Numbered from the stretch's first letter, positions 1-64,000 are shown. The stretch is 64,000 bases of DNA from Microthyrium microscopicum (GCA_010405405.1 MU004230.1:2638627-2702626); one strand, 5' to 3'. The notes: generated by a model from the letters alone, not told the origin. A program made the numbers and translations.

Positions 1-1385
1 ACCTCGCGAATCCGGCTTTCAATGGCCTTGAGTACCAAGCTGTAGGTAATCTGCCGGGAGCTAATCACAGGTTCCACGGAGAGGTCCAGCTTTGGCATGG
101 TCACAAAAGAAAACCAAATTCTGTTGCTTGGTGGAGGTTTCACGCGGAAGTACATGTGTCCTTCCAGGCTCTTCAAGATGACCGCAAGCAAAATCTGCAT
201 CTCTCTGGCTTTGAACCTGGCTCCAAGATCTATGCGAGCAATGGCTGCGACATCAATCCGAACATTGCCCTTGTACTTAACATCAGCCTCCAAAGTCAAA
301 TCACCGTCGCGGGTAAGCTCTTTTAGTTTCGGTCCGGTGATGAACGGCGCGCTGTCCCCGAGGTGGATATTACGGATCTGGATCGCACTAATAAAGGCTG
401 GTTTCGGCACTCGTGAGAGCTTCTTATTGATCTTCTTGCGCACCAGATCCTCAACAAGAGATGTTTTGTACAAGGAAAGGAAAAGTCGGCCCACCAGGGC
501 GTTGATCCAACGGGTTTGTAAATTATCCTCGGATGCATGAAGCTGCCTAATGAGCTTCACCATGTGTTCGCCCTCGAACGTCAGAGGCTGTGGCGCATCT
601 CCAGTGTGTTGGCCTTGGTCTTTCAACATCGCGTAGTAAAAGTCCTCCTTCTGAGAGCAATTACTGGAGAACAAATAAAAGGGTTTTATGTCGGTTGAGA
701 AGCCGTCATCCTCGGGCTTCCGGTTCATTCTAATGCAATTCCTCTTGACCCATAGCTCTCCCTCAGGAATGACCTCGCCGCCTCCATAAACATCAATATC
801 ATACTTCTCTAGAGATATGACATGCCGCACCTCCAATTGCTCTTCGTCATCGTAAAGCATAAGTAGCCCAAGCCTACGAAACAGTCAGTATAGCCTTCTT
901 TGGCGGGAACAGCCTGGTGCTTACCTGATGACAACGAAAAAGACACTGTTCGCCCTTTTCGACCCTTTTGTTTTGTTATCCAAGCTGGGACTCTGCGTTT
1001 TGCCTCTTTCAAAGATACTCCTGTACATGCTCTGGTATACGCTAGGACTCTCGCCTGTAGCTAGCGATGCTTGCGAGCCCTGTCGCTCCAGTGGCTTTCC
1101 ACTAACACCTCCAGGTACATATTCGCGACAGACGGCAAAATATCCAGCGGCAACATCGGGTTCGTGAACGCGCAGTTTGACCTCAGACGGGAGGCCTTTC
1201 AATTCTTCTTGCGCGACGTCTTTCTCCTCGCTGGTGAGTTCGAGGGCATCTTGCGCCGAGGAAGCAGTCAATTGTCCTACAGGTTGCGAGGAATATACGT
1301 GGTAAAGAATGGCGAGTAGGATTAGGGGTATAAAGGTGAGTCCGCCCAGGATATATACCAGCAGATAGGAGACGATGGTCAACAT
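1..1385 (-). CDS. NVJ2: PH + SMP-domain membrane contact-site protein (Nvj2-like), 3' end runs off the window
   Basis: Exon 1 (1385-925) starts with a TM anchor (MLTIVSYLLVYILGGLTFIPLILLAIL). GT-AG intron 924-875. Exon 2 reads RLGLLMLYDDEEQLEVRHVISLEKYDIDVYGGGEVIPEGELWVKRNCI (PH-like), then WINALVGRLFLSLYKT (SMP-like). Confidence 0.8.
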
Positions 1386-2627
1386 TTTGAAAGCACAACG
1401 GCCAGCAGATCAACGTCGCTCTCTGCCATGAGCGTGACAAAGATACATTGGTAGAAAAACGGTAGGGACGGTAGGGGAGGAGGCCAGAGATCAGTTGGAT
1501 TGCGTGAGATGGATCAGCGCAAGGCAATGAAGAGGAAGTCACAGGATTTAGTTGTTGACGGGGTATTTGGAGGGAGGATGAGTCGCAGCGGCGATGATGC
1601 ATGGATGCAGTCAGGAGCAAGTTGACAGGTTGGGACAGGGAGCTGAGCAGCAGTTAGCATCGCGTCTGGCGCTTGTTTGGTCCTAGTTACTTGGTCCTAC
1701 CACAACACCATGCCGCCGCTAGTTCTCCTATCTCCAACTTCACCTCTCTATTTATCGCTCTCATTAAGGCTTCAAGGACTCCAGGCTTTTATTGCACTGC
1801 CCCAATGACAGCATGGATTCAACCACCTGGGATCAATCTCACCCCATGCTTCCGACTTATTTGATCATCATGGCACTCGTAGGCGTGCACGTTAACTCAG
1901 CATCATGAGCAAGAAGTATACCTGCACGCATCAAAATCACATCAAGTCTGGTTCACGTTCCAGAATTATGCGCACCATAGAGTACATTGACTTTGCTAGA
2001 GTAGCGATGGTAGGATCTTTGGAGTTTAACTTCATTTCGTGCAGGTCAAGGTCTTCTTGAAAAGATCTTGAACAGATAAGCTTGAGTTCCTGTTTAGTAG
2101 CACTTTCCTGTATTTGAAAAGACAGACAAGATTGAGGTAAACTCATTTTCATTCACGGACTATCTACCTATCTAACCCGTTCCACCCTTTTGATTCTTTT
2201 TTTGGTTGTTTGTGCTGAAGCTGTTACTTTTTCCTGTCGATGCTGTTTTTGATGATGATTCTGAGACCTTGCCGTTGGTGGTGGTCATTGAACGAATTTT
2301 TTTTGCTGACTTTCTTGTTTTCCACTTGATTCCTGAACCCCCATGCTGACGGATTTTTTTTGGTGGAGGAGACCCACCCGAAGAGATCCACCTTCGATGC
2401 CATGAGAAAAAGCTGTCATGGCTGAAAAGGATTGACAGTATGTACAGTCATCCAAAGTAATGTAGTCGCACTTTCATGCTTCCATGAACAAGTAACAGTG
2501 AAGAAGTAAAGACTCGTGAGCACAGAACCTGAAAGCAGATATCCCGTTGATTGTTGCCGGTAAAGACTGAAGTAAAATTAGACCAGTTAACTTCCCGAGC
2601 AATGCAGCATAACTTACCGGTAGGCGA

Positions 2628-3706
2628 TTAGTTGTTGTCCAAGTGCCAGATTGGATTGGTCCAGTCAACATAGTCGTCAATGTTGACAGCTACACCAGTA
2701 CCTGACTTAGCGACGTCCATCTCGAGACCACAGTCCTGCTCCCAATCCTTTGGGCGAAACTGAGCGCCATGAGGATAGGCATCGCCGGAGAGGGCAAGCT
2801 CAATTCCGTTGCCATGGATCATGGTTGTGTCCTCACGAGGACCCGCAGTTGCAGAATGCTGAGCCCAGCTCAAGAAGTCGTTGTGCTGAAGCATTGTAGC
2901 GCATTGATTGAAGTCTGGGTCGATAGAGGCGCTAGCAGAATTGTTGTTTCCAGAGTCGGCGCCGAAGGTAGTTGGATTGACTGCCATAGTCATTGTAGCA
3001 GAGTTGTGGTTCGGTGTGGCAGTACCGGTACGTGGGGTAAGTGAATTGGCAACATTGGCAGGAGCTAATATCAGTTAGTAAATAATAGCAGATAAACACA
3101 GAAGTACAACTTACCGATAGCGTACTGAGGAGTGCCGAAGCCTTCGGATTCAGCTGCGAAGACAAGTTCCTCAGACGACCAGCTGGTGCTCAAGTCGAAC
3201 ATGACTGCAGGAGGGTTGAAGATTCGAGTCAAGACGCCTTTGTCATCCAGCTCGTAGCCCATTCGCAACATGTAAGTTTCGGGAGTTGGCACTATGATCA
3301 AAGGGCAGACAAACTCCAGGAAGTCATTGAGAGGCGCATTGACTTTGCCGGCTTGATCGCGAATGGTCGAGTAGGCTTTGGCAATCAGTGCCCACTTGGC
3401 CTTGTGCATGTCGTCCTTCCACATGCGATGAAGATATCCAGAGATCATCTTCTGCTGCTGACGGTCGAACATGGTAGAGTAATAGGCACGAAAAGCCATG
3501 AATGAATTGAGAGGACGCATCGCTTTACTGCGCTTCGCGGGTGGAGCACTAGACAACTTTGGAACTGAGTTGACAATCTCTGGTAGTCCTTTGGCCTGGT
3601 CATTCTCCCACATCTGATGAAGCCAATAGCGCAGAGTGTGAATCTGCTCGGGAGATTGAGCCGCCAAAAACTCGCGGATGTCAATGGTCTCCATCTCTGG
3701 ATTCAT
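2628..3706 (-). CDS. MAT1-1-1: Mating-type protein MAT1-1-1, alpha-box transcription factor (~342 aa, 2 exons)
   Basis: Alpha box RPLNSFMAFRAYY...QKMISGYLHRMWKDDMHKAKWALIAKAYSTIRD. ATG at 3706. Intron 3114-3065 (GTAAGT..CTAAC..TAG) joins in frame to ORF 2993-2628. Adjacent to APN2. Confidence 0.95.
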
Positions 3707-3926
3707 TGTGCGTCTTTGCAATGATTGGAATGTAAGACAAAGAAAGGGGCTGGGAACAAAGAGAAGGTTGTTTTGGTCGCTTCGCAAGAATGGGCTAACA
3801 ACTCAAAGGATGAAGCTGAAAGAAAGAAATTGAGAAGAGGTTGAGGATGAAGTTGAGGAAAGGAAGAGGATGAAAAATTTTCATCGTGGTGGGTGGTTGG
3901 ACTCAGAGACGTTTGAGTTTTCACTC

Positions 3927-4058
3927 AGGAAGTTGCGACCTGTAGTGCCCAAAAGAGGAAGTCGCGATTGCCGTTATGGCGGTTCAAGGTAGTCACAGGC
4001 AACTGCTAAGGAAGTTGCGACCGACCCAAGGCAAGCGCCAATTAGAACCCAAGGCAAG
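3927..4058. promoter_or_regulatory. Repeated motifs upstream of MAT1-1-1
   Basis: AGGAAGTTGCGACC at 3927 and 4009, a degenerate AGGAAGTCGCGA at ~3956, and ACCCAAGGCAAG at 4024 and 4047. Function inferred only. Confidence 0.35.
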
Positions 4059-5027
4059 AGCTACGAACTTAATCTGCACGTCAACGAACTGGCGATGACC
4101 ACATTGTGTCATCTGTCAATGATTGCAATATTCAAGTTGGACTGTTGCATTCCGGCAAGCAGCTTGTGATAGAGTCAGCCTTCTCTGACCTGGCAATAGC
4201 TCAACATCAGCAAGTTATTGCTATCGTCTATGCTCTAGGTTGCGATGAGGAGGTGGCTCGATTCCTCTGAAAATTAAGTTCTTCCGCCTTCCGCTGCTGA
4301 CGATGGCATCGACAATGCTCTCAACCGCACGCCCAAAACTTCCGCTGTGCTGCTGGCAGTCAGGATCATTAGTGATCTGTGGGCTTCCGCATGCAACGCA
4401 TTGTTTAAGAGTGGACAGACATCGCTCACCATTTCTCCTCATCGGCTTTACTGGTAAGTCTGCCGCATTTATGATTGACCTGTCAGTCACCGCATTCTCT
4501 TGAGTAGACTATTCTCCTTTTTGGCTCCTCTGCTCTACTCTGGACACTAAAAATTGTTAGATCTGTCTTGGGAAATTTTCTACGGGGCAGATTCCTCATC
4601 TTTAGGTCTGTGTTGAAATTTTGTTAGACGAAAGGCTCTCCTTTGGTCACTGAGGGGTGGGACGAGAGATGTTGTTGTATATTCGAAAATGCAGGAAGCA
4701 GATATTGATGAAGAGATGATCCTCTTTGAGCAACTGAGAGGATGTAAGGGGGCCTGGTTTGTTCATTGGAAACGGTGAAAATACAGGGGAAAGAGCGTTG
4801 ATAAGTTGTTCTTTACAATAGATCAATCAGTTCGGAAGAAAGAAGCAATGTTAGCTGGGTTTTCCAAGTCTCAATACAACACAACTTCGCTGAATGATCT
4901 CCATGGCTTGGCAATTTCTGAGTATATATTCACCATCGCTGGTCATCGCTATCATGTACTGCTTAGGTTAGTCCCTCCAGTACCATGGGAGAACCGCGAA
5001 TTGACGAATGACTGCGTTCCACAAAGT

Positions 5028-6377
5028 TCAGTCCATTGGCTCGACTATGAGCTCTCCTATGGCGTAGCTTTGACTGCCCTTTGGCACTACGTTCTTTCCG
5101 TCCCATTCATATCCAACACCATCCGCCACGTAGTACTGAACTATAAGCACCGTATGTGGCCGCGGGGCCCGGTCAGGACGAGGTTGCCCGTCGAGATAAT
5201 CTGTGACATTTCTTAGAGAGATATTTCATCTAAGTCTGGAGAACCACTTACCAAGATTGGCATTAGCATTTCGCAGTCTCTCATCAATATGGTACTGGGA
5301 GGGGAGCATATCGTCGGTGATGCCATCATTTTGCTAAAGAGAAGTCAATATCAGAAGTAGGAGTAAATTTCTGGACTTACGGTTGTATCTGCATTGACCC
5401 GGTAAGGGATACTTCTACGTGTCAGACCATTTGTCAACTTGACGGTTGAAACAACAAGCCGACCATTGGCGTCGTATAGATCTGCTTCTTCGTACGGGAA
5501 TCGATCTTCTGGGTCCATGCTCTGTGATTGGTGTCAGTGTTTGTCAACGCCAGCGCAGTCAAATAACTACCAGCATAACCTCTCTGTAAGCGGACCTGAA
5601 CTCGTCTCTCCAACTCTGCAGCAGACTGAGTGCTCCCTCGCCTAGCACAATGGTCCCAATCTTTGTCGCGCCCGATGGTACTGCAAAGTCTCTACCAAGT
5701 GGGGAATTGTCCAGTCCCAGTTGAAATTTCCAAGGATATAGAACCGAATCTGGTATGTGCTGAGTCTCCTCGACCTCATCCTCCGTGGTCTCAGGGTCGC
5801 CGATACCAAATGATTCTTTGAACGCAGCCTGGAGGTCGTGATTTGAAGCAATGATCTGCTCCGCTTCCTCCTGAGCCTCCGCGTATCTGATAACCGAATA
5901 GCAGAAGTCGGCCTGCATCGTCTCATTGTGGGCAAATAGTTCAGGATGATTAACAATTCGGAATGCCTCATCTATTAGCCAGTGGCGGATCTCGCTGACG
6001 CGCATACCGGAGATGGTCTCGTGGCTGATTGCGGCAAGAAGAGGATCGCTTTCGTGGAAGATTGTATACTGTAAACATACGTTGAATCCTGCGAGCACGG
6101 CATCGAGGTAGGACATGTTGACGGGGCGAACGGTTTCATTTTGAGATTCCTCTAGACATATCACTAAGTCAAATTATAAGAAATTAGTGCGTGGTCGGGA
6201 TTCCGTACCTTTGGTTTCGCCACGATCTGCTTGAAGCAGCTCTCGAATATTCTTGCAATTTGTCATGAAGTTCAGCACCGCCTGCTTGCGCTGTTCTACG
6301 GTCATTTGGATGACTGATTGAACGGCGTCTCGCATGCCACCGGGCGCTGGCAGGTTGGGCTGGTTATTGCTTGCCAT
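5028..6377 (-). CDS. Second MAT1-1 idiomorph-associated gene of unknown function (~378 aa, 5 exons)
   Basis: Exons 6377-6209, 6151-5580, 5521-5381, 5333-5252 and 5200-5028, with 47-58 nt GT-AG introns, give an open 1137-nt frame. Lies between APN2 and MAT1-1-1 in the same orientation. The last acceptor is the least certain. Confidence 0.75.
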
Positions 6378-6546
6378 TATGGTGAACTAGAATGGATAGA
6401 TGAAAGTTTTTGGTAAGTGCGTAGACGAGTTCGATCGGAAAAGATGATTTAATTGATGCGGCTTCGTTGCCTGCAAGTGAAAAAGCTAGCACGCGAGCTG
6501 GTTGCTCTGGATATGGCCTAGTGAATATTGTGAGGTGGAGTTGATA

Positions 6547-6577
6547 CACGGCAGGCACGGCAGGCACGGCAGGCACG
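6547..6577. repeat. 9-bp tandem repeat (CACGGCAGG)x3.4
   Basis: Read directly; ~170 bp upstream of the idiomorph gene ATG. Confidence 0.9.
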
Positions 6578-7055
6578 ACTGGACTTCAAGGGAGACCGAG
6601 GAATCCAAAGTGGGTGGGGAAAGGCAAAAGTACCAAAAAGCAGACTTGATTGATAGAGATGTTGTGTTCGTGGTCTTTCAAGGTGTTTTAGGTGGCAACG
6701 TCGTTGGCTTCGATGTCAAAGGGCCACTGCAAGAGCATACTTCTAGTAGGTAACCTTGTCATGAGCTTGCTTTAGGTGATTCTCTGCTTTCTAGTTACAC
6801 CTCGCAGCCAACAGCCAGCGATGGTCCTAATGTAAATTCCCTCCTGGATGACCTGGTGTTCCAAGAGATAGACGGGCCGCAAGATCCGAGCCATGAATTC
6901 TCTTGGTCCATCTGAGCTGGCCAGTGGCCATAACGGTACGAACCTACAAAACAGGGAAAACACCATCAATATTAATTCCGACCAGAAGTATCCCGGTTGC
7001 ATGAAATATCCAGAATCCAAGGTTTATGTAGTTATATAGTGAGTTGTGTCCTGCT

Positions 7056-9132
7056 TCAGCCCCCTTTTGCATCGCTTGCCCAGATGAAGGTTCCACATCG
7101 CCATTCAGTTCCAGACTCCTTTATACCTGAAGGACCAACCGGCCTAGACATCAATTAATAAAAGGGATGAAGGACGCTAAACATGGCCAAGAACTTACCT
7201 AGGACATATCCAGAACCAGCGCCCGCGGTTGGGACCTTTCACTTTGGTTTGAAGTGTAATGCATGGTAAGTCGTGGCCTTCACACCGGGGATCATCTCTC
7301 TTGGAGAAAAGTTTGGTCCACTCCGTTCTAGTGGTAAAAGGGTCTATGAAATTGTCTTCTTCCGCAACTGCCGAGTCTCCAGCGACGCTTTTCAAGGGGG
7401 GTTTGAAAGAGAGCTCTGACCTTTGCGACGAGGCTAATATGCTGTGAGCCTCCAACGCAACAGCTGGTGACTTGGCTGATGAGTTAATTGGTGACATGGT
7501 AGGCGTTGACGGCTCATTTTCCTTTGATGGGGATTCAGTCTTTGTTGGTACTACTTTCGGCTCTGGAGGGGGTTGCTTGGACTGAAAAAAGCTCTTGAGC
7601 GTTTTCTGGCTGCTTGACGCAACCTTCGTATCTTTATGGCTTGTCTTTTGTCGCTTGGCTGGCGGAGAGTTCATGGGTTTACTGAGTTTCGCCTTTTGGT
7701 TCGCAGGTGGTCCAGAGCTGGAACCGCCGTCATCTTTCTTGTTGGGTGACAGGCTTGACGACATTCTACGCGCTGCTGCTGATTCGGCGGAGAATGGGGT
7801 CTGCAAGGTAGAGCCGAAGCTTTTGCTTGCATTAGGTCGCATAAACATATCCTTGATACTTCGTCGCTTATCAAATTCTGGGAGCAGCTTGCCAGAAAGC
7901 GGAAGGAGAGGCCTGGGAGCAATGACTTGACCATCGAGTTCAGCTTGTGATGTCTCCATTGGATTCAATATCTCCTTGGCAGTCACACCTATGCCGTCGA
8001 GGGTGACGATTGGCTTTATTGTGGCATAGACTGGACAGTGATCAGATCCCTAGGCTATTAGTTCTCTATAACTCATTGATAGAATGTTTACTCACCATGA
8101 GTCCCTCCTGAATATTGGCCTCTGAGAACCAATCCTTCATACTTTTACTTGCCAAAACATAGTCAATTCTGGAACCATAATTGCCAGGCCTCGCATTGAT
8201 CTTTTGCTCCCAATGAGTATACATCCCCGTCCGATCTGGGAAAAATTCACGGCAAAGATCAACTAGAACCGAATCTTCTCGTCCTTCGTCTCGCTCTCCG
8301 ATCACCTCTCCCCCGTCAATGAGTTGGTTGAATATTCTTCGATTGGGCGCTAGCAAGTATTCATCACGAGTGATGTTCATCTTTCTGAGGTCATCCTTGA
8401 CATTTGCAGAGTCACGATCATCTCTGGAGATGTTGAGATCGCCGGTCAAAACCACTCGCTTCCCGGAAGCCTGTAGATTTCTGATTCGGGCATCAAGCGC
8501 TTTGACAAACCCGAATCGAAAGTCATCTCTCATTCCGTTGCTATTGGCTGGACTGTAAACGCCAAACAAGACAAAAGCTGGAAATTCAAGAACAACACAT
8601 CGGCCCTCAGCATCGAGCTCAGCAGGGTCTACGTCAATATCTATCAGTTGAAGTGGAGTAGGATAGCCACCGATAGCCTGGTCTTCGGGTAGGTCGCAGT
8701 AACGGGTGGAGGAACCAGGAGGAAACAAGACTCCAAGAAGACCTTCTTCAGCTTTGATAGGTGCGCAAGTTGATTGTCGGGTGTATATTCCTACACCAGA
8801 GTATCCTGATGAGTTTTAGTATATGGACCGAGGATATTGATCATAAAGCCACTCGGTAACCGACCTTTCTTGTGCTTAGGCAGGCTAAAGAAGCAATCCC
8901 ACCCATCTAAAAGAACCATATCATCTTTTAAATCTTTGCGTTGGATCTTGAGCTCTTGCATAATGACGATATCTGCGCCCAATATTTCAAACATGGCGGG
9001 AAACGTCCGTGTTGTTCGCCATGGTTGATATCCAAAAGGATTTCGGATGCCGTTCACATTCCACGTTGTAATTCTAAAACCATTCTCCTTAGACGTAATC
9101 GAGGTTTTGGCCTCCGCTGGTACCTCATCCAT
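7056..9132 (-). CDS. APN2: AP endonuclease / DNA lyase Apn2
   Basis: ITTWNVNGIR, MQELK, GDLN, GSRIDY and GSDHCP motifs, plus a C-terminal GRF zinc finger (CEGH..GPNRGRWFWICPR..WRCGTFIWAS). Introns ~8864-8806, 8095-8050, 7198-7144. Confidence 0.95.
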
Positions 9133-9536
9133 GACTGTCGTACGGTTCGTTTCTTTTAAACTGGGTTGTTGACATATCCGCGTTCGTGGATAAATTGGTG
9201 GCAAGAAGGTGATAGAGTCGAATCACGGGCGCGGAAACGGGGCTGGGGCTTTTATGACACAAAGCGTCTAGTTACAATCACCAAATGGCGCCAAACACGC
9301 TGCAGGTATTTATCCTTCCGGATTAACAGTGTCTGATGCCTTGAGTTCATGACTGAGGTAGTGAGCGCGGCTAAATAGACGCGAATTGTTGCCATCACGC
9401 TAGAACAAACCTAGCAATTCCAACCGAGCTTAACGCTCCGAGGGACTTCACATCATATCAACCGTAGCACTTCCCACGAGGCTTTCCACTCTCAATCCAG
9501 CTCTAAATCTCCCCTCTACCCTTCTCAATCGTCACA

Positions 9537-10146
9537 ATGCTTGCCCAACGAGTCGGCCTCCGTGGTCTCCAGCGATTTGCCTCCCGAAGCGCCCAATTGC
9601 GCGCCAGCACTCGCCAATACTCTGCTCCATCGGAAGGCAGCTTAAACCAAAGCGGCTTCAAACTCCAGGACAATGCGTTCAACCGTGAACGTGCCGCCAA
9701 CAAGGCTCACGCTGGAGGTAGTGCTGGTATGTTGGAACCATAGACTTGGACAGGCGAGGCTGTGAGCTAACAAGATACCAGAGTTTTGGCGGAAACTGTC
9801 GATATAGTATGTCCCCACAAGTGGCTATGAAATAGACTCAATTGAGTCTGCGAGGGTGGATTAAGGTCTAACCATATTTACAACTCTAGTGTTGCTATCC
9901 CATGCCTTTTGATTGCCTCGGCAAACGCCTACACCCTCTGGAACGAGCATTGGGAGCATGAGGCACATATGCCACCACCAGAAGAACGCCCTCAGTATGC
10001 CTATCTCAACCTCCGATCGAAGCCATATCCATGGGGCGATGGCAACAAGGTACGACCCCGCACATATTCCAGGAGCTTTGTTTGCTAACGCCGCTATTAA
10101 GACTCTCTTCTGGAATGACAAGGTCAACTATGTCAAGGAAGACTAA
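9537..10146 (+). CDS. COX13: Cytochrome c oxidase subunit VIa
   Basis: Mitochondrial presequence, [58 protein letters not shown]; 3 introns. Canonical MAT-linked position. Confidence 0.93.
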
Positions 10147-10352
10147 GGGCTGTCGAAATGCCTGGTTAAGGCAAGTTTGCTTATACTTCCGTCCAAGATC
10201 TGGATCGGTCGATACGTTGTATTTGATAAGAGCATAGATCCACTCAGTGGAAATTCATTTGTCACCTGTAATGCATTCGTACATGTCGTGATTTCTTGGT
10301 TATACATCACTACGTGGCTGGCATGGAGCAGTGTAGGCTAGTCTGTAGCCAT

Positions 10353-13013
10353 CTATTCACCATCCCCTTCGTCATCGCTATCATGAATTGCTTTGAGATG
10401 CGTGTCGTAAAGCGCAATGTATCGTCTGGCCCAATCCTCTGCGAGTCCTGCATCGCCTCTAGCAGACGCAATCGTAGACTTTTTGCTCATACAATCACAC
10501 TCGCCCCGGACATCCTCAATCCGCTTATAGTCTGGACAAAGTTAACGAGGCACGCACATCGTCGAGAAGATCACTCACAGCTCATAGCCCGATCCAAATA
10601 CATATCCGCCTTCGTCATCCACGAACCGCGCACCCGCTGGCTGTCGTTAGCTACGCCAGCCAAACCCATACACGCATCGGCCTGCCAGCAATACAACTGC
10701 GCACACAGCGCCAAATCACCACAGCCTAGAGCCTGCGGGATGATTCCCTCGAGTACCTTCCGCTCAGCATCAAACTCGCCCAAAGCTCCAAGTATATTTG
10801 CCACGGCACCCCACGCCTCCCACAGAGCTGGGATGATTCTTGCCTGCCAGGCGGCATTGGCGGCACGCATTGCGATGCTGAAACCTTTTTGCGGCTTGCC
10901 AATGGTGTCAAATAAGAGGGCTTTTAAGACCATGACGTGAATGCGCTGGTAGATATCGGCATCGTCGGCTTTGAGTTGATCCGCAAGGTCTTCGATGGTA
11001 TTGTATGCTGCATCGAATGAACCCAGGCGTTTGAGATAGTCTATTTTCAAGAGCGATACTTGGAACGATAGATCAGGATCTATTGTTGTGCTTGATCCGG
11101 TGGGGGATAGTTGTTCGAGGAGATATGCTGCAGCATCTAGATCATGTCTGAGCGAGGTCAGTATTATAATATCACTTGTCTCGTGTAGCTTACTTTCTAA
11201 GAGCGTGCTTCAATCGCATTAGTGCCGAATATGTCATTAGATACTGGGTGGAGCGAAGGTTCCGCCGCACCAGAGGCTGCAAATCTTCTAGAATACTTGT
11301 CGCTCGCTTGTAAAAACCGAGTTGAACAGCCTAGACGGATTAGTACTGTTGTAGTAACGACTTCGTTCGCATACACTATGGGCTTTACGGCAAGATGCTC
11401 TAAGAACCTCGTCCACAGGAGAGCAGTAGCGATAACAGTCAAGCAGGACGTCGCAATAGCTTTCGGAGACCTGATTAAAACCTGTTCCCCATTAGACTAG
11501 TTGCGACAAGTATGGAGCGAAGTTACCAAGTCTTCCGTATATGGTGCCAGTCACCAATAGCTGACTTCCAAACATATTCTGGAAATCGTGCATGACGTTG
11601 AGATGTCCGGCTTGATATACTCGCTCAAAAGCTTGCGGTACACTGTCTCCCTATGTTTCATAAGTCCGAATTATGCAACAACACATGAGCCACCTACCAT
11701 TGATAGTATCCATTTGGATTCATTGAGAAGAGTGGAGCTGAGCAGATTCGGGAGCTTCATTTCTTTCGCCTTGGACTTTAAGTAAGCTAGGCCTTCACGT
11801 TCGGAGCCAACAGCAATGGACACTCCAGCTCTCTTCACTTCCTTTGGATATGTACGAGCTAGGTTGTTGAGCCAGCTTAGACTGAAATTCAGGCAGTTCA
11901 TGTCTTGATTTTCACGTGCAGTTGAAATAGTCTCGTTGATGGCTGCAACAGCTTCTGAGAAGCAACCAAAATCAGCTTCGAGTATTGCCATGTGTAGAAG
12001 GGCATATTGATAGAAGGATCGGTCCCGAGTGTGCATCGTATAGTCAAAGTATCGATGCAAGGACTCGAAAGACGTGGTATAGTCGCCGGCACGCCATGCA
12101 TCAAAGAACCTGTAGGTCAGAATTTTGATCTTCTTGACTTCATACTGCACTTACTTGACAAAGTGCGCTAAACTTGGCACGGCAGCAGATCGAAGCAGCA
12201 TATGTTTACAGGTGTCTCTAACTTCGTCTGGTAAGCGGTTTCCAAGTCCTGGGAATATCAGTATTGCTGGGCCCAACGTGCAAGTCAAGTCTTACTTTGA
12301 AGCTTCTCAATCTGGAACTCGAGTAGTTTCTCCATCTCCTCTGTGCTCAGATCTTCCGGCTTGCTCTTCACTTGCTGGAAGTTGGGGTATACGGCATTTA
12401 TCAGTGCAGAATCTGGAGATATATGCAGTGCGGAAAGATTGTTATCAAAGGTAAGAGTGGTGGCAGTAGATGTTCTCCTCTGCAAGGTTCTTTCTGATGG
12501 TGCGCGAAACTTCACAAAAGCTTCCCATATCTTGACAGTATCGTCAAACTGCAGACGAGCAAACTCTAGCTGAGCCCGTCGAACAAAGACCCCGAGAGGA
12601 GAGACGCGTGCTAACTGTATGACATTTCGTCCTGAACCTGCCTGGGCCGCCGGCGGCGACGGGCTTTTTGGATCGACAAGAACATTTTTGAGATCACGAA
12701 AGAACTCATGCAGTACGTGCAGATTGTTCAGGGCCCACAGCTTCTCCACGTACTTGTCGTATAGATTTCGGCCAGGTAATCCAGCTGTGACAGGAAATGG
12801 CTTTAGACATCTCTCAAAGTCATCTACTGAGAGCAACAAAGATGGCGAGGAGATCGGTTTTGAACCGTCGCTGTCGGAAACGGACTGCGGGATTACTCGA
12901 GATGTGATGAAGCGCAGAATGGGAATGATGGCTTGCGTTGGGACATCAGAGTCTGTGTATAAAATGACGAGGACTAGGAGCCCCACTTTCGAGGCGGTCA
13001 GATATCGGCTCAT
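10353..13013 (-). CDS. APC5: Anaphase-promoting complex subunit 5
   Basis: MSRYLTASKVGLLVL start, SPLGVFVRRAQLEF, GDYTTSFESLHRYFDY and YQYALLHMAILEADFG. Multi-exon; position next to COX13. Confidence 0.9.
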
Positions 13014-13290
13014 GATTGCTGATGAGTGTGAAGAGTACTGTCATCTATTTCCAAGCTCTTAAATTGCTGATGTTGACGACATCAAGGCATGGATGCTGCT
13101 TCCAGAGCTCGTTGATATGACGGTAGCTGCGATGGCTGTTATGGTCATGTACACAGGAGCGTCCACCGTGTTTAAAGGCTATTCTCATGAAGCAAGGCAA
13201 CTCAAAATTATAGACTCGGAACCAGGTTGACCAAGTCCTCAAGTCGAGGTTCTAGTCAAGGATCTGGTGAATTTTGGGTTGGTAGAGAAG

Positions 13291-13318
13291 ACGCGTAGTT
13301 TGCACAAGCATCACGCGT
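13291..13318. promoter_or_regulatory. Two MCB-like ACGCGT elements upstream of APC5
   Basis: ACGCGT at 13291 and 13313, ~280-300 bp upstream of a cell-cycle gene. Confidence 0.35.
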
Positions 13319-13504
13319 TCTCAACCACTGCCAAGAATCAACATTTCCTAAAATGGACATTGCGACAGCTTCAACCAAATCACTTGAAAATTGGATTATC
13401 TTATAGAGCTTCAATTTAATGCAGCACTGGGAAGCATTTCAAATATGGGTATCTCGAGTATATATAAGCATGCTAATTTCAATGTAGATCTGCTTGATTT
13501 CCGA

Positions 13505-14300
13505 TTAATCATTATCGGTAAAACCTGTCAGTATCCCTTGCTCGTTCTTAGCCTCCTCTTCCAATTGAAGGCCATTCGTTGCCCACATTCGCTGCACCCG
13601 TAAGTCAAAAGGACCGGGTATTCGATCCACAAGACTAAACCCAATGCTTGTAACTTTTTGCCGTAATAGTTCTGACTGCGGTTCTGCTATCAGCCCGTGG
13701 TTGGTGCGTACAAACTCGCTCCAATCTATCAGCAGTGTCTCCCATTCCCCAGGTCGCTTAGCATATATCCGGTGCTGGTGCAAGTCGGTTGGTTCAATGC
13801 CATCTGATTGTAGATTAACAAGGTATTTCCTCCCATCCGATTTCAACCGTATCGCTAGGAACGTATACTGATCAATATCCCAGAACCCCTTTCCGAACGC
13901 ATTGCGCTTGGGATCTTTCGTTCTAAATCCAACGTAGCCTGCGCCTTTCAAATTTGGTCGCTCGGCTGGTAACTCTGTAGAGACGCTGCCAAAGAAGCGC
14001 AGGTGGCCCGGCTCTGAATCATCAGGCTGTACAAATTCAATGTTGCTAGATGAGTAACCACCCATGTCTGAATCTGACATTGTTTTGCATTTATCGAGAT
14101 AGTCTCGTCGGCCAAAGGAGACAAGAGGATAGGGTCGTTTTGGAATGCGCATTCCTTCGAACCGCATAGCTGGCGTGAGTTAGCCATGACTCCTGCTTTC
14201 TTCTTGAAGTCGTACCGTATAGTGACAGTCTTTTGAACTCCTCTACACTTCTCTGGACAAAACCAGGCTCACTCAGAAGCCTAGCTGTCGGTCGCAGCAT
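13505..14300 (-). CDS. CIA30: Complex I intermediate-associated protein CIA30 (NDUFAF1)
   Basis: SDSDMGGYS, GYVGFRT, LKSDGRKYLVNLQ, TDLHQHR and SIGFSLVDRIPGPFDL. Short first exon MLRPTARLL plus one intron. Confidence 0.9.
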
Positions 14301-14765
14301 GTTGAGGGTGGTTGTGGACTTGGCTGTAAGTGGAGAAGGTGTATCAATTGAAGTCGGTCGTCCAGTTTCTACCACGCTCCCATGATTTCGATAAATTCTA
14401 CAGCTTCAGGCGCCTCAGATTCGGGATGCCGGGACTCCAAGAAACTAGATGATGCGATAGATTGATAGTTGAATGAATGTACCACGTAGCGGCGCGTTTG
14501 CACCCAGCTTTGCATGACGTGTGCTCGTGCTTCCAAAAAATCCACTAGTCCCAAAATTTCCATCTTCAAGACCTCCTTTTGCTACAAACCTTCACATCAC
14601 CACGACACATGTTTGCTTGAAGATTCTGATCACCCTAAGAGGATAATACGCATACCCGCTGAATATCTAAAATACTTGCACCCACAATCAGAAGCCCATC
14701 CATACCGTTATAACCGCATATTTTACTCGTCCGTATATCGCCAACTTTCAACCACAGCTACGTTC

Positions 14766-16015
14766 ATGACATTCAATACTTCCACAAAACCTGATCCTCT
14801 CCAACGGACACAAACCAAGACCAGTTTTGATCCACAGCCGCCGCCTCTAGATGGGGCCTCGTCTACTCCAAATGACGCGGCAAAGCTACTACATCGACCC
14901 TCTCCTTTCGCGAAATCCTACGCGCACTTCGTAGCCGGAGCGTAAGTCTCGCGTTGCCCATAAAACACAGAGCTCCAACTAACCTTTTCTTCTCCCAAAG
15001 CGTCGGAGCCGTATCCTCCTCCACACTCACCGCCCCCCTCGATGTCCTCCGCACGCGTCTCCAATCCGACTTTTACCAAGGCCAACTCGCCGCCGCCCGT
15101 CAAGCGCGAGGCATAGCCGATCCCGCGCACCTATCCTTCCCCCGCGCATCCGCTCTGCATATCCGCGAAACCTTCCAAATCCTCTTCGCCATCCCCAAAG
15201 TCGAAGGTTGGCGCGCGCTCTTCAAGGGCCTCGGACCAAACCTCGTTGCTGTCGTGCCAGCGCGCTCTATCAACTTCTTCACATATGGCAACGGCAAGAA
15301 ACTCATTTCCAAGCATCTCAACAATGGTCAGGAGGCAGCTTGGGTACACCTCAGTGCTGCGGTGATGGCAGGCGTTGTCACGGGAACGTGTACGAATCCG
15401 ATTTGGGTGGTGAAGACGAGACTACAGCTGGACAAGGCGCATGCGAGTGAAGCGCATGTTGGGAGGAAATACACGGGCGCTTTTGATTGCTTGCGCAAAA
15501 CTGTTCAGCATGAAGGCGTGCGAGGCTTGTACAAGGGGTTGAGTGCTTCGTTCTTGGGGATCAGTGAGAGCGCGATGCAATGGGTCATGTATGAGGAGGG
15601 TAAGAAGCAGCTTCGGTTGCGCCAGGCGCGGATCACAGAGTCAGGTCGGCCATTGACTGGATTCGATGACTTTATGGGCTCATTTGGCGAGTCGATCGCG
15701 GCAGGTGGCGCAAAGTTTATTGCTGCTATCCTGACGTATCCTCACGAGGTTCGTTTTTCCATGACTCTCACTACGAATAAGGCTGATTTCATGCTCTAGG
15801 TTGTCCGCACGCGATTACGGGAAGCTCCTAGGGACGGCGTCGCGAGGTACACTGGCTTGGTTCAGTGCTTTAAACTCATCTTCAAACAAGAAGGCCTCGC
15901 AGGCCTTTACGGTGGGCTGACACCGCACATGATGCGTGTTGTTCCGAGTGCGGTGATTATGTTTGGCACGTATGAGGCAGTTTTGCGATTCCTTGGGGAG
16001 GACTCTAATCTGTGA
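14766..16015 (+). CDS. RIM2: Mitochondrial carrier, Rim2-like pyrimidine nucleotide transporter
   Basis: Three PX[DE]XX[RK] repeats (PLDVLRTRLQS, PIWVVKTRLQ, PHEVVRTRLR) and VVPARSINFFTYGNGK. Introns ~14942-15000 and 15749-15799. Confidence 0.85.
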
Positions 16016-16382
16016 TGCTGCGGTTACACTTCCTCGAGATTCTGCATTCATATCAATTTTTCAAGCATTCGATGGGTCATAAAACGACATACAACACATC
16101 TGCATACATCGTTTGGCGTTCATGGCATGGATTGATTCATATTCTCCCAACTCTATGTAGAAATAGCTCGACGTTTGCGAGCCAGCTTGTATTATATCAA
16201 TTGTTTTGGAACTACAGGATACCGAAGAGTAGACTGCTCCCAAGAGCTCCGCTGGTCGTAACAATGTTCATCAAATGACCGCAAACTCCTTTTCCTATCA
16301 TCCAAGTGTATCAACGACCACTTCTTCGACCGTGCTCGAGCCCCATTCTCAAAGCCGAAGAGAAAATATCCATCTTCCGGGA

Positions 16383-17010
16383 CTACCACGAATTCTTATC
16401 CCAATTCGGATCTACACACCATATCAATTAGCCTTGTATTCCCTGCTCTCCTCCACTCCCATTCAGAAATGTGACGTACCTTGAACAAAAGCCGCCATCA
16501 CCTTACTTCCCGTTTGCAGCAAAGGATGCGATACAACTATCCTCAGAAACTGTTGCAACCCTTCCCGTCTATGTTCAATAACATCATCGCTGAACCGGTT
16601 CGTAAACACCTTGCCCGGCAGCGGCGGGATGTTCACACGCGCGCTCTCGCGCTCGAGCATATCGCGAAAGTGCTCGAAATCCGAGTAGCGGCGGCGCACG
16701 AGTGATTGTTTGAGTTTGAAGGCGGGGATGTTGGTTACCATGTAGATTTCGTAGTCTGTATACATGTGGCGGCCGGTGCCATGGGTTCTTGGGTCACGAA
16801 CCTGAGATTTGTTAACGGAGGATTTGGAGGTTTGAAGGCCATACGAACTTCGATTTCTAGGATGTTTTCGGGGGGCCCGTAGAGTTCTTCGTAGGTTTGT
16901 TGGCGGGCTTCGGGGATCGTTATGCTGCTGGTTAGATGGGGACTTGTGAGACCGGCGGGTTTCTTTGCGGGCGCGGCGTTTGGTGTTGCGGTGGGTGTTT
17001 GCGAGGCCAT
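16383..17010 (-). CDS. SNX3: Sorting nexin-3 (PX domain)
   Basis: [69 protein letters not shown]; 2 introns. Confidence 0.93.
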
Positions 17011-17472
17011 GGTGGTAGTGTCGTGTGATGCGATGCGCTCAGAGCGATGGTACAGTTGAGGCTGGGTTCCTTCAGCGCAGAAGATGTCGGTTGGTTGGCA
17101 GCGGTAGAGAGGATGTATAGTAAGAGTTTAGAAGTGATGGATTGCGGCGAAGTGGTGTTTGGGCAGAATGATTGCGGTCAATAGAGTTGGGCGGTTGTGG
17201 TTGTTGGTAGTGAGAGACGTCAAGTCCACATTCACAAGACTTTCAAAAGTGCCCCTCCCTCACGACGGCGAGCTGCAGTTTCCGTGATCAAGTCCATCGA
17301 CGTCGTCCCTACAATTTGGTAATCCTGATTGGAGCAATTTGCCGCCTTAAGCGACCCGTTTCAAGGCGACTCATAACAGGAGGAGCGACGTGGACTTCAC
17401 CCAGTCCATCTTTCAATTGTTCTCCTTCTCTCTCATCTCTTTCAATTTGACGCTGTGTAACATTGGCATCTC

Positions 17473-18071
17473 ATGGCTGCAGAACTCCCAACCATTCCCT
17501 GGGCTGTGTTTACGCGGTTCGAGCCCCTATCTTTGCTAGCAGGATTCCTTGGCCCAATTCTAGCTCCCAAGTACTTCATCACTTCTCAAATCCCGTTTAC
17601 ATACTCCTCTATTCAGCAATCCACCATATTGAGCGAGATTGTCGCCAAAGATGCCACTGCAACTCTACTCGCCTGGCAGCTGGGAAATGCGTATTTGCTC
17701 CTAGGACTGTTGGGCACGTTCATCTTGAACACCACGAAAGAGATTGAGGTTGTCAATGCTTACCTTTGGGCATTGTGGATAGGGGATATAGGACATGTTG
17801 GGCTAACTCTATATGCTGTATGTTGCTCTTTTTGAGTTTCGCATGTGCGGGTGATGGCAATCAGGATCAAATAATGCTAACAAGTAACCAGATGGGTTGG
17901 CATGGCACCATGAACGTAGGAGCTTGGAATGCCGTTGTTTGGGGGAATATCGCTTTCACGACCTTCTTGTTCCTCACTAGATCCGCCTATTTCTTGGGCT
18001 GGTTCAATGAGAGCCAGGCTATTGAAGAGCAACCCAAAATCAGAGCCGACCACAAGGCTCGAAAGGAGTAG
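17473..18071 (+). CDS. Small multi-pass membrane protein, unknown function
   Basis: Two exons (intron ~17818-17891); hydrophobic helices with FEPLS, QLGNAY, GDIGHV and WGNI motifs. Confidence 0.7.
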
Positions 18072-18453
18072 CACTGGCGTACTCTGAATACATTATGTAC
18101 AGCAATAGGTTCGACTAATCCATAAGAGATATACCATGATTAACACACACTCTCTGAATGATAGACAGTCCTTTCTGATTTGGTATGACTGCTCTTTCTG
18201 CTATCCAGGGCGCAAGCCTTGTCCTCAGCCTTATTGTGCAACTAGCTTTCTTTCACATCATCTTACCAACAAACAAAAGTGAAGTCTCAAGTTAAATAAA
18301 TTAGTGAGTGTGTCATTTATTCGTGTACATCATAATGCTTTCAAGTCGCTATATAAACAACGAAGATTTTCAAACAATCTGCCTTCCACAACATTACATT
18401 CTCACCACATTTGCCCTTTACTTTGCTAGACATCATCCTCGCTCACGCTCCTT

Positions 18454-19315
18454 CTAGACATACTCTTTGCGCACGCTAGTTCGTCTCCGGCGGAAGAAAC
18501 CACTTCGACCACGCGAGCTCGATCGCTTAGACGTCTCATAAGTATTCGCTTGCTTGCGGTTCGATCCACCAGCCAGGCAGAACGTGATCATGCTCAAGAA
18601 TAATAGTGCTACTGCGCCCCAGGTGAAGCCATAGGCGTATTTTCCCAGACTGGCATCGTGTTCGTTTTGGCGGAATACATTGCGGGCTTCGACGGTCCAT
18701 GCGCTAGACATCTTATTAACTTGGTTCACTAGAGGTATAGGTCGTTGGACAGGGGAACTTGTGGGGAACTCACGTCATAAGCGCAGCAGCAACAGTCTGC
18801 CAAAACAGCGCAAAGGAAACCAACACACTACTGATCCACGCACCAATCCGCGTGCACAGCGCCAATCCACTGAGCAGGAATGCGCCTACGCTAAATACCA
18901 GAGCAATCAGGAAAAGGACCCAGGCGAATCTGCTCAGGTACCACCACTTTGAGCCTGTCAAGAACGCATCAGGGACGCCAGCGGATGAGCCAAAGTTTCG
19001 GCGGTTCGCTGGATCAAAGGGGAACGCGGGGACGGGTGATCCGCAGTTGGCATTGACGTTGCCGTCGACACCACAGAGAGACCAGTAGGTCCAGCGTGCG
19101 GGGTTGGGAGCGGCCATGCCGGTGGTATCGGCTTGGAGGAAGTAGATTTTAGTTTCGGGAGAGGAGTGGACGCCGCCGGAGAGGATTATAAAGAACTGGA
19201 AGAGGATTGCGCCGGCGAGGAAGACCAGGCTTATTAGGCCGAGGATTGGACCTTGGAGTCGTTAGCATTGTGCCGGTATGGGAACCAATTGGTGTAAGAG
19301 GTACTTACGAGCCAT
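18454..19315 (-). CDS. SUR7: SUR7/PalI-family tetraspan eisosome protein
   Basis: YFLQADT, RWTYWSLCGV..NCG..PAFPFDP..NFG, four TM segments and LGKYAYGFTWG. Micro first exon ATGGCTC. Confidence 0.85.
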
Positions 19316-21040
19316 GGCGACGGTGGGGTGTGTGAAGAATTAGACAAGAAGAATTAGTAGAATAATAGAGCTCTACAGGAGCTTGGGTAGTATTAAGGGC
19401 CAGGTATATGGGATATGAATGGAGTGTAGGTTGTGGTATGAAACAAAGACAAGGACGAGGTGTAACTGGGGCAGCAGCTGGCTTGCCTTATGACTGACGA
19501 GTGACTACTACAGACATGGAATCATGGGCAGCATCAAGAATCTTTTCACGAATGCAGGGGCATTTAGCCATTGGGCATGGACCCATTTGATCGAGTAGTG
19601 ACATCGCAAGCATAAAAAAGTCAACTACGAGTACGGAGTCCTTCGGCAAGATCTAGGTACGTCATCGTTTTTCCTTCGTTCCACAAGACCACGAGACGGC
19701 TCGCGATCGTCTGTTTTCAGCACTTTGGCAATGATTTAGTATGCAACCAAGTTCTTGCTGCCAAGTAGCATGCCACGATATTTCATTTTGATGCTTGCGA
19801 CACGGTCATTCTTCATGAGATGCAGTTGGAGTTGGGAGTCGCATACCACCGATCTGGGAACAGCAATGAGGCTTGCCATGTGTTGAAACAGTTGCCAACA
19901 AGATCCCTTGCTTCCATTGTTCTATACAAAGCTCCACTGTGGATCTAGCAGACTTTACTACGATCTACTTGTACCGGTATGTATGCCATTATTCACATAC
20001 CACAGACTAGGCAATAACTCGGCAGCGCATTGACTCGAAGATGCATCATCCATGATTCAATCCTTCTCCCATGTCAAAAGGCCCAAGCCACATGGAGCTA
20101 TGGACCGTTGGGCTAGCGTCCAAGATCTTGGAAGATGCCGAGAACGTCAACGCACGCGGCACAGCGCCACGTCTTTTTTTCTTTGTGACGTAGAGCCTGT
20201 CAATTATTGTCCGGCTACCAGATCCGATCTCTATCACTCTCCACGCGAAAATCAAGGATGAGGTTATTTGATCAACTTTTTAGCCCGTCTCTCGTGAACA
20301 AATGGGTTTCCGCTCGCCCTTTTGTAAGTTCGTCATGGTTCTACGCACGACGGGTGGCTGTGTGATAAAGAAATGTTGTTTCGACGACTATGATTTGTGC
20401 CCGCTGGCTCTATGCATGGGTGCAATACCTTGAACAGATCCAATGGGTGTCAGCAGATCTCATGGAAGTTGTGAATGCTTGCGAGATGTTCGAGTGAATA
20501 ATAAGCTGCGCTTGCGATTCGTTAAAGTGTTGAACTCTTGGGTTGGTCGGTAATAAATGTGTAGTAGAAGTATGGTAATTGTATGCTTCCGGGCTTCTGG
20601 GATACATATTATATTGATGGCTATACTTGGTAGATACTGTGAACACAAAGGGCAAACTTATGTCATAGAGTACAATATGACTTTTCATCTATCACCTGTG
20701 CTTGCTTGATTGCAGCTCTATGTCGTCAAGGATTTTGAAATGCATGGAAAGCTGAACTTACATAAACAGATTGACTGTGTAGCGATCGAAATCAACACAC
20801 ATAGAAGTTTCCGACAGTTGAAAAGTCTAACATATTTTCAGCCTTACTATTATGCTTGCTTTTCCCTTGATCAATGGAGGGATCAATGGTCGATGCTGAT
20901 GTCTTGGCATTGAAGTTCAAATTACCCATGCTCCTTGAACAACCGCGCAGTTGAGCTTCAAACAACCTTCACAACATCTCCATCACACGCTTACCGTGAT
21001 CGTGTTGTCGTCCTCCTCTTTCTCTCATTCTGTTCTACCA

Positions 21041-22112
21041 ATGTCTACTGCGATCTGGCCCCCAATAGCCTCAACCCATCTCGCCAAAGAAGAGGAAGAT
21101 TCACTGGTCAGCCAACACCTCACTTGCCTCGAACCATCAGCTTACTGACCGGAATATCAGGCCAAAGAACTAGAATGGCTCCTCGAATCGCTACAAGACA
21201 CGCTCAAATCTCTAAAAGATGGCTTAGATGAGGTTGCGACACTCATGACCCCGTCGGAGACAGGTTCAACCTTGGTCTTGTCAACCCATCGATCAGAAAG
21301 CGTCAAAGGCTTCGTGACACGCTTAGGAACTCGCATAACCAAAGGAGTAGGGCATCTGGAACATCAACATGAGCAAAGAATGTGGCTAACATGATGATAG
21401 GATATCAAGCTACGCCTCGCGACCTTACCGCCTCCCCGTGGCATGACGAGCTACCCCTTGACTATATCTAATGAACCCGATGCACCCGCCCTCGTCCTTG
21501 ATCAATTAAGCTCTGTTCGAGCACTCTTAAACGCATGTCTTGATGTGGTTGATGCAAGCACCTGGGCCGGCGATATCAAGAATCCCAATTTCATCGCTGG
21601 ACAATTGCGGCTCTTGGACGTAAACTTACAACAGGCCAAGGCAGCATTGAAAGGAGGAACAGAGTCGCAGCAGCTCCCGTGGTACAAAAACGTTGTTGAC
21701 GAAAATGTATGTTTTGCAGCAAAATTTGCTATTGTGAGCTAATGGGCGTTTCAAGACTTTTACTCCTCCATTGCCTCCTAACGTCTCCTTCCATCTATGC
21801 ATCAGCGATGCTGCACTGGTCCTCGAACTACGAACATTGGAACTACAAACGGCTGGGCATGCAGAGGCGCAATCGTCATTCAGTATCCTAGGTTTTGCGC
21901 TTGGTGCATCACGACCGCAAAACCACGATGAAGTTGATGAGATATTTACATGGAAAGGTCAAGATGCAAAAGTCAAAGAAAAGATACGCGTGGAGAGCTC
22001 TGATCCGATCTTGATGATGGCGCTGGCAAAACTCATTTCTCTTGAAAGGACAATTGCGCTTGCAAGGAGGGGACTTGACACAGTGATGGGAAAAGAGGAT
22101 GATGCATCTTGA
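21041..22112 (+). CDS. RAV2: RAVE complex subunit Rav2 / Rogdi-family protein
   Basis: MSTAIWPP, ELEWLLESLQDTL, LVLSTHRSESVKGFVTRLGTRITKGD and VKEKIRVESSDPILM; 3 introns. Confidence 0.75.
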
Positions 22113-22474
22113 AATCAGCAATCGTTGATGTTTATCTCATCAACTCTGGTATCTCTGATATTTACGACCGAAAACATCCTGATCAAAGATCGACTACTGT
22201 TATCGGTAGCGAATTAGAGCTCGCAAAGGCCGCGGACCTGTTGCCACCCCACCCAATCACCGATCGCGCAATCATCAAGTCGGATTTTTCCGCGGGGATA
22301 ATCAATGTCGCGATCTTCAACGCTTCCTTTTCCGCTGCTTCGACTTTCGCTGCATATAAGCTACTCTCGTAGTAGACTTTTCTTTTGGACTCTACTATTT
22401 CAACCAACTCGATATAGAACCAATCCGGAGTATTCGACCCTCGATCTCGCCAACTCGAGGCCCCACCAGATCCA

Positions 22475-24204
22475 ATGGCTCCAGCCTTGCTTACAGCCGT
22501 GGACTCCACGGATCATGTTCACATAATTATCGGGTCAAATCCTCTTGCCGGAGCTCGATGCTCGAGATCTATAGAAGTTGGGGCCAAACCGAAGCTCATA
22601 GCTGCCGAGGATGCACTGTTACATTACAGCATTTCGAAAAGAATTGAGCTTGGGGAGGTTGAGTGGGTTAAGGGAGCGCTCAAGGATGAAATGCTTACAA
22701 CTTTGGGGAGAGAAGAAGTTGATGGAGTTGTGGATGCTGTGTTTGTCACGTTGCCGGTGAAAAATCCACTCCGTAGGTTTAGTGCTCTCGGACAACAGGT
22801 GGCACAAACTAATGGAGAACAGGAACACACATCTCGAACCTTTGTAGACGTCTTCGAATCCCCGTCAATATCACAGATTCCCACTCGTTATCTACCTTTA
22901 CCATCTTGAGCACCCATTGTGACGGCCCGCTACAAATCGGTATCACCACATCTGGAAAGGGCTGTAAACTATCATCAAGAATTAAACGAGAGATTGCAGC
23001 TTCTCTACCACAAAATCTAGGTCTCGCCGTCGAAAGACTGGGTTCTCTCCGCAAGAAATTCATCGAAGAAGACAACAAACTCACGCACGCTCTCGAAGAT
23101 GATCTCGATGGCGAAGACGAAGATCTCGCCCAACCCGCCACATTCAATCAGCTCATCCGCCCCGAAGACGTTGAAGCAGCTCGCGATCGTAGAATGCGCT
23201 GGCTAGCTCAAATATGCGAATACTGGCCACTTAAACGCTTAGCGAGTATCACAGACGCCGATATCGACACTATCCTTAATTCATACCGCACCTCTGCGAC
23301 CTCCGCCGGCCAACTCGCACCTACAGCAACGGGGCTAGACGCACGCATCGCGTCCCGCAGAGGCCGAATCATCCTCGCCGGCTCTGGGCCTGGTAGCCCC
23401 GACCTCCTTACCCTCGCCACCCTCAACGCTATCAAAGCCGCCGATGTCATCCTTGCGGATAAACTCGTTCCCGCACCCGTACTAGATCTCATTCCACGAC
23501 GGACACCCGTTCATATCGCGCGCAAGTTCCCTGGTAATGCGGAAGCTGCGCAGGATGAACTCCTCGAAATGGGCATCAAAGCTGTATCTCAGGGCCAGAC
23601 GGTGCTGCGCTTGAAACAGGGTGATCCCTTCCTGTATGGACGGGGCGGCGAGGAAGTCAGATGGTTCCGCGCAAAGGGTGTTGAACCGCTTGTCCTTCCT
23701 GGCGTAACCAGTAGTCTGGCTGCGCCGCTGTTTGCCGGCATTCCAGTGACCATGCGCGATGTCGCAGACCAGTTGCTCGTATGCACAGGAACAGGTCGCA
23801 AGGGCGCTTTGCCAGCTATGCCCGAATACGTTTCTACCAGAACAGTAGTGCTACTCATGGCGCTGCATCGGCTGCCGCAACTGGTTGCCGGTCTTACCGG
23901 CCAAACAGTAGAAGGTATAGAGATGCCCAAGAACGAACATCCCTGGCCAGCCGACACACCATGCACAATCGTCGAGCGCGCCTCATGTCGTGATCAAAGA
24001 GTCATAAGGTCAACACTCCAGCATGTTTGTGCGGCGGTGGAGGAGTTGGGGTCTAGACCGCCTGGTTTGTTGGTGTTGGGCAGGGCGTGTGGGGCATTGA
24101 AGGAGTGGGATGGGAGATGGGTTGTGGAGGAGGGATTTGAGGGGGTTGAGGATATCGGTGGGTTGGGTATTAGTGAGTTGGAGGAGATGAGGGATGCTGT
24201 ATAG
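22475..24204 (+). CDS. MET1: Uroporphyrinogen-III C-methyltransferase / siroheme synthase
   Basis: N-terminal Met8-like part (GPLQIGITTSGKGCKL) plus a SUMT domain (LAGSGPGSPDLLT, VLRLKQGDPFLYGRGGEE, PGVTS); one intron ~22773-22822. Confidence 0.92.
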
Positions 24205-24572
24205 ACGGGTTTATCAAATATAACCTAATACATCGTTATCATCTTGCTGGTGTACACAAATATTTGTCTTGCGAGGCCTGTCCTCATAACTACTGGTACG
24301 TAACGGCTTAGAAGTCGAGTCTGAATGATCACGACTGCCCCTTCAATATCCTTAAATAGAATGAGAGAATAGTCATGAAAGAGGTCTAGCCAAAAGCCCG
24401 AAGTAAAACTAAATCAACCGTGATATTTGCTCGTGGGTGTTAATAGCGCTTCAAGCACTGCTCCAACTAACTACATCTCCTCCCGTGGGGCAAATATCTC
24501 CCTCAACACATTTTTTTCTCCAGCGCGTTTGTACCCAAACTATATCCACAACACCCGCAAAGTCTTCCCAAT

Positions 24573-25340
24573 ATGCTGATAAACTCCCCATCGGACTCCG
24601 GAAGTCCCATAGGCGATGGACCTGGAGAAACGCCAGTCCAAACCACGGCGCAAGATGATATATGGGACGACGTCTTTGAGGCAGAGACGTACTACCACCA
24701 ACATACATTCTCGACGAATCTTCCAAATTCTGTCGATGAATTCTCCATCAACACTGTTTCTGTTGCCCGACAATCCCCCAGCGAAGACGCAGATGCTTTG
24801 GGTGTTGGTTTGGGGTATTCTGATATTGTCTCTGACGTACCACGCCTAAGATCTATCCATGCGTCCGCTGGCTACCGAGAAGGCGTTTCGGAGAGTAAGA
24901 GTCAATTTATCCAGGAAGGCTTTGATGAGGGGTTTGCGCTGGGTGGTGAGATTGGGAGGGCGGTTGGATGGGTGCTTGGTGGATTTGATGGTCTTGTTGC
25001 TGCGACTTCCACCGCAGTCACATCGGTTTCTAGCCCAGAAAGCAGCATTGCGAAAGAAGGAACCCCGAAAGAGCTGAGCTGGAGAGATCGACTGATCAAG
25101 ACACAGCGTGAGGCGAATGAAGAGCTACAGATTCAGAATGTCATTTCCAAGGACTATATAACGCAGGAAGGACTTTGGCTTTACGATGTTAACGCGGGAT
25201 CCGAGGATATTGCTTTCGAAGAAGTCGCTCATGCGCATCCGCTGGTGAAGAAATGGACTGGAATCTTGACGGAGATGGCGAACGATACTGGACTGGACCT
25301 GGAGGCGTATAAAAGACTTCTGGAAGAGGAGCCGGTTTGA
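24573..25340 (+). CDS. YAE1: Yae1 N-terminal domain protein
   Basis: GX3 repeat motif SIHASAGYREGVSESKSQFIQEGFDEGFALGGEIG. Confidence 0.8.
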   Translation: MLINSPSDSGSPIGDGPGETPVQTTAQDDIWDDVFEAETYYHQHTFSTNLPNSVDEFSINTVSVARQSPSEDADALGVGLGYSDIVSDVPRLRSIHASAGYREGVSESKSQFIQEGFDEGFALGGEIGRAVGWVLGGFDGLVAATSTAVTSVSSPESSIAKEGTPKELSWRDRLIKTQREANEELQIQNVISKDYITQEGLWLYDVNAGSEDIAFEEVAHAHPLVKKWTGILTEMANDTGLDLEAYKRLLEEEPV

Positions 25341-26197
25341 AGCAAACTGGTTTGATATACTGGAACTATCAAAGAAATACCATGGCAATCTTGGGGACTA
25401 TGGCGCCAGAAGCAATCGAGCTTTACGACTGTTCTCCTTGTTATATATGATAAGTTGATTGCAGTCTTCTACAGAAGATTGGAGATCACATATCTGGCTT
25501 CCAAATCGGGACTCTATTCACAATCTGCCGATTGTAGCTCAGTCAGCCATCGCATTCCACCTCACAGACATATTGCATCATGGTAAAGGTCTTCCTGGCC
25601 ACTTGGACTTGATCCTAGCTACTACTAGGTCAATTGGAGGAAATTCGGCACATGAAGTGACTGCGACATTGGGGTGTTCTGGCCAACTGCAGAATTATAT
25701 CACACTTTCCCAGTTAACTTTGGCACTACAGCGACCTGTAAATTCGATCGGAATACCAAACCGGTCACCGTGGCTGTGGTACCTGCCCAAAATCGAAATC
25801 ACTATAATGGTACCCTTGCAGTTCTTGACAGCTCTTGCCCAAGTCACTTATAAAATCCTCGGCCACCACTTCCTATACAGTCCATGGCAGATCCACCACC
25901 ACCTCAACCACCACGTTTTGCCGCCACCAATGTGCTATAGCTCTTTCCTCAATGGAAGTGAAATTTCGACCCTTGCTAGCACATTGTCACTAGATATTTG
26001 CCAAGCTTGTACTTTGTTGCTATAAAACCTCACAGAGATTTTTCATCCTCCTCTTCCTTTCCCCATCACTTGTTCCATCCAGACCTCAGTCTTTGAAATT
26101 TGAACGAACTTCAGTCTTTCAGTTTATCATAACAGACTCACTACTTCTTCCTTCTATCATCAAATCCATTACACAAGTTCTACAAACAGCAATCAAG

Positions 26198-28562
26198 ATG
26201 TCTACCCAGATGCTTGTCTTCGTTGCCCTTATCACTCTGTTCTTTTCGATCACCTTTGGCACTTACTACCTAAAGGCCATCATGAACACCATCATCTCCT
26301 TTGCTGCGCGCGGTTTCTACTTCATTTGCGCAATGGCATCAACCGCGAAAATGCTTTTCTCTTTGGGGGTTCGCTCTTACAAAGATCCCAGTAGGTTCCT
26401 CTATAAGTCCTTCTTTATCTGTCTTTTACCAACCAACTTACAGAATGGGCCATCGTGGGGGCCATCAAGGCCTTCGTCACATTCATTCTTTCTATGGTAG
26501 CGCGCATCCTCAGAGTAGCCAGTAAGTCTCCTTCTAAGTCCTTCTCTATTAGTCTTTTACCAACCAACTTCCAGTCGGTTACATTGTTGGCGCGTTCAAC
26601 TTCCTCTGGCGATCTTTTGTTTCCGCTCATACGTCTACGCCGATACCTCCAAGTCAGTTGCACATTCCAAAGATGGATAGAACGAAGGTCAATGCCGAAT
26701 GCGCTAAACCAGCGCCGACCAACATGCCAGAGTTTCCTGCCAAGGCAGAGCCTACCACTCTGCCAAAGCTTGCTACTCTGCCAAAGCCTACGGTCTATCG
26801 GCGGATGCCTGCGAAATTCGAATATTTTGAGCGACTTCGTCAACCAAGCCACCCTGGCACCCACTATCATAAGCCAGAGCGAAAGCAGATCACACCGGTG
26901 CCGCGAGATTAGAATGATCGCGCACCTGTGAGACCTGTTCCGGAGTTCGTTCCTACTCCTCCACGGACACCTCTTGGATCGGCCGTCATGGAAGTCCCGG
27001 AGTATAGGCCGTCTCTTCACCCTGTGACGACGGCGATGCTCCTTCCCTCTCCCCCTACGACGCCTCCTCCCCCAACTGGCATTGTGACGCCTCCATTCCT
27101 GCACAGTATGTGGCCGGAGCTTCATCAATCCGGTCAGCCAATGATGATGACCCATACTGGGCTCATCGTTCCTGTCCATACTCCTTCCCCACCACCACAG
27201 CAGGTGCTGGAACAGACCAGTCACACCTGGTTCCAATCAACCCAACCTGCTTATCTGGCAACTCCTCCTTCCTCGGTGCAGTCTCCTGTCTTGGCTGTCG
27301 GCCGCTTACCTTCTGATTTACCGCCACTCGATTACAAGTCGCCTGAAAAGAAGGGACAGAAGAAAAGACAGACCGCTAGCGCGGACCCGGCACCTCCCTC
27401 AAAGCGTAGATGCCCATCAACGCGTGCGAAACTGGAATGGGAGGTCTTGAAGGTGGTGGAGATATTGAAAAAGTTGAGAAAATCGCAGAAGGCGCAAAAG
27501 AAAGTCAAGGTGCACCGCTTTGGCGATTACGACCTGGTTTGGTGGAACAATGAGATTGCAAAGAGTCACGAGCGCTGCAAGAAAGTCGACGTGGCAGATA
27601 ATTTGGGGGGCGGCGAAATTGTTGTTGATGAGATAGACGTCTCTTGCGCCGGCCAACATATGGAAGTCGACGATGGCCAGGCTCATAACGATGGCCACGC
27701 TATGGACGTTGACGGGGCTGACGAAGATGAAGCCGAGGAAGATGAGATGGATTACGAGCCTGCCAAGGATCTTCTTAAAGAACAGATGCCAAATGAGGAG
27801 AACCACTCGAACAGCACCATCATGACTGTTCCGGCATACAGCTTCGGAGACGTGAACATGGATATTCCTGAATACAGCTTCGGAGACGTGGACATGGATT
27901 CCGAACAGCCACAACAGAGTGTTCAATTCACCGCGTCGACATCCTTTTCTGGCTTCGCTCCTGCATACAATGCTCCGATCCAGGCCACAGGACCGATAGC
28001 CACTGTCCCTGCCTTTGGTCAGTCGACTTTTGGTCAAACTTTCCCGGGTCAAGTCACTGGAGGTCAATCTGCTTCGAGCCAGTCGCCATTCAAGACGCCC
28101 GGACTTCCTGCGTCTGAATACAAGAAGTTGTCCAATCAGTCCAATCTGGCCATGAGCCTTGCTTCCAGCAAATGGTCGACACCTTTATCTTCTGCCTCGA
28201 ACTCTTCCATAAGCCAAGCAGCTCAGGCTCCTCCTTCGAGAACCTCGAACCCGCCATATCAGCCTGCTTCCTTCATGCAAAACCAGACCCTCCAATTAGG
28301 GTATGCTGGAAGTCCACCTGGCTCTTTTGGATTAGGAGCACGGGCTCCTGCTGCAGCTCCCCTCTCTGCACCGGCCACAACTATAAGCCAGCAGTCACCA
28401 GCTCTACCTACTTCAGGACTGGGGAAAATCTTCATGAGAAGCAAAGCGCCTGGCTCCTTTGGTACAGGTGACTCTCCTGATCCGGCTTCACAGCCACGCC
28501 AACGGCAAGATCGAGCTCCTAGCCCGGAAGAGGCCCCAAAGAATTATCGACTACGATATTGA
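26198..28562 (+). pseudogene. Lineage-specific gene (hydrophobic N-terminus, Pro/Ser-rich body) interrupted by one in-frame TAG at 26910-26912
   Basis: Splicing introns 26391-26443 and 26522-26574 gives an open frame from ATG 26198 to TAG 26910. The same frame then continues for ~550 codons to 28562. It could instead be two genes or a readthrough/edited gene. Confidence 0.5.
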
Positions 28563-28676
28563 TCTGTGGCGATTCCCTCCTTCCAGTTCGTCCTCGCACA
28601 ATTCTCAGAGCCTAGTGCAGTCTACTCGAGTCTGGCCAAGTCGTTGAGAACGCGACTTACTTCACTACCGTTTCAA

Positions 28677-29140
28677 TCCGCTGGTGCGGGTGTCTTACAC
28701 ACCCTGCCGCAGATTGCGGTACTGTCTTTCCGCTGTTGTGGTGTCCATCTTATACACTCTCCCGCAGATTGCCAGTACTGTTCCTACAACTATTGGGTGT
28801 TCGATCACCTTCCAGATGTGGCAATGAAACGGCCAATATCGCGCATCTCACGGCAGGTTTGGGTTACGGTTTCCGCTGTTGTGGTGTCTTATACACTCTC
28901 CCGCAGATTCCCAGTACTCATCCGACAACTATTGGGTGTCGTCATATACATCTTCCAGATGTGGAGCGAAACGGCTAGTATCGCGTCTCATTGCAGGCTT
29001 GGTTTATTGGATGGTCGATGGGTGAAACTTGTTGCTCCCGCAGATTGCTGGTATTGTTCCTACAATTATTGCGTGTCGTCTTATACACCTTCCGGATGTG
29101 GAACAAACGGCCAGTATCGCATCTCAAGGCAGGCTTGTTT
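28677..29140. repeat. Degenerate ~140-bp tandem repeat, ~3.3 copies
   Basis: Recurring CTCCCGCAGATT...ACAAYTATTG.GTGT...CTTCC.GATGTGG...AAACGG..A.TATCGC...GCAGG blocks at ~28730, ~28871 and ~29034, with a partial copy at 28677. Confidence 0.85.
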
Positions 29141-30140
29141 GATCGAAAAGTCGATGGGTGGAACTTGATTTTGGGCGGGGGTTGTTTGGGAGGATGATGG
29201 CTTAAAAGTCTCTGTGGCGGGTTGATTGTTGAGTATGGATGCTCTTTTGGACTTGGGTACTCTATTGGGCTTGAAAATTCTGTTTGGTTGGGATACCCTC
29301 TTGGGCTTCGGCACTCTTCTTGGTTCTTTACACTCTTCTTGGGCTTGAACACTTCTTGCGCGATGCGTTCGATGGAGTCATGAGTTATGTGGCTTGGGGA
29401 GGATATCAATGCTTCAATCGCAGCATGTTTACACGTATTCATTAATTGATTGATTGTCTTTGTTGATGCCCATGTTCTTTAAATGCGGTGAAATAGATGC
29501 CGAAGTTTTTCAAGACTGCCAGATAGCCACCGGGCCTTGCATAATAGCATATTGGCATTTCGGCTATGCAAGTCGCTTCGTCAAGATGAGAGTCTCCTGT
29601 GCTCTCTTGAGTCCTACGATGTGGTGGGATGCTAGCCACTTCCTTCGGTGACTAAGCTTTGGAGATGCCACGCGGTTGGGTATTAGGAGAAAACCGATGC
29701 AATGAGAGCGGAAACAACGTAACACACCATAGATATTTTATCAAATGTACTGGTAACTATTAGTTAAAGGAGTTTGACTCGCAAAGTAAGGTAGATGATG
29801 GCGCTGTCATGCATAGAGTCGCCGAGCTTATCCTTAGCTGCCCATAACTCAGCTCGAGTTCTTCGAAACCTCCTTCTAAAAGCATAGAATCCAACAATCT
29901 TTCGCAGAATATAAAATGCTAAGAGTGTGAATTCAGACTGGCAAGACTGGCCAAGTGTCGTTGGAAGATACCCCTGAATGAACATCGGAAGTGGCGCTAT
30001 CCGATCGGCCCGACCAGGCTGTCATTTAATCGGCATTTCATGTCACTGATACATATATTTTATCCAGCTCATTTCTAGAACTCGATCACATCCTCACTTT
30101 CCACTCCCCTATCTAAGACAGATTGTTCAATTCCGTCACA

Positions 30141-30782
30141 ATGTCTGGATCCAAGAAAAACGCCTACGACACCAAACAGCACGACACCTCCTTCCGTCGC
30201 ACATGGGACACCGCCGAATATGCTGAGAAGGGCGCCGCCCGCGATGCCCGCGACCGTGAGGAAGCCAAAGCCCGCTATGAAGCCAAACTCGCCGGCAAAA
30301 AATACCACCGCCGCGCCTCCACACCCCCCGACGTCCGCGAAACTGAAGCGCGCAAACAACGCCTCGATGTTGGGTCTATGGTCGGCAAGACCATGCTGGT
30401 CCCAGCCGGCGCATCAATCGGTAAACGAGGTCGTGGAGCGGGGTTCTACTGCGAAGCCTGTGATCTTACGTTCAAGGATAATCTGCAGTTGGTGGAACAC
30501 TACAATAGCAAGCAGCATCAGCTGGCGGTGGGGGAGTCGGGTAAGGTACGCATTGCGACGGTGGAAGAGGTTAGGGAGAGGCTGAAGTGGTTGAAGAGGA
30601 AAAGAGATGAAGAAAAGAAGGATGAAGTTATCAACTTGGAGGAGAGGTTGGAGGTTGCGAGAGAGAAGGAAGATGCTGAGCGAGAGGAAAAGAGGCGGAA
30701 GCGGAATGAGAAGCGTCGGAAGACGAAGAATGGGGAGGGTGTGCAAGGCATACAATATGAGAATGATGGGATTATTTGCTGA
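30141..30782 (+). CDS. SNU23: U4/U6.U5 tri-snRNP zinc-finger protein Snu23 (ZMAT2)
   Basis: DTSFRRTWD, GAGFYCEACDLTFKDNLQLVEHYNSKQH and a charged coiled tail. Confidence 0.9.
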   Translation: MSGSKKNAYDTKQHDTSFRRTWDTAEYAEKGAARDARDREEAKARYEAKLAGKKYHRRASTPPDVRETEARKQRLDVGSMVGKTMLVPAGASIGKRGRGAGFYCEACDLTFKDNLQLVEHYNSKQHQLAVGESGKVRIATVEEVRERLKWLKRKRDEEKKDEVINLEERLEVAREKEDAEREEKRRKRNEKRRKTKNGEGVQGIQYENDGIIC

Positions 30783-31499
30783 GAGTGCTTCTCATGAATG
30801 GCAAAATATTGCCCATCTACCAACGCGCTGTTGCTTTCTGCTCAGTCGGAAGAAGCTCATTCTGTTGTGGACTACAGGGTATCAGCACACCTTTGGCAAA
30901 ATGCGACCAGCCTTCAATTGCCAGCTCGCTGTAAGCTCAACGTTGCAAGCAACCTCCGATCCCACAGAATGGATTCTGCGAAGTATAGCGGTAGCAAGGA
31001 AGCTCGGTCCAGCATTCAACAACTTGTTAGTTCAATGTCCCCGATGCTGCGACGATCCTCCATACGAATGCATGTCGTTGTGGGAATCAATGATACGATT
31101 CTACGAACCTTCAGGAACCCAAATCACTGCGATTGGAGCGAAACGAGCTTTGAATATCAACTACCTGCTAGTTGTACGCGGCTCCATGACTGACGATCTC
31201 CCGACATCCAGGTTTTGGGTCATTCGGTTAATATGAAACGCCTTGTGCACAATCCACCAACACCGTTCACAATCAGCACGTTTGTTTAGAAAGGCTTCTT
31301 GGCCAAAATCGTCCTCATATTGCACGGTCTGTGCAGATTTCTTGCAATGAACCCCGGAAAGCTAGGGCCCTGCAAGATGCAGACATATTACCGTCACATC
31401 CTTCTCATGGATGCTACATGAGAGAGGCTCAAATAGAAATTAGAATCAAGTTCTGATTATGGCTGTTTACAGTCGAAACAAGACTCTGTGCTCTCAATC

Positions 31500-33471
31500 A
31501 TGGCAATATTCTCATCATTTTACTGTCTTTTGGCAACTTTAGTTCATCTCGTCCTGTCTCTCAATGTCGCCGACCCATTCTTGATAGACAATGGCGACAA
31601 AACGTTCACTATTGGAAATTCACTCTGGAACTTAACGCTCAACTCTCAGTTTGGCACAAAGCTACTTTACAAAGGACATGATCTAGTTGGCGCTGCTTCA
31701 GGGCACTATGTTAGCTACAGTAGGTTCACGGAGCGTGCCATGATAATCTGACTAACAAAATAAAGATGGAGCTGCGAACAATTTGACCTTTGATGTTTCA
31801 CCCCCAAGGCTTCAAAAACTGAATAGCGAGTACACATCTATCAGCTTCCTCGCCAAAGAAGGATTATTTGTGTGGGTGCTCTCTCCAACGCTTTCTGGTG
31901 CATATCAATATTTTGTGAACCACAACCTGCCGCAGCTCGGTGAGTTTCGTACGCTCTGGCGGTTGGATAACTCAACCTTCACGCATGCCTGGACTTCAGA
32001 GATAGCAGACTATGGAGTAAAAGAGCAAATTGATGGTGTTCCCTTAGTTCCTCTCAGCCAGATCAGAGGATCAAATTCAACCAAAAAGGTTCAGGACGAG
32101 ACCTGGCAAAGACTGGACGGAAGCTTCATTACCAAGTATGACCTTGCTGCGTTCTTACCAGTCGTCGAAGGAAGACCATCTTTATGGGGCACTTTAGGAA
32201 AACTACCTGGCACCAACGAAGGAATCGGAAGCTGGTATATCCACGGTGGAAAGGTAATCTTGTCACTATCACTTGTGTTGGGCGAAACTTACAGGATATA
32301 GGACTATCTTAATGGCGACCATTTGAAACAAGAACTCATGAATCATCGTGAGAGCATCACTGGAGATACTGTCCAGCTTAACATGATCCATGGTACTCAT
32401 TTTCAATCAATTAGTCGAGACAATTTTGCTCGAGGCAGAACATGGGGCCCGTTTTTATGGTACTTGGTACGTTATCTTACTACTCTACCACTCTACCAGC
32501 AAACATTGATCTTTCTTTAGAACAACGGCTCAAGTGCGGATGCACTAGCGAAAGCCAAGGAAGAAATGAAGTTGTGGCCTTACCAGTGGATGAAAGATGA
32601 TAATGGCTTCAACTCTCGAGGCAACATTTCGGGTCAACTGTCTCTCGACGGCAACCGGCCTGCATCAAATGCGGCTATCTTTCTCGGTGATAACAATTCG
32701 ACTCTGAGAACTGTAAATCAAGGCGCGGGCTATTACTACCGAACTTACGCAGACCACATGGGACGCTTCAGAATAGATAATGTGCGATCTGGATCTTATG
32801 CGTTGCAAGCCTGGCCGAATGGCGGTATCATTGCTGACGTTTTTACCACATTTGTTCGAAACGATGTAGTCATCAGTGCCAATAAACACACAGCACTCCC
32901 CGCCTTGTCCTGGGCAACGCAAGGCCGCAAGAAAATCTGGCAAATCGGAGAACTTGATCGAACTGGAGCCGGCTTCAACAACAGCGGGCCGCCCCACAAG
33001 CACGGCAGAAGTGCAAACTGTCCGGCTAATTTGACGTATACGGTGGGTACTAGTGGGCTTCGAGACTGGTGCTTTGCTATGGTCAAGCCTGGTACCTGGA
33101 GTATCAAATTTGGTATTCTGAGTGGCGAGATTACTTCAGCAGCGGTACTGAGTTTAGCTTTGGCCTCATTTACTTCTGGTGTGGTGGCGACTATTTCGAT
33201 TAATGAGAAGAGCGTTTGTGAGATCAGTCAGGCTACTGCTGGGGAAGGAGATCCATCTTTGTATCGCTCTGGAACGTTAGCTGGAGACTGGAGGCTTGTT
33301 CAGTGTAAGATTGCGAAGGGTCTTCTGAGAGAGGATCAGAACAGCATCGATTTCAAGATCAAGCAACAAGAAAGGGAACATGAATGGACCAACTCAGATC
33401 CTAAGATTGGAAACGTCATGTCTCTTCGCGGCTTTATGTGGGATAGTATCGCTCTTGAGTGGGATAATTGA
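31500..33471 (+). CDS. Secreted rhamnogalacturonan lyase, polysaccharide lyase family 4
   Basis: Signal peptide, GAYQYFVN..LGEFRTLWRL, VQDETW, FITKYD, GDHLKQELM, LNMIHGTHF, WPYQW, IWQIGELDR and MWDSIALEW; 3 introns. Confidence 0.88.
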
Positions 33472-34058
33472 AGAGAAGTGGGAGTCGTGGGACCATCGTT
33501 GCCATGACCATTGTTTGATTATTTCGAAGAGCTAGAGTAACAAGATAGCTCCCGGTGAGTAGCTTCACCACGTTCTTGCCCATTAATGCGACGCTTGAAC
33601 TCTTCAGCAAGCGGTCTTCTTCTCTGATTGGTGTCCTTGTAGTCTTCCAAGTTTCATATACGATATCACTGCGCCATTTGATCAGATGGTTGATCACTAA
33701 AGTATGCGTCCATCAGGAATAATAGAGGAAGAACATATTTGATATAGGAGTGTTTCTTCAAATGTTCAACCATGGATGCTCTGGTCAGCTACTTCAAGTC
33801 GGTTCCAGAACCACTTCACAGTCATCCCACCGCAGCGGAGAATTGCTGTTTGTGACTATGCCTCAGAGTCAGAGCCTCTTTCCGGTACAGATTCCTCGGT
33901 ATGGGAGAAAACTTTTTAATGTACCAGTACCATTAGTCTGGCTCATGTATAAAGCCATAATGTCCGCCCACATTTTGGTAGATTTTACTTTCCACTTTTA
34001 AATTCTTCCGCGACTTGTGCCTCCTTCACATCAAACCGAATCTTATATACAAATCACC

Positions 34059-34799
34059 ATGAAGACGACTTCCATTTGCATGCTGGCTGCCATGGCAGGC
34101 AGCGCTTTCTGCCATCCGGCAAAGCAAGCAACACCACCACCACCAAAGGGAGAGAATCGCGGCCAGGGCATCCCACATCCCGTGCGACCATTTCCACTCA
34201 AACCAACAATGACGAATCTAGCTTCACTTGTAAGCGTACTCCAGAATCCACCAACAGCCACAGCTACATCTCCAACAGCCACAGCTACATCTCAGATCAA
34301 CATGCCCCCTAATATTCTGGCCGAACCAGTACCACCAACCAAGGAATTTCTTAAGCGCTACTTCGGCCTAGTGCCCGTACTAGAAGAGTACAAAAAAGAT
34401 TGCCTACACCTTAAGGTCATTCCCGCCGATTCACCACAGCGATGCAAGGATTTACGCAGCATCATCGAGTTGGCTGGTTATGTGGAAGCTGACTGGAATG
34501 TCAAGCCAAAGGGTCTCCCAAAGGTCGGCTCGTTGAAAGTCTGGATTCACAAAGTCCAAGTCTGCAATGCCACCGAGAAGCCAATCCCCGGTGCTATTCC
34601 ACTCCCGTACCCATTCCCCTTCCCAGTCAAAGGCTCAGGTCGTCCATTTGGTCCTGGGGGCAATCCAAAGAGCAAGAAGCCACGCCCTGGCTTTGGCCTA
34701 CGGAGCGCACAGGGCGAGTGCGAGATGCAGGATATGATGACTCTGCCGGTGGAACGAAATGCGACTGAGAACTCACTTTGGGCTATGATTGATGCTTGA
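34059..34799 (+). CDS. Putative secreted Pro-rich protein of unknown function
   Basis: Signal-like N-terminus MKTTSICMLAAMAGSAFC. Intronless, ~246 aa. Internal 21-bp duplication (PTATATS x2, 34251-34292). Confidence 0.6.
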   Translation: MKTTSICMLAAMAGSAFCHPAKQATPPPPKGENRGQGIPHPVRPFPLKPTMTNLASLVSVLQNPPTATATSPTATATSQINMPPNILAEPVPPTKEFLKRYFGLVPVLEEYKKDCLHLKVIPADSPQRCKDLRSIIELAGYVEADWNVKPKGLPKVGSLKVWIHKVQVCNATEKPIPGAIPLPYPFPFPVKGSGRPFGPGGNPKSKKPRPGFGLRSAQGECEMQDMMTLPVERNATENSLWAMIDA

Positions 34800-35425
34800 A
34801 CTTGAGTGAAAGCCTGAAAAGAGCTTGCTTATGTATTACTAGCTGATATAATTTCTGGGATCAGTGGGATTTGGTTAGCTTGGGTTTCAATGGAGTTGAT
34901 AAGGAGGCTACTGGAAAGGGCAGCTTCTGCAGGGAGCAGCTGAACGCTCATTTAGGTATTGTTTCTTTGATGTTGCCAAACTATCAGTAGTAATGTAATC
35001 GAACTTATCTGTTCAAGTACCAGATCTTTGGATCTTTTCAGACTATAAGAATGTGTTTAATCAAACAATGACTCTCAAGCTTAGAGTGTGCTTTCGATAC
35101 CCAGGCGAATTACGCTTGACGTCCCAAGAGCACAAAAACGGCTAGGGTTAAGAGGAAAGATAGAAAATGGCCCTAATCCATTATACGTATCATCATCACA
35201 ATAATGGAGACGTCGTCTTGACAGCCTTGTTCAGCCTTATCGGCACAGAAAGTGCAGGGGTTTCTCGACAGGGATCTAAATGCATGACATCACTGCCTCT
35301 TTCTTCATGTGATGCCACCTCTCCAGCTTTGATTGTCAACATTCATCCCTTCAACCTGGAAACACCTTGTAGATCCTCAAGCTTAAGCTCAATAGGTGCT
35401 TTCTTCCATTTACACAACCTCACCT

Positions 35426-36452
35426 ATGTCTCAACGAAAGTCGAATACTGTCGCTGGCAACATTGCCAACAGAGCGAAGGATGTCGTTTCTGAAGATGCC
35501 AACAAAGCTAAGGCCCTGTTGACAGATGCCGTGAAGAGTAGAGCCTACTTCTATCCCATCAAGGTATGCTGTAACTACTGAAATTTGGTTGTAGCTCGTA
35601 GCTAACATCGTTCAGGGCATCTACTACTTCCTCTCCCATCAATCTCTATGGCAGCCATTGCGAGAACAGCTACTACCAACCTTCGGCACAGCTATGAGCG
35701 TGACCTTGGCCATGTTTGCGTTCACCTATCTACCACAAGCAGCAATCCTCACACTCGTCAACGGCCCGCTGGCCTTCATCTCCACCATTCTCCTTGTGCT
35801 TTCCGAAAGCGCTACAATCACCAACATTATTGCTCGAGGATTCTTCATTGACGAAGCACTCCTCGACACCTTTGACGGGGTAAGACTATCCGTCTCCCTC
35901 CATCCAAGACTTTGAACTGACCTATTCTAGACTCTCCTATCTCGCGAAAAGCCTAAACTCGTCTCTCAAGGACGTCAACTCAAGCCCGCCCGCAGTGGCG
36001 CCGGTAACACAGTCTCGCGCCTAGGCAAAGTCGTCTCCAAGCGTTTCGCCCGCTTCACACCATCTGGCATCATCCGCTATCTAGTCTACCTGCCACTCAA
36101 CATGATCCCAGTGGTCGGTACCGTGCTCTTCATCGTGCTGCAGGCACGTCGCTTCGGCCCAAATGCACATGCGCGCTACTTTCAGCTCAAGGGCTGGAGC
36201 AATGCCCAACGCGAAGACTATATTGAGAAGAAGCGTGCTGCATATACTGCTTTTGGAGCGCCTGCTGTATTGTTGGAAATGATTCCGTTCATTGGTGTCG
36301 GCTTTGCATTCACCAATACTGTTGGTGCGGCGTTGTGGGCGGCTGATATGGAGGATGGTATGTCTGCGCCGGAGACTGCTGAGTTGCGTGAGGACGAGAT
36401 GGGCGAGCAAGAGAGCGGTGTTGTTCGCGATGAGGGTAAGAAGGAGCTGTAG
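35426..36452 (+). CDS. EI24/RRT8-like membrane protein
   Basis: AYFYPIKGIYYFLSH, TYLPQAAIL..NGPLA, VLSES, DTFD, LNMIPVVG and HARYFQLKG; 2 introns. Confidence 0.8.
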
Positions 36453-36701
36453 AGGCAAGAAGATTGGCAGCAAAAAGCGAAGGGGTAGTGAATGACTAGC
36501 ACACATAGATGTCCTTGTCATTATTAGCGTTCTTGTATGAGATATGAAATATGTAGCAATTAAGTAATATCATTAAATGTCTATCGATTCCTGATATGAA
36601 TTTACCCGGTGAGAGCATGAGCTACTAGTCTATCTATAAATGCGCCATATGCCATGATCCAGATCGCCGAAGCTGACCCTCTATAAATTCTGCCAAATGC
36701 A

Positions 36702-37910
36702 TCATGATACGCTATCCTCTTGCACAACAACGCCTACCACAGCACAAATATCATCCGGCTTACCGCCTCCCCAATCCTCCATTGGATACGCTTTCTTCGC
36801 CTCCTTTGCAAACGGGCCATCTCGTCGCTTATTCAAGCTACATTCCTTGGCTTCCCTGAGAATTGCCATGGCCAGCATGGTGCTCAAGTCCAGCACACCC
36901 TCGCCGAGCTCGTCTGCGCCTGGTGCGCGCTCCAGTATACTAGCTGCCAATCCCTCGTCGCTCACGCTTACTGCTCCTTCTGTGTCCACACGCCAGGCTC
37001 CACTACGTAGCATTACACCTGATATTATCCTCAGAACTTCGTCCCCTGAAAGGTTATCCCATAAGCCGTCGGTTGCGAAAACGAAGACATCGCCGTGAGA
37101 CAGGTTGTGCGTGGACGTCTCGCTTTTGGCGGGTGTTTCAGCAAAGGGTTCGTTGCCAAACAGGCGTATCTGCTGCTTCATCCACGGCGGAATTTTGGAT
37201 AGTTGGTAAGGTGTGTTGAATGCATGTGTCTGTGGCGTGGAAAGATGACAGATGCGCAATGGGCTTAGATGTGCGTAGCCTGAGTCGCCGAGGTTTGCGA
37301 CGTTTAGACTGCCGGTCTTGGTGGCGACACCAATACATGCTGTGCTTCCGCCCGCGTTTATGGTACGGTCTTTTTGTACGGCATCGTAACCATACTGAAG
37401 GATATCGAGTGGTTTGGGGCTAAGGAGTTTTTCGCGCTGCAGTTTGCCTGCGACGGCTGTGGTGTATGAGGAGGAATATTCGCCCATGCGCTCGCTGAGG
37501 CCGTGGGAAAAGTCGGCGGGATCTATACCAGACTCTGTCCATCCACCTACGCCATCTAGTACGCCGAATGCGATGGAACTGTTTTCTGGAACTGTTGACA
37601 CGAAGAAGGCATCTTGGCCGCTCTTGTATCGTTTTTGTTTGCGTTTTTGGGCTGATAGGGAGGTTGTCCCTGGTGCGACACTACTTGATCCGGGGACCGG
37701 GTCATGAAAGTAGAGGTTGCGCGTAAAATCCAGGGGATTCTGTTTGGCGGAGAAGGAAGCCGATATACGGTATGAGAAGTTGGACGAGGAAGTTTTGGCA
37801 GAGTAAGCTCGACGAAGAAAGTATATCGTCGCGTCTGGTTTTCGAAATGATCGTGAGGGACATGATGGGCGTGTCTGTGAAAAGGAGCGGACTGGTAAGA
37901 TTATGCGCAT
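36702..37910 (-). CDS. PTC7: PP2C-family phosphatase Ptc7 (mitochondrial)
   Basis: GQDAFF, GVLDGVGGW, GGSTAC, ANLGDSG, QTHAFNTPYQL, ATDGLWDN and GGKPDDI. Confidence 0.9.
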   Translation of the reverse strand: MRIILPVRSFSQTRPSCPSRSFRKPDATIYFLRRAYSAKTSSSNFSYRISASFSAKQNPLDFTRNLYFHDPVPGSSSVAPGTTSLSAQKRKQKRYKSGQDAFFVSTVPENSSIAFGVLDGVGGWTESGIDPADFSHGLSERMGEYSSSYTTAVAGKLQREKLLSPKPLDILQYGYDAVQKDRTINAGGSTACIGVATKTGSLNVANLGDSGYAHLSPLRICHLSTPQTHAFNTPYQLSKIPPWMKQQIRLFGNEPFAETPAKSETSTHNLSHGDVFVFATDGLWDNLSGDEVLRIISGVMLRSGAWRVDTEGAVSVSDEGLAASILERAPGADELGEGVLDLSTMLAMAILREAKECSLNKRRDGPFAKEAKKAYPMEDWGGGKPDDICAVVGVVVQEDSVS

Positions 37911-38247
37911 TGTGAGGGCCACGCCAGGATATGAAGAGATAGATGTCGACTAGATTATCATGGTATGGGAGATCACGAGTAAATATTAAGAAGTAGATTA
38001 TGAATCAAGAGTCGATGATTATGTCAACAAGTTTCTATTGATCTTAGACTTTGTATATCGGGCATTTTCAATGGTGTACCATGTACATATTTAGGCCGAT
38101 GCAAGCCGAGTTGATCGGGCCGATGGCCCAAGCTCCCTGAAGTTCTAGAGACTAGTGTCATAAAATGTTCAGATTGATGTTCAACCGCAGCTCGTGATAC
38201 TCCTCGACCTTTCTGCCTGGTCCATATATCGCCACAAAAACGCAAAT

Positions 38248-39900
38248 ATGCATCCATCGCGGCAGGCATACGTGGAAGATGCAGAGCCGGAGGTAGGTAT
38301 TCTAGGAATTAGACATAACTCCTCAAAGACTAATAAAAAGCAGGACTCGAAGATGAGCGGCTTGCTCGACCTCGCAGATGTGCCGGTCGACCATGATCAT
38401 TTCATGCCCAATCTATCGGGAGCTAATCCCGAGAAAGCGTCTGCGATTCTGGCCCAATTTAACCGCAAGCGACTCGCCGCAACAATCGCAGTTCCCACAG
38501 ACGATAAACGCGTACGCGCAAGGTTACGAGAAGTAGGAGAGCCCATAACACTTTTCGGCGAAAATGCGCAAGACAGACGAGACAGACTTCGCGAATTGCT
38601 TACGCAACAAGCTGAAGCTGGTGATGATGACGATGTGGACATGGAAGACGGAATGGGAAATGGAGACGAACCGAACGAGGAATACTACACTGAAGGCACA
38701 AACGAATTACTGGAGGCAAGAAAAGAAATGGCCAGGTTCTCCTTACCACGGTCGAAGAAGCGATTAGGCTATCAAAAGGTCGAAAGTACCATCACACTAC
38801 GCTCGCATGTCAAACACAGGAAGGCTGTTCGGGAATGGCTCTCCACCATAGATCTCTTTGGATCGCAAATCGCGGCCGAACGACCACTTGCGGCTCTAGA
38901 ATTCTCGCCGAATGGTGAAACAATTGCTGTGGGAAGCTGGGGCGGCGATGTACAACTACTAGACTTGCCAAATCTCAATAAGAAGCAAGTCTTTAAAGGG
39001 CATCATGATATCGTCAGTGGTCTAGCATGGGCGCCTGGTGCCACCATTGCCGCTTCAAATGTAAGAGCTGAAGATGTCAATCTCGCAACTGGAGGAGGAG
39101 ACGGTACTATCAATCTCTGGTCACTAGTGCAGTCAACACCTCTCGCCACTCTGTCGGGCCACGAATCCCGCGTATCCGCTGTTCAGTTTCACCCTTCATC
39201 GAAATATCTCGCTTCTGCCTCTTACGATGGAACTTGGAGATTATGGGATGTCAAGACAACCACCGAGCTTTTACTCCAGGAAGGTCATAGTCGAGAAGTA
39301 CATTCATTATCCATGAATGAAGACGGCAGTCTCATTGCAACTGGTGGTTTGGACAGCATCGGCCGAGTATGGGACTTGCGTTCCGGGCGTATCGTCATGT
39401 ACCTGGACAGTCACATGGGACCGATATATGCTCTTGACTGGAGCACTGATGGTTATCGGGTGCTAAGTGGCAGCGGCGATGGTTTTGTCAAGTGCTGGGA
39501 CGTGCGAGCCGTAAAGGAACAAGCCAACATCGGAGCCCACACTGGAGGTGTAACTTCCATCCGCTGGTTCCAAGGCAGAGACGGTCCTCATTCCCTATTC
39601 ACCAAGGACGACGGGTCTCCAGGCCTGGGACGCGATGCTCCGGACGTAGACAAAAGTGGTGACCCGCTCCCCAAAGTCTCAGGCACATTTGTTGTCACAG
39701 CAGGGTTGGACCATACTGTCAAAATATTTTCCGCAGATGACTGGAGCCTGTGCAAAACCCTAAAAGCGCACGTAGGCAACGTTACGGGCGCGGATGTCAC
39801 CAATGATGGTCGATGGATAGCGAGTTCTGGGCGTGATAGAACTGTCAAGCTTTGGGGTCGGCCAGATATGGACAGCATTTACGACAATCCAATGGAATAA
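38248..39900 (+). CDS. PRP4: U4/U6 snRNP WD40 protein Prp4
   Basis: MHPSRQAYV start, PRP4 domain (VPTDDKRVRARLREVGEPITLFGE) and WD40 repeats; one 51-nt intron ~38293-38343. Confidence 0.93.
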   Translation: MHPSRQAYVEDAEPEVGILGIRHNSSKTNKKQDSKMSGLLDLADVPVDHDHFMPNLSGANPEKASAILAQFNRKRLAATIAVPTDDKRVRARLREVGEPITLFGENAQDRRDRLRELLTQQAEAGDDDDVDMEDGMGNGDEPNEEYYTEGTNELLEARKEMARFSLPRSKKRLGYQKVESTITLRSHVKHRKAVREWLSTIDLFGSQIAAERPLAALEFSPNGETIAVGSWGGDVQLLDLPNLNKKQVFKGHHDIVSGLAWAPGATIAASNVRAEDVNLATGGGDGTINLWSLVQSTPLATLSGHESRVSAVQFHPSSKYLASASYDGTWRLWDVKTTTELLLQEGHSREVHSLSMNEDGSLIATGGLDSIGRVWDLRSGRIVMYLDSHMGPIYALDWSTDGYRVLSGSGDGFVKCWDVRAVKEQANIGAHTGGVTSIRWFQGRDGPHSLFTKDDGSPGLGRDAPDVDKSGDPLPKVSGTFVVTAGLDHTVKIFSADDWSLCKTLKAHVGNVTGADVTNDGRWIASSGRDRTVKLWGRPDMDSIYDNPME

Positions 39901-40184
39901 ATTGATAACCCGATGTTGCCGCGAAAAGGCGATATAATCTTGATCTGGCAACTCTTGGTTTCTTCGCAGATCGTTGATAAAGGACCTCACTGCCAAGCGG
40001 AGTGCAAGGCTGACAAGCTGACCAATCACAGATAGGAATCTTCTAGCCTTTCGTCATATCAATGGACAACCAACGTGCGTTACGGCGACGTCAAAACAAT
40101 CCCCACAAATAGAACCCTCATCCCTTCCATCGAAGGCTTTGTTCAGTCTTCGTTGACCTTTTTAATCTCCGCCTCTACTGTACT

Positions 40185-41327
40185 ATGAAACTCGATTCCG
40201 CTGTTGCCCAAGTCCTGGGCATAAATCCCGACCATGCAATTGTTTCATCAAGTGGTGGAGGAGGGTGCTCTTCAGCATCAACTGCCAAAATTACCGTACG
40301 AGGTGGCAATGATCACGGCGCTGACCAGCTGTACTTCCTGAAGACCGCCAAAGGCCCCGACGCGGAGATTATGTTTCGAGGAGAGCATGCATCACTAACC
40401 GCCATCCACGATCAAGTGCCAACTCTCTGTCCAAACTCCTATGGTTGGGGCAGATTCGAGTCCTCTTCATCAACATACTTTTTGGTAACAGACCATTTGA
40501 ATCTCGGAGCGCGATCTCCTGTCTCGGGAGAGACCCTCGCGGCTAAGTTGGCTAAGCTTCATTCCACACCAGCCCCTATCCCGAAAGGCTATTCAAAAGC
40601 CATGTTTGGTTTTCCCGAAATAACGTGTTGTGGAGACACACCACAAACCAATAATTTCTCTGAATCATGGGCGGACTTTTACGCGAATCACCGGCTGCGC
40701 TCCATAAGGACAAGATCCGAAAAGTCAAATGGCTCGGACGCGGAGCTGTCAAACCTCATTGAGATTACCGCCGCGCACGTGGTACCGCGTCTCTTGGGAG
40801 ATGGCCATTTGGGCGGATCAAGCGGGATAGTTCCCGTGGTAGTTCATGGGGACTTATGGAGTGGAAATGCTGGAACTGGCAGCTTGGGGTTGGATGGTCC
40901 TGTGGAACAGGTGGTCTACGATCCTTCAGCGGTTTATGGGCACAATGAGTATGAGTTAGGCATCATGAAAATGTTTGGAGGCTTTGGAGGGCAGTTCTTG
41001 AAAGAATATCATGAGCTTTGTCCAAAAACGGCACCAGTTGAAGAATATAGCGACCGAGTTGCGTTGTACGAGTTGTAAGTTGAACAACATATGGAAGTCG
41101 CAGGCGGCTGACAATTAGATTCTAGATATCATCATCTCAATCATCATGTTTGTGTGCCCAAGCCCCGCTCACTTATTTTGTCCCCAAAGAGCCCGGCAAA
41201 ACCACACGTGTTGTTCTAAATTTACTAACAATAACAGGCACTGTTCGGTGGAGGCTATCGCTCTGGCGCTGTGAACATTATGAAGACCCTTATACACAAA
41301 TACGGAGATGACGCCGGTCATTCTTAG
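40185..41327 (+). CDS. Fructosamine/ketosamine-3-kinase family protein
   Basis: MFRGEHASL, LAKLH, FGFPEITCCG, VHGDLWSGN, DPSAVYGHNEYELG, RVALYELYHHLNHH|ALFGGGY; two 3' introns. Confidence 0.9.
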
Positions 41328-42700
41328 ACAGAAAACAAAATCAGGACCCTTATACACGAATAGGGAGCGGACGCCGGTCGCTGCAATTGTGAAAAAGTTT
41401 ATGGTAGGACTGTGAACCATTCTGGAAGCTTTTCAATTACAATTCTACAATCCTATCAAACTTCAAGTCACTCTGCTACAATCCAAAGACTGATTTGTTC
41501 GGTCTTACTATCTAGTAATTTCACCGAACGATCAGGCACTCGTTGGCTCCATGTTCCAAACAATACCTGCCAGTTAACCTTTTCCACACCAATGAACTTG
41601 GAAAGGGCAAATTTGCTAGGCTTTAACAAACCGAAACATTCTAGGATGTCTACAGATACCAAGCCTTCGAAGAATTCCGAAACACTTCTTTGCAGGCGGG
41701 GAAGCACTTCTAATAGGCGCTTTAGAGCTTCTGTAAACATGACAATATACTGAGCACAACGTGTGTAGGAACAAAGATGCATCCGTCCTCAGTATCTTAG
41801 GATGATGTCCTCCAGCCTGGACAATGCAGGTCGTGTGGCGGAATACTTAATGGCATCGAAGTGATCTACCGACCTTTCCCTTCCACCAAATCACAGCCCA
41901 TCTGAGAAGAAAGATCCAAGCATGGGCAGAAAACTAATGATGTGACCAGGGACACAAAGGTACATCATTCTTGTATCTACCGGGTAACAAGAGAGAGGGC
42001 TGACCAGGACATATCAAAGTCTAAATGTGCCATGGCCTTTGGGAGATCTTTACATCTACAGATCCCGATCCCAGGAAAAGATCAAAAGAGCACAGATAAA
42101 AGTTAATCTGTGTTCTGAGCATCCCGTGGTCACTTATGTGTAGGGCTCTCAGTGCTAGCTGAATACTGCGATTGGACTAAGCGATGCGGCCATGAAAACA
42201 CCAGACGGCATCGTAGATATGCCCTATCAAGCAGCCTTCTGCAGCGCTCTTGTCCTTTAACAAAAGTCTTCGTTGGTAATGGACTCGACTCTGTGGACCG
42301 AATGTTTCCCTCCACAAGGCAAGCACAAGGTTTCAGGTCGTCCCCTTGGCGTTTCCCAGGTTCATCGCGCGCAGATTCTCTGCAGGCCTTCGAGACGTTA
42401 GACAGTAGGTCACCCTGAAGAAACAATTGCTGCGAGGCGGGAAAGAATGATTTGGCTCAATTAAACTTGGTTTCCTTCTTGTATATGATAATATACAGAT
42501 CGATTCCCTCAATCCCAACGCCACTAAACACACGTGGATAAACTAAAGGATGGATCCATCTCAAGAATCCTTTGCCATTCCGTTTCTATCTTCGAGAACT
42601 TCGTAAAACCGGACTTTGACCTCGCAATCATGAGACTCGATTCACTCTAACAAGGAACACTTCATCGCCTTATGCAAGAGAGATCACCCGCCTTGCAGCT

Positions 42701-44697
42701 ATGGCAAGTCTAATGCCTACTCCAACACTGGCGCCGGTCACCAACAGTACGATACCGATGTCAGGTCCTATTCCATCTGGTTTCTTTCTCAATCCCTTCC
42801 AACGGCACGCAGTACACGGTCAGCGGGATCTAACTATCATTGCCGTGGTTATAACGTACCTGATACCAGTTTTCCTGGTTCTCGTCAGGTATATAAGCTC
42901 AATCTGATCTACTATATGACTCTAACAAAGTGTAGAATATGTCACCCTCGAAGGGTAAGAAAATATGCGCCTCATGACTGGTTTCTCTTTGTATCATTGG
43001 TACGTATTCTACCGTCTCCTGAACTTTATGAAAGATGGGCATATCATTGAAGCGCAGTGACTGACTATGATCTTCTAGTTCTTTGCTTTTTGCACAACTG
43101 CCAGCTTGATCGCGTCAATAATATTGTCGGTTCGACCTGAGGTTGCCCGAGGTATCAAATTCATTTCTGAACAAGCCTTGAAGGCCAATATAGTTAGTAA
43201 TATGCAGTTTTATGCAACAGCGATGTAAGTCTAGTTCGTATCTATTCGGACGGATCATGTAGTCCTAACAGCGTCAACAGGTTCTTCAGGATGAGCTTGC
43301 TTTGCTTTGCCTGGAAGGAGTTTGCAAATAGAAAAGTCGACAAAAAGCGCATCGTCATATTCATACAAGTAGTTTTAATAGTGTTTCAAGTTGGAGTGAT
43401 AGCGCAAGGTATTGCCGCTATGGCGGTATGTATTCCTGGTATTGGAAGGATATTAACCTATGCTGACAGCTCTACTAGACCTCTGTGGCGAGTTGTAAGC
43501 CAATTTCATCAGCTTGGGATATACGGAAGTTCAAGAAAGATTGTGCAACCTACTCGCAAGTTCAAGTCATCAATGCTGGATTGGATGTATGGAAAGACGG
43601 CATCATTATGATCGGGTTCATTCTGTGCTATGCGCGGATTGGCATAAACCGGAGTATGCTTCGTAGGTTATAATCCATTATCATACCGCTATACATTACT
43701 AATCGAATTTGTAGCATTCAAACTTGCCATTCTTGGGGTTGGCATACTCTCTCTTACTGCTGGACTTGGAAGAGTATCATTTCTAGACGTTCACAAGGCG
43801 GAGATCTTTCCACCTGTCCGCCGCTTAGTTGCCCAACTTCTCGAAGCTCTTGAGATGAACCTGGGCATCGCAACAGCCGCTCTCCTTACCATCTGCACCG
43901 GCACCTATCGCAAACCTCATACTGGCGACGAATTCGAAATGGACCCCAATTGGCGAGGAGACGACTTCAAGAAGTGGGAGGACATTCCCGACCTCGTTTT
44001 CAAAACAGACCCTTCAATCGATATCAACACGCCCATCAAACGCGCCGGCAAGGTCGATCCTGTACAAGGCGCTATGCCCGTCTGGGATGATATTCCCGAT
44101 CTCGAATTCAAAACTGGCGACAGCATCAACGACTCCTCCAAACCATCCTCCCACGCTCCCTACCCTGCGGTCCAATCATTCCAAACAGCCGAGCGAATCT
44201 CAATCCCCATCTTTCCTCAACCACCTCAACAAGCCTTCATCCGCCCCGACACTCCCCCCGAAGGCATCGCCGGTCCCTCAGTCCTCCAACCCCGCCGACC
44301 ATCCATCCCACCGCCATTAAACTTCTCCCACCCATCACGCACACCCTCCACAACTCGAGCGCGCGGGCCTATCCCACCCATGCCATCTTTCAACAACGAA
44401 ATACTAGCTGAAACGCCCATAACACCCCACTATCCACGCACAAAATCGTATCCTGTATCTTTCAGTACTTCGCCATCGCTCTCGCCAGGGCCATTCAGTG
44501 ACTACTCAGAAGGAGAGGCTGATATGGCCATGATGCAAAGAGCAGCGCTGGTACGGATAGCGGATGCGAGAAGGGAGAGCACGAGTGTTAGTGCGGCGTC
44601 CCCTGCGGCGAGTTTAGGTGGTAATTCGATATGGGGAATCGCGGAGGCGTTGGAGGGGAGTCCACCGGCGACGCCGCAAAGAAAGGCTGGTCGTTAG
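42701..44697 (+). CDS. Multi-pass membrane protein with long Pro/Ser-rich tail, possibly PTH11/rhodopsin-domain-like
   Basis: About 5 introns. Hydrophobic exons with HDWFL, RMSLL, AWD..C, LDVW.D and LEMNLGI resemble the PTH11-like pattern. Confidence 0.5.
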
Positions 44698-45174
44698 GAC
44701 CTTTGTAATATTATCTTGATCAGATATAGCTGTACAATAATAAGTTCAGGCCAAAGATAAGTCCATGTTCCCTCAAAGATTTGTGAAGTATTGGTTTGAT
44801 TGTCATTATGGCATCTAGTGCGGCCTATGAAAGCTGGCTGGACAAAAGTAGATAGATTCAAAAGTAAGATCTTTTTCGATTGGCTGGTAGCTGCCTCCAG
44901 TGCTTTCTTATTGTCCTCATGTCCTGCCTCTCTAGCCTGAGGAGAATTATCCAGTAGGACCCCAAAGCGGAGCCAAAGGTTAAGTGTAGTTGGAAAGATG
45001 AGACTCTGCGTAGCTTACTTAGTGCGGCGCAGCAACTTGGACATTCTACCTGGGTAGCATCGCGGCCAAGCAAAACTACTAAAGGTTGTAAATGAGCAGA
45101 CATCCCTCTGCTATCCAAATCCCCCACTGAAAGCTTCAACAATATACATCGAAAGTCCTCTACATACTTGCACA

Positions 45175-45811
45175 ATGACTTCTTTAATGCTCTTCTGCAT
45201 CGATGAGGAGGCTAAAGCCGTGGGTTAAATCGTCCTCTCGTCTCGTAGCAACTTTCCATACTAACCTCATAGAGTTCGTCCCTACAGTCCTAACCACCAA
45301 AATATCAGTGAAATCTCCAGCTCCAATCTACTCTCTAGTGCAATCCAACGCACGACCAACCCACAAAGAGGAATTCAAACAAGAAACGGACCCGATCGAG
45401 CCCTTCGAAACCGATTTCATGGGCTCCTCAGTCCAAGACTGTCGTGACTGGACACTTGAGAACCAGAAAGCCGTCAACTTCCTCATGACAGATCTAATTG
45501 CCATCGTGGACGCTTGAAGCGCCAAGGACAAGACTATCCTTTTGTCATGGTATAGTCGTGATACTGCTCTCGGACCGGACTATGAAGATGATGAGTTTGA
45601 CGCGCTTCCAACAGAAATGAATGTCTGGTACGACTATAGAATTGATTGTAGGCAGTCGGAGGAGGCTACTGTGAGCTTGGTGATGCAGGAACCGTATGAG
45701 ACGTTGTATCCTACTTATTTTGGGCGGAGGGAGGCACTTACTGATGATAATGGCGTTTTTGATGTGGATAGAGCACATCGTTTCTTGCTCGGGGAAACTG
45801 CTGATAACTAG
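45175..45811 (+). pseudogene. Small acidic hypothetical gene with an in-frame TGA at 45515-45517
   Basis: MTSLMLFCIDEEAKA, intron ~45220-45274, then FVPTVL...IAIVDA*SAKDKTILLSWY... ORFs 45203-45517 and 45542-45811 share one frame. Confidence 0.6.
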
Positions 45812-47888
45812 AAAAGTTGAGTTTGAGGGTTCGATGTAATGAATAAGAGTCTATGGGACTTGGAATGGAAGGCCTGAGAGAGTTTATGAAATTGATTTCA
45901 TGTTTGGTCATCAAAGTAGAGGAATTGTCTTCTGGTCCATGTCGTAAGGAGGCAGCGCACCAGGATAGAATTTACAGTCTCCATTATTTCAAAGACCTGG
46001 GAACTAAGAGACAGCCGGACGCATCGTTCCGGGCCGGCTCTCGACTATATATGGATCGGATCCACATACAAATTTGGTGGAGAAATATATTGAGTTGAAG
46101 ATGTATGAAGTTGAATCAATGCGCGTGCAATCCAAATGTTGTTAGAAGGCTTGGAATTTATTCCTAATTAGTGCGCTTCTACACTTGCGAATGAAGATAC
46201 AGAAGGTTTCACCGATCTCGTGGGTGCTAGGATGAATGCTTTACTTTTAAAGCACTGGAGGGGAATCCCTGGACTAATACAACCAACGGTTTCTCCAAGC
46301 TCAGGATCAAGGGATTAGCCGACGACAAGGTGAATGGTGGGGACGTTGAGCAAAAGTCGATCAAAGGCAGCACATTCGACAATGAAAGGGTCATTGGGTG
46401 TAAACTTCCTTCTTATTTTGTGTGCCTCGAATATTGTCGGTTGCCAGCTGGCGGTTCGCTTCTGCTCGAATAATTGCTGCAAACTACTGATTTCCTGCAG
46501 TATACAGTAGTTCCGCACACTATCAGGTCGCCCCACGGTTAGGATGGTGTATATTGACAAGCTCATCCTTCAGTAATACTCTATTACTGTAGAGAGTGGC
46601 CAGCAAACTGGAGAATATGCAGGGGGTCCTTGTCCCTCGTGGTTGAAAATGGCCAACGCATCAACGAGTTGACGGCTGGTGCAGATGCACGAAAGAGCCT
46701 GAGGGCCGCATTCTTGTCCTGGGAATTGCAGCTTGGTGGAATTGGGGAGATTGCGTTTTCCAATTGACGCTTTCAAGAAATCTATTTTGTCTTTGAAGGT
46801 CGAATTGATATTGAATTGAATCAAGCGTTCAAATTTCAATCGCTTCAACCCCCGACGGCAGTGGCATCCAGGATCAGCTTCCGTCCACGGCAGCAAACAA
46901 GAAGCCGGGATTGGCATCGTTATTGCAAGTAGTTCCTGACAACCTGCGACTTTTCCAGTTGAATGGGGCAAGGCGCGAATCTAAAAGAGTCGGTCAAGTT
47001 TGGCAGGAGAAATACAGGTAGAGTAAGTAGAGGACTCAGGTACCCCAAGTTTCGTTTCCAACAAACCCTGGTTCATCGCATCCTACTCTGTCTCTTCAAC
47101 AACACAAACATCGACAACAATGCTCAAAATTTCATCCTCACCAAACCGCCTTCTTCGCCAACTGAGCATGCAGCATCGCTGATGCACTCGAAACTTCCCT
47201 GGTGAGTCATCATCTCTGCCCAACTCTCTTTGCACGACACACTGGGCCCATTGCCTGCGAGGCTGTACGCGTCGCAAAGCACTGCAGCGCCAATTGCTGC
47301 ACCACGGCTGGTTGAAAACGGCAAACAAAATACCTCGTACACAGCTGTGCAGGTAATGGGTCGGTTCGCCAGGTTTTAAACTGGGCAAAGTCCTGATATT
47401 GCTGAAGAAAAAGGCATTGGGTGCTGGGAGCTCTAGTAAACCAACCTCTTGAATTTGCTAGCAAGCTCTCAGCTTGGCCAGCCAGTGGCAGTCGGTCGTC
47501 CTTGCCCCTTCCAGCCACCCACTCTCCCAAAGCTCCCCAGCTCTCCCCAGCAAGCTTCCTTTCCTTCAATAACCGTCCATCTTGATACTAGAAACCATAC
47601 TATTATCATGCTCTGTGTGCTCTGTCGCTTCTGCCCGCCATCTCCATTACCGCGCTTACTACTACTCTTCTGCCCTGACATGGCCCAGAGCTAACATTAT
47701 TGTGTCCCAGGCCCTTTGTTTCTCTTTCCACGAGGCCATTGACTCTTTTGTGGTACATTCTCCAACCGTGTTACCGCGACAAGAGCACTACTTCTTCCTT
47801 CACATCTGTCGCACAGCACACTACTCTGGCTACACTTCCATTGTCGGTTTTGGCCTTGCGCCTAATACCATTGCATCAGTAGCCAACA

Positions 47889-50450
47889 TTGACGGAACCT
47901 CCCAATCCCCGGAGCCGTCCTCCTGCAGGCACGCTGTGGACTCCAACTCTTCCTGCTTCTAACGACGATCACGACGATACGACTTTTGAACCTTATTCTA
48001 CATCATTACAGCAACGTCTATATTCTGAGCCTTTGCTGGGTCCAAAGCTGTATTCTCGTCCATCAAGCTCCTCTGGGAGCAGTCACACACTTCGACGAAC
48101 TCCTAATTTCGACCAACAATCACGAACCCGGTCTACTTCTGTTACCTCAAGTCACCGGGCAACCCCTAGACCAGTAGATCAACAGGCACCAGGGCCACCC
48201 CGTCCCCAAGTCCGCTTTGTCGAACCGCTTGTACAAGTCAGAACACGGTCCTCTTCCACATCTGCACTTCCAGACTACTCTACAGTAGCTCGGCATCCAG
48301 CAACTCGAATATCTCGTAGAACAGCTTCCGCCATACTATCCGCGCTGGAGTCTCTCCGGGCTCCGTTTCCCTTCACCCCGGATCTGGTGGAGGAGAACGC
48401 AGAAATGTCGGACCTTGCTCCGGGCGTGGGCCCATCGAGTAGTGGACGCGCGACTAATGGCGGCGCAAGACCCCAAGGTGCTGTTCCAGTCTCTCAGGGC
48501 CAACAGGCGAAACTCACTACTCCAACGGACATTATGCGCCGGCGGCGTGAGCGCGAGGAAGCAAAACAGCAAGCAGAAGCTGCTGCTCAGGGACAAACTA
48601 CGCCTACGCCAGAACAGTCATCACAGCGCCTGCCAGAACGATTACGCACAGATGAGAGACCGGATATACCTATCGGACAACCGCGAACTCAGCAACCTCA
48701 TCGCAGAGCTACTAGCGAAGCTACCCCAGGTCAAGGGCCTCCGTCATATGCGCCCACTGGTCAGCCTTCAGCATCTGCTTCCGGTGCTGGAGGTTCGTTC
48801 AACCCTCGGACCGGCCAACCTACTTCACAATCGCAAGACCCTTCGATACCAGGCCGACCACGGGCCAACACTCAGGGATCTGGCCAATCTCGACCCGTTC
48901 CTCCCTCCAGTCAACAGCCAGGTACACAACGGTATTCTTCTCAGCAGCAAAACCCGTCCGCTAGTGGCCAACCTCAACCTCGTGTCTCTGCACAGTCTGG
49001 GCCTAGCGTACAGCGCCCTTCGGCACCAACTAGCTCTGCAGGTTCCATGCAACCCGCGATTTCAAACTTCCCTCATGCATTTGAACGATGGGAGACCCTT
49101 TCGTCACACTGGGAAGGTCTAACATCGTATTGGATTAGGCGATTAGAGCAAAATACCGAGGAGCTTCGACGCGAACCTCTTTTGCAACAGCTTTCACGGC
49201 AAGTTACGGATCTTTCAGCAGCTGGAGCAAATCTATTCCACGGCGTAGTTGAATTGCAAAAGCTTCGTGCTTCATCGGAGCGTAAGTTCCAACGATGGTT
49301 TTACGAAACTAGAAAAGAGACGGAACGACAACAAGAGGTTGCTGCTCAGTACGAACAAGCACTAGTTGGCGAACGACGAGCTCATGCCGCTGACCTGAGT
49401 CTCTTGCAAGGCGAAATTGACTCGTCACATTCAACTATTGGAAGACTTGAAAAACAGCTTTCAGAAATGCAGCGCGAGCAACATATATCCAAAGAGGAGG
49501 CGCGTCGTGCGTGGGAAGAGCTAGGTCGTCGTGAACAAGAAGCTCGAGATCAAGTCACTGCATTAAGAGAAGGGCAACCTATTCTAGTCGGTGGTATTCA
49601 AGTGTTCCCAACAGCTCATCAAACATCTGGCCGCCAACAGAGCATGTCTGGTGCCGCACCGGGAGGCTCTGGTCGTCCAACAACCCGAGATGGTTCCGGT
49701 GCTCCGCCAGCAATGTCTGGCGTACCGGAAGGTGCATATGGGCAACCAATTCTTCAAGGCTCTCCAACACATACTGATCCATTCACGGAGCATGGCGGTA
49801 TGCCACGTACCCAGCCATCAGCCACCAACGGGATGCATACTTCAGCACCCGAAGCTTTTGCCTCGCCTTCAGGAGGAGCAGGGTTCTACCAACAACCCAC
49901 TTCTTACCTCCATGGTGCGCCAGGCCACAGAGTGACAGCACCGGGTACTGAAGAAACCTTTTCCTCAGATCACGACGAAGACGATTATGAATACGACGAA
50001 CACGGTCGCCCTCGAACCGACGTCCACGGAAATCCAATTGTCTGGCGCCGCGGCCACCCAATCCTCGCTGATGACGACGATGAGGATACTGCAGACGACA
50101 TTGAGCACGAGCGAGCAATGCGCGCCAAATACGGCCCAAACACCTCCACAGCCGTCTCCTATCCACAAGTACCAGCACCCACTTCCGCTCGCATCAACCC
50201 AGTTTCCGCGCCTACTACAGCGGGTGCCGTTAGTGTTGGGCCAAGTCACCTGCACCCCGCAACTGCTGGTGGAGCAGGCTTTGGCGCGCCCGTTGACTAT
50301 GAAGGCGAAGGCTATGAGGACTCTGACTTCGACGTCAACCAATATCCATCGCGCCTAAGCATAGTGGACGAGGTTGATGAGGAGGCGAGTCGAGCAAGTG
50401 AGATTAGCGGTCGTAGTGGACGGCATACACCGCGTCAACCACCATTCTAG
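47889..50450 (+). CDS. Hypothetical coiled-coil protein; first AUG at 48405, open frame extends to a TTG at 47889
   Basis: 853-codon ORF with a helical core (FPHAFERWETLSSHWEGLTSYWIRRLE...AAGANLFHGVVELQKLRASSERKFQRWF) flanked by low-complexity regions. Confidence 0.8.
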   Translation: MTEPPNPRSRPPAGTLWTPTLPASNDDHDDTTFEPYSTSLQQRLYSEPLLGPKLYSRPSSSSGSSHTLRRTPNFDQQSRTRSTSVTSSHRATPRPVDQQAPGPPRPQVRFVEPLVQVRTRSSSTSALPDYSTVARHPATRISRRTASAILSALESLRAPFPFTPDLVEENAEMSDLAPGVGPSSSGRATNGGARPQGAVPVSQGQQAKLTTPTDIMRRRREREEAKQQAEAAAQGQTTPTPEQSSQRLPERLRTDERPDIPIGQPRTQQPHRRATSEATPGQGPPSYAPTGQPSASASGAGGSFNPRTGQPTSQSQDPSIPGRPRANTQGSGQSRPVPPSSQQPGTQRYSSQQQNPSASGQPQPRVSAQSGPSVQRPSAPTSSAGSMQPAISNFPHAFERWETLSSHWEGLTSYWIRRLEQNTEELRREPLLQQLSRQVTDLSAAGANLFHGVVELQKLRASSERKFQRWFYETRKETERQQEVAAQYEQALVGERRAHAADLSLLQGEIDSSHSTIGRLEKQLSEMQREQHISKEEARRAWEELGRREQEARDQVTALREGQPILVGGIQVFPTAHQTSGRQQSMSGAAPGGSGRPTTRDGSGAPPAMSGVPEGAYGQPILQGSPTHTDPFTEHGGMPRTQPSATNGMHTSAPEAFASPSGGAGFYQQPTSYLHGAPGHRVTAPGTEETFSSDHDEDDYEYDEHGRPRTDVHGNPIVWRRGHPILADDDDEDTADDIEHERAMRAKYGPNTSTAVSYPQVPAPTSARINPVSAPTTAGAVSVGPSHLHPATAGGAGFGAPVDYEGEGYEDSDFDVNQYPSRLSIVDEVDEEASRASEISGRSGRHTPRQPPF

Positions 50451-51150
50451 CAGGATTATTGTACGGGCTGATTAATCTGTGGCATCATCATCACATTCCA
50501 ACGCACTACATCCAATCCACTTAGTCTCCGTCACGCCTTTCTCCTTTGGCCTTCTACATGCATATATGCATTTGCTGGATGCATTCTGTTCATTAATTGC
50601 ATTATTTCTTTGGCTTTTGGTCTGCTTTTCCGTTGCAGCTCTTGCCGGATACCCCCTTTGTTGTTTTGTTTTGGATTCTTCTTCATTCCTGCTTTGTTGA
50701 TTTATACATAGCATTGAAAGTCCTGTTCTCATGTTATTTCTATATATACAGTTCAATTATATCATCAGCCAGCATATAGCTTGGTTTGTTCCGGTTTTTC
50801 TTATCATCCATTCTTCTATCAGTAGTTGTCCACTGTCGATAAGGAATATTTGCTTCTGTTTAGATTTCTTACTACCAAGCTTCTTTACATGTATGAGTAT
50901 TGTTAATATGGTACGGTGTAAAAAGTTCTGAGCTAGAGTTTTGCTATGAGAAGCATTTTGATGGCTGCATGGTATGGATTGGGCGGCGGAAGCGTTTGCT
51001 TCTTGGTTTTGGGCTGGATATATAGGAGGATAATAGAATAATATTACTAGATCACGACGGAGAAGTGCGCCAGTTGTCAGCATGTTCGATGTGCTGGAGT
51101 TTAGACTGCGATAGACATCTTGTAGTGGATGCCAATAGAGTACTGGGAAG

Positions 51151-51325
51151 CACTTGCCGTAAGTCAAATATCGTACTTGTCGTAAATCGAGTATCGTACT
51201 TGCTATAAGTCGAATATCGTACTTGCCGTAAATCGAGTATCGTACTTGCTATAAATTGAATATCGTACTTGCCGTAAATCGACGAGGAGTATCGTACTTG
51301 CCAAAAGTCGAATATCGTTCTTGCG
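51151..51325. repeat. 23-bp minisatellite (TATCGTACTTGC...), ~7 copies with alternating A/B units
   Basis: Units TATCGTACTTGCCGTAAATCGAG and TATCGTACTTGCTATAAGTCGAA alternate; one unit has a 6-bp insertion. Confidence 0.9.
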
Positions 51326-51538
51326 ATATTTGAACTGACGAGCATCGAGATTGTTGGCGCCGTAACTTTCCATATAAAATCTACGATTCCATCTTAAAAC
51401 TCATTGCTATCACTAAACTGGTCAACGAAGTAAAGGCATTGAGCGAACAGAATCACAGTCATACATCTACCCAGAGCCTCGTCCAACGACTGTTCCAACC
51501 TCAACTGCTCCTTGACGCTGAACAGCCATCTGTCAAGC

Positions 51539-53322
51539 ATGACAGCTCCACATCTTCCAGGTAATATCTGGCGTATGATCTTCGAGGAACTCCTGGCTTC
51601 GACCTTCATACTTAAAGTTCTGAAATATCGTCTTGTCAACAGTAGTGCCCCCGTATATATCGTATCGTTCTACAAGCTTGACCTAACTGCTGCGTAGAAT
51701 CTTTTTGCTCAGAGATAACCCGAGCATTCTTCGTTATCCAGAATCGCCTCATCTTCGGGCCTGCCTATAAACGTCCCCGCGGCCCTCGCCTTGCTGACCG
51801 TGTTGATCGACAAATTCTCGCATTTCGATGCTGCGTGCAACAATTTGACAACTTACAATCAGACCTTCCGTTCTGCCGTGTGGCCAACCAGGTTTTGGAT
51901 TTCTGTGAAGCCAAGTCTCAAAGTCATGGCGGCTTGGCTGCTCCCCGAGTGAAGTACATTCATGGACTCTGCATAGCATATGCTCTTGGTTCAAGCGCTA
52001 ATGGCGACTTTGACGTCCTGTCACATCTGAAGGCCTTCCCTGATGAAGCAGAACTGCCGGAGAAAGAACTAAAAGTGCTAGGACTTATTGCTGCAACATC
52101 AATTGACGACATAGCTTTGGCCCAAGCTCTGCTAATTCTAAGTCCGGAAACTTATCCATTTGGCAAAAGGTGTACGGACTACAGGTGCCTCTTCTTCAAA
52201 ACTTGTATCCACGACTCCCGATTGGGCTTTTCGAATGCCTTTTCCGTTGCTGCATACCTAGGGCGTCTGCACTCTGTGCAATTGATACTCAAATATGCTC
52301 ACAAGGTCGATACACCAACTGGTCATCTTTTTAGAGCAGCTCGTTTAGGCGCTGAGCGGGGCCATACCAAGATTTTCAAGCTCTTAAACTTCCGCGCCTG
52401 GCGAGCTAACATGGGCAAGGAGAATGAAACGAGTGAAGTCTGCAGTCGCATTTTCCACGACTTGCTCCAGGCTGCATGCAGAAGGGGCTGCCAGGAAATC
52501 GCTGAAGACATACTCAATGCAGCTAAGCTATATGACCAGGACAAGCAGAAGTGGATTGCATTTATTGCCCAAGAGGCTTGTCATTATGGCAAAATCGAGA
52601 TGCTGAAATGGATCTTGAAGAAGCACCTTGGTACCAGCGCAAAGCCACATCTTGACGTCGGAAGAGCGGTTTCCGGGGGACACGTCAAGGCTATCCAAAT
52701 GCTCCTACAAGTAGAAGGTTTCACTTTGAACGAGCATCACCTTGAGATGGCTGTCGCTCATGGACATGTGGATGTCATTCGCATTTTCCTCGACGACTAC
52801 AAATATCTCTTCGTAGGAGATCTAAGATTTCTCTCGCTATCCTGCCTATTTCGCAAGGCTATACACTTTACCCAGATCTCAGTCATGCGCTTTGCTATAG
52901 CGCGAGGCCTCAACTTACAAGACGACGACGACGGCTTATTCGACGACATGTGGCATATGGTCGATGCTGACAATGACTTATCTCCTAGTCATACTATCGG
53001 CCACAGTGCTCTCCATTTCGCCATTCATCGAGGCAACAAGCCCGCAGTGCGAGAATTGATTGTCAAATTGGGGGTCGACGCTACTGGGGTTATGAGCTTT
53101 GCAAAGACTTGCCATCATGAACACTTGGTCCAATACTTGGTCGAGCTTGGTGTGGGAAACGAGCCACCAAGCAGGCGATTCATACGTCGACGCTTTGCGC
53201 CTCGATATCAATGGAGAAGTTCGATTGACCCGGAAACGATGGATATCTCTACAACCAGGGTGGATGGTTATGCTGACTGGCCCTTGAAAGATGCTCCAGT
53301 CGACCGCTTCTGGCAACTCTGA
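51539..53322 (+). CDS. Ankyrin-repeat protein with F-box-like N-terminus
   Basis: Exon 1 LPGNIWRMIFEEL..KYRLVN, intron 51642-51697, then KSF, in frame with ORF 51835-53322. Ankyrin-like repeats AAYLGRL, ACRRGC, ACHYGK, AVSGGH, AVAHGH and ALHFAIHRGN. Confidence 0.75.
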
Positions 53323-53843
53323 TATAGTGAAGAGTTACGTTCCCGGAGATTCTGGTTTTGGTGATGATTGAATCCTTACGTTACTCCGCTGAAGTATTCT
53401 AGATAGGTAATCGTTAAGCGCAGTTTTTTGGGCATTACACGAATACTTATTTGAAGTCCTTTTTTTTCACCACATCGTTCGAAAATAGTATTGAGAAGCA
53501 AACACCAGTGTCATCTGGCTGATGTTTGTCGCACGAGCTACTCGTCTTGTGCCGCGATTTAAAACCAGAACTTTCAATGTCGTTGGATCGTTTGCTTTCA
53601 TGCTGGTAACTTGTATATGAAGTCGTGTATAGAACGCCTGTCAGATAGGTAGACAAGGTTCTATATTATCAAGCAAGACTAGAGTAGTCGCTAAACGGGT
53701 GGCTGCTTACGTTGCCCCAGAGCCCCGATTTGAACTTGACCAAGTCGAGAACTACGACTCTACTACTTTTCAACGCGATTTGTATCGAAAGACTTCATCT
53801 TAGCTTTCAAAGTCAGATCAAAGTTTACGGCACCCTTTCCGAT

Positions 53844-54874
53844 ATGGGAGCTACTCTTTCACAGTTGTGGCCACCAAAGCCAACCTTAACAGAGAGGAAC
53901 ATCCAATCTCAAAAGGGCAAGGTATTTCTAATCACAGGAGCCAACTCCGGAATTGGTCTTGAAATGACGAAGATCTTGTATGATGCTGGCGCGACTATAT
54001 ACATGGCCTGTAGAACCCAGGACAAGACAGAAGCAGCCATGAAGGGCATAGTCTCCGGCGCAAAAGCTCCCAAGGACAGCACTGGCAGACTAGAATTCCT
54101 ACAATTAGATCTTAGCGATCTTTCCAGCATCAAATCCTCCGCCGCCACCTTCCTATCCAAAGAATCAAAACTCGATGTTCTCTTCAACAACGCTGGCATC
54201 TCGCAGCCCCCAGCGGGTCTGGTCAGCGCTCAAGGACACGATATCCAAATTGCTACAAATTGCTTCGGTCCCCTCCTCTTCACTGACCTAGTTCTGCCAG
54301 CCCTTCGTGCAGCCGCACCGTGCAGCACACCAGGCGCAGTCCGCATTGTCTGGACATCAAGTCAAATGGTCGACTTGGCGGCTGGCAAAGACGGCTTCTC
54401 CATGTCCGACATGCAAAATCCGCCCAAAGATAACACGCAAATCTACACAAACACCAAGACAGGAAACTGGTTCCTCGCAAGTGAAGTAGGCAAGCGCGTG
54501 GATGCTGATGGGATTTTGAGTATCACGCAGAATCCAGGCGGCTTAAAAACGAATGTGCTGAGGACAGCGCCCAAGTGGATGATGTGGATCAGTTGGCCGA
54601 TGCTGTGGCCGCCGATTTATGGTGCTTACACGGAGCTCTGGGTAAGTGAAGTCTGGTTGTATGGTGGGATGGTAGTTACTAATGGGAATAGACTGGATTG
54701 TCGCCGGAGTTGGGGATGGCGGATCAAGGTGCTTATATCATTCCTTGGGGTAGGAAGCATCCTGGTCAGAGAAAGGATCTGCATCTGGCGTTGAAGGACA
54801 AGGAGGAGGGAGGATCTGGCCGAGCTGGAGAATTCTATGAGTGGTGCGAAGAGATGATCAAAGATTATAGATAA
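53844..54874 (+). CDS. Short-chain dehydrogenase/reductase (retinol dehydrogenase-like)
   Basis: TGANSGIG, LDLSDL, NNAG and YTNTK motifs; intron 54642-54691; C-terminal YIIPWG. Confidence 0.9.
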
Positions 54875-55145
54875 GGCATATATTAAAACTCGACCCGAGA
54901 AGAGTATCAGGTTTACAGTCAAGGATCCTTGAGTAATTTCGAAGGTCTTATTCTGATTGATGGCCATGGAAAAGCTCACTGAAGTAGCTTTGGGGATTTC
55001 CTATTTTCTATTTGAGTCCGACTAAGAATACTTGATCTTAGACAAACGGGCGTTTTCCGATGACATGAAAAGTTGGCGCTCAAAATGAATTACAGCTCTT
55101 AGCCTTCAACGCGAGATGCTCTTGAACTTTGAATTATATAAGAAC

Positions 55146-57113
55146 TCACTTCCATTGAGTGATGTCCTTGGTAGGTTTCGGGATTTTGAAAGGATGCGCT
55201 TCGGTGTTACTAAGGTATATATCAGTATATAAGTTTGCAAGAGTTCAGATGACTTACAAGACATAATCGTCCAAGCTGATAAGTTCAGGTTCACTGAATA
55301 TCAAGTAAAAGTATTTCAACGTCTCTGCCATCCAGAATGATTCACTGGCGTCTGTTCTCGTTGGACTAGCATCATTGACATCAAGGATTGACGCAAAGGA
55401 TATATCTGTTTGTGTAGCGGCAATAATCGATTGAAACATCTTCCAGGCGATCTCCTGATATTTCTTGTCGCCCGTGATTCGGTACAGTACAAAAACAGAC
55501 TCGATGGCTTCGGGACTGTAATGATGTTAGTAAGTAATACAATCTTGATTCCAAGACGACGTACCGTAGAATATATCGTGGGTCATGTATGCGAGACATG
55601 CCTTCTGGGATCCGCAACGATTCGGCAATCTTTGCAGCTCTGGCAGGGGCATCTACGGCTTTCACCTCATCAGGACTAGAAACTGGATGCTCTTTGCCGA
55701 TTTCAGCTAGCCACCTTGAGCGATCCCATTTGTTCTTTGGATCCTTTTCAGTAGGTGGTATAGCGCTGAAAACCTCCGGCATGATACCCGTTGCGGTCGT
55801 GGAGTAAGCCCAGGCACAACCATCAACGAGCTTCTTTGCGATCTCAATATCGCCATCAAGGCCGAATACCTTGGCAGATAGAGCAACCAATCCTCCAACG
55901 AAACAAGTCAGATGTTGTCCTTCTGGCCGGAGTTTGACTTTGCCAAATTGAACTTCAGTTGAGCCACTGAGCAAGATGTCAAGATTATCCGGATTCATGG
56001 GTTTGAAAAACAGCTGTTCTTTGGCGACTTTTATGTAGGCTTCGTACATATGACGTTGCTGGTCTGACTGTCCTCCAAGGATAATGTATTGCTTTGGAAT
56101 ATATTCGTACATAGAGTCGGCCCGACCACCCATAGAGAAAAGTGTGTCATCTTTGAATGACTGTGTTTGGGCGTTGAAGACGACTGGCCAAAGCCCTGGA
56201 AGTTTGGTCTCCTGCTGTTCTTGCTCTAGAATGTTGAAAACTCGCTGAATGGCATCGTAGTACTTGGGATCACCTGTTATTTGTGAAAGCTTGGTGAACT
56301 CTAAGCCCATTGATCCAAACTCTGCAGCAAGCACATAAGCATGAGGCTCTTCTGGGATACCCTCAAAGTTACTGTTCACGATTAGTCAAATCCATCGTGC
56401 TTTGAACCTTGAGCTTACTTTTGCCAGGTCCATCTTGTCACTGGCATTCTGTTAGTAGTATCAAAAGCATGATACAACATCTCGCCCAGTTCTTTGGCCT
56501 TCCTCAAAAGAACGCCATTGTCTTTGCCCTCTGCGAGTTCATGCGCACTAAGTAAACCACCAAGAAATCTAATGGTAGTTTCAAAAACATTTATAGTCTT
56601 GATATGAGTGACGGAAAAATCAATACCCTCGACGGCCTTGACAGCCTCTTGAAATTCATCCTCAAGTCCCATGATGAGTAAGGAGTCCAAGGAATCGACT
56701 AAGGTTGCTCCCCATCCCCCAAAGTGGTCCTTCCAGGCGTGGGACAGGGGCGCAAACTCGTCGTGGCCATATGCATTATCTTTATATGCTTTCCACGAAC
56801 GATTGAAAGCATCCAAGACTGCTTGCTGCTTTTCCAGTCTGGCGGACTTTTCTGATTCTGATTCTGATTTGAAAGTAGCCTGAATCTTGTTTAATGATTT
56901 TGGTGGTGTCTTAGGTAGTTCCAGGTATGCTGCGACGGGATGCTGTTGCGGTATAGCAGACCAGTCGATGTGATGCAAGTCAGATGACGGTAGAAATCCA
57001 GAAAAAGAAGCGTCCAGTCTTTTGAGATGAATAACATAGTAGAGTCCAGCCGCGGAAAGGAATATTAGAACAAGCCATCGCTGCAACGCTCGAGACATGA
57101 TTGAGGGCGCCAT
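55146..57113 (-). CDS. Class I alpha-1,2-mannosidase, glycoside hydrolase family 47
   Basis: Type II TM anchor, GWGATLVDSLD, FETTIRFLGGLLSA, AEFGS..LEF, ADSMYEY, HLTCF, YILRPE, ESFWMAETLKYFYL and NTEAHP; 3 introns. Confidence 0.93.
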
Positions 57114-58044
57114 GGGGTCTTGCTGGAGTGTAGTTGAACAGACAAGTTAATGCCTCTTCCGTATAAATTTGGTTCAATGAGTGACAGGGGTAAAGGAGTG
57201 ATGCTTTGTTGAATGTCGATTTACATTCTATCGTATCCCTTGATTGATGCGGAAGCTTGCCTCAAGGCTCATACAACCGATGTCCAAGCTCGTTAAAACA
57301 GATTTGTCGCGTCGTAAGTGCTTGAATGAAATGACAACGAATATAGTACAGGATAGACAAACAGTTCACAAATCATTCTTGAACATGAATAACAAAAAAA
57401 GACAACCTCTGAAGCCACCAAAATCGCGGCTGAAGAGCGACTCAAGGGATGGAGAAGGACTAGCGTTACCCCTTTTAGAATCATAAGGCGCATGGGCCAT
57501 CATTTGACGACGCTCCCCCTAACCGCAGGTGAGGTTTGGATCTTTTGTCATCAACTCACCAGCTTCTTCAAATCTGAAAATACCGCTAGATCTAGCTGAA
57601 AATAGGAAAAGGACTGTGTCTTCAAGATAATACGGAACCTCGGGACTTTGAACGCGGTTGGTTTACTGGGAGTTTAGTTGTACACATCGCAGACAGTGGA
57701 GCCACTACGCCTCATCAATGATGACAATGAGCATTGAGAATATCAGAACATAATTTCTCATATTGATCTGGATCTTCAATACTTCACTGGTTCCGTGGAT
57801 ATGTCCATCCTGACGCGCTCTTCGACAGGAACCTTTCATTTCACCTCTACGCTTTTGGTGTATTTCGATACTTCACCTTTCAGGTAGCCCTTCCACTTTC
57901 ACTTGTCAAAGCACCAGTTTGGAACGCTGGCATTCTCCGGTGGCTTTGCAATTCTCAAATCCGTCGACTTTGATTTCGATCTTGGAACCACCGGCAACCA
58001 AACTTCGCGACATATCAAACTCGTCCATCTTTGACCGGTTCATC

Positions 58045-58885
58045 ATGTCCGCCAATGAACGAAGCTCGTCCTCCATAGGGTGAGGCAAAACGTTTTGCAT
58101 AAAGTCCATCTCATTGACAAAAGCTTTCAGAATATTCCTGATCGGGGACTTCGACCGGGTCAAAAATAGTCAAAGCATCATTGCAAAGCTTCAAGAGATT
58201 TTCAACATCTCAGTACTACCTAAGTGGAGTCTGGAGTATCGGTTATACGTTACGAGACCTGAGCTGTCTGCAGCAAACGAATCAACCGCCCAACATGTGC
58301 TTTGGCTCAGCCATGTACCGAAAGTTCTAATTGGAATGCCTGAAGTCAAGGACAAAGTTACTTCTTTCCGCCTCGCAAAGATTCCAGCAACACGAAAAGG
58401 TAAGATTAATCTTTAACCCATTTAGGGTATTACAACTGGCCGATTGCCATTCAGTTTACTCTTGAGAAAAATCGACTCCTCATTTAGTGTTCCGCAAAAA
58501 TTCTGTGTACAATCTGGTACTAATGATATGCTTAGGCGATTACCAAAACTTCTTGAGTATGAAAAATACCCTGATCTGGACTCCAAAATCGCACGTCGGA
58601 ATTCTCAATGGAATGACTATCCAACAAAATGACTATACTGTGCGGATGGGAGAAGTACGCGCAGTGGGAACGAATCAAGGTTTGAGATCGTTCCTAATTG
58701 CGATTGAAGTCCCCTCCAAGGTAGCGGTTGATGGAAGCGTTGGGAAAGAGGAGGAGGAACGTGTTAGGTTCGAAGTGATGAGCCTGGTTAAAGCGCTTGG
58801 AACAGGCGAGACCAAAGAAGCCTGGGGATTCGGAGGAGAGCTCGATATAGTTCGAGCCTGGTGCGATATCATGAAGTCGCGGTAA
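58045..58885 (+). CDS. MED20: Mediator subunit 20 (Srb2)-like
   Basis: Three exons by eye: WSLEYRLY, QHVLWLSH, LIWTPK..GMTIQQNDYTVRMGEVR, IVRAWCDIM. Confidence 0.65.
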
Positions 58886-60819
58886 AAGGATTCCATGCGT
58901 CGTACATGTGTGACGCCCATATAACTTGAATGTCAATGTCTGGAGTTCAAAATCTTGGTTCAGCACACCTAATGACCATTATCTGCTTCTCTCCAATGCT
59001 ATAACGTGTGTAAAAGAGAGTTGTCACTGCATTGATTCCTTCAGATTCATTGCTTGAAAGCTACATGTACATATTCAGATGTAGAAGCTGATACGCTGCC
59101 TGGGAGAATTGGATAGAAAGTTGCAGGAGGATTCCGAATTATTCGCGCTCCTGCAGGAGCTAACACATTAAGGTAACACAGATATGCACCAATCCTTTTC
59201 AATTGCAGTGGTTATAGCCATTCGTCAATATGAGCATTGAGGATAATCCTTTGGTATTATAGGTACACACCGCTTAGCGGTGGTACGACCTCCCTTAAAG
59301 TTGCATCATTTGGTTGGTCAAGTTTAATTACTTTTATCGACTAATGCAACGCTACCAAGCAGGTGAGGCTGGGGAACTAGTCAAAGTCTTTGTCAAGTTC
59401 ATTCGATGTCCCGGTAAGCTTTGAGAACAGAGCACGCGTACATGATCTCTCCACGGCTCGGTCATATTGAAGCTTTTATGAAATTAACCATTGGTTCAGA
59501 ATCGCGCAACGAATTTGTCTAAATCAGAACTGGAATATGCGGCTCGTCGTTATTATGCCAAGGCAATAGGGTGGATTTTTATGCGACATGGCGAGTACTT
59601 GTCGAATACTTCCTTTGCCAAACCTCTTGACAACCCACAAAAACAAAGTTACAGGTTCGGCGTAAAACTAGGCTACAAAAGCATCGGAGACATATTGATA
59701 GTTTTATCCTTGATCCATCCCTTCCACGTGTGAGCCGCGAGCAGAGAAGTTCCTTCAAACTTCTAATCGCCATTTCGAGAGGACCGGACGGCAACCGATT
59801 GCCCCGCTTAATGTGCTTCGGTTGCTTCGGTCCCAAGGTTTGAGTGAAGCGACCCATCTGAAGTTCGCCTCTTTCAGGCACGTAAACGAACGAGGCCTTG
59901 TCACTTATTCAGACTCCAGAGTCAGAGACATTGTTGATATCTCGTCTCATTGGCATGTCCGTCATTCCCTTTTGCGCCTTGACTTTGACAATGTGCAATT
60001 TAAATTTGCTTGGTGGCTCTAAAGACTACTAGCCAGTTATCCTCTAGTCGTGGCGTTTGTCGACCGACATCTGACTTGTCAATCCAACCGCGCCTAGCTC
60101 AATCGCTGATCTGACCGTTACGAACTTACATGACACTCTCCAGAGTCCAGCTTGATCAACAAAACTTACTCCTTGCTCTGACAAAAAGCAACCAAGTAGC
60201 GCGGGTCACCTCATGCTATTGGGCAGAACCTCAACCACCCTTTTCCCTTTCTCGATTTCTTATTAGCTGATCAAGCCTCAATATCAATGCAATGTGCGGG
60301 ATAATCCGTTCCGATCTGAACTGCCGCGATATCTTCATCACAAATTCACAATCACATCCAGGAGCGTTATTTTTCTCCTTTGGTCACTGGTGAAATGCGG
60401 GGCAAGGCTGAATAATGTGGACGGCGTTGAGCGTCGAAAAGAAGACAGGGTCGCAAATCTGGATTTACAGATGACATGGACTCCAGCCGAACTGGAATCA
60501 ATGCGATTGGCTCATGTTCAGCTACATCAGCATGGGACTAGGCTAAGTTGAGTTGCTAATTGTCGAAATTTCGGGGAATGCTACTTGCTACCAGTCCAGA
60601 ATGAGATTAGACAAGAAGCTGATGCAGTTTGAGCAGAAGAAGAACATGCCACGAGCTGGTCCAGATCCAAGCATTGAGCTAGCACTTGTGGGGATCATGG
60701 CCAGTATGTGCTAGGAGTGGGCAGCGTTAGCAGTTCTGATTTGTGCAGGATTCCTGCACGATTATTGCAGAGGAGGAATTCAGTACTAACCTGATAGAGT
60801 CGTAATCCGCGCTAGTAGC

Positions 60820-62482
60820 GTAAATGGGTATTATTACGTAGGAATAAACAACGTTATACAAATTTTCCCTATACTCATTTTTAGATTGCGATCTAGTGTA
60901 TTTTAACTATAATTTTATTAAATAATATCTAAAATAGACTCCCTTTAAGAAGAATTAACTATAATAATTACTATAGTAGTAGTACTATTAATATTATATA
61001 TTGCTATAGAAGAAGAGCTTTAAGAATAACATTATAGGCCTTTACTAGAATATATTTACTATAATTAGAATCTAGAAAATAGATCTAATTGCCTAATAGT
61101 AGTAGAATATTAGTAACTGCTTTAAATTAGTAGAGGATAATATCTGTAGTACTAATTAGTATATAATAGATTTAAGAAGCATAAAATCCTAGAGCTAGTA
61201 GAGCTGTTTGATCTTAAGAATCTTCCCTTATCTAATTGTTTAAAGCTACTATAGAAAGGGCCCTTTCTACTTTATATAGTATTATATAGGTTATTAAAAA
61301 TCTATACTTATGACGACATCTATTAGTACTTTAGTAGAAGTGCTATATATTTAAAGAAGTGCTTTAATAGGACTATAACTTATCTTAATTAAAGATATAC
61401 TAATACTCTACTAAGATTCTACTTATTATTAAATTTATAATAGATCTATGTCTATAGCAAGATAATTAATAGGGCTAGTAGTAGTAATATATACTAGGGT
61501 TATATTAACGATACGTATATTAACGTTTATAGGCTAATAGGTTATATCTAAAGGTTATTATATTTTAGATATAATAAAGTATATTATATTAAACACTAGG
61601 TAGTTTGTTGCCCTAACGGATTAATAATAGCAATAGATTTATTACATCTAGGAGCTTTAAATAATCTAAGAATATTATTAACGTTAGGTCTTAAAGAATA
61701 ACTTTAAATAGTTAGTATTAATTCTATCTAGATATAAATATAACTTACCTCTTTAAATATTTAATAGGGGCTAAAAACTACTACTATATAGCAATGTAGC
61801 ATATCTAAATAATAACCTAATAATGTCTCTCTATATAGGAATTCTTATACTAGTATAGAGAGCGTAGAATAAGAAAATATTAAAATACTACATATATATA
61901 AAATAGGTATTTAGCAATATAAAAGCCTTATTTAAGGAAGAGACATCTAATTTTAAGTTAGGCCTATAGATAGGATTAATACTAGTTAGAGCGTATATAG
62001 TAGTATTATTCTTACTTACTAACTACTATACTTATTATTATAGAAATATTATTTCTACACGCTTTAGGGTAAATCTACTAACTATTAATAAATATCTTAA
62101 TCCTAGTAGTATATTTAATAGTAGGATACTATTAGATTATTTATAAGAAGATAATTTAAATAGTATAGAATAGTTATAGTAGTTATTAAAAAAGTAGATA
62201 TTACGGAGTAAAGTTAGATATTCTTACTAAAGGAGGGGAAGTTAATAGGGTAGGGTTAGCTAATTATTTAACCTTTCTGTGCACTTTTAAAGCTTTTAGT
62301 ATCTATCGTAATATTTCTATAAAAACTAGATTCTACCTTTACTACTAATTTATATAAGAAACACTAGCTTAACCTTTATAATTATAATTAACCTAAAGAC
62401 TTCCTTAATAACTCCTTTATCTCTATTATCTCTAAGCAAGCTACCTTTACTTCTTTCCTTAATTCTACAACTTTACTTCCTT

Positions 62483-62514
<32 letters not shown>

Positions 62515-64000
62515 ATTCTACTACTAATAACTATATTATCTTAAGTTCTAGACCTATTTAAATTAAGACGTTCTAACTATTAAATTAAGCTATTATAAAT
62601 ACTTATAATTCTATTAACCCTAGATGTTGTAATGATTCCTTACAATGCTGTGTCGAAAGAGATCTTAGTGTTGTAAGATCACGCGCTAGACCCAGAGAAG
62701 GTTAGCGCGTCTAAGGTTCTACTAAGCGAACTTACTTTCCTTATAGATCCGTAGTGGTTCTAGATCTTTTTCCTCTCTCCTTTGTACGTAGATTCTTAAA
62801 TACTAGCTAATTATCTACTTACTTTAAGTCCTATTGCTTATTATATAATCTACGTACTATAAAACTGTTACGCGCTTATATTACGTATTAAAAAGCTTTA
62901 AATTAGCGTAGGTAATATTCTATTGCTCTCTATATAGGTAATATTCTATTGTACTAAATGCGTAGAACTCTAAAATTTTAAGCCCTACTCTAAAATCTAA
63001 TAACACTATAGCTAATTAGCGTATTAGGATTTCCTAACACTAGTTGTCCTAATTAGCGTTAGACTAATAAAAAGGTTTAAGCTTTAATTACCCCTCGATT
63101 GCTTATGTATAGGAATACTAAATTTGTCCTCCTTACTACAATCCCTCTAAACACTACCTTTAAACTAAAATTATTCTTAACTTTAATCTCTTTTATAACG
63201 CTCGTTAATTAAAGACTCTAAAAGCTAGCAAGAAATCTATTGCTATTATAAGTAATTAAAACCTTTTACTACCTTAGGGTAAATGTAGAATAAATAGTTA
63301 TCTATACTAATTTCCTTTACTCTAGCATAAGGCTAATTAGCCTAATTATCATTAATTCCTATCTTCTTTACATTACTTATTAATTTTAGGTTACTCTTCT
63401 ACTATGCTAGATATTAGCTAGTTAGATACTTAGGATACTATATAGATCTCACAATCTATAGAGAAGCTACCTATACATAACTAGGAACTATAGAAATTAT
63501 TAGCAAACTTTAATAAAGATAATAACGATTAGTTGCTTAGACTATTATAAAAAGAAGGCAAAGGTAAAGCCCTAATCTAAAATGATGAAGAATCTAGAAG
63601 TAAAGAGGACGATGAAGTTACTAAGATCTATAGAATCTTTAAAGATAACACAAGTTTACTATAAGAGATTATTAAATAATTAGCAACTATATAGAAGAAC
63701 CTAAAATTAGTAGACGTTCTTCTAATATTTAAGAGCTACTATATAGTTACTATAGACTTAAACTATATTATTAATCTCCTAGTAGATTATAAACTATTAT
63801 AATTTTAAGCTATAGCGCGCCGCGTAGCGCCTAAGAAAGAAGGCTAGAAGTTAGAGCTTACCCTACTAATAGCACAAAAGACTTTAAATAATTTAGAACT
63901 ACTATATTACAATTACTTTATTATCTAATTTAGCTAAGGCCTTACCTATACTCTAAAAGGCAGCCTAGACCTAGATAAGTTTATTATAATATTATTTAAC
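60820..64000. mobile_element. RIP-degraded transposable element cluster (probably LTR retroelement remnants)
   Basis: Abrupt switch to very AT-rich DNA saturated with TpA/TAG/TAA and depleted of CpA/TpG. No ORF >=60 aa in the track. LTR-like starts TGTTG (62625) and TGTTACG (~62865). Confidence 0.8.
62483..62512. repeat. (TAC/CTA)n microsatellite inside the RIP region
   Basis: About 10 perfect copies read directly. Confidence 0.9.

Follow-up and report, generated by a model that had tools for sequence, protein, structure and literature searches.

The 64,000-nucleotide stretch of Microthyrium microscopicum DNA analysed here (the window) contains a gene whose conserved, ATG-free front is seemingly translated from TTG/CTG codons, so that the gene probably makes a long and a short protein and is mis-annotated widely. 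The encoded protein is uncharacterised and specific to filamentous ascomycetes, and it consists mostly of disordered sequence together with a long helical core. Judging from the alignments, the protein really begins in the ATG-free stretch that precedes the database start. The main features are:

47880 to 47882, plus strand: frame-0 stop TAG, two codons upstream of site A
47889 to 47891, plus strand: site A, TTG near-cognate start candidate, context ccaacaTTGacg with A at −3, giving an 853-aa protein
47934 to 47936, plus strand: site B, CTG near-cognate start candidate, context ggcacgCTGtgg with A at −3, giving an 838-aa protein
47889 to 48404, plus strand: proposed N-terminal extension, 172 codons from site A and 157 from site B
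48315 to 48359, plus strand: predicted helix ASAILSALESLRAPF, residues 145–159 in stop-to-stop numbering, pLDDT ~65
48405 to 48407, plus strand: conserved AUG, residue 175 stop-to-stop, start of the 681-aa model and proposed start of the short isoform
48405 to 50450, plus strand: database coding sequence, 681 codons plus stop, no intron needed
49068 to 49568, plus strand: conserved helical core, FPHAFERWETLSSHWEGLTSYWIRRLE..., residues 396–562 (H396–423 and H431–562)

As the first-pass annotation had stated, the frame is open from 47883, directly after the TAG, and it runs to 50450 over 855 codons (frame 0). The database protein (P0003, 681 aa) is 100% identical to this translation, covers 80% of the 855-codon frame, and lacks the extension. 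The extension contains no Met, is Ser/Pro/Arg-rich, and is mostly disordered, with AlphaFold2 pLDDT values below 50 except in residues 145–159, which are predicted with modest confidence as its one helix and form its most conserved block. Its conserved motifs are N-D-x-H-D, SLQQR, SRPSSSSGS, LRRTPN, and HPxxRISRRTASAIL.ALE..R.PFPFTPDL.EENA. Within the family, conservation peaks in the helical core, for most of which AlphaFold2 gives a pLDDT above 90. Searches for known protein families yielded only Sec10_N in Pfam (15 bits, below the 27.4 cut-off), no significant match in the PDB (best E = 0.11), and no usable match in the ESM Atlas, and a literature search found nothing on the protein family.

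The conservation of the extension at the codon level, which the first-pass annotation had singled out as a check, is evident in the orthologues from invariant residues and phase-biased mismatches, and on these grounds the extension is protein-coding. Over the 174 codons that precede ATG 48405, orthologues from four filamentous ascomycete classes can be aligned, homologues span 95–98% of the 855-codon frame, and nine residues of the extension are invariant among 21 sequences. Mismatches by codon phase amount to 0.20/0.18/0.32 downstream of site B; upstream of site A they are flat (0.36/0.34/0.32) and most gaps are not multiples of 3 (140 vs 39). Indels within the extension are mostly multiples of 3, and its substitutions are third-position-biased. 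Of the 76 loci, 72 reach an upstream in-frame stop, and in these the frame is open for 107–242 codons; in the other 4 the contig ends before any such stop. Two of these 72 loci, L006 and L073, have internal stops, L073 being a broken orthologue with an in-frame stop inside the extension. The upstream in-frame stops of the orthologues lie 2–50 codons before site A, where the substitution pattern is non-coding, and many lineages, with TAG 47880 of the window among them, have one 2–7 codons upstream of the NTG. The peptides that had been picked out from the sequence of the window, RRTASAILSALESLRAPFPFTPDLVEENAE and RPQVRF, both occur in the translation. The idea that the second resembles an RVxF motif did not hold up: the pattern for PP1 docking is [RK]-x(0,1)-[VI]-{P}-[FW], which RPQVRF fails, and among 43 orthologue representatives (mutually < 90% identical) 11 match it anywhere in the extension, with [VI]RF present in 16.

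The absence of ATG from the front of the gene can be delimited in the window as follows:

47683 to 48404, plus strand: ATG-free stretch, 722 nt, zero ATG in any plus-strand frame
47608 to 47694, plus strand: uORF candidate from ATG 47608 (28 codons) or the same-frame ATG 47680 (4 codons), ending with TAA at 47692–94
47690 to 47710, plus strand: GCTAAC...CAG motif, candidate intron branch point and acceptor, by motif match only

A scan of the window places the surrounding plus-strand ATGs at 47356, 47608, 47680, 48405, and 48457, of which 47608 and 47680 are the nearest upstream ones and set the 5′ edge of the zone. The ATG desert first described between 47711 and 48405 is real and slightly longer, as it begins at 47683, and the accompanying estimate of roughly ten expected ATGs was fair, since the window mean of 17.6 ATG per kb predicts ~12.7 for the stretch. 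The spacing of 725 nt from ATG 47680 to ATG 48405 ranks second among 1126 ATG-to-ATG gaps in the whole window and first, followed by 410, if the AT-rich tail past 61 kb is left out. Local dinucleotide content predicts 5.1 ATG in 722 nt, with P(0) ~0.006; CAT, the reverse complement of ATG, is present there 14 times. We presume that the stretch comprises a 5′ leader (47683–47888) followed by the coding extension. The GCTAAC of the candidate intron motif, which the first-pass annotation took for a clear acceptor, lies at 47690–95 and its CAG ends at 47710; the one sequencing run that contains this sequence looks like genomic DNA, with contigs that span intergenic DNA and show no joints. A conserved uORF was also observed ~300 nt upstream of site B in Penicillium-like orthologues. 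The window alone provides a moderately significant ATG-gap signal, which the family-wide data turn decisive.

Across the family, in-frame ATGs are missing altogether: none of the 76 loci with an N-terminal match contains one in the interval that runs from the upstream stop, or from the end of the locus, to the conserved Met, which is the absence that the first-pass annotation had proposed to check. The extensions of the 43 representatives, 23,628 nt in all, hold 0 in-frame ATGs vs 4.68 per kb downstream. Out-of-frame ATGs are depleted ~7-fold, with 19 observed vs 133±8.3 expected from synonymous resampling, in which the minimum over 1000 draws was 110; the absence is not absolute, as 17 of the 43 representatives retain 1–2 of them. 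The codons through which this occurs can be recognized. Asn before a codon starting with G is written AAT 4 times and AAC 81 times in the extension (83 and 82 elsewhere in the coding sequence), and Asp, His, and Tyr before G are written xAT 13 and xAC 193 times vs 507 and 463 in the rest. Synonymous codon choice in the extension, on these counts, avoids ATG. In the metagene profile of the 43 orthologues the ATG density is 0–0.5 per kb from −600 to −200 and rises at the AUG from ~1 to 17–21 per kb, being highest just after it, while CAT stays at 12–20 per kb throughout the zone. The ATG-free zone is strand-specific, and its 3′ end coincides exactly with an AUG that is universally conserved.

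Both near-cognate codons to which the first-pass annotation had drawn attention, the TTG at 47889–91 within ACA TTG ACG and the CTG within ACG CTG (47931–36), are present, and they fall on two alignment columns that are enriched in CTG/GTG/TTG and have a purine at −3. Site A corresponds to column 59, with TTG in 27, CTG in 3, and GTG in 1 of 39 sequences (NTG 31/39, and 34/43 after curation). Site B corresponds to column 74, with CTG in 15, GTG in 14, TTG in 3, and ATA in 3 of 42 (NTG 32/42); after curation (n = 43) it has NTG in 38, ATA in 3, and none in 1, with 1 not assessable. A purine occupies −3 in 30/31 cases at site A and 35/35 at site B, vs 51% of the other in-frame NTGs (n = 159). 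Among 11 other conserved Leu/Val/Ile columns of the extension, nine have 0–12% NTG, one 16%, and one near the AUG 33%. By these alignments sites A and B mark the start of conservation, and site A appears to be the weaker start candidate of the two: clear codon periodicity starts at site B, the A-to-B stretch has weak periodicity (0.21/0.25/0.31) and mixed gaps, and a stop lies between A and B in four lineages. No trend was found for a downstream hairpin of the kind that would boost non-AUG initiation. Gene callers that allow GTG/TTG start exactly at site A or B, and public gene models start at the conserved Met or at mutually unrelated ATG micro-exons; the gene is probably mis-annotated in many genomes.

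We consider it likely that initiation takes place at the near-cognate codons, with leaky scanning to AUG 48405, to give proteins of 853/838 and 681 aa. Scanning 43S complexes would find no AUG in at least the last 200 nt of the leader, and a fraction of them would initiate with Met-tRNAi at TTG 47889 and/or CTG 47934, both in good context, which would yield the long proteoforms of 853 and 838 aa. The remaining complexes would continue through ~0.5 kb that selection may have kept AUG-free in all three frames and initiate at the first AUG, 48405, in frame, producing a 681-aa proteoform that would lack the Ser-rich and basic motifs and the predicted helix 145–159. The first-pass annotation had put forward the same combination of an AUG-free extension, a near-cognate start, and leaky scanning, and the comparative tests it had named, on coding conservation and ATG absence, all point in this direction. 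We infer that the TTG/CTG codons would actually be used, that both long and short forms would accumulate, and that their ratio would respond to start-codon stringency (eIF1/eIF5/eIF2 status).

An alternative that we consider unlikely is a small 5′ exon that supplies a conventional ATG and is joined by splicing to frame 0 close to site A or B; the long protein would then start at that ATG, and the NTGs would be ordinary Leu/Val codons. Eukaryotic gene callers do build such models in many relatives, but the ATG exons predicted for close relatives are mutually unrelated. Splice-like motifs are available in the window (GTGAGT at 47203, GCTAAC..CAG ending at 47710, CTAAT..CAG/TAG at 47864–47882, and a pyrimidine tract with CAG ending at 47928), yet neither site A nor site B is preceded by a conserved AG at a constant position. 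Inspected by eye, exons with ATG 47121, 47183, 47608, or 47680 run into stops when joined to acceptors 47710, 47879, or 47882, and the same happens with ATG 47356 at acceptors 47879 and 47882. One combination stays in frame, namely ATG 47356 + G, donor GTCGGT, and acceptor 47928, which reads into ACG CTG, but it requires a weak donor and a 569-nt intron. In Penicillium-like loci a conserved ATG is located ~300 nt before site B, with "ag" right before GTG; that ATG, however, opens a uORF of ~20 codons with its own stop, followed by a non-consensus donor. A spliced start would also give no cause for the ~7-fold purge of out-of-frame ATGs over 0.5 kb through synonymous codons and would leave both the C/G/T-TG pattern and the 97–100% purine at −3 unexplained.

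Two further readings concern the AUG at 48405 itself, which is ATG in 43/43 representatives. Its −3 position is a pyrimidine in 37/43 (G in the window), and such a poor context is unexpected for a default start. This weakness, together with the position of the Met in a conserved block, EENAxMSDL, where it may be conserved as a residue, could mean that the NTG-started long protein alone matters and that the AUG is an internal Met and harmless in-frame sink with no functional short isoform; genes with only non-AUG starts would be expected to avoid downstream out-of-frame AUGs as well. We regard this as quite improbable, as the ATG-free zone stops exactly at AUG 48405 with the ATG density peaking just after, and the Met present in every representative is otherwise missing from 23.6 kb of extension. 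A first AUG that is in frame and so strictly conserved has the look of a start in use, even if sequence does not tell use apart from function. The database model starts at 48405, and leaders are often AUG-poor, which would suit a third possibility, an untranslated 5′ leader kept free of uORFs with the 681-aa protein as the sole product. Its probability is very low: a non-coding leader would not hold one frame open or conserve peptide motifs, and the stretch shows amino-acid conservation across fungal classes, with invariant residues, along with third-position-biased substitutions and indels that are mostly multiples of 3.

With leaky scanning from near-cognate codons as the preferred explanation, the gene appears to add to a known kind, in which a conserved N-terminal extension is initiated at a non-AUG codon and leaky scanning brings ribosomes to an AUG further downstream. 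The closest case is cpc-1, the GCN4 homologue of Pezizomycotina, for which conserved near-cognate-initiated N-terminal extensions have been described (Ivanov et al. 2017, mBio, PMC5487733). As that study presents it, cpc-1 has in common with the present gene the fungal subphylum, a long extension (~180 aa in cpc-1) upstream of the annotated AUG without an in-frame AUG, amino-acid-level conservation, a good context with a purine at −3, and several positionally conserved near-cognates whose identity drifts (CUG/UUG, AUU/AUC/AUA) (PMC5487733). The cpc-1 leader is described as having two AUG uORFs, an inhibitory one being bypassed by the extension (PMC5487733), whereas the present gene keeps the whole 0.6 kb before the AUG free of AUG in all frames, which would fit plain leaky scanning. 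Also unlike cpc-1 as described there, both of its conserved codons are of the NTG type, and its protein, of no known function, does not belong to the bZIP factors. The cpc-1 case is backed by in vitro and ribosome-profiling data, according to the same source, while for the present family the proposal comes from sequence comparison. Near-cognate initiation of cpc-1 in vivo is given as < 1% of main-AUG reporter activity (PMC5487733), and the long form of the present protein could thus be rare.

Mammals provide conserved non-AUG N-terminal extensions as well, such as the AUU/CUG proteoforms of PTEN (PMC4892431), and non-AUG initiation in mammals has been reviewed (PMC9082881). The mammalian cases resemble ours in being detected through coding conservation upstream of the annotated AUG plus a conserved near-cognate in good context and in producing alternative proteoforms by leaky scanning. 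They belong to a different kingdom and to genes unrelated to the present one. We know of no report of a 0.5-kb all-frame ATG purge through synonymous codons for them. The classic dual-start genes of yeast are ALA1 with ACG and GRS1 with UUG. Translation from upstream near-cognate codons of yeast dual-start genes (PMC6582344) follows, in that account, the same layout that we propose here, in which one mRNA carries an upstream near-cognate and a downstream AUG and makes two isoforms. The yeast extensions are short mitochondrial presequences, unlike the present one, which has 157–172 residues, is disordered, and carries its own conserved motifs.

One more element lies directly downstream of the conserved AUG:

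48457 to 49122, plus strand: +1-frame ATG, the first after the conserved AUG, at AAT-GGC (Asn192-Gly193), opening a 221-codon overlapping ORF

The first downstream ATG is a +1-frame ATG at conserved Asn-Gly in 33/43 representatives, and AAT is preferred there (57 AAT vs 12 AAC). It is conceivable, if on balance rather doubtful, that filamentous ascomycetes share, in this family, a conserved start-site device with three tiers. NTG starts arranged in tandem, in strong context, would then be followed by an AUG-free scanning track of ~0.5 kb and by an in-frame AUG kept in weak context, directly after which selected +1-frame AUGs (AAT-G) would trap the ribosomes that leak past the in-frame AUG. If this is true, the ratio of long product, short product, and no product would report start-codon stringency (the eIF1/eIF5/eIF2 state), and the protein would be a translationally set switch rather than the output of a simple two-isoform gene.

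The complete listing of ATGs on the + strand around the locus reads 47356, 47608, 47680, 48405 and 48457, and the first-pass annotation was correct in describing a stretch before 48405 that lacks ATG in every + frame. The spacing of 725 nt is the second longest among the 1126 ATG-to-ATG gaps of the window and ranks first, with a next-longest gap of 410, when the AT-rich tail is set aside. About 12.7 ATGs are predicted in the gap from the mean density of the window (17.6 ATG/kb), and local dinucleotide content gives an expectation of 5.1 with P(0) of ~0.006; these 722 nt contain the reverse-complement word CAT 14 times. The near-cognate codons and the peptides quoted in that annotation were also recovered, the latter in the frame-0 translation, and the ATG-free open stretch is real.

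Features of the locus
47683-48404, + strand: zone without ATG in any + frame
47880-47882, + strand: TAG in frame 0
47883-50450, + strand: open frame 0 of 855 codons
47889-47891, + strand: TTG, candidate near-cognate start (site A)
47931-47936, + strand: ACG-CTG, with the CTG at 47934-47936 as candidate near-cognate start (site B)
48405, + strand: conserved AUG (conserved Met); the frame upstream of it is referred to as the extension

The longest ATG gap of the window (61823-62624) and a CAT gap of 1382 nt (61944-63326) both lie in the block at 61000-64000, which is both AT-rich and TA-rich with 24-28% GC and has an ACT microsatellite near 62480-62515. This block looks like degraded repeat DNA of the repeat-induced-point-mutation type that is unrelated to the finding, and the gaps at 61.8-63.3 kb were rejected as instances of the same phenomenon on account of this base composition.

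The database model for this gene (P0003, 681 aa) is identical to the frame from ATG 48405 onward, and many homologues extend over 95-98% of the 855 codons of frame 0. When 21 sequences are aligned, the Met at 48405 and nine residues in the extension prove invariant; the conserved blocks of the extension comprise N-D-x-H-D, SLQQRQQ, SRPSSSSGS, LRRTPN and HPALRISRRTASAIL.ALE..R.P.PFTPDL.EENA.M. The extension is coding, and the database model is truncated. An AlphaFold2 model built on the same 21 sequences has a mean pLDDT of 50; most of the protein is predicted to be disordered, a confident helical core is placed at residues 396-562 (stop-to-stop numbering of the frame), and the extension is predicted to contain one modest helix at residues 145-159. 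Searches of Pfam, PDB and the ESM Atlas gave no significant match to the protein. Named database matches come from Dothideomycetes, lichen-forming fungi, Sordariomycetes, Penicillium and Aspergillus, with orthologues labelled “hypothetical protein” listed for Aspergillus, Penicillium, Podospora and Fusarium. Among 360 listed database proteins, the source name, where there is one, is nearly always “hypothetical” or “uncharacterized”; many entries are nameless and a few have transferred names. A literature search, weak because a nameless family is not directly searchable, turned up the cpc-1 work and general reviews and no publication about the family. An RVxF-like (PP1 docking) motif that had been suggested for the extension was dropped, as the sequence of the window does not fit the pattern, which is no trait of the family.

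Orthologous DNA was collected by scanning metagenome contigs, where 286 stretches matched and 193 encode a relative; the best 80 of the 193 were taken as loci (L001-L080), and 76/80 match the first 260 residues (tblastn). For 57 distinct sequences, window included, 450 nt or more are available ahead of the conserved Met; of these, 53 have the extension frame open over at least 130 codons, and a cut to <90% identity left 43 representatives. Lost at the 130-codon step were L003, L006 and L051, owing to a short intron, and L073, owing to an in-frame stop. The intron follows “SLQLRQ” within the extension, is absent from the window and is found in these three and in L045 (all Pleosporales-like), a kept representative whose upstream frame is therefore not meaningful. 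The stop in L073 stands where its close relative L077 has Gln and may reflect an error of sequencing, a strain variant or loss of the long form in its lineage.

In each of the 76 matched loci, the stretch running from the upstream stop (or the end of the contig) to the conserved Met has no ATG in frame, so that the ATG absence first noticed in the window extends to orthologous DNA. Across the 43 representatives, the 23,628 nt of extension contain no in-frame ATG versus 4.68/kb in the downstream coding sequence, and 19 out-of-frame ATGs versus 8.56/kb downstream. Synonymous resampling, with protein sequences held fixed and the gene's own codon usage applied, predicts 133±8.3 out-of-frame ATGs in the extension, and the lowest of 1000 resamplings gave 110. 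The depletion is not absolute, as one or two out-of-frame ATGs survive in 17/43 representatives. Codon choice directly shows how ATG is avoided in the extension.

Codon choice by region (extension; first 30 codons after the AUG; rest)
Asn before a G-starting codon, AAT/AAC: 4/81; 57/12; 83/82
Asn before other codons, AAT/AAC: 65/89; 8/6; 180/238
Asp/His/Tyr before G, xAT/xAC: 13/193; 6/1; 507/463

Aligned on the conserved AUG, the 43 sequences show an ATG depletion that stops exactly at this codon. Across the ATG-free zone, CAT density remains steady (12-20 per kb), and the depletion is therefore both strand-specific and word-specific. As judged from these comparisons, ATG is selected against, solely upstream of the conserved AUG.

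ATG density by position relative to the conserved AUG (43 sequences)
Beyond -1100: 14-17 per kb
-1000 to -600: 5-8 per kb
-600 to -200: 0-0.5 per kb
Last 200 nt before the AUG: 1-2 per kb
First 200 nt after the AUG: 17-21 per kb

The conserved AUG itself has a weak context, with a pyrimidine at -3 in 37/43 representatives. One or two +1-frame ATGs follow 22-61 nt beyond it (48405-48500 in the window; L001-L080), and in 33/43 representatives the first ATG past the conserved AUG is in this frame, and the ORF starting there runs for 10-107 codons (221 in the window, 48457-49122). This ATG is made by AAT-G at a conserved Asn-Gly, with 57 AAT versus 12 AAC compared to 83 versus 82 elsewhere. The +1-frame ATGs are possibly a selected trap for ribosomes leaking past the AUG, or else a small overlapping ORF.

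Two columns of NTG codons (CTG, GTG or TTG) stand out in a protein-guided codon alignment and correspond to sites A and B.

NTG columns of the codon alignment
Site A, TTG 47889 in the window, column 59: TTG 27, CTG 3, GTG 1 (n = 39)
Site B, CTG 47934 in the window, column 74: CTG 15, GTG 14, TTG 3, ATA 3 (n = 42)

After curation of obvious misalignments, NTG is present at site A in 34/43 representatives and at site B in 38, with ATA in 3, none in L079 and L045 not assessable. For comparison, of the 11 further extension columns with conserved Leu/Val/Ile, nine have 0-12% NTG, one 16% and one, near the AUG, 33%. A purine occupies position -3 in 30/31 cases at site A and 35/35 at site B versus 51% of 159 other in-frame NTGs of the extension, and site A is further embedded in a conserved context of TTC at -6 to -4 and C at -2. 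In most lineages, a count by eye places site B ~13 codons ahead of the [H/Y]-D that is conserved in the acidic motif. Many lineages have an in-frame stop 2-7 codons before site A or B (two codons before the TTG in the window), and because such a stop precedes site B by 3-7 codons in L041, L050, L076 and L077, these four lineages are unable to use site A. No family-wide trend was found for a hairpin downstream of the NTGs: the 50-nt stretch after site A has a median structure percentile of 0.45 within its own extension and that after site B is less structured (0.90), and site A of the window, at the 6th percentile, is alone in having so low a value.

Substitution patterns within seven groups of related loci bear out codon-level conservation of the region that had been proposed to be translated. 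These patterns make coding from site B onward clear and weakly indicate coding between sites A and B.

Mismatch at codon phases 1/2/3 and gaps (multiple of 3/other)
120 nt upstream of site A: 0.36/0.34/0.32; 39/140
Site A to site B: 0.21/0.25/0.31; 7/13
Site B to +150 nt: 0.20/0.18/0.32; 52/30

Less probably, the long form would begin at an ATG on an upstream exon that is spliced into frame. By eye, one ad hoc in-frame join can be drawn from ATG 47356 plus one base (donor GTCGGT) to a CAG acceptor ending at 47928, but it requires a weak donor and an intron of 569 nt, and joining the same ATG to 47879 or 47882 encounters a stop. Exons from ATG 47121, 47183, 47608 and 47680 combined by eye with acceptors at 47710, 47879 and 47882 likewise run into stops. 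By eye, ATG 47183 spliced 47203/47710 would give a frame-0 uORF ending at TAG 47880, but readthrough of a stop codon from an upstream ORF was judged unlikely given a stop-to-site A distance that varies from 2 to 50 codons and the non-coding evolution upstream. One sequencing run with the locus gave two contigs (46000-47332 and 47591-51000) that include intergenic DNA and have no joints, and it behaves like genomic DNA.

Public gene models disagree in the way that ATG starts forced on a gene with a non-AUG start would be expected to look. Some models from Sordariales, Penicillium and Aspergillus begin at the conserved Met (~510-630 aa), others have N-termini that are unrelated between sister species and attached to the conserved block at varying points, and where a gene caller permits GTG or TTG starts, the model opens exactly on site A or B, its first letter being “M” or even “V”. 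The N-terminal disagreement among the database proteins P0123-P0362 is a systematic artefact of the ATG-start requirement. The annotation error thereby exposed consists of models shortened so as to begin at the internal Met, such as the 681-aa one of this genome, or supplied with invented ATG micro-exons, which differ between sister species.

Four Penicillium-like loci (L024, L070, L074 and L075) share an upstream ATG ~300 nt before site B with conserved flanking nucleotides; the short uORF that it opens is closed by a stop of its own (~20 codons long in both L074 and L024, “M.PETRL...”; 36 in L075; 8 in L070), and gene callers misread it as a first exon. At a comparable distance, the window has a candidate uORF of 28 codons (47608-47694). 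Candidate motifs for a 5' UTR intron are GTGAGT at 47203 and GCTAAC..CAG at 47690-47710. Between a + strand ORF at 43648-44697 and the gene, ~3.2 kb (44700-47880) are without an ORF of at least 140 codons, an interval that could accommodate a long leader or an intron in the 5' UTR. Because of the conserved Penicillium-like uORF and the candidate in the window, the leader may include a uORF as in cpc-1 of Pezizomycotina, the closest precedent, which according to PMC5487733 has AUG uORFs in its leader and, in reporters, near-cognate use in vivo that is <1% of that of the main AUG.

The simplest account of sites A and B and the conserved AUG is one of leaky scanning, in which ribosomes would initiate at site B, and also at site A in the majority of lineages, while the remaining ribosomes would leak along the AUG-free track to the first AUG, in frame. 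The predicted products for the window are 853 aa (TTG), 838 aa (CTG) and 681 aa (AUG). The sequence signatures are directly shown; initiation itself, the two protein forms and any regulation are inferred from comparative sequence data, which lend strong support to the original proposal of a non-AUG start in addition to the AUG start. By this evidence, the gene family would represent a new, family-wide case of an already known translational feature and, if confirmed, to our knowledge one of the fungal examples of non-AUG initiation with stronger comparative support. Selection acts visibly through synonymous codon choice in at least four classes, and the choice of xAT codons before G upstream versus downstream of the AUG offers a simple statistic to find further leaky-scanning genes.
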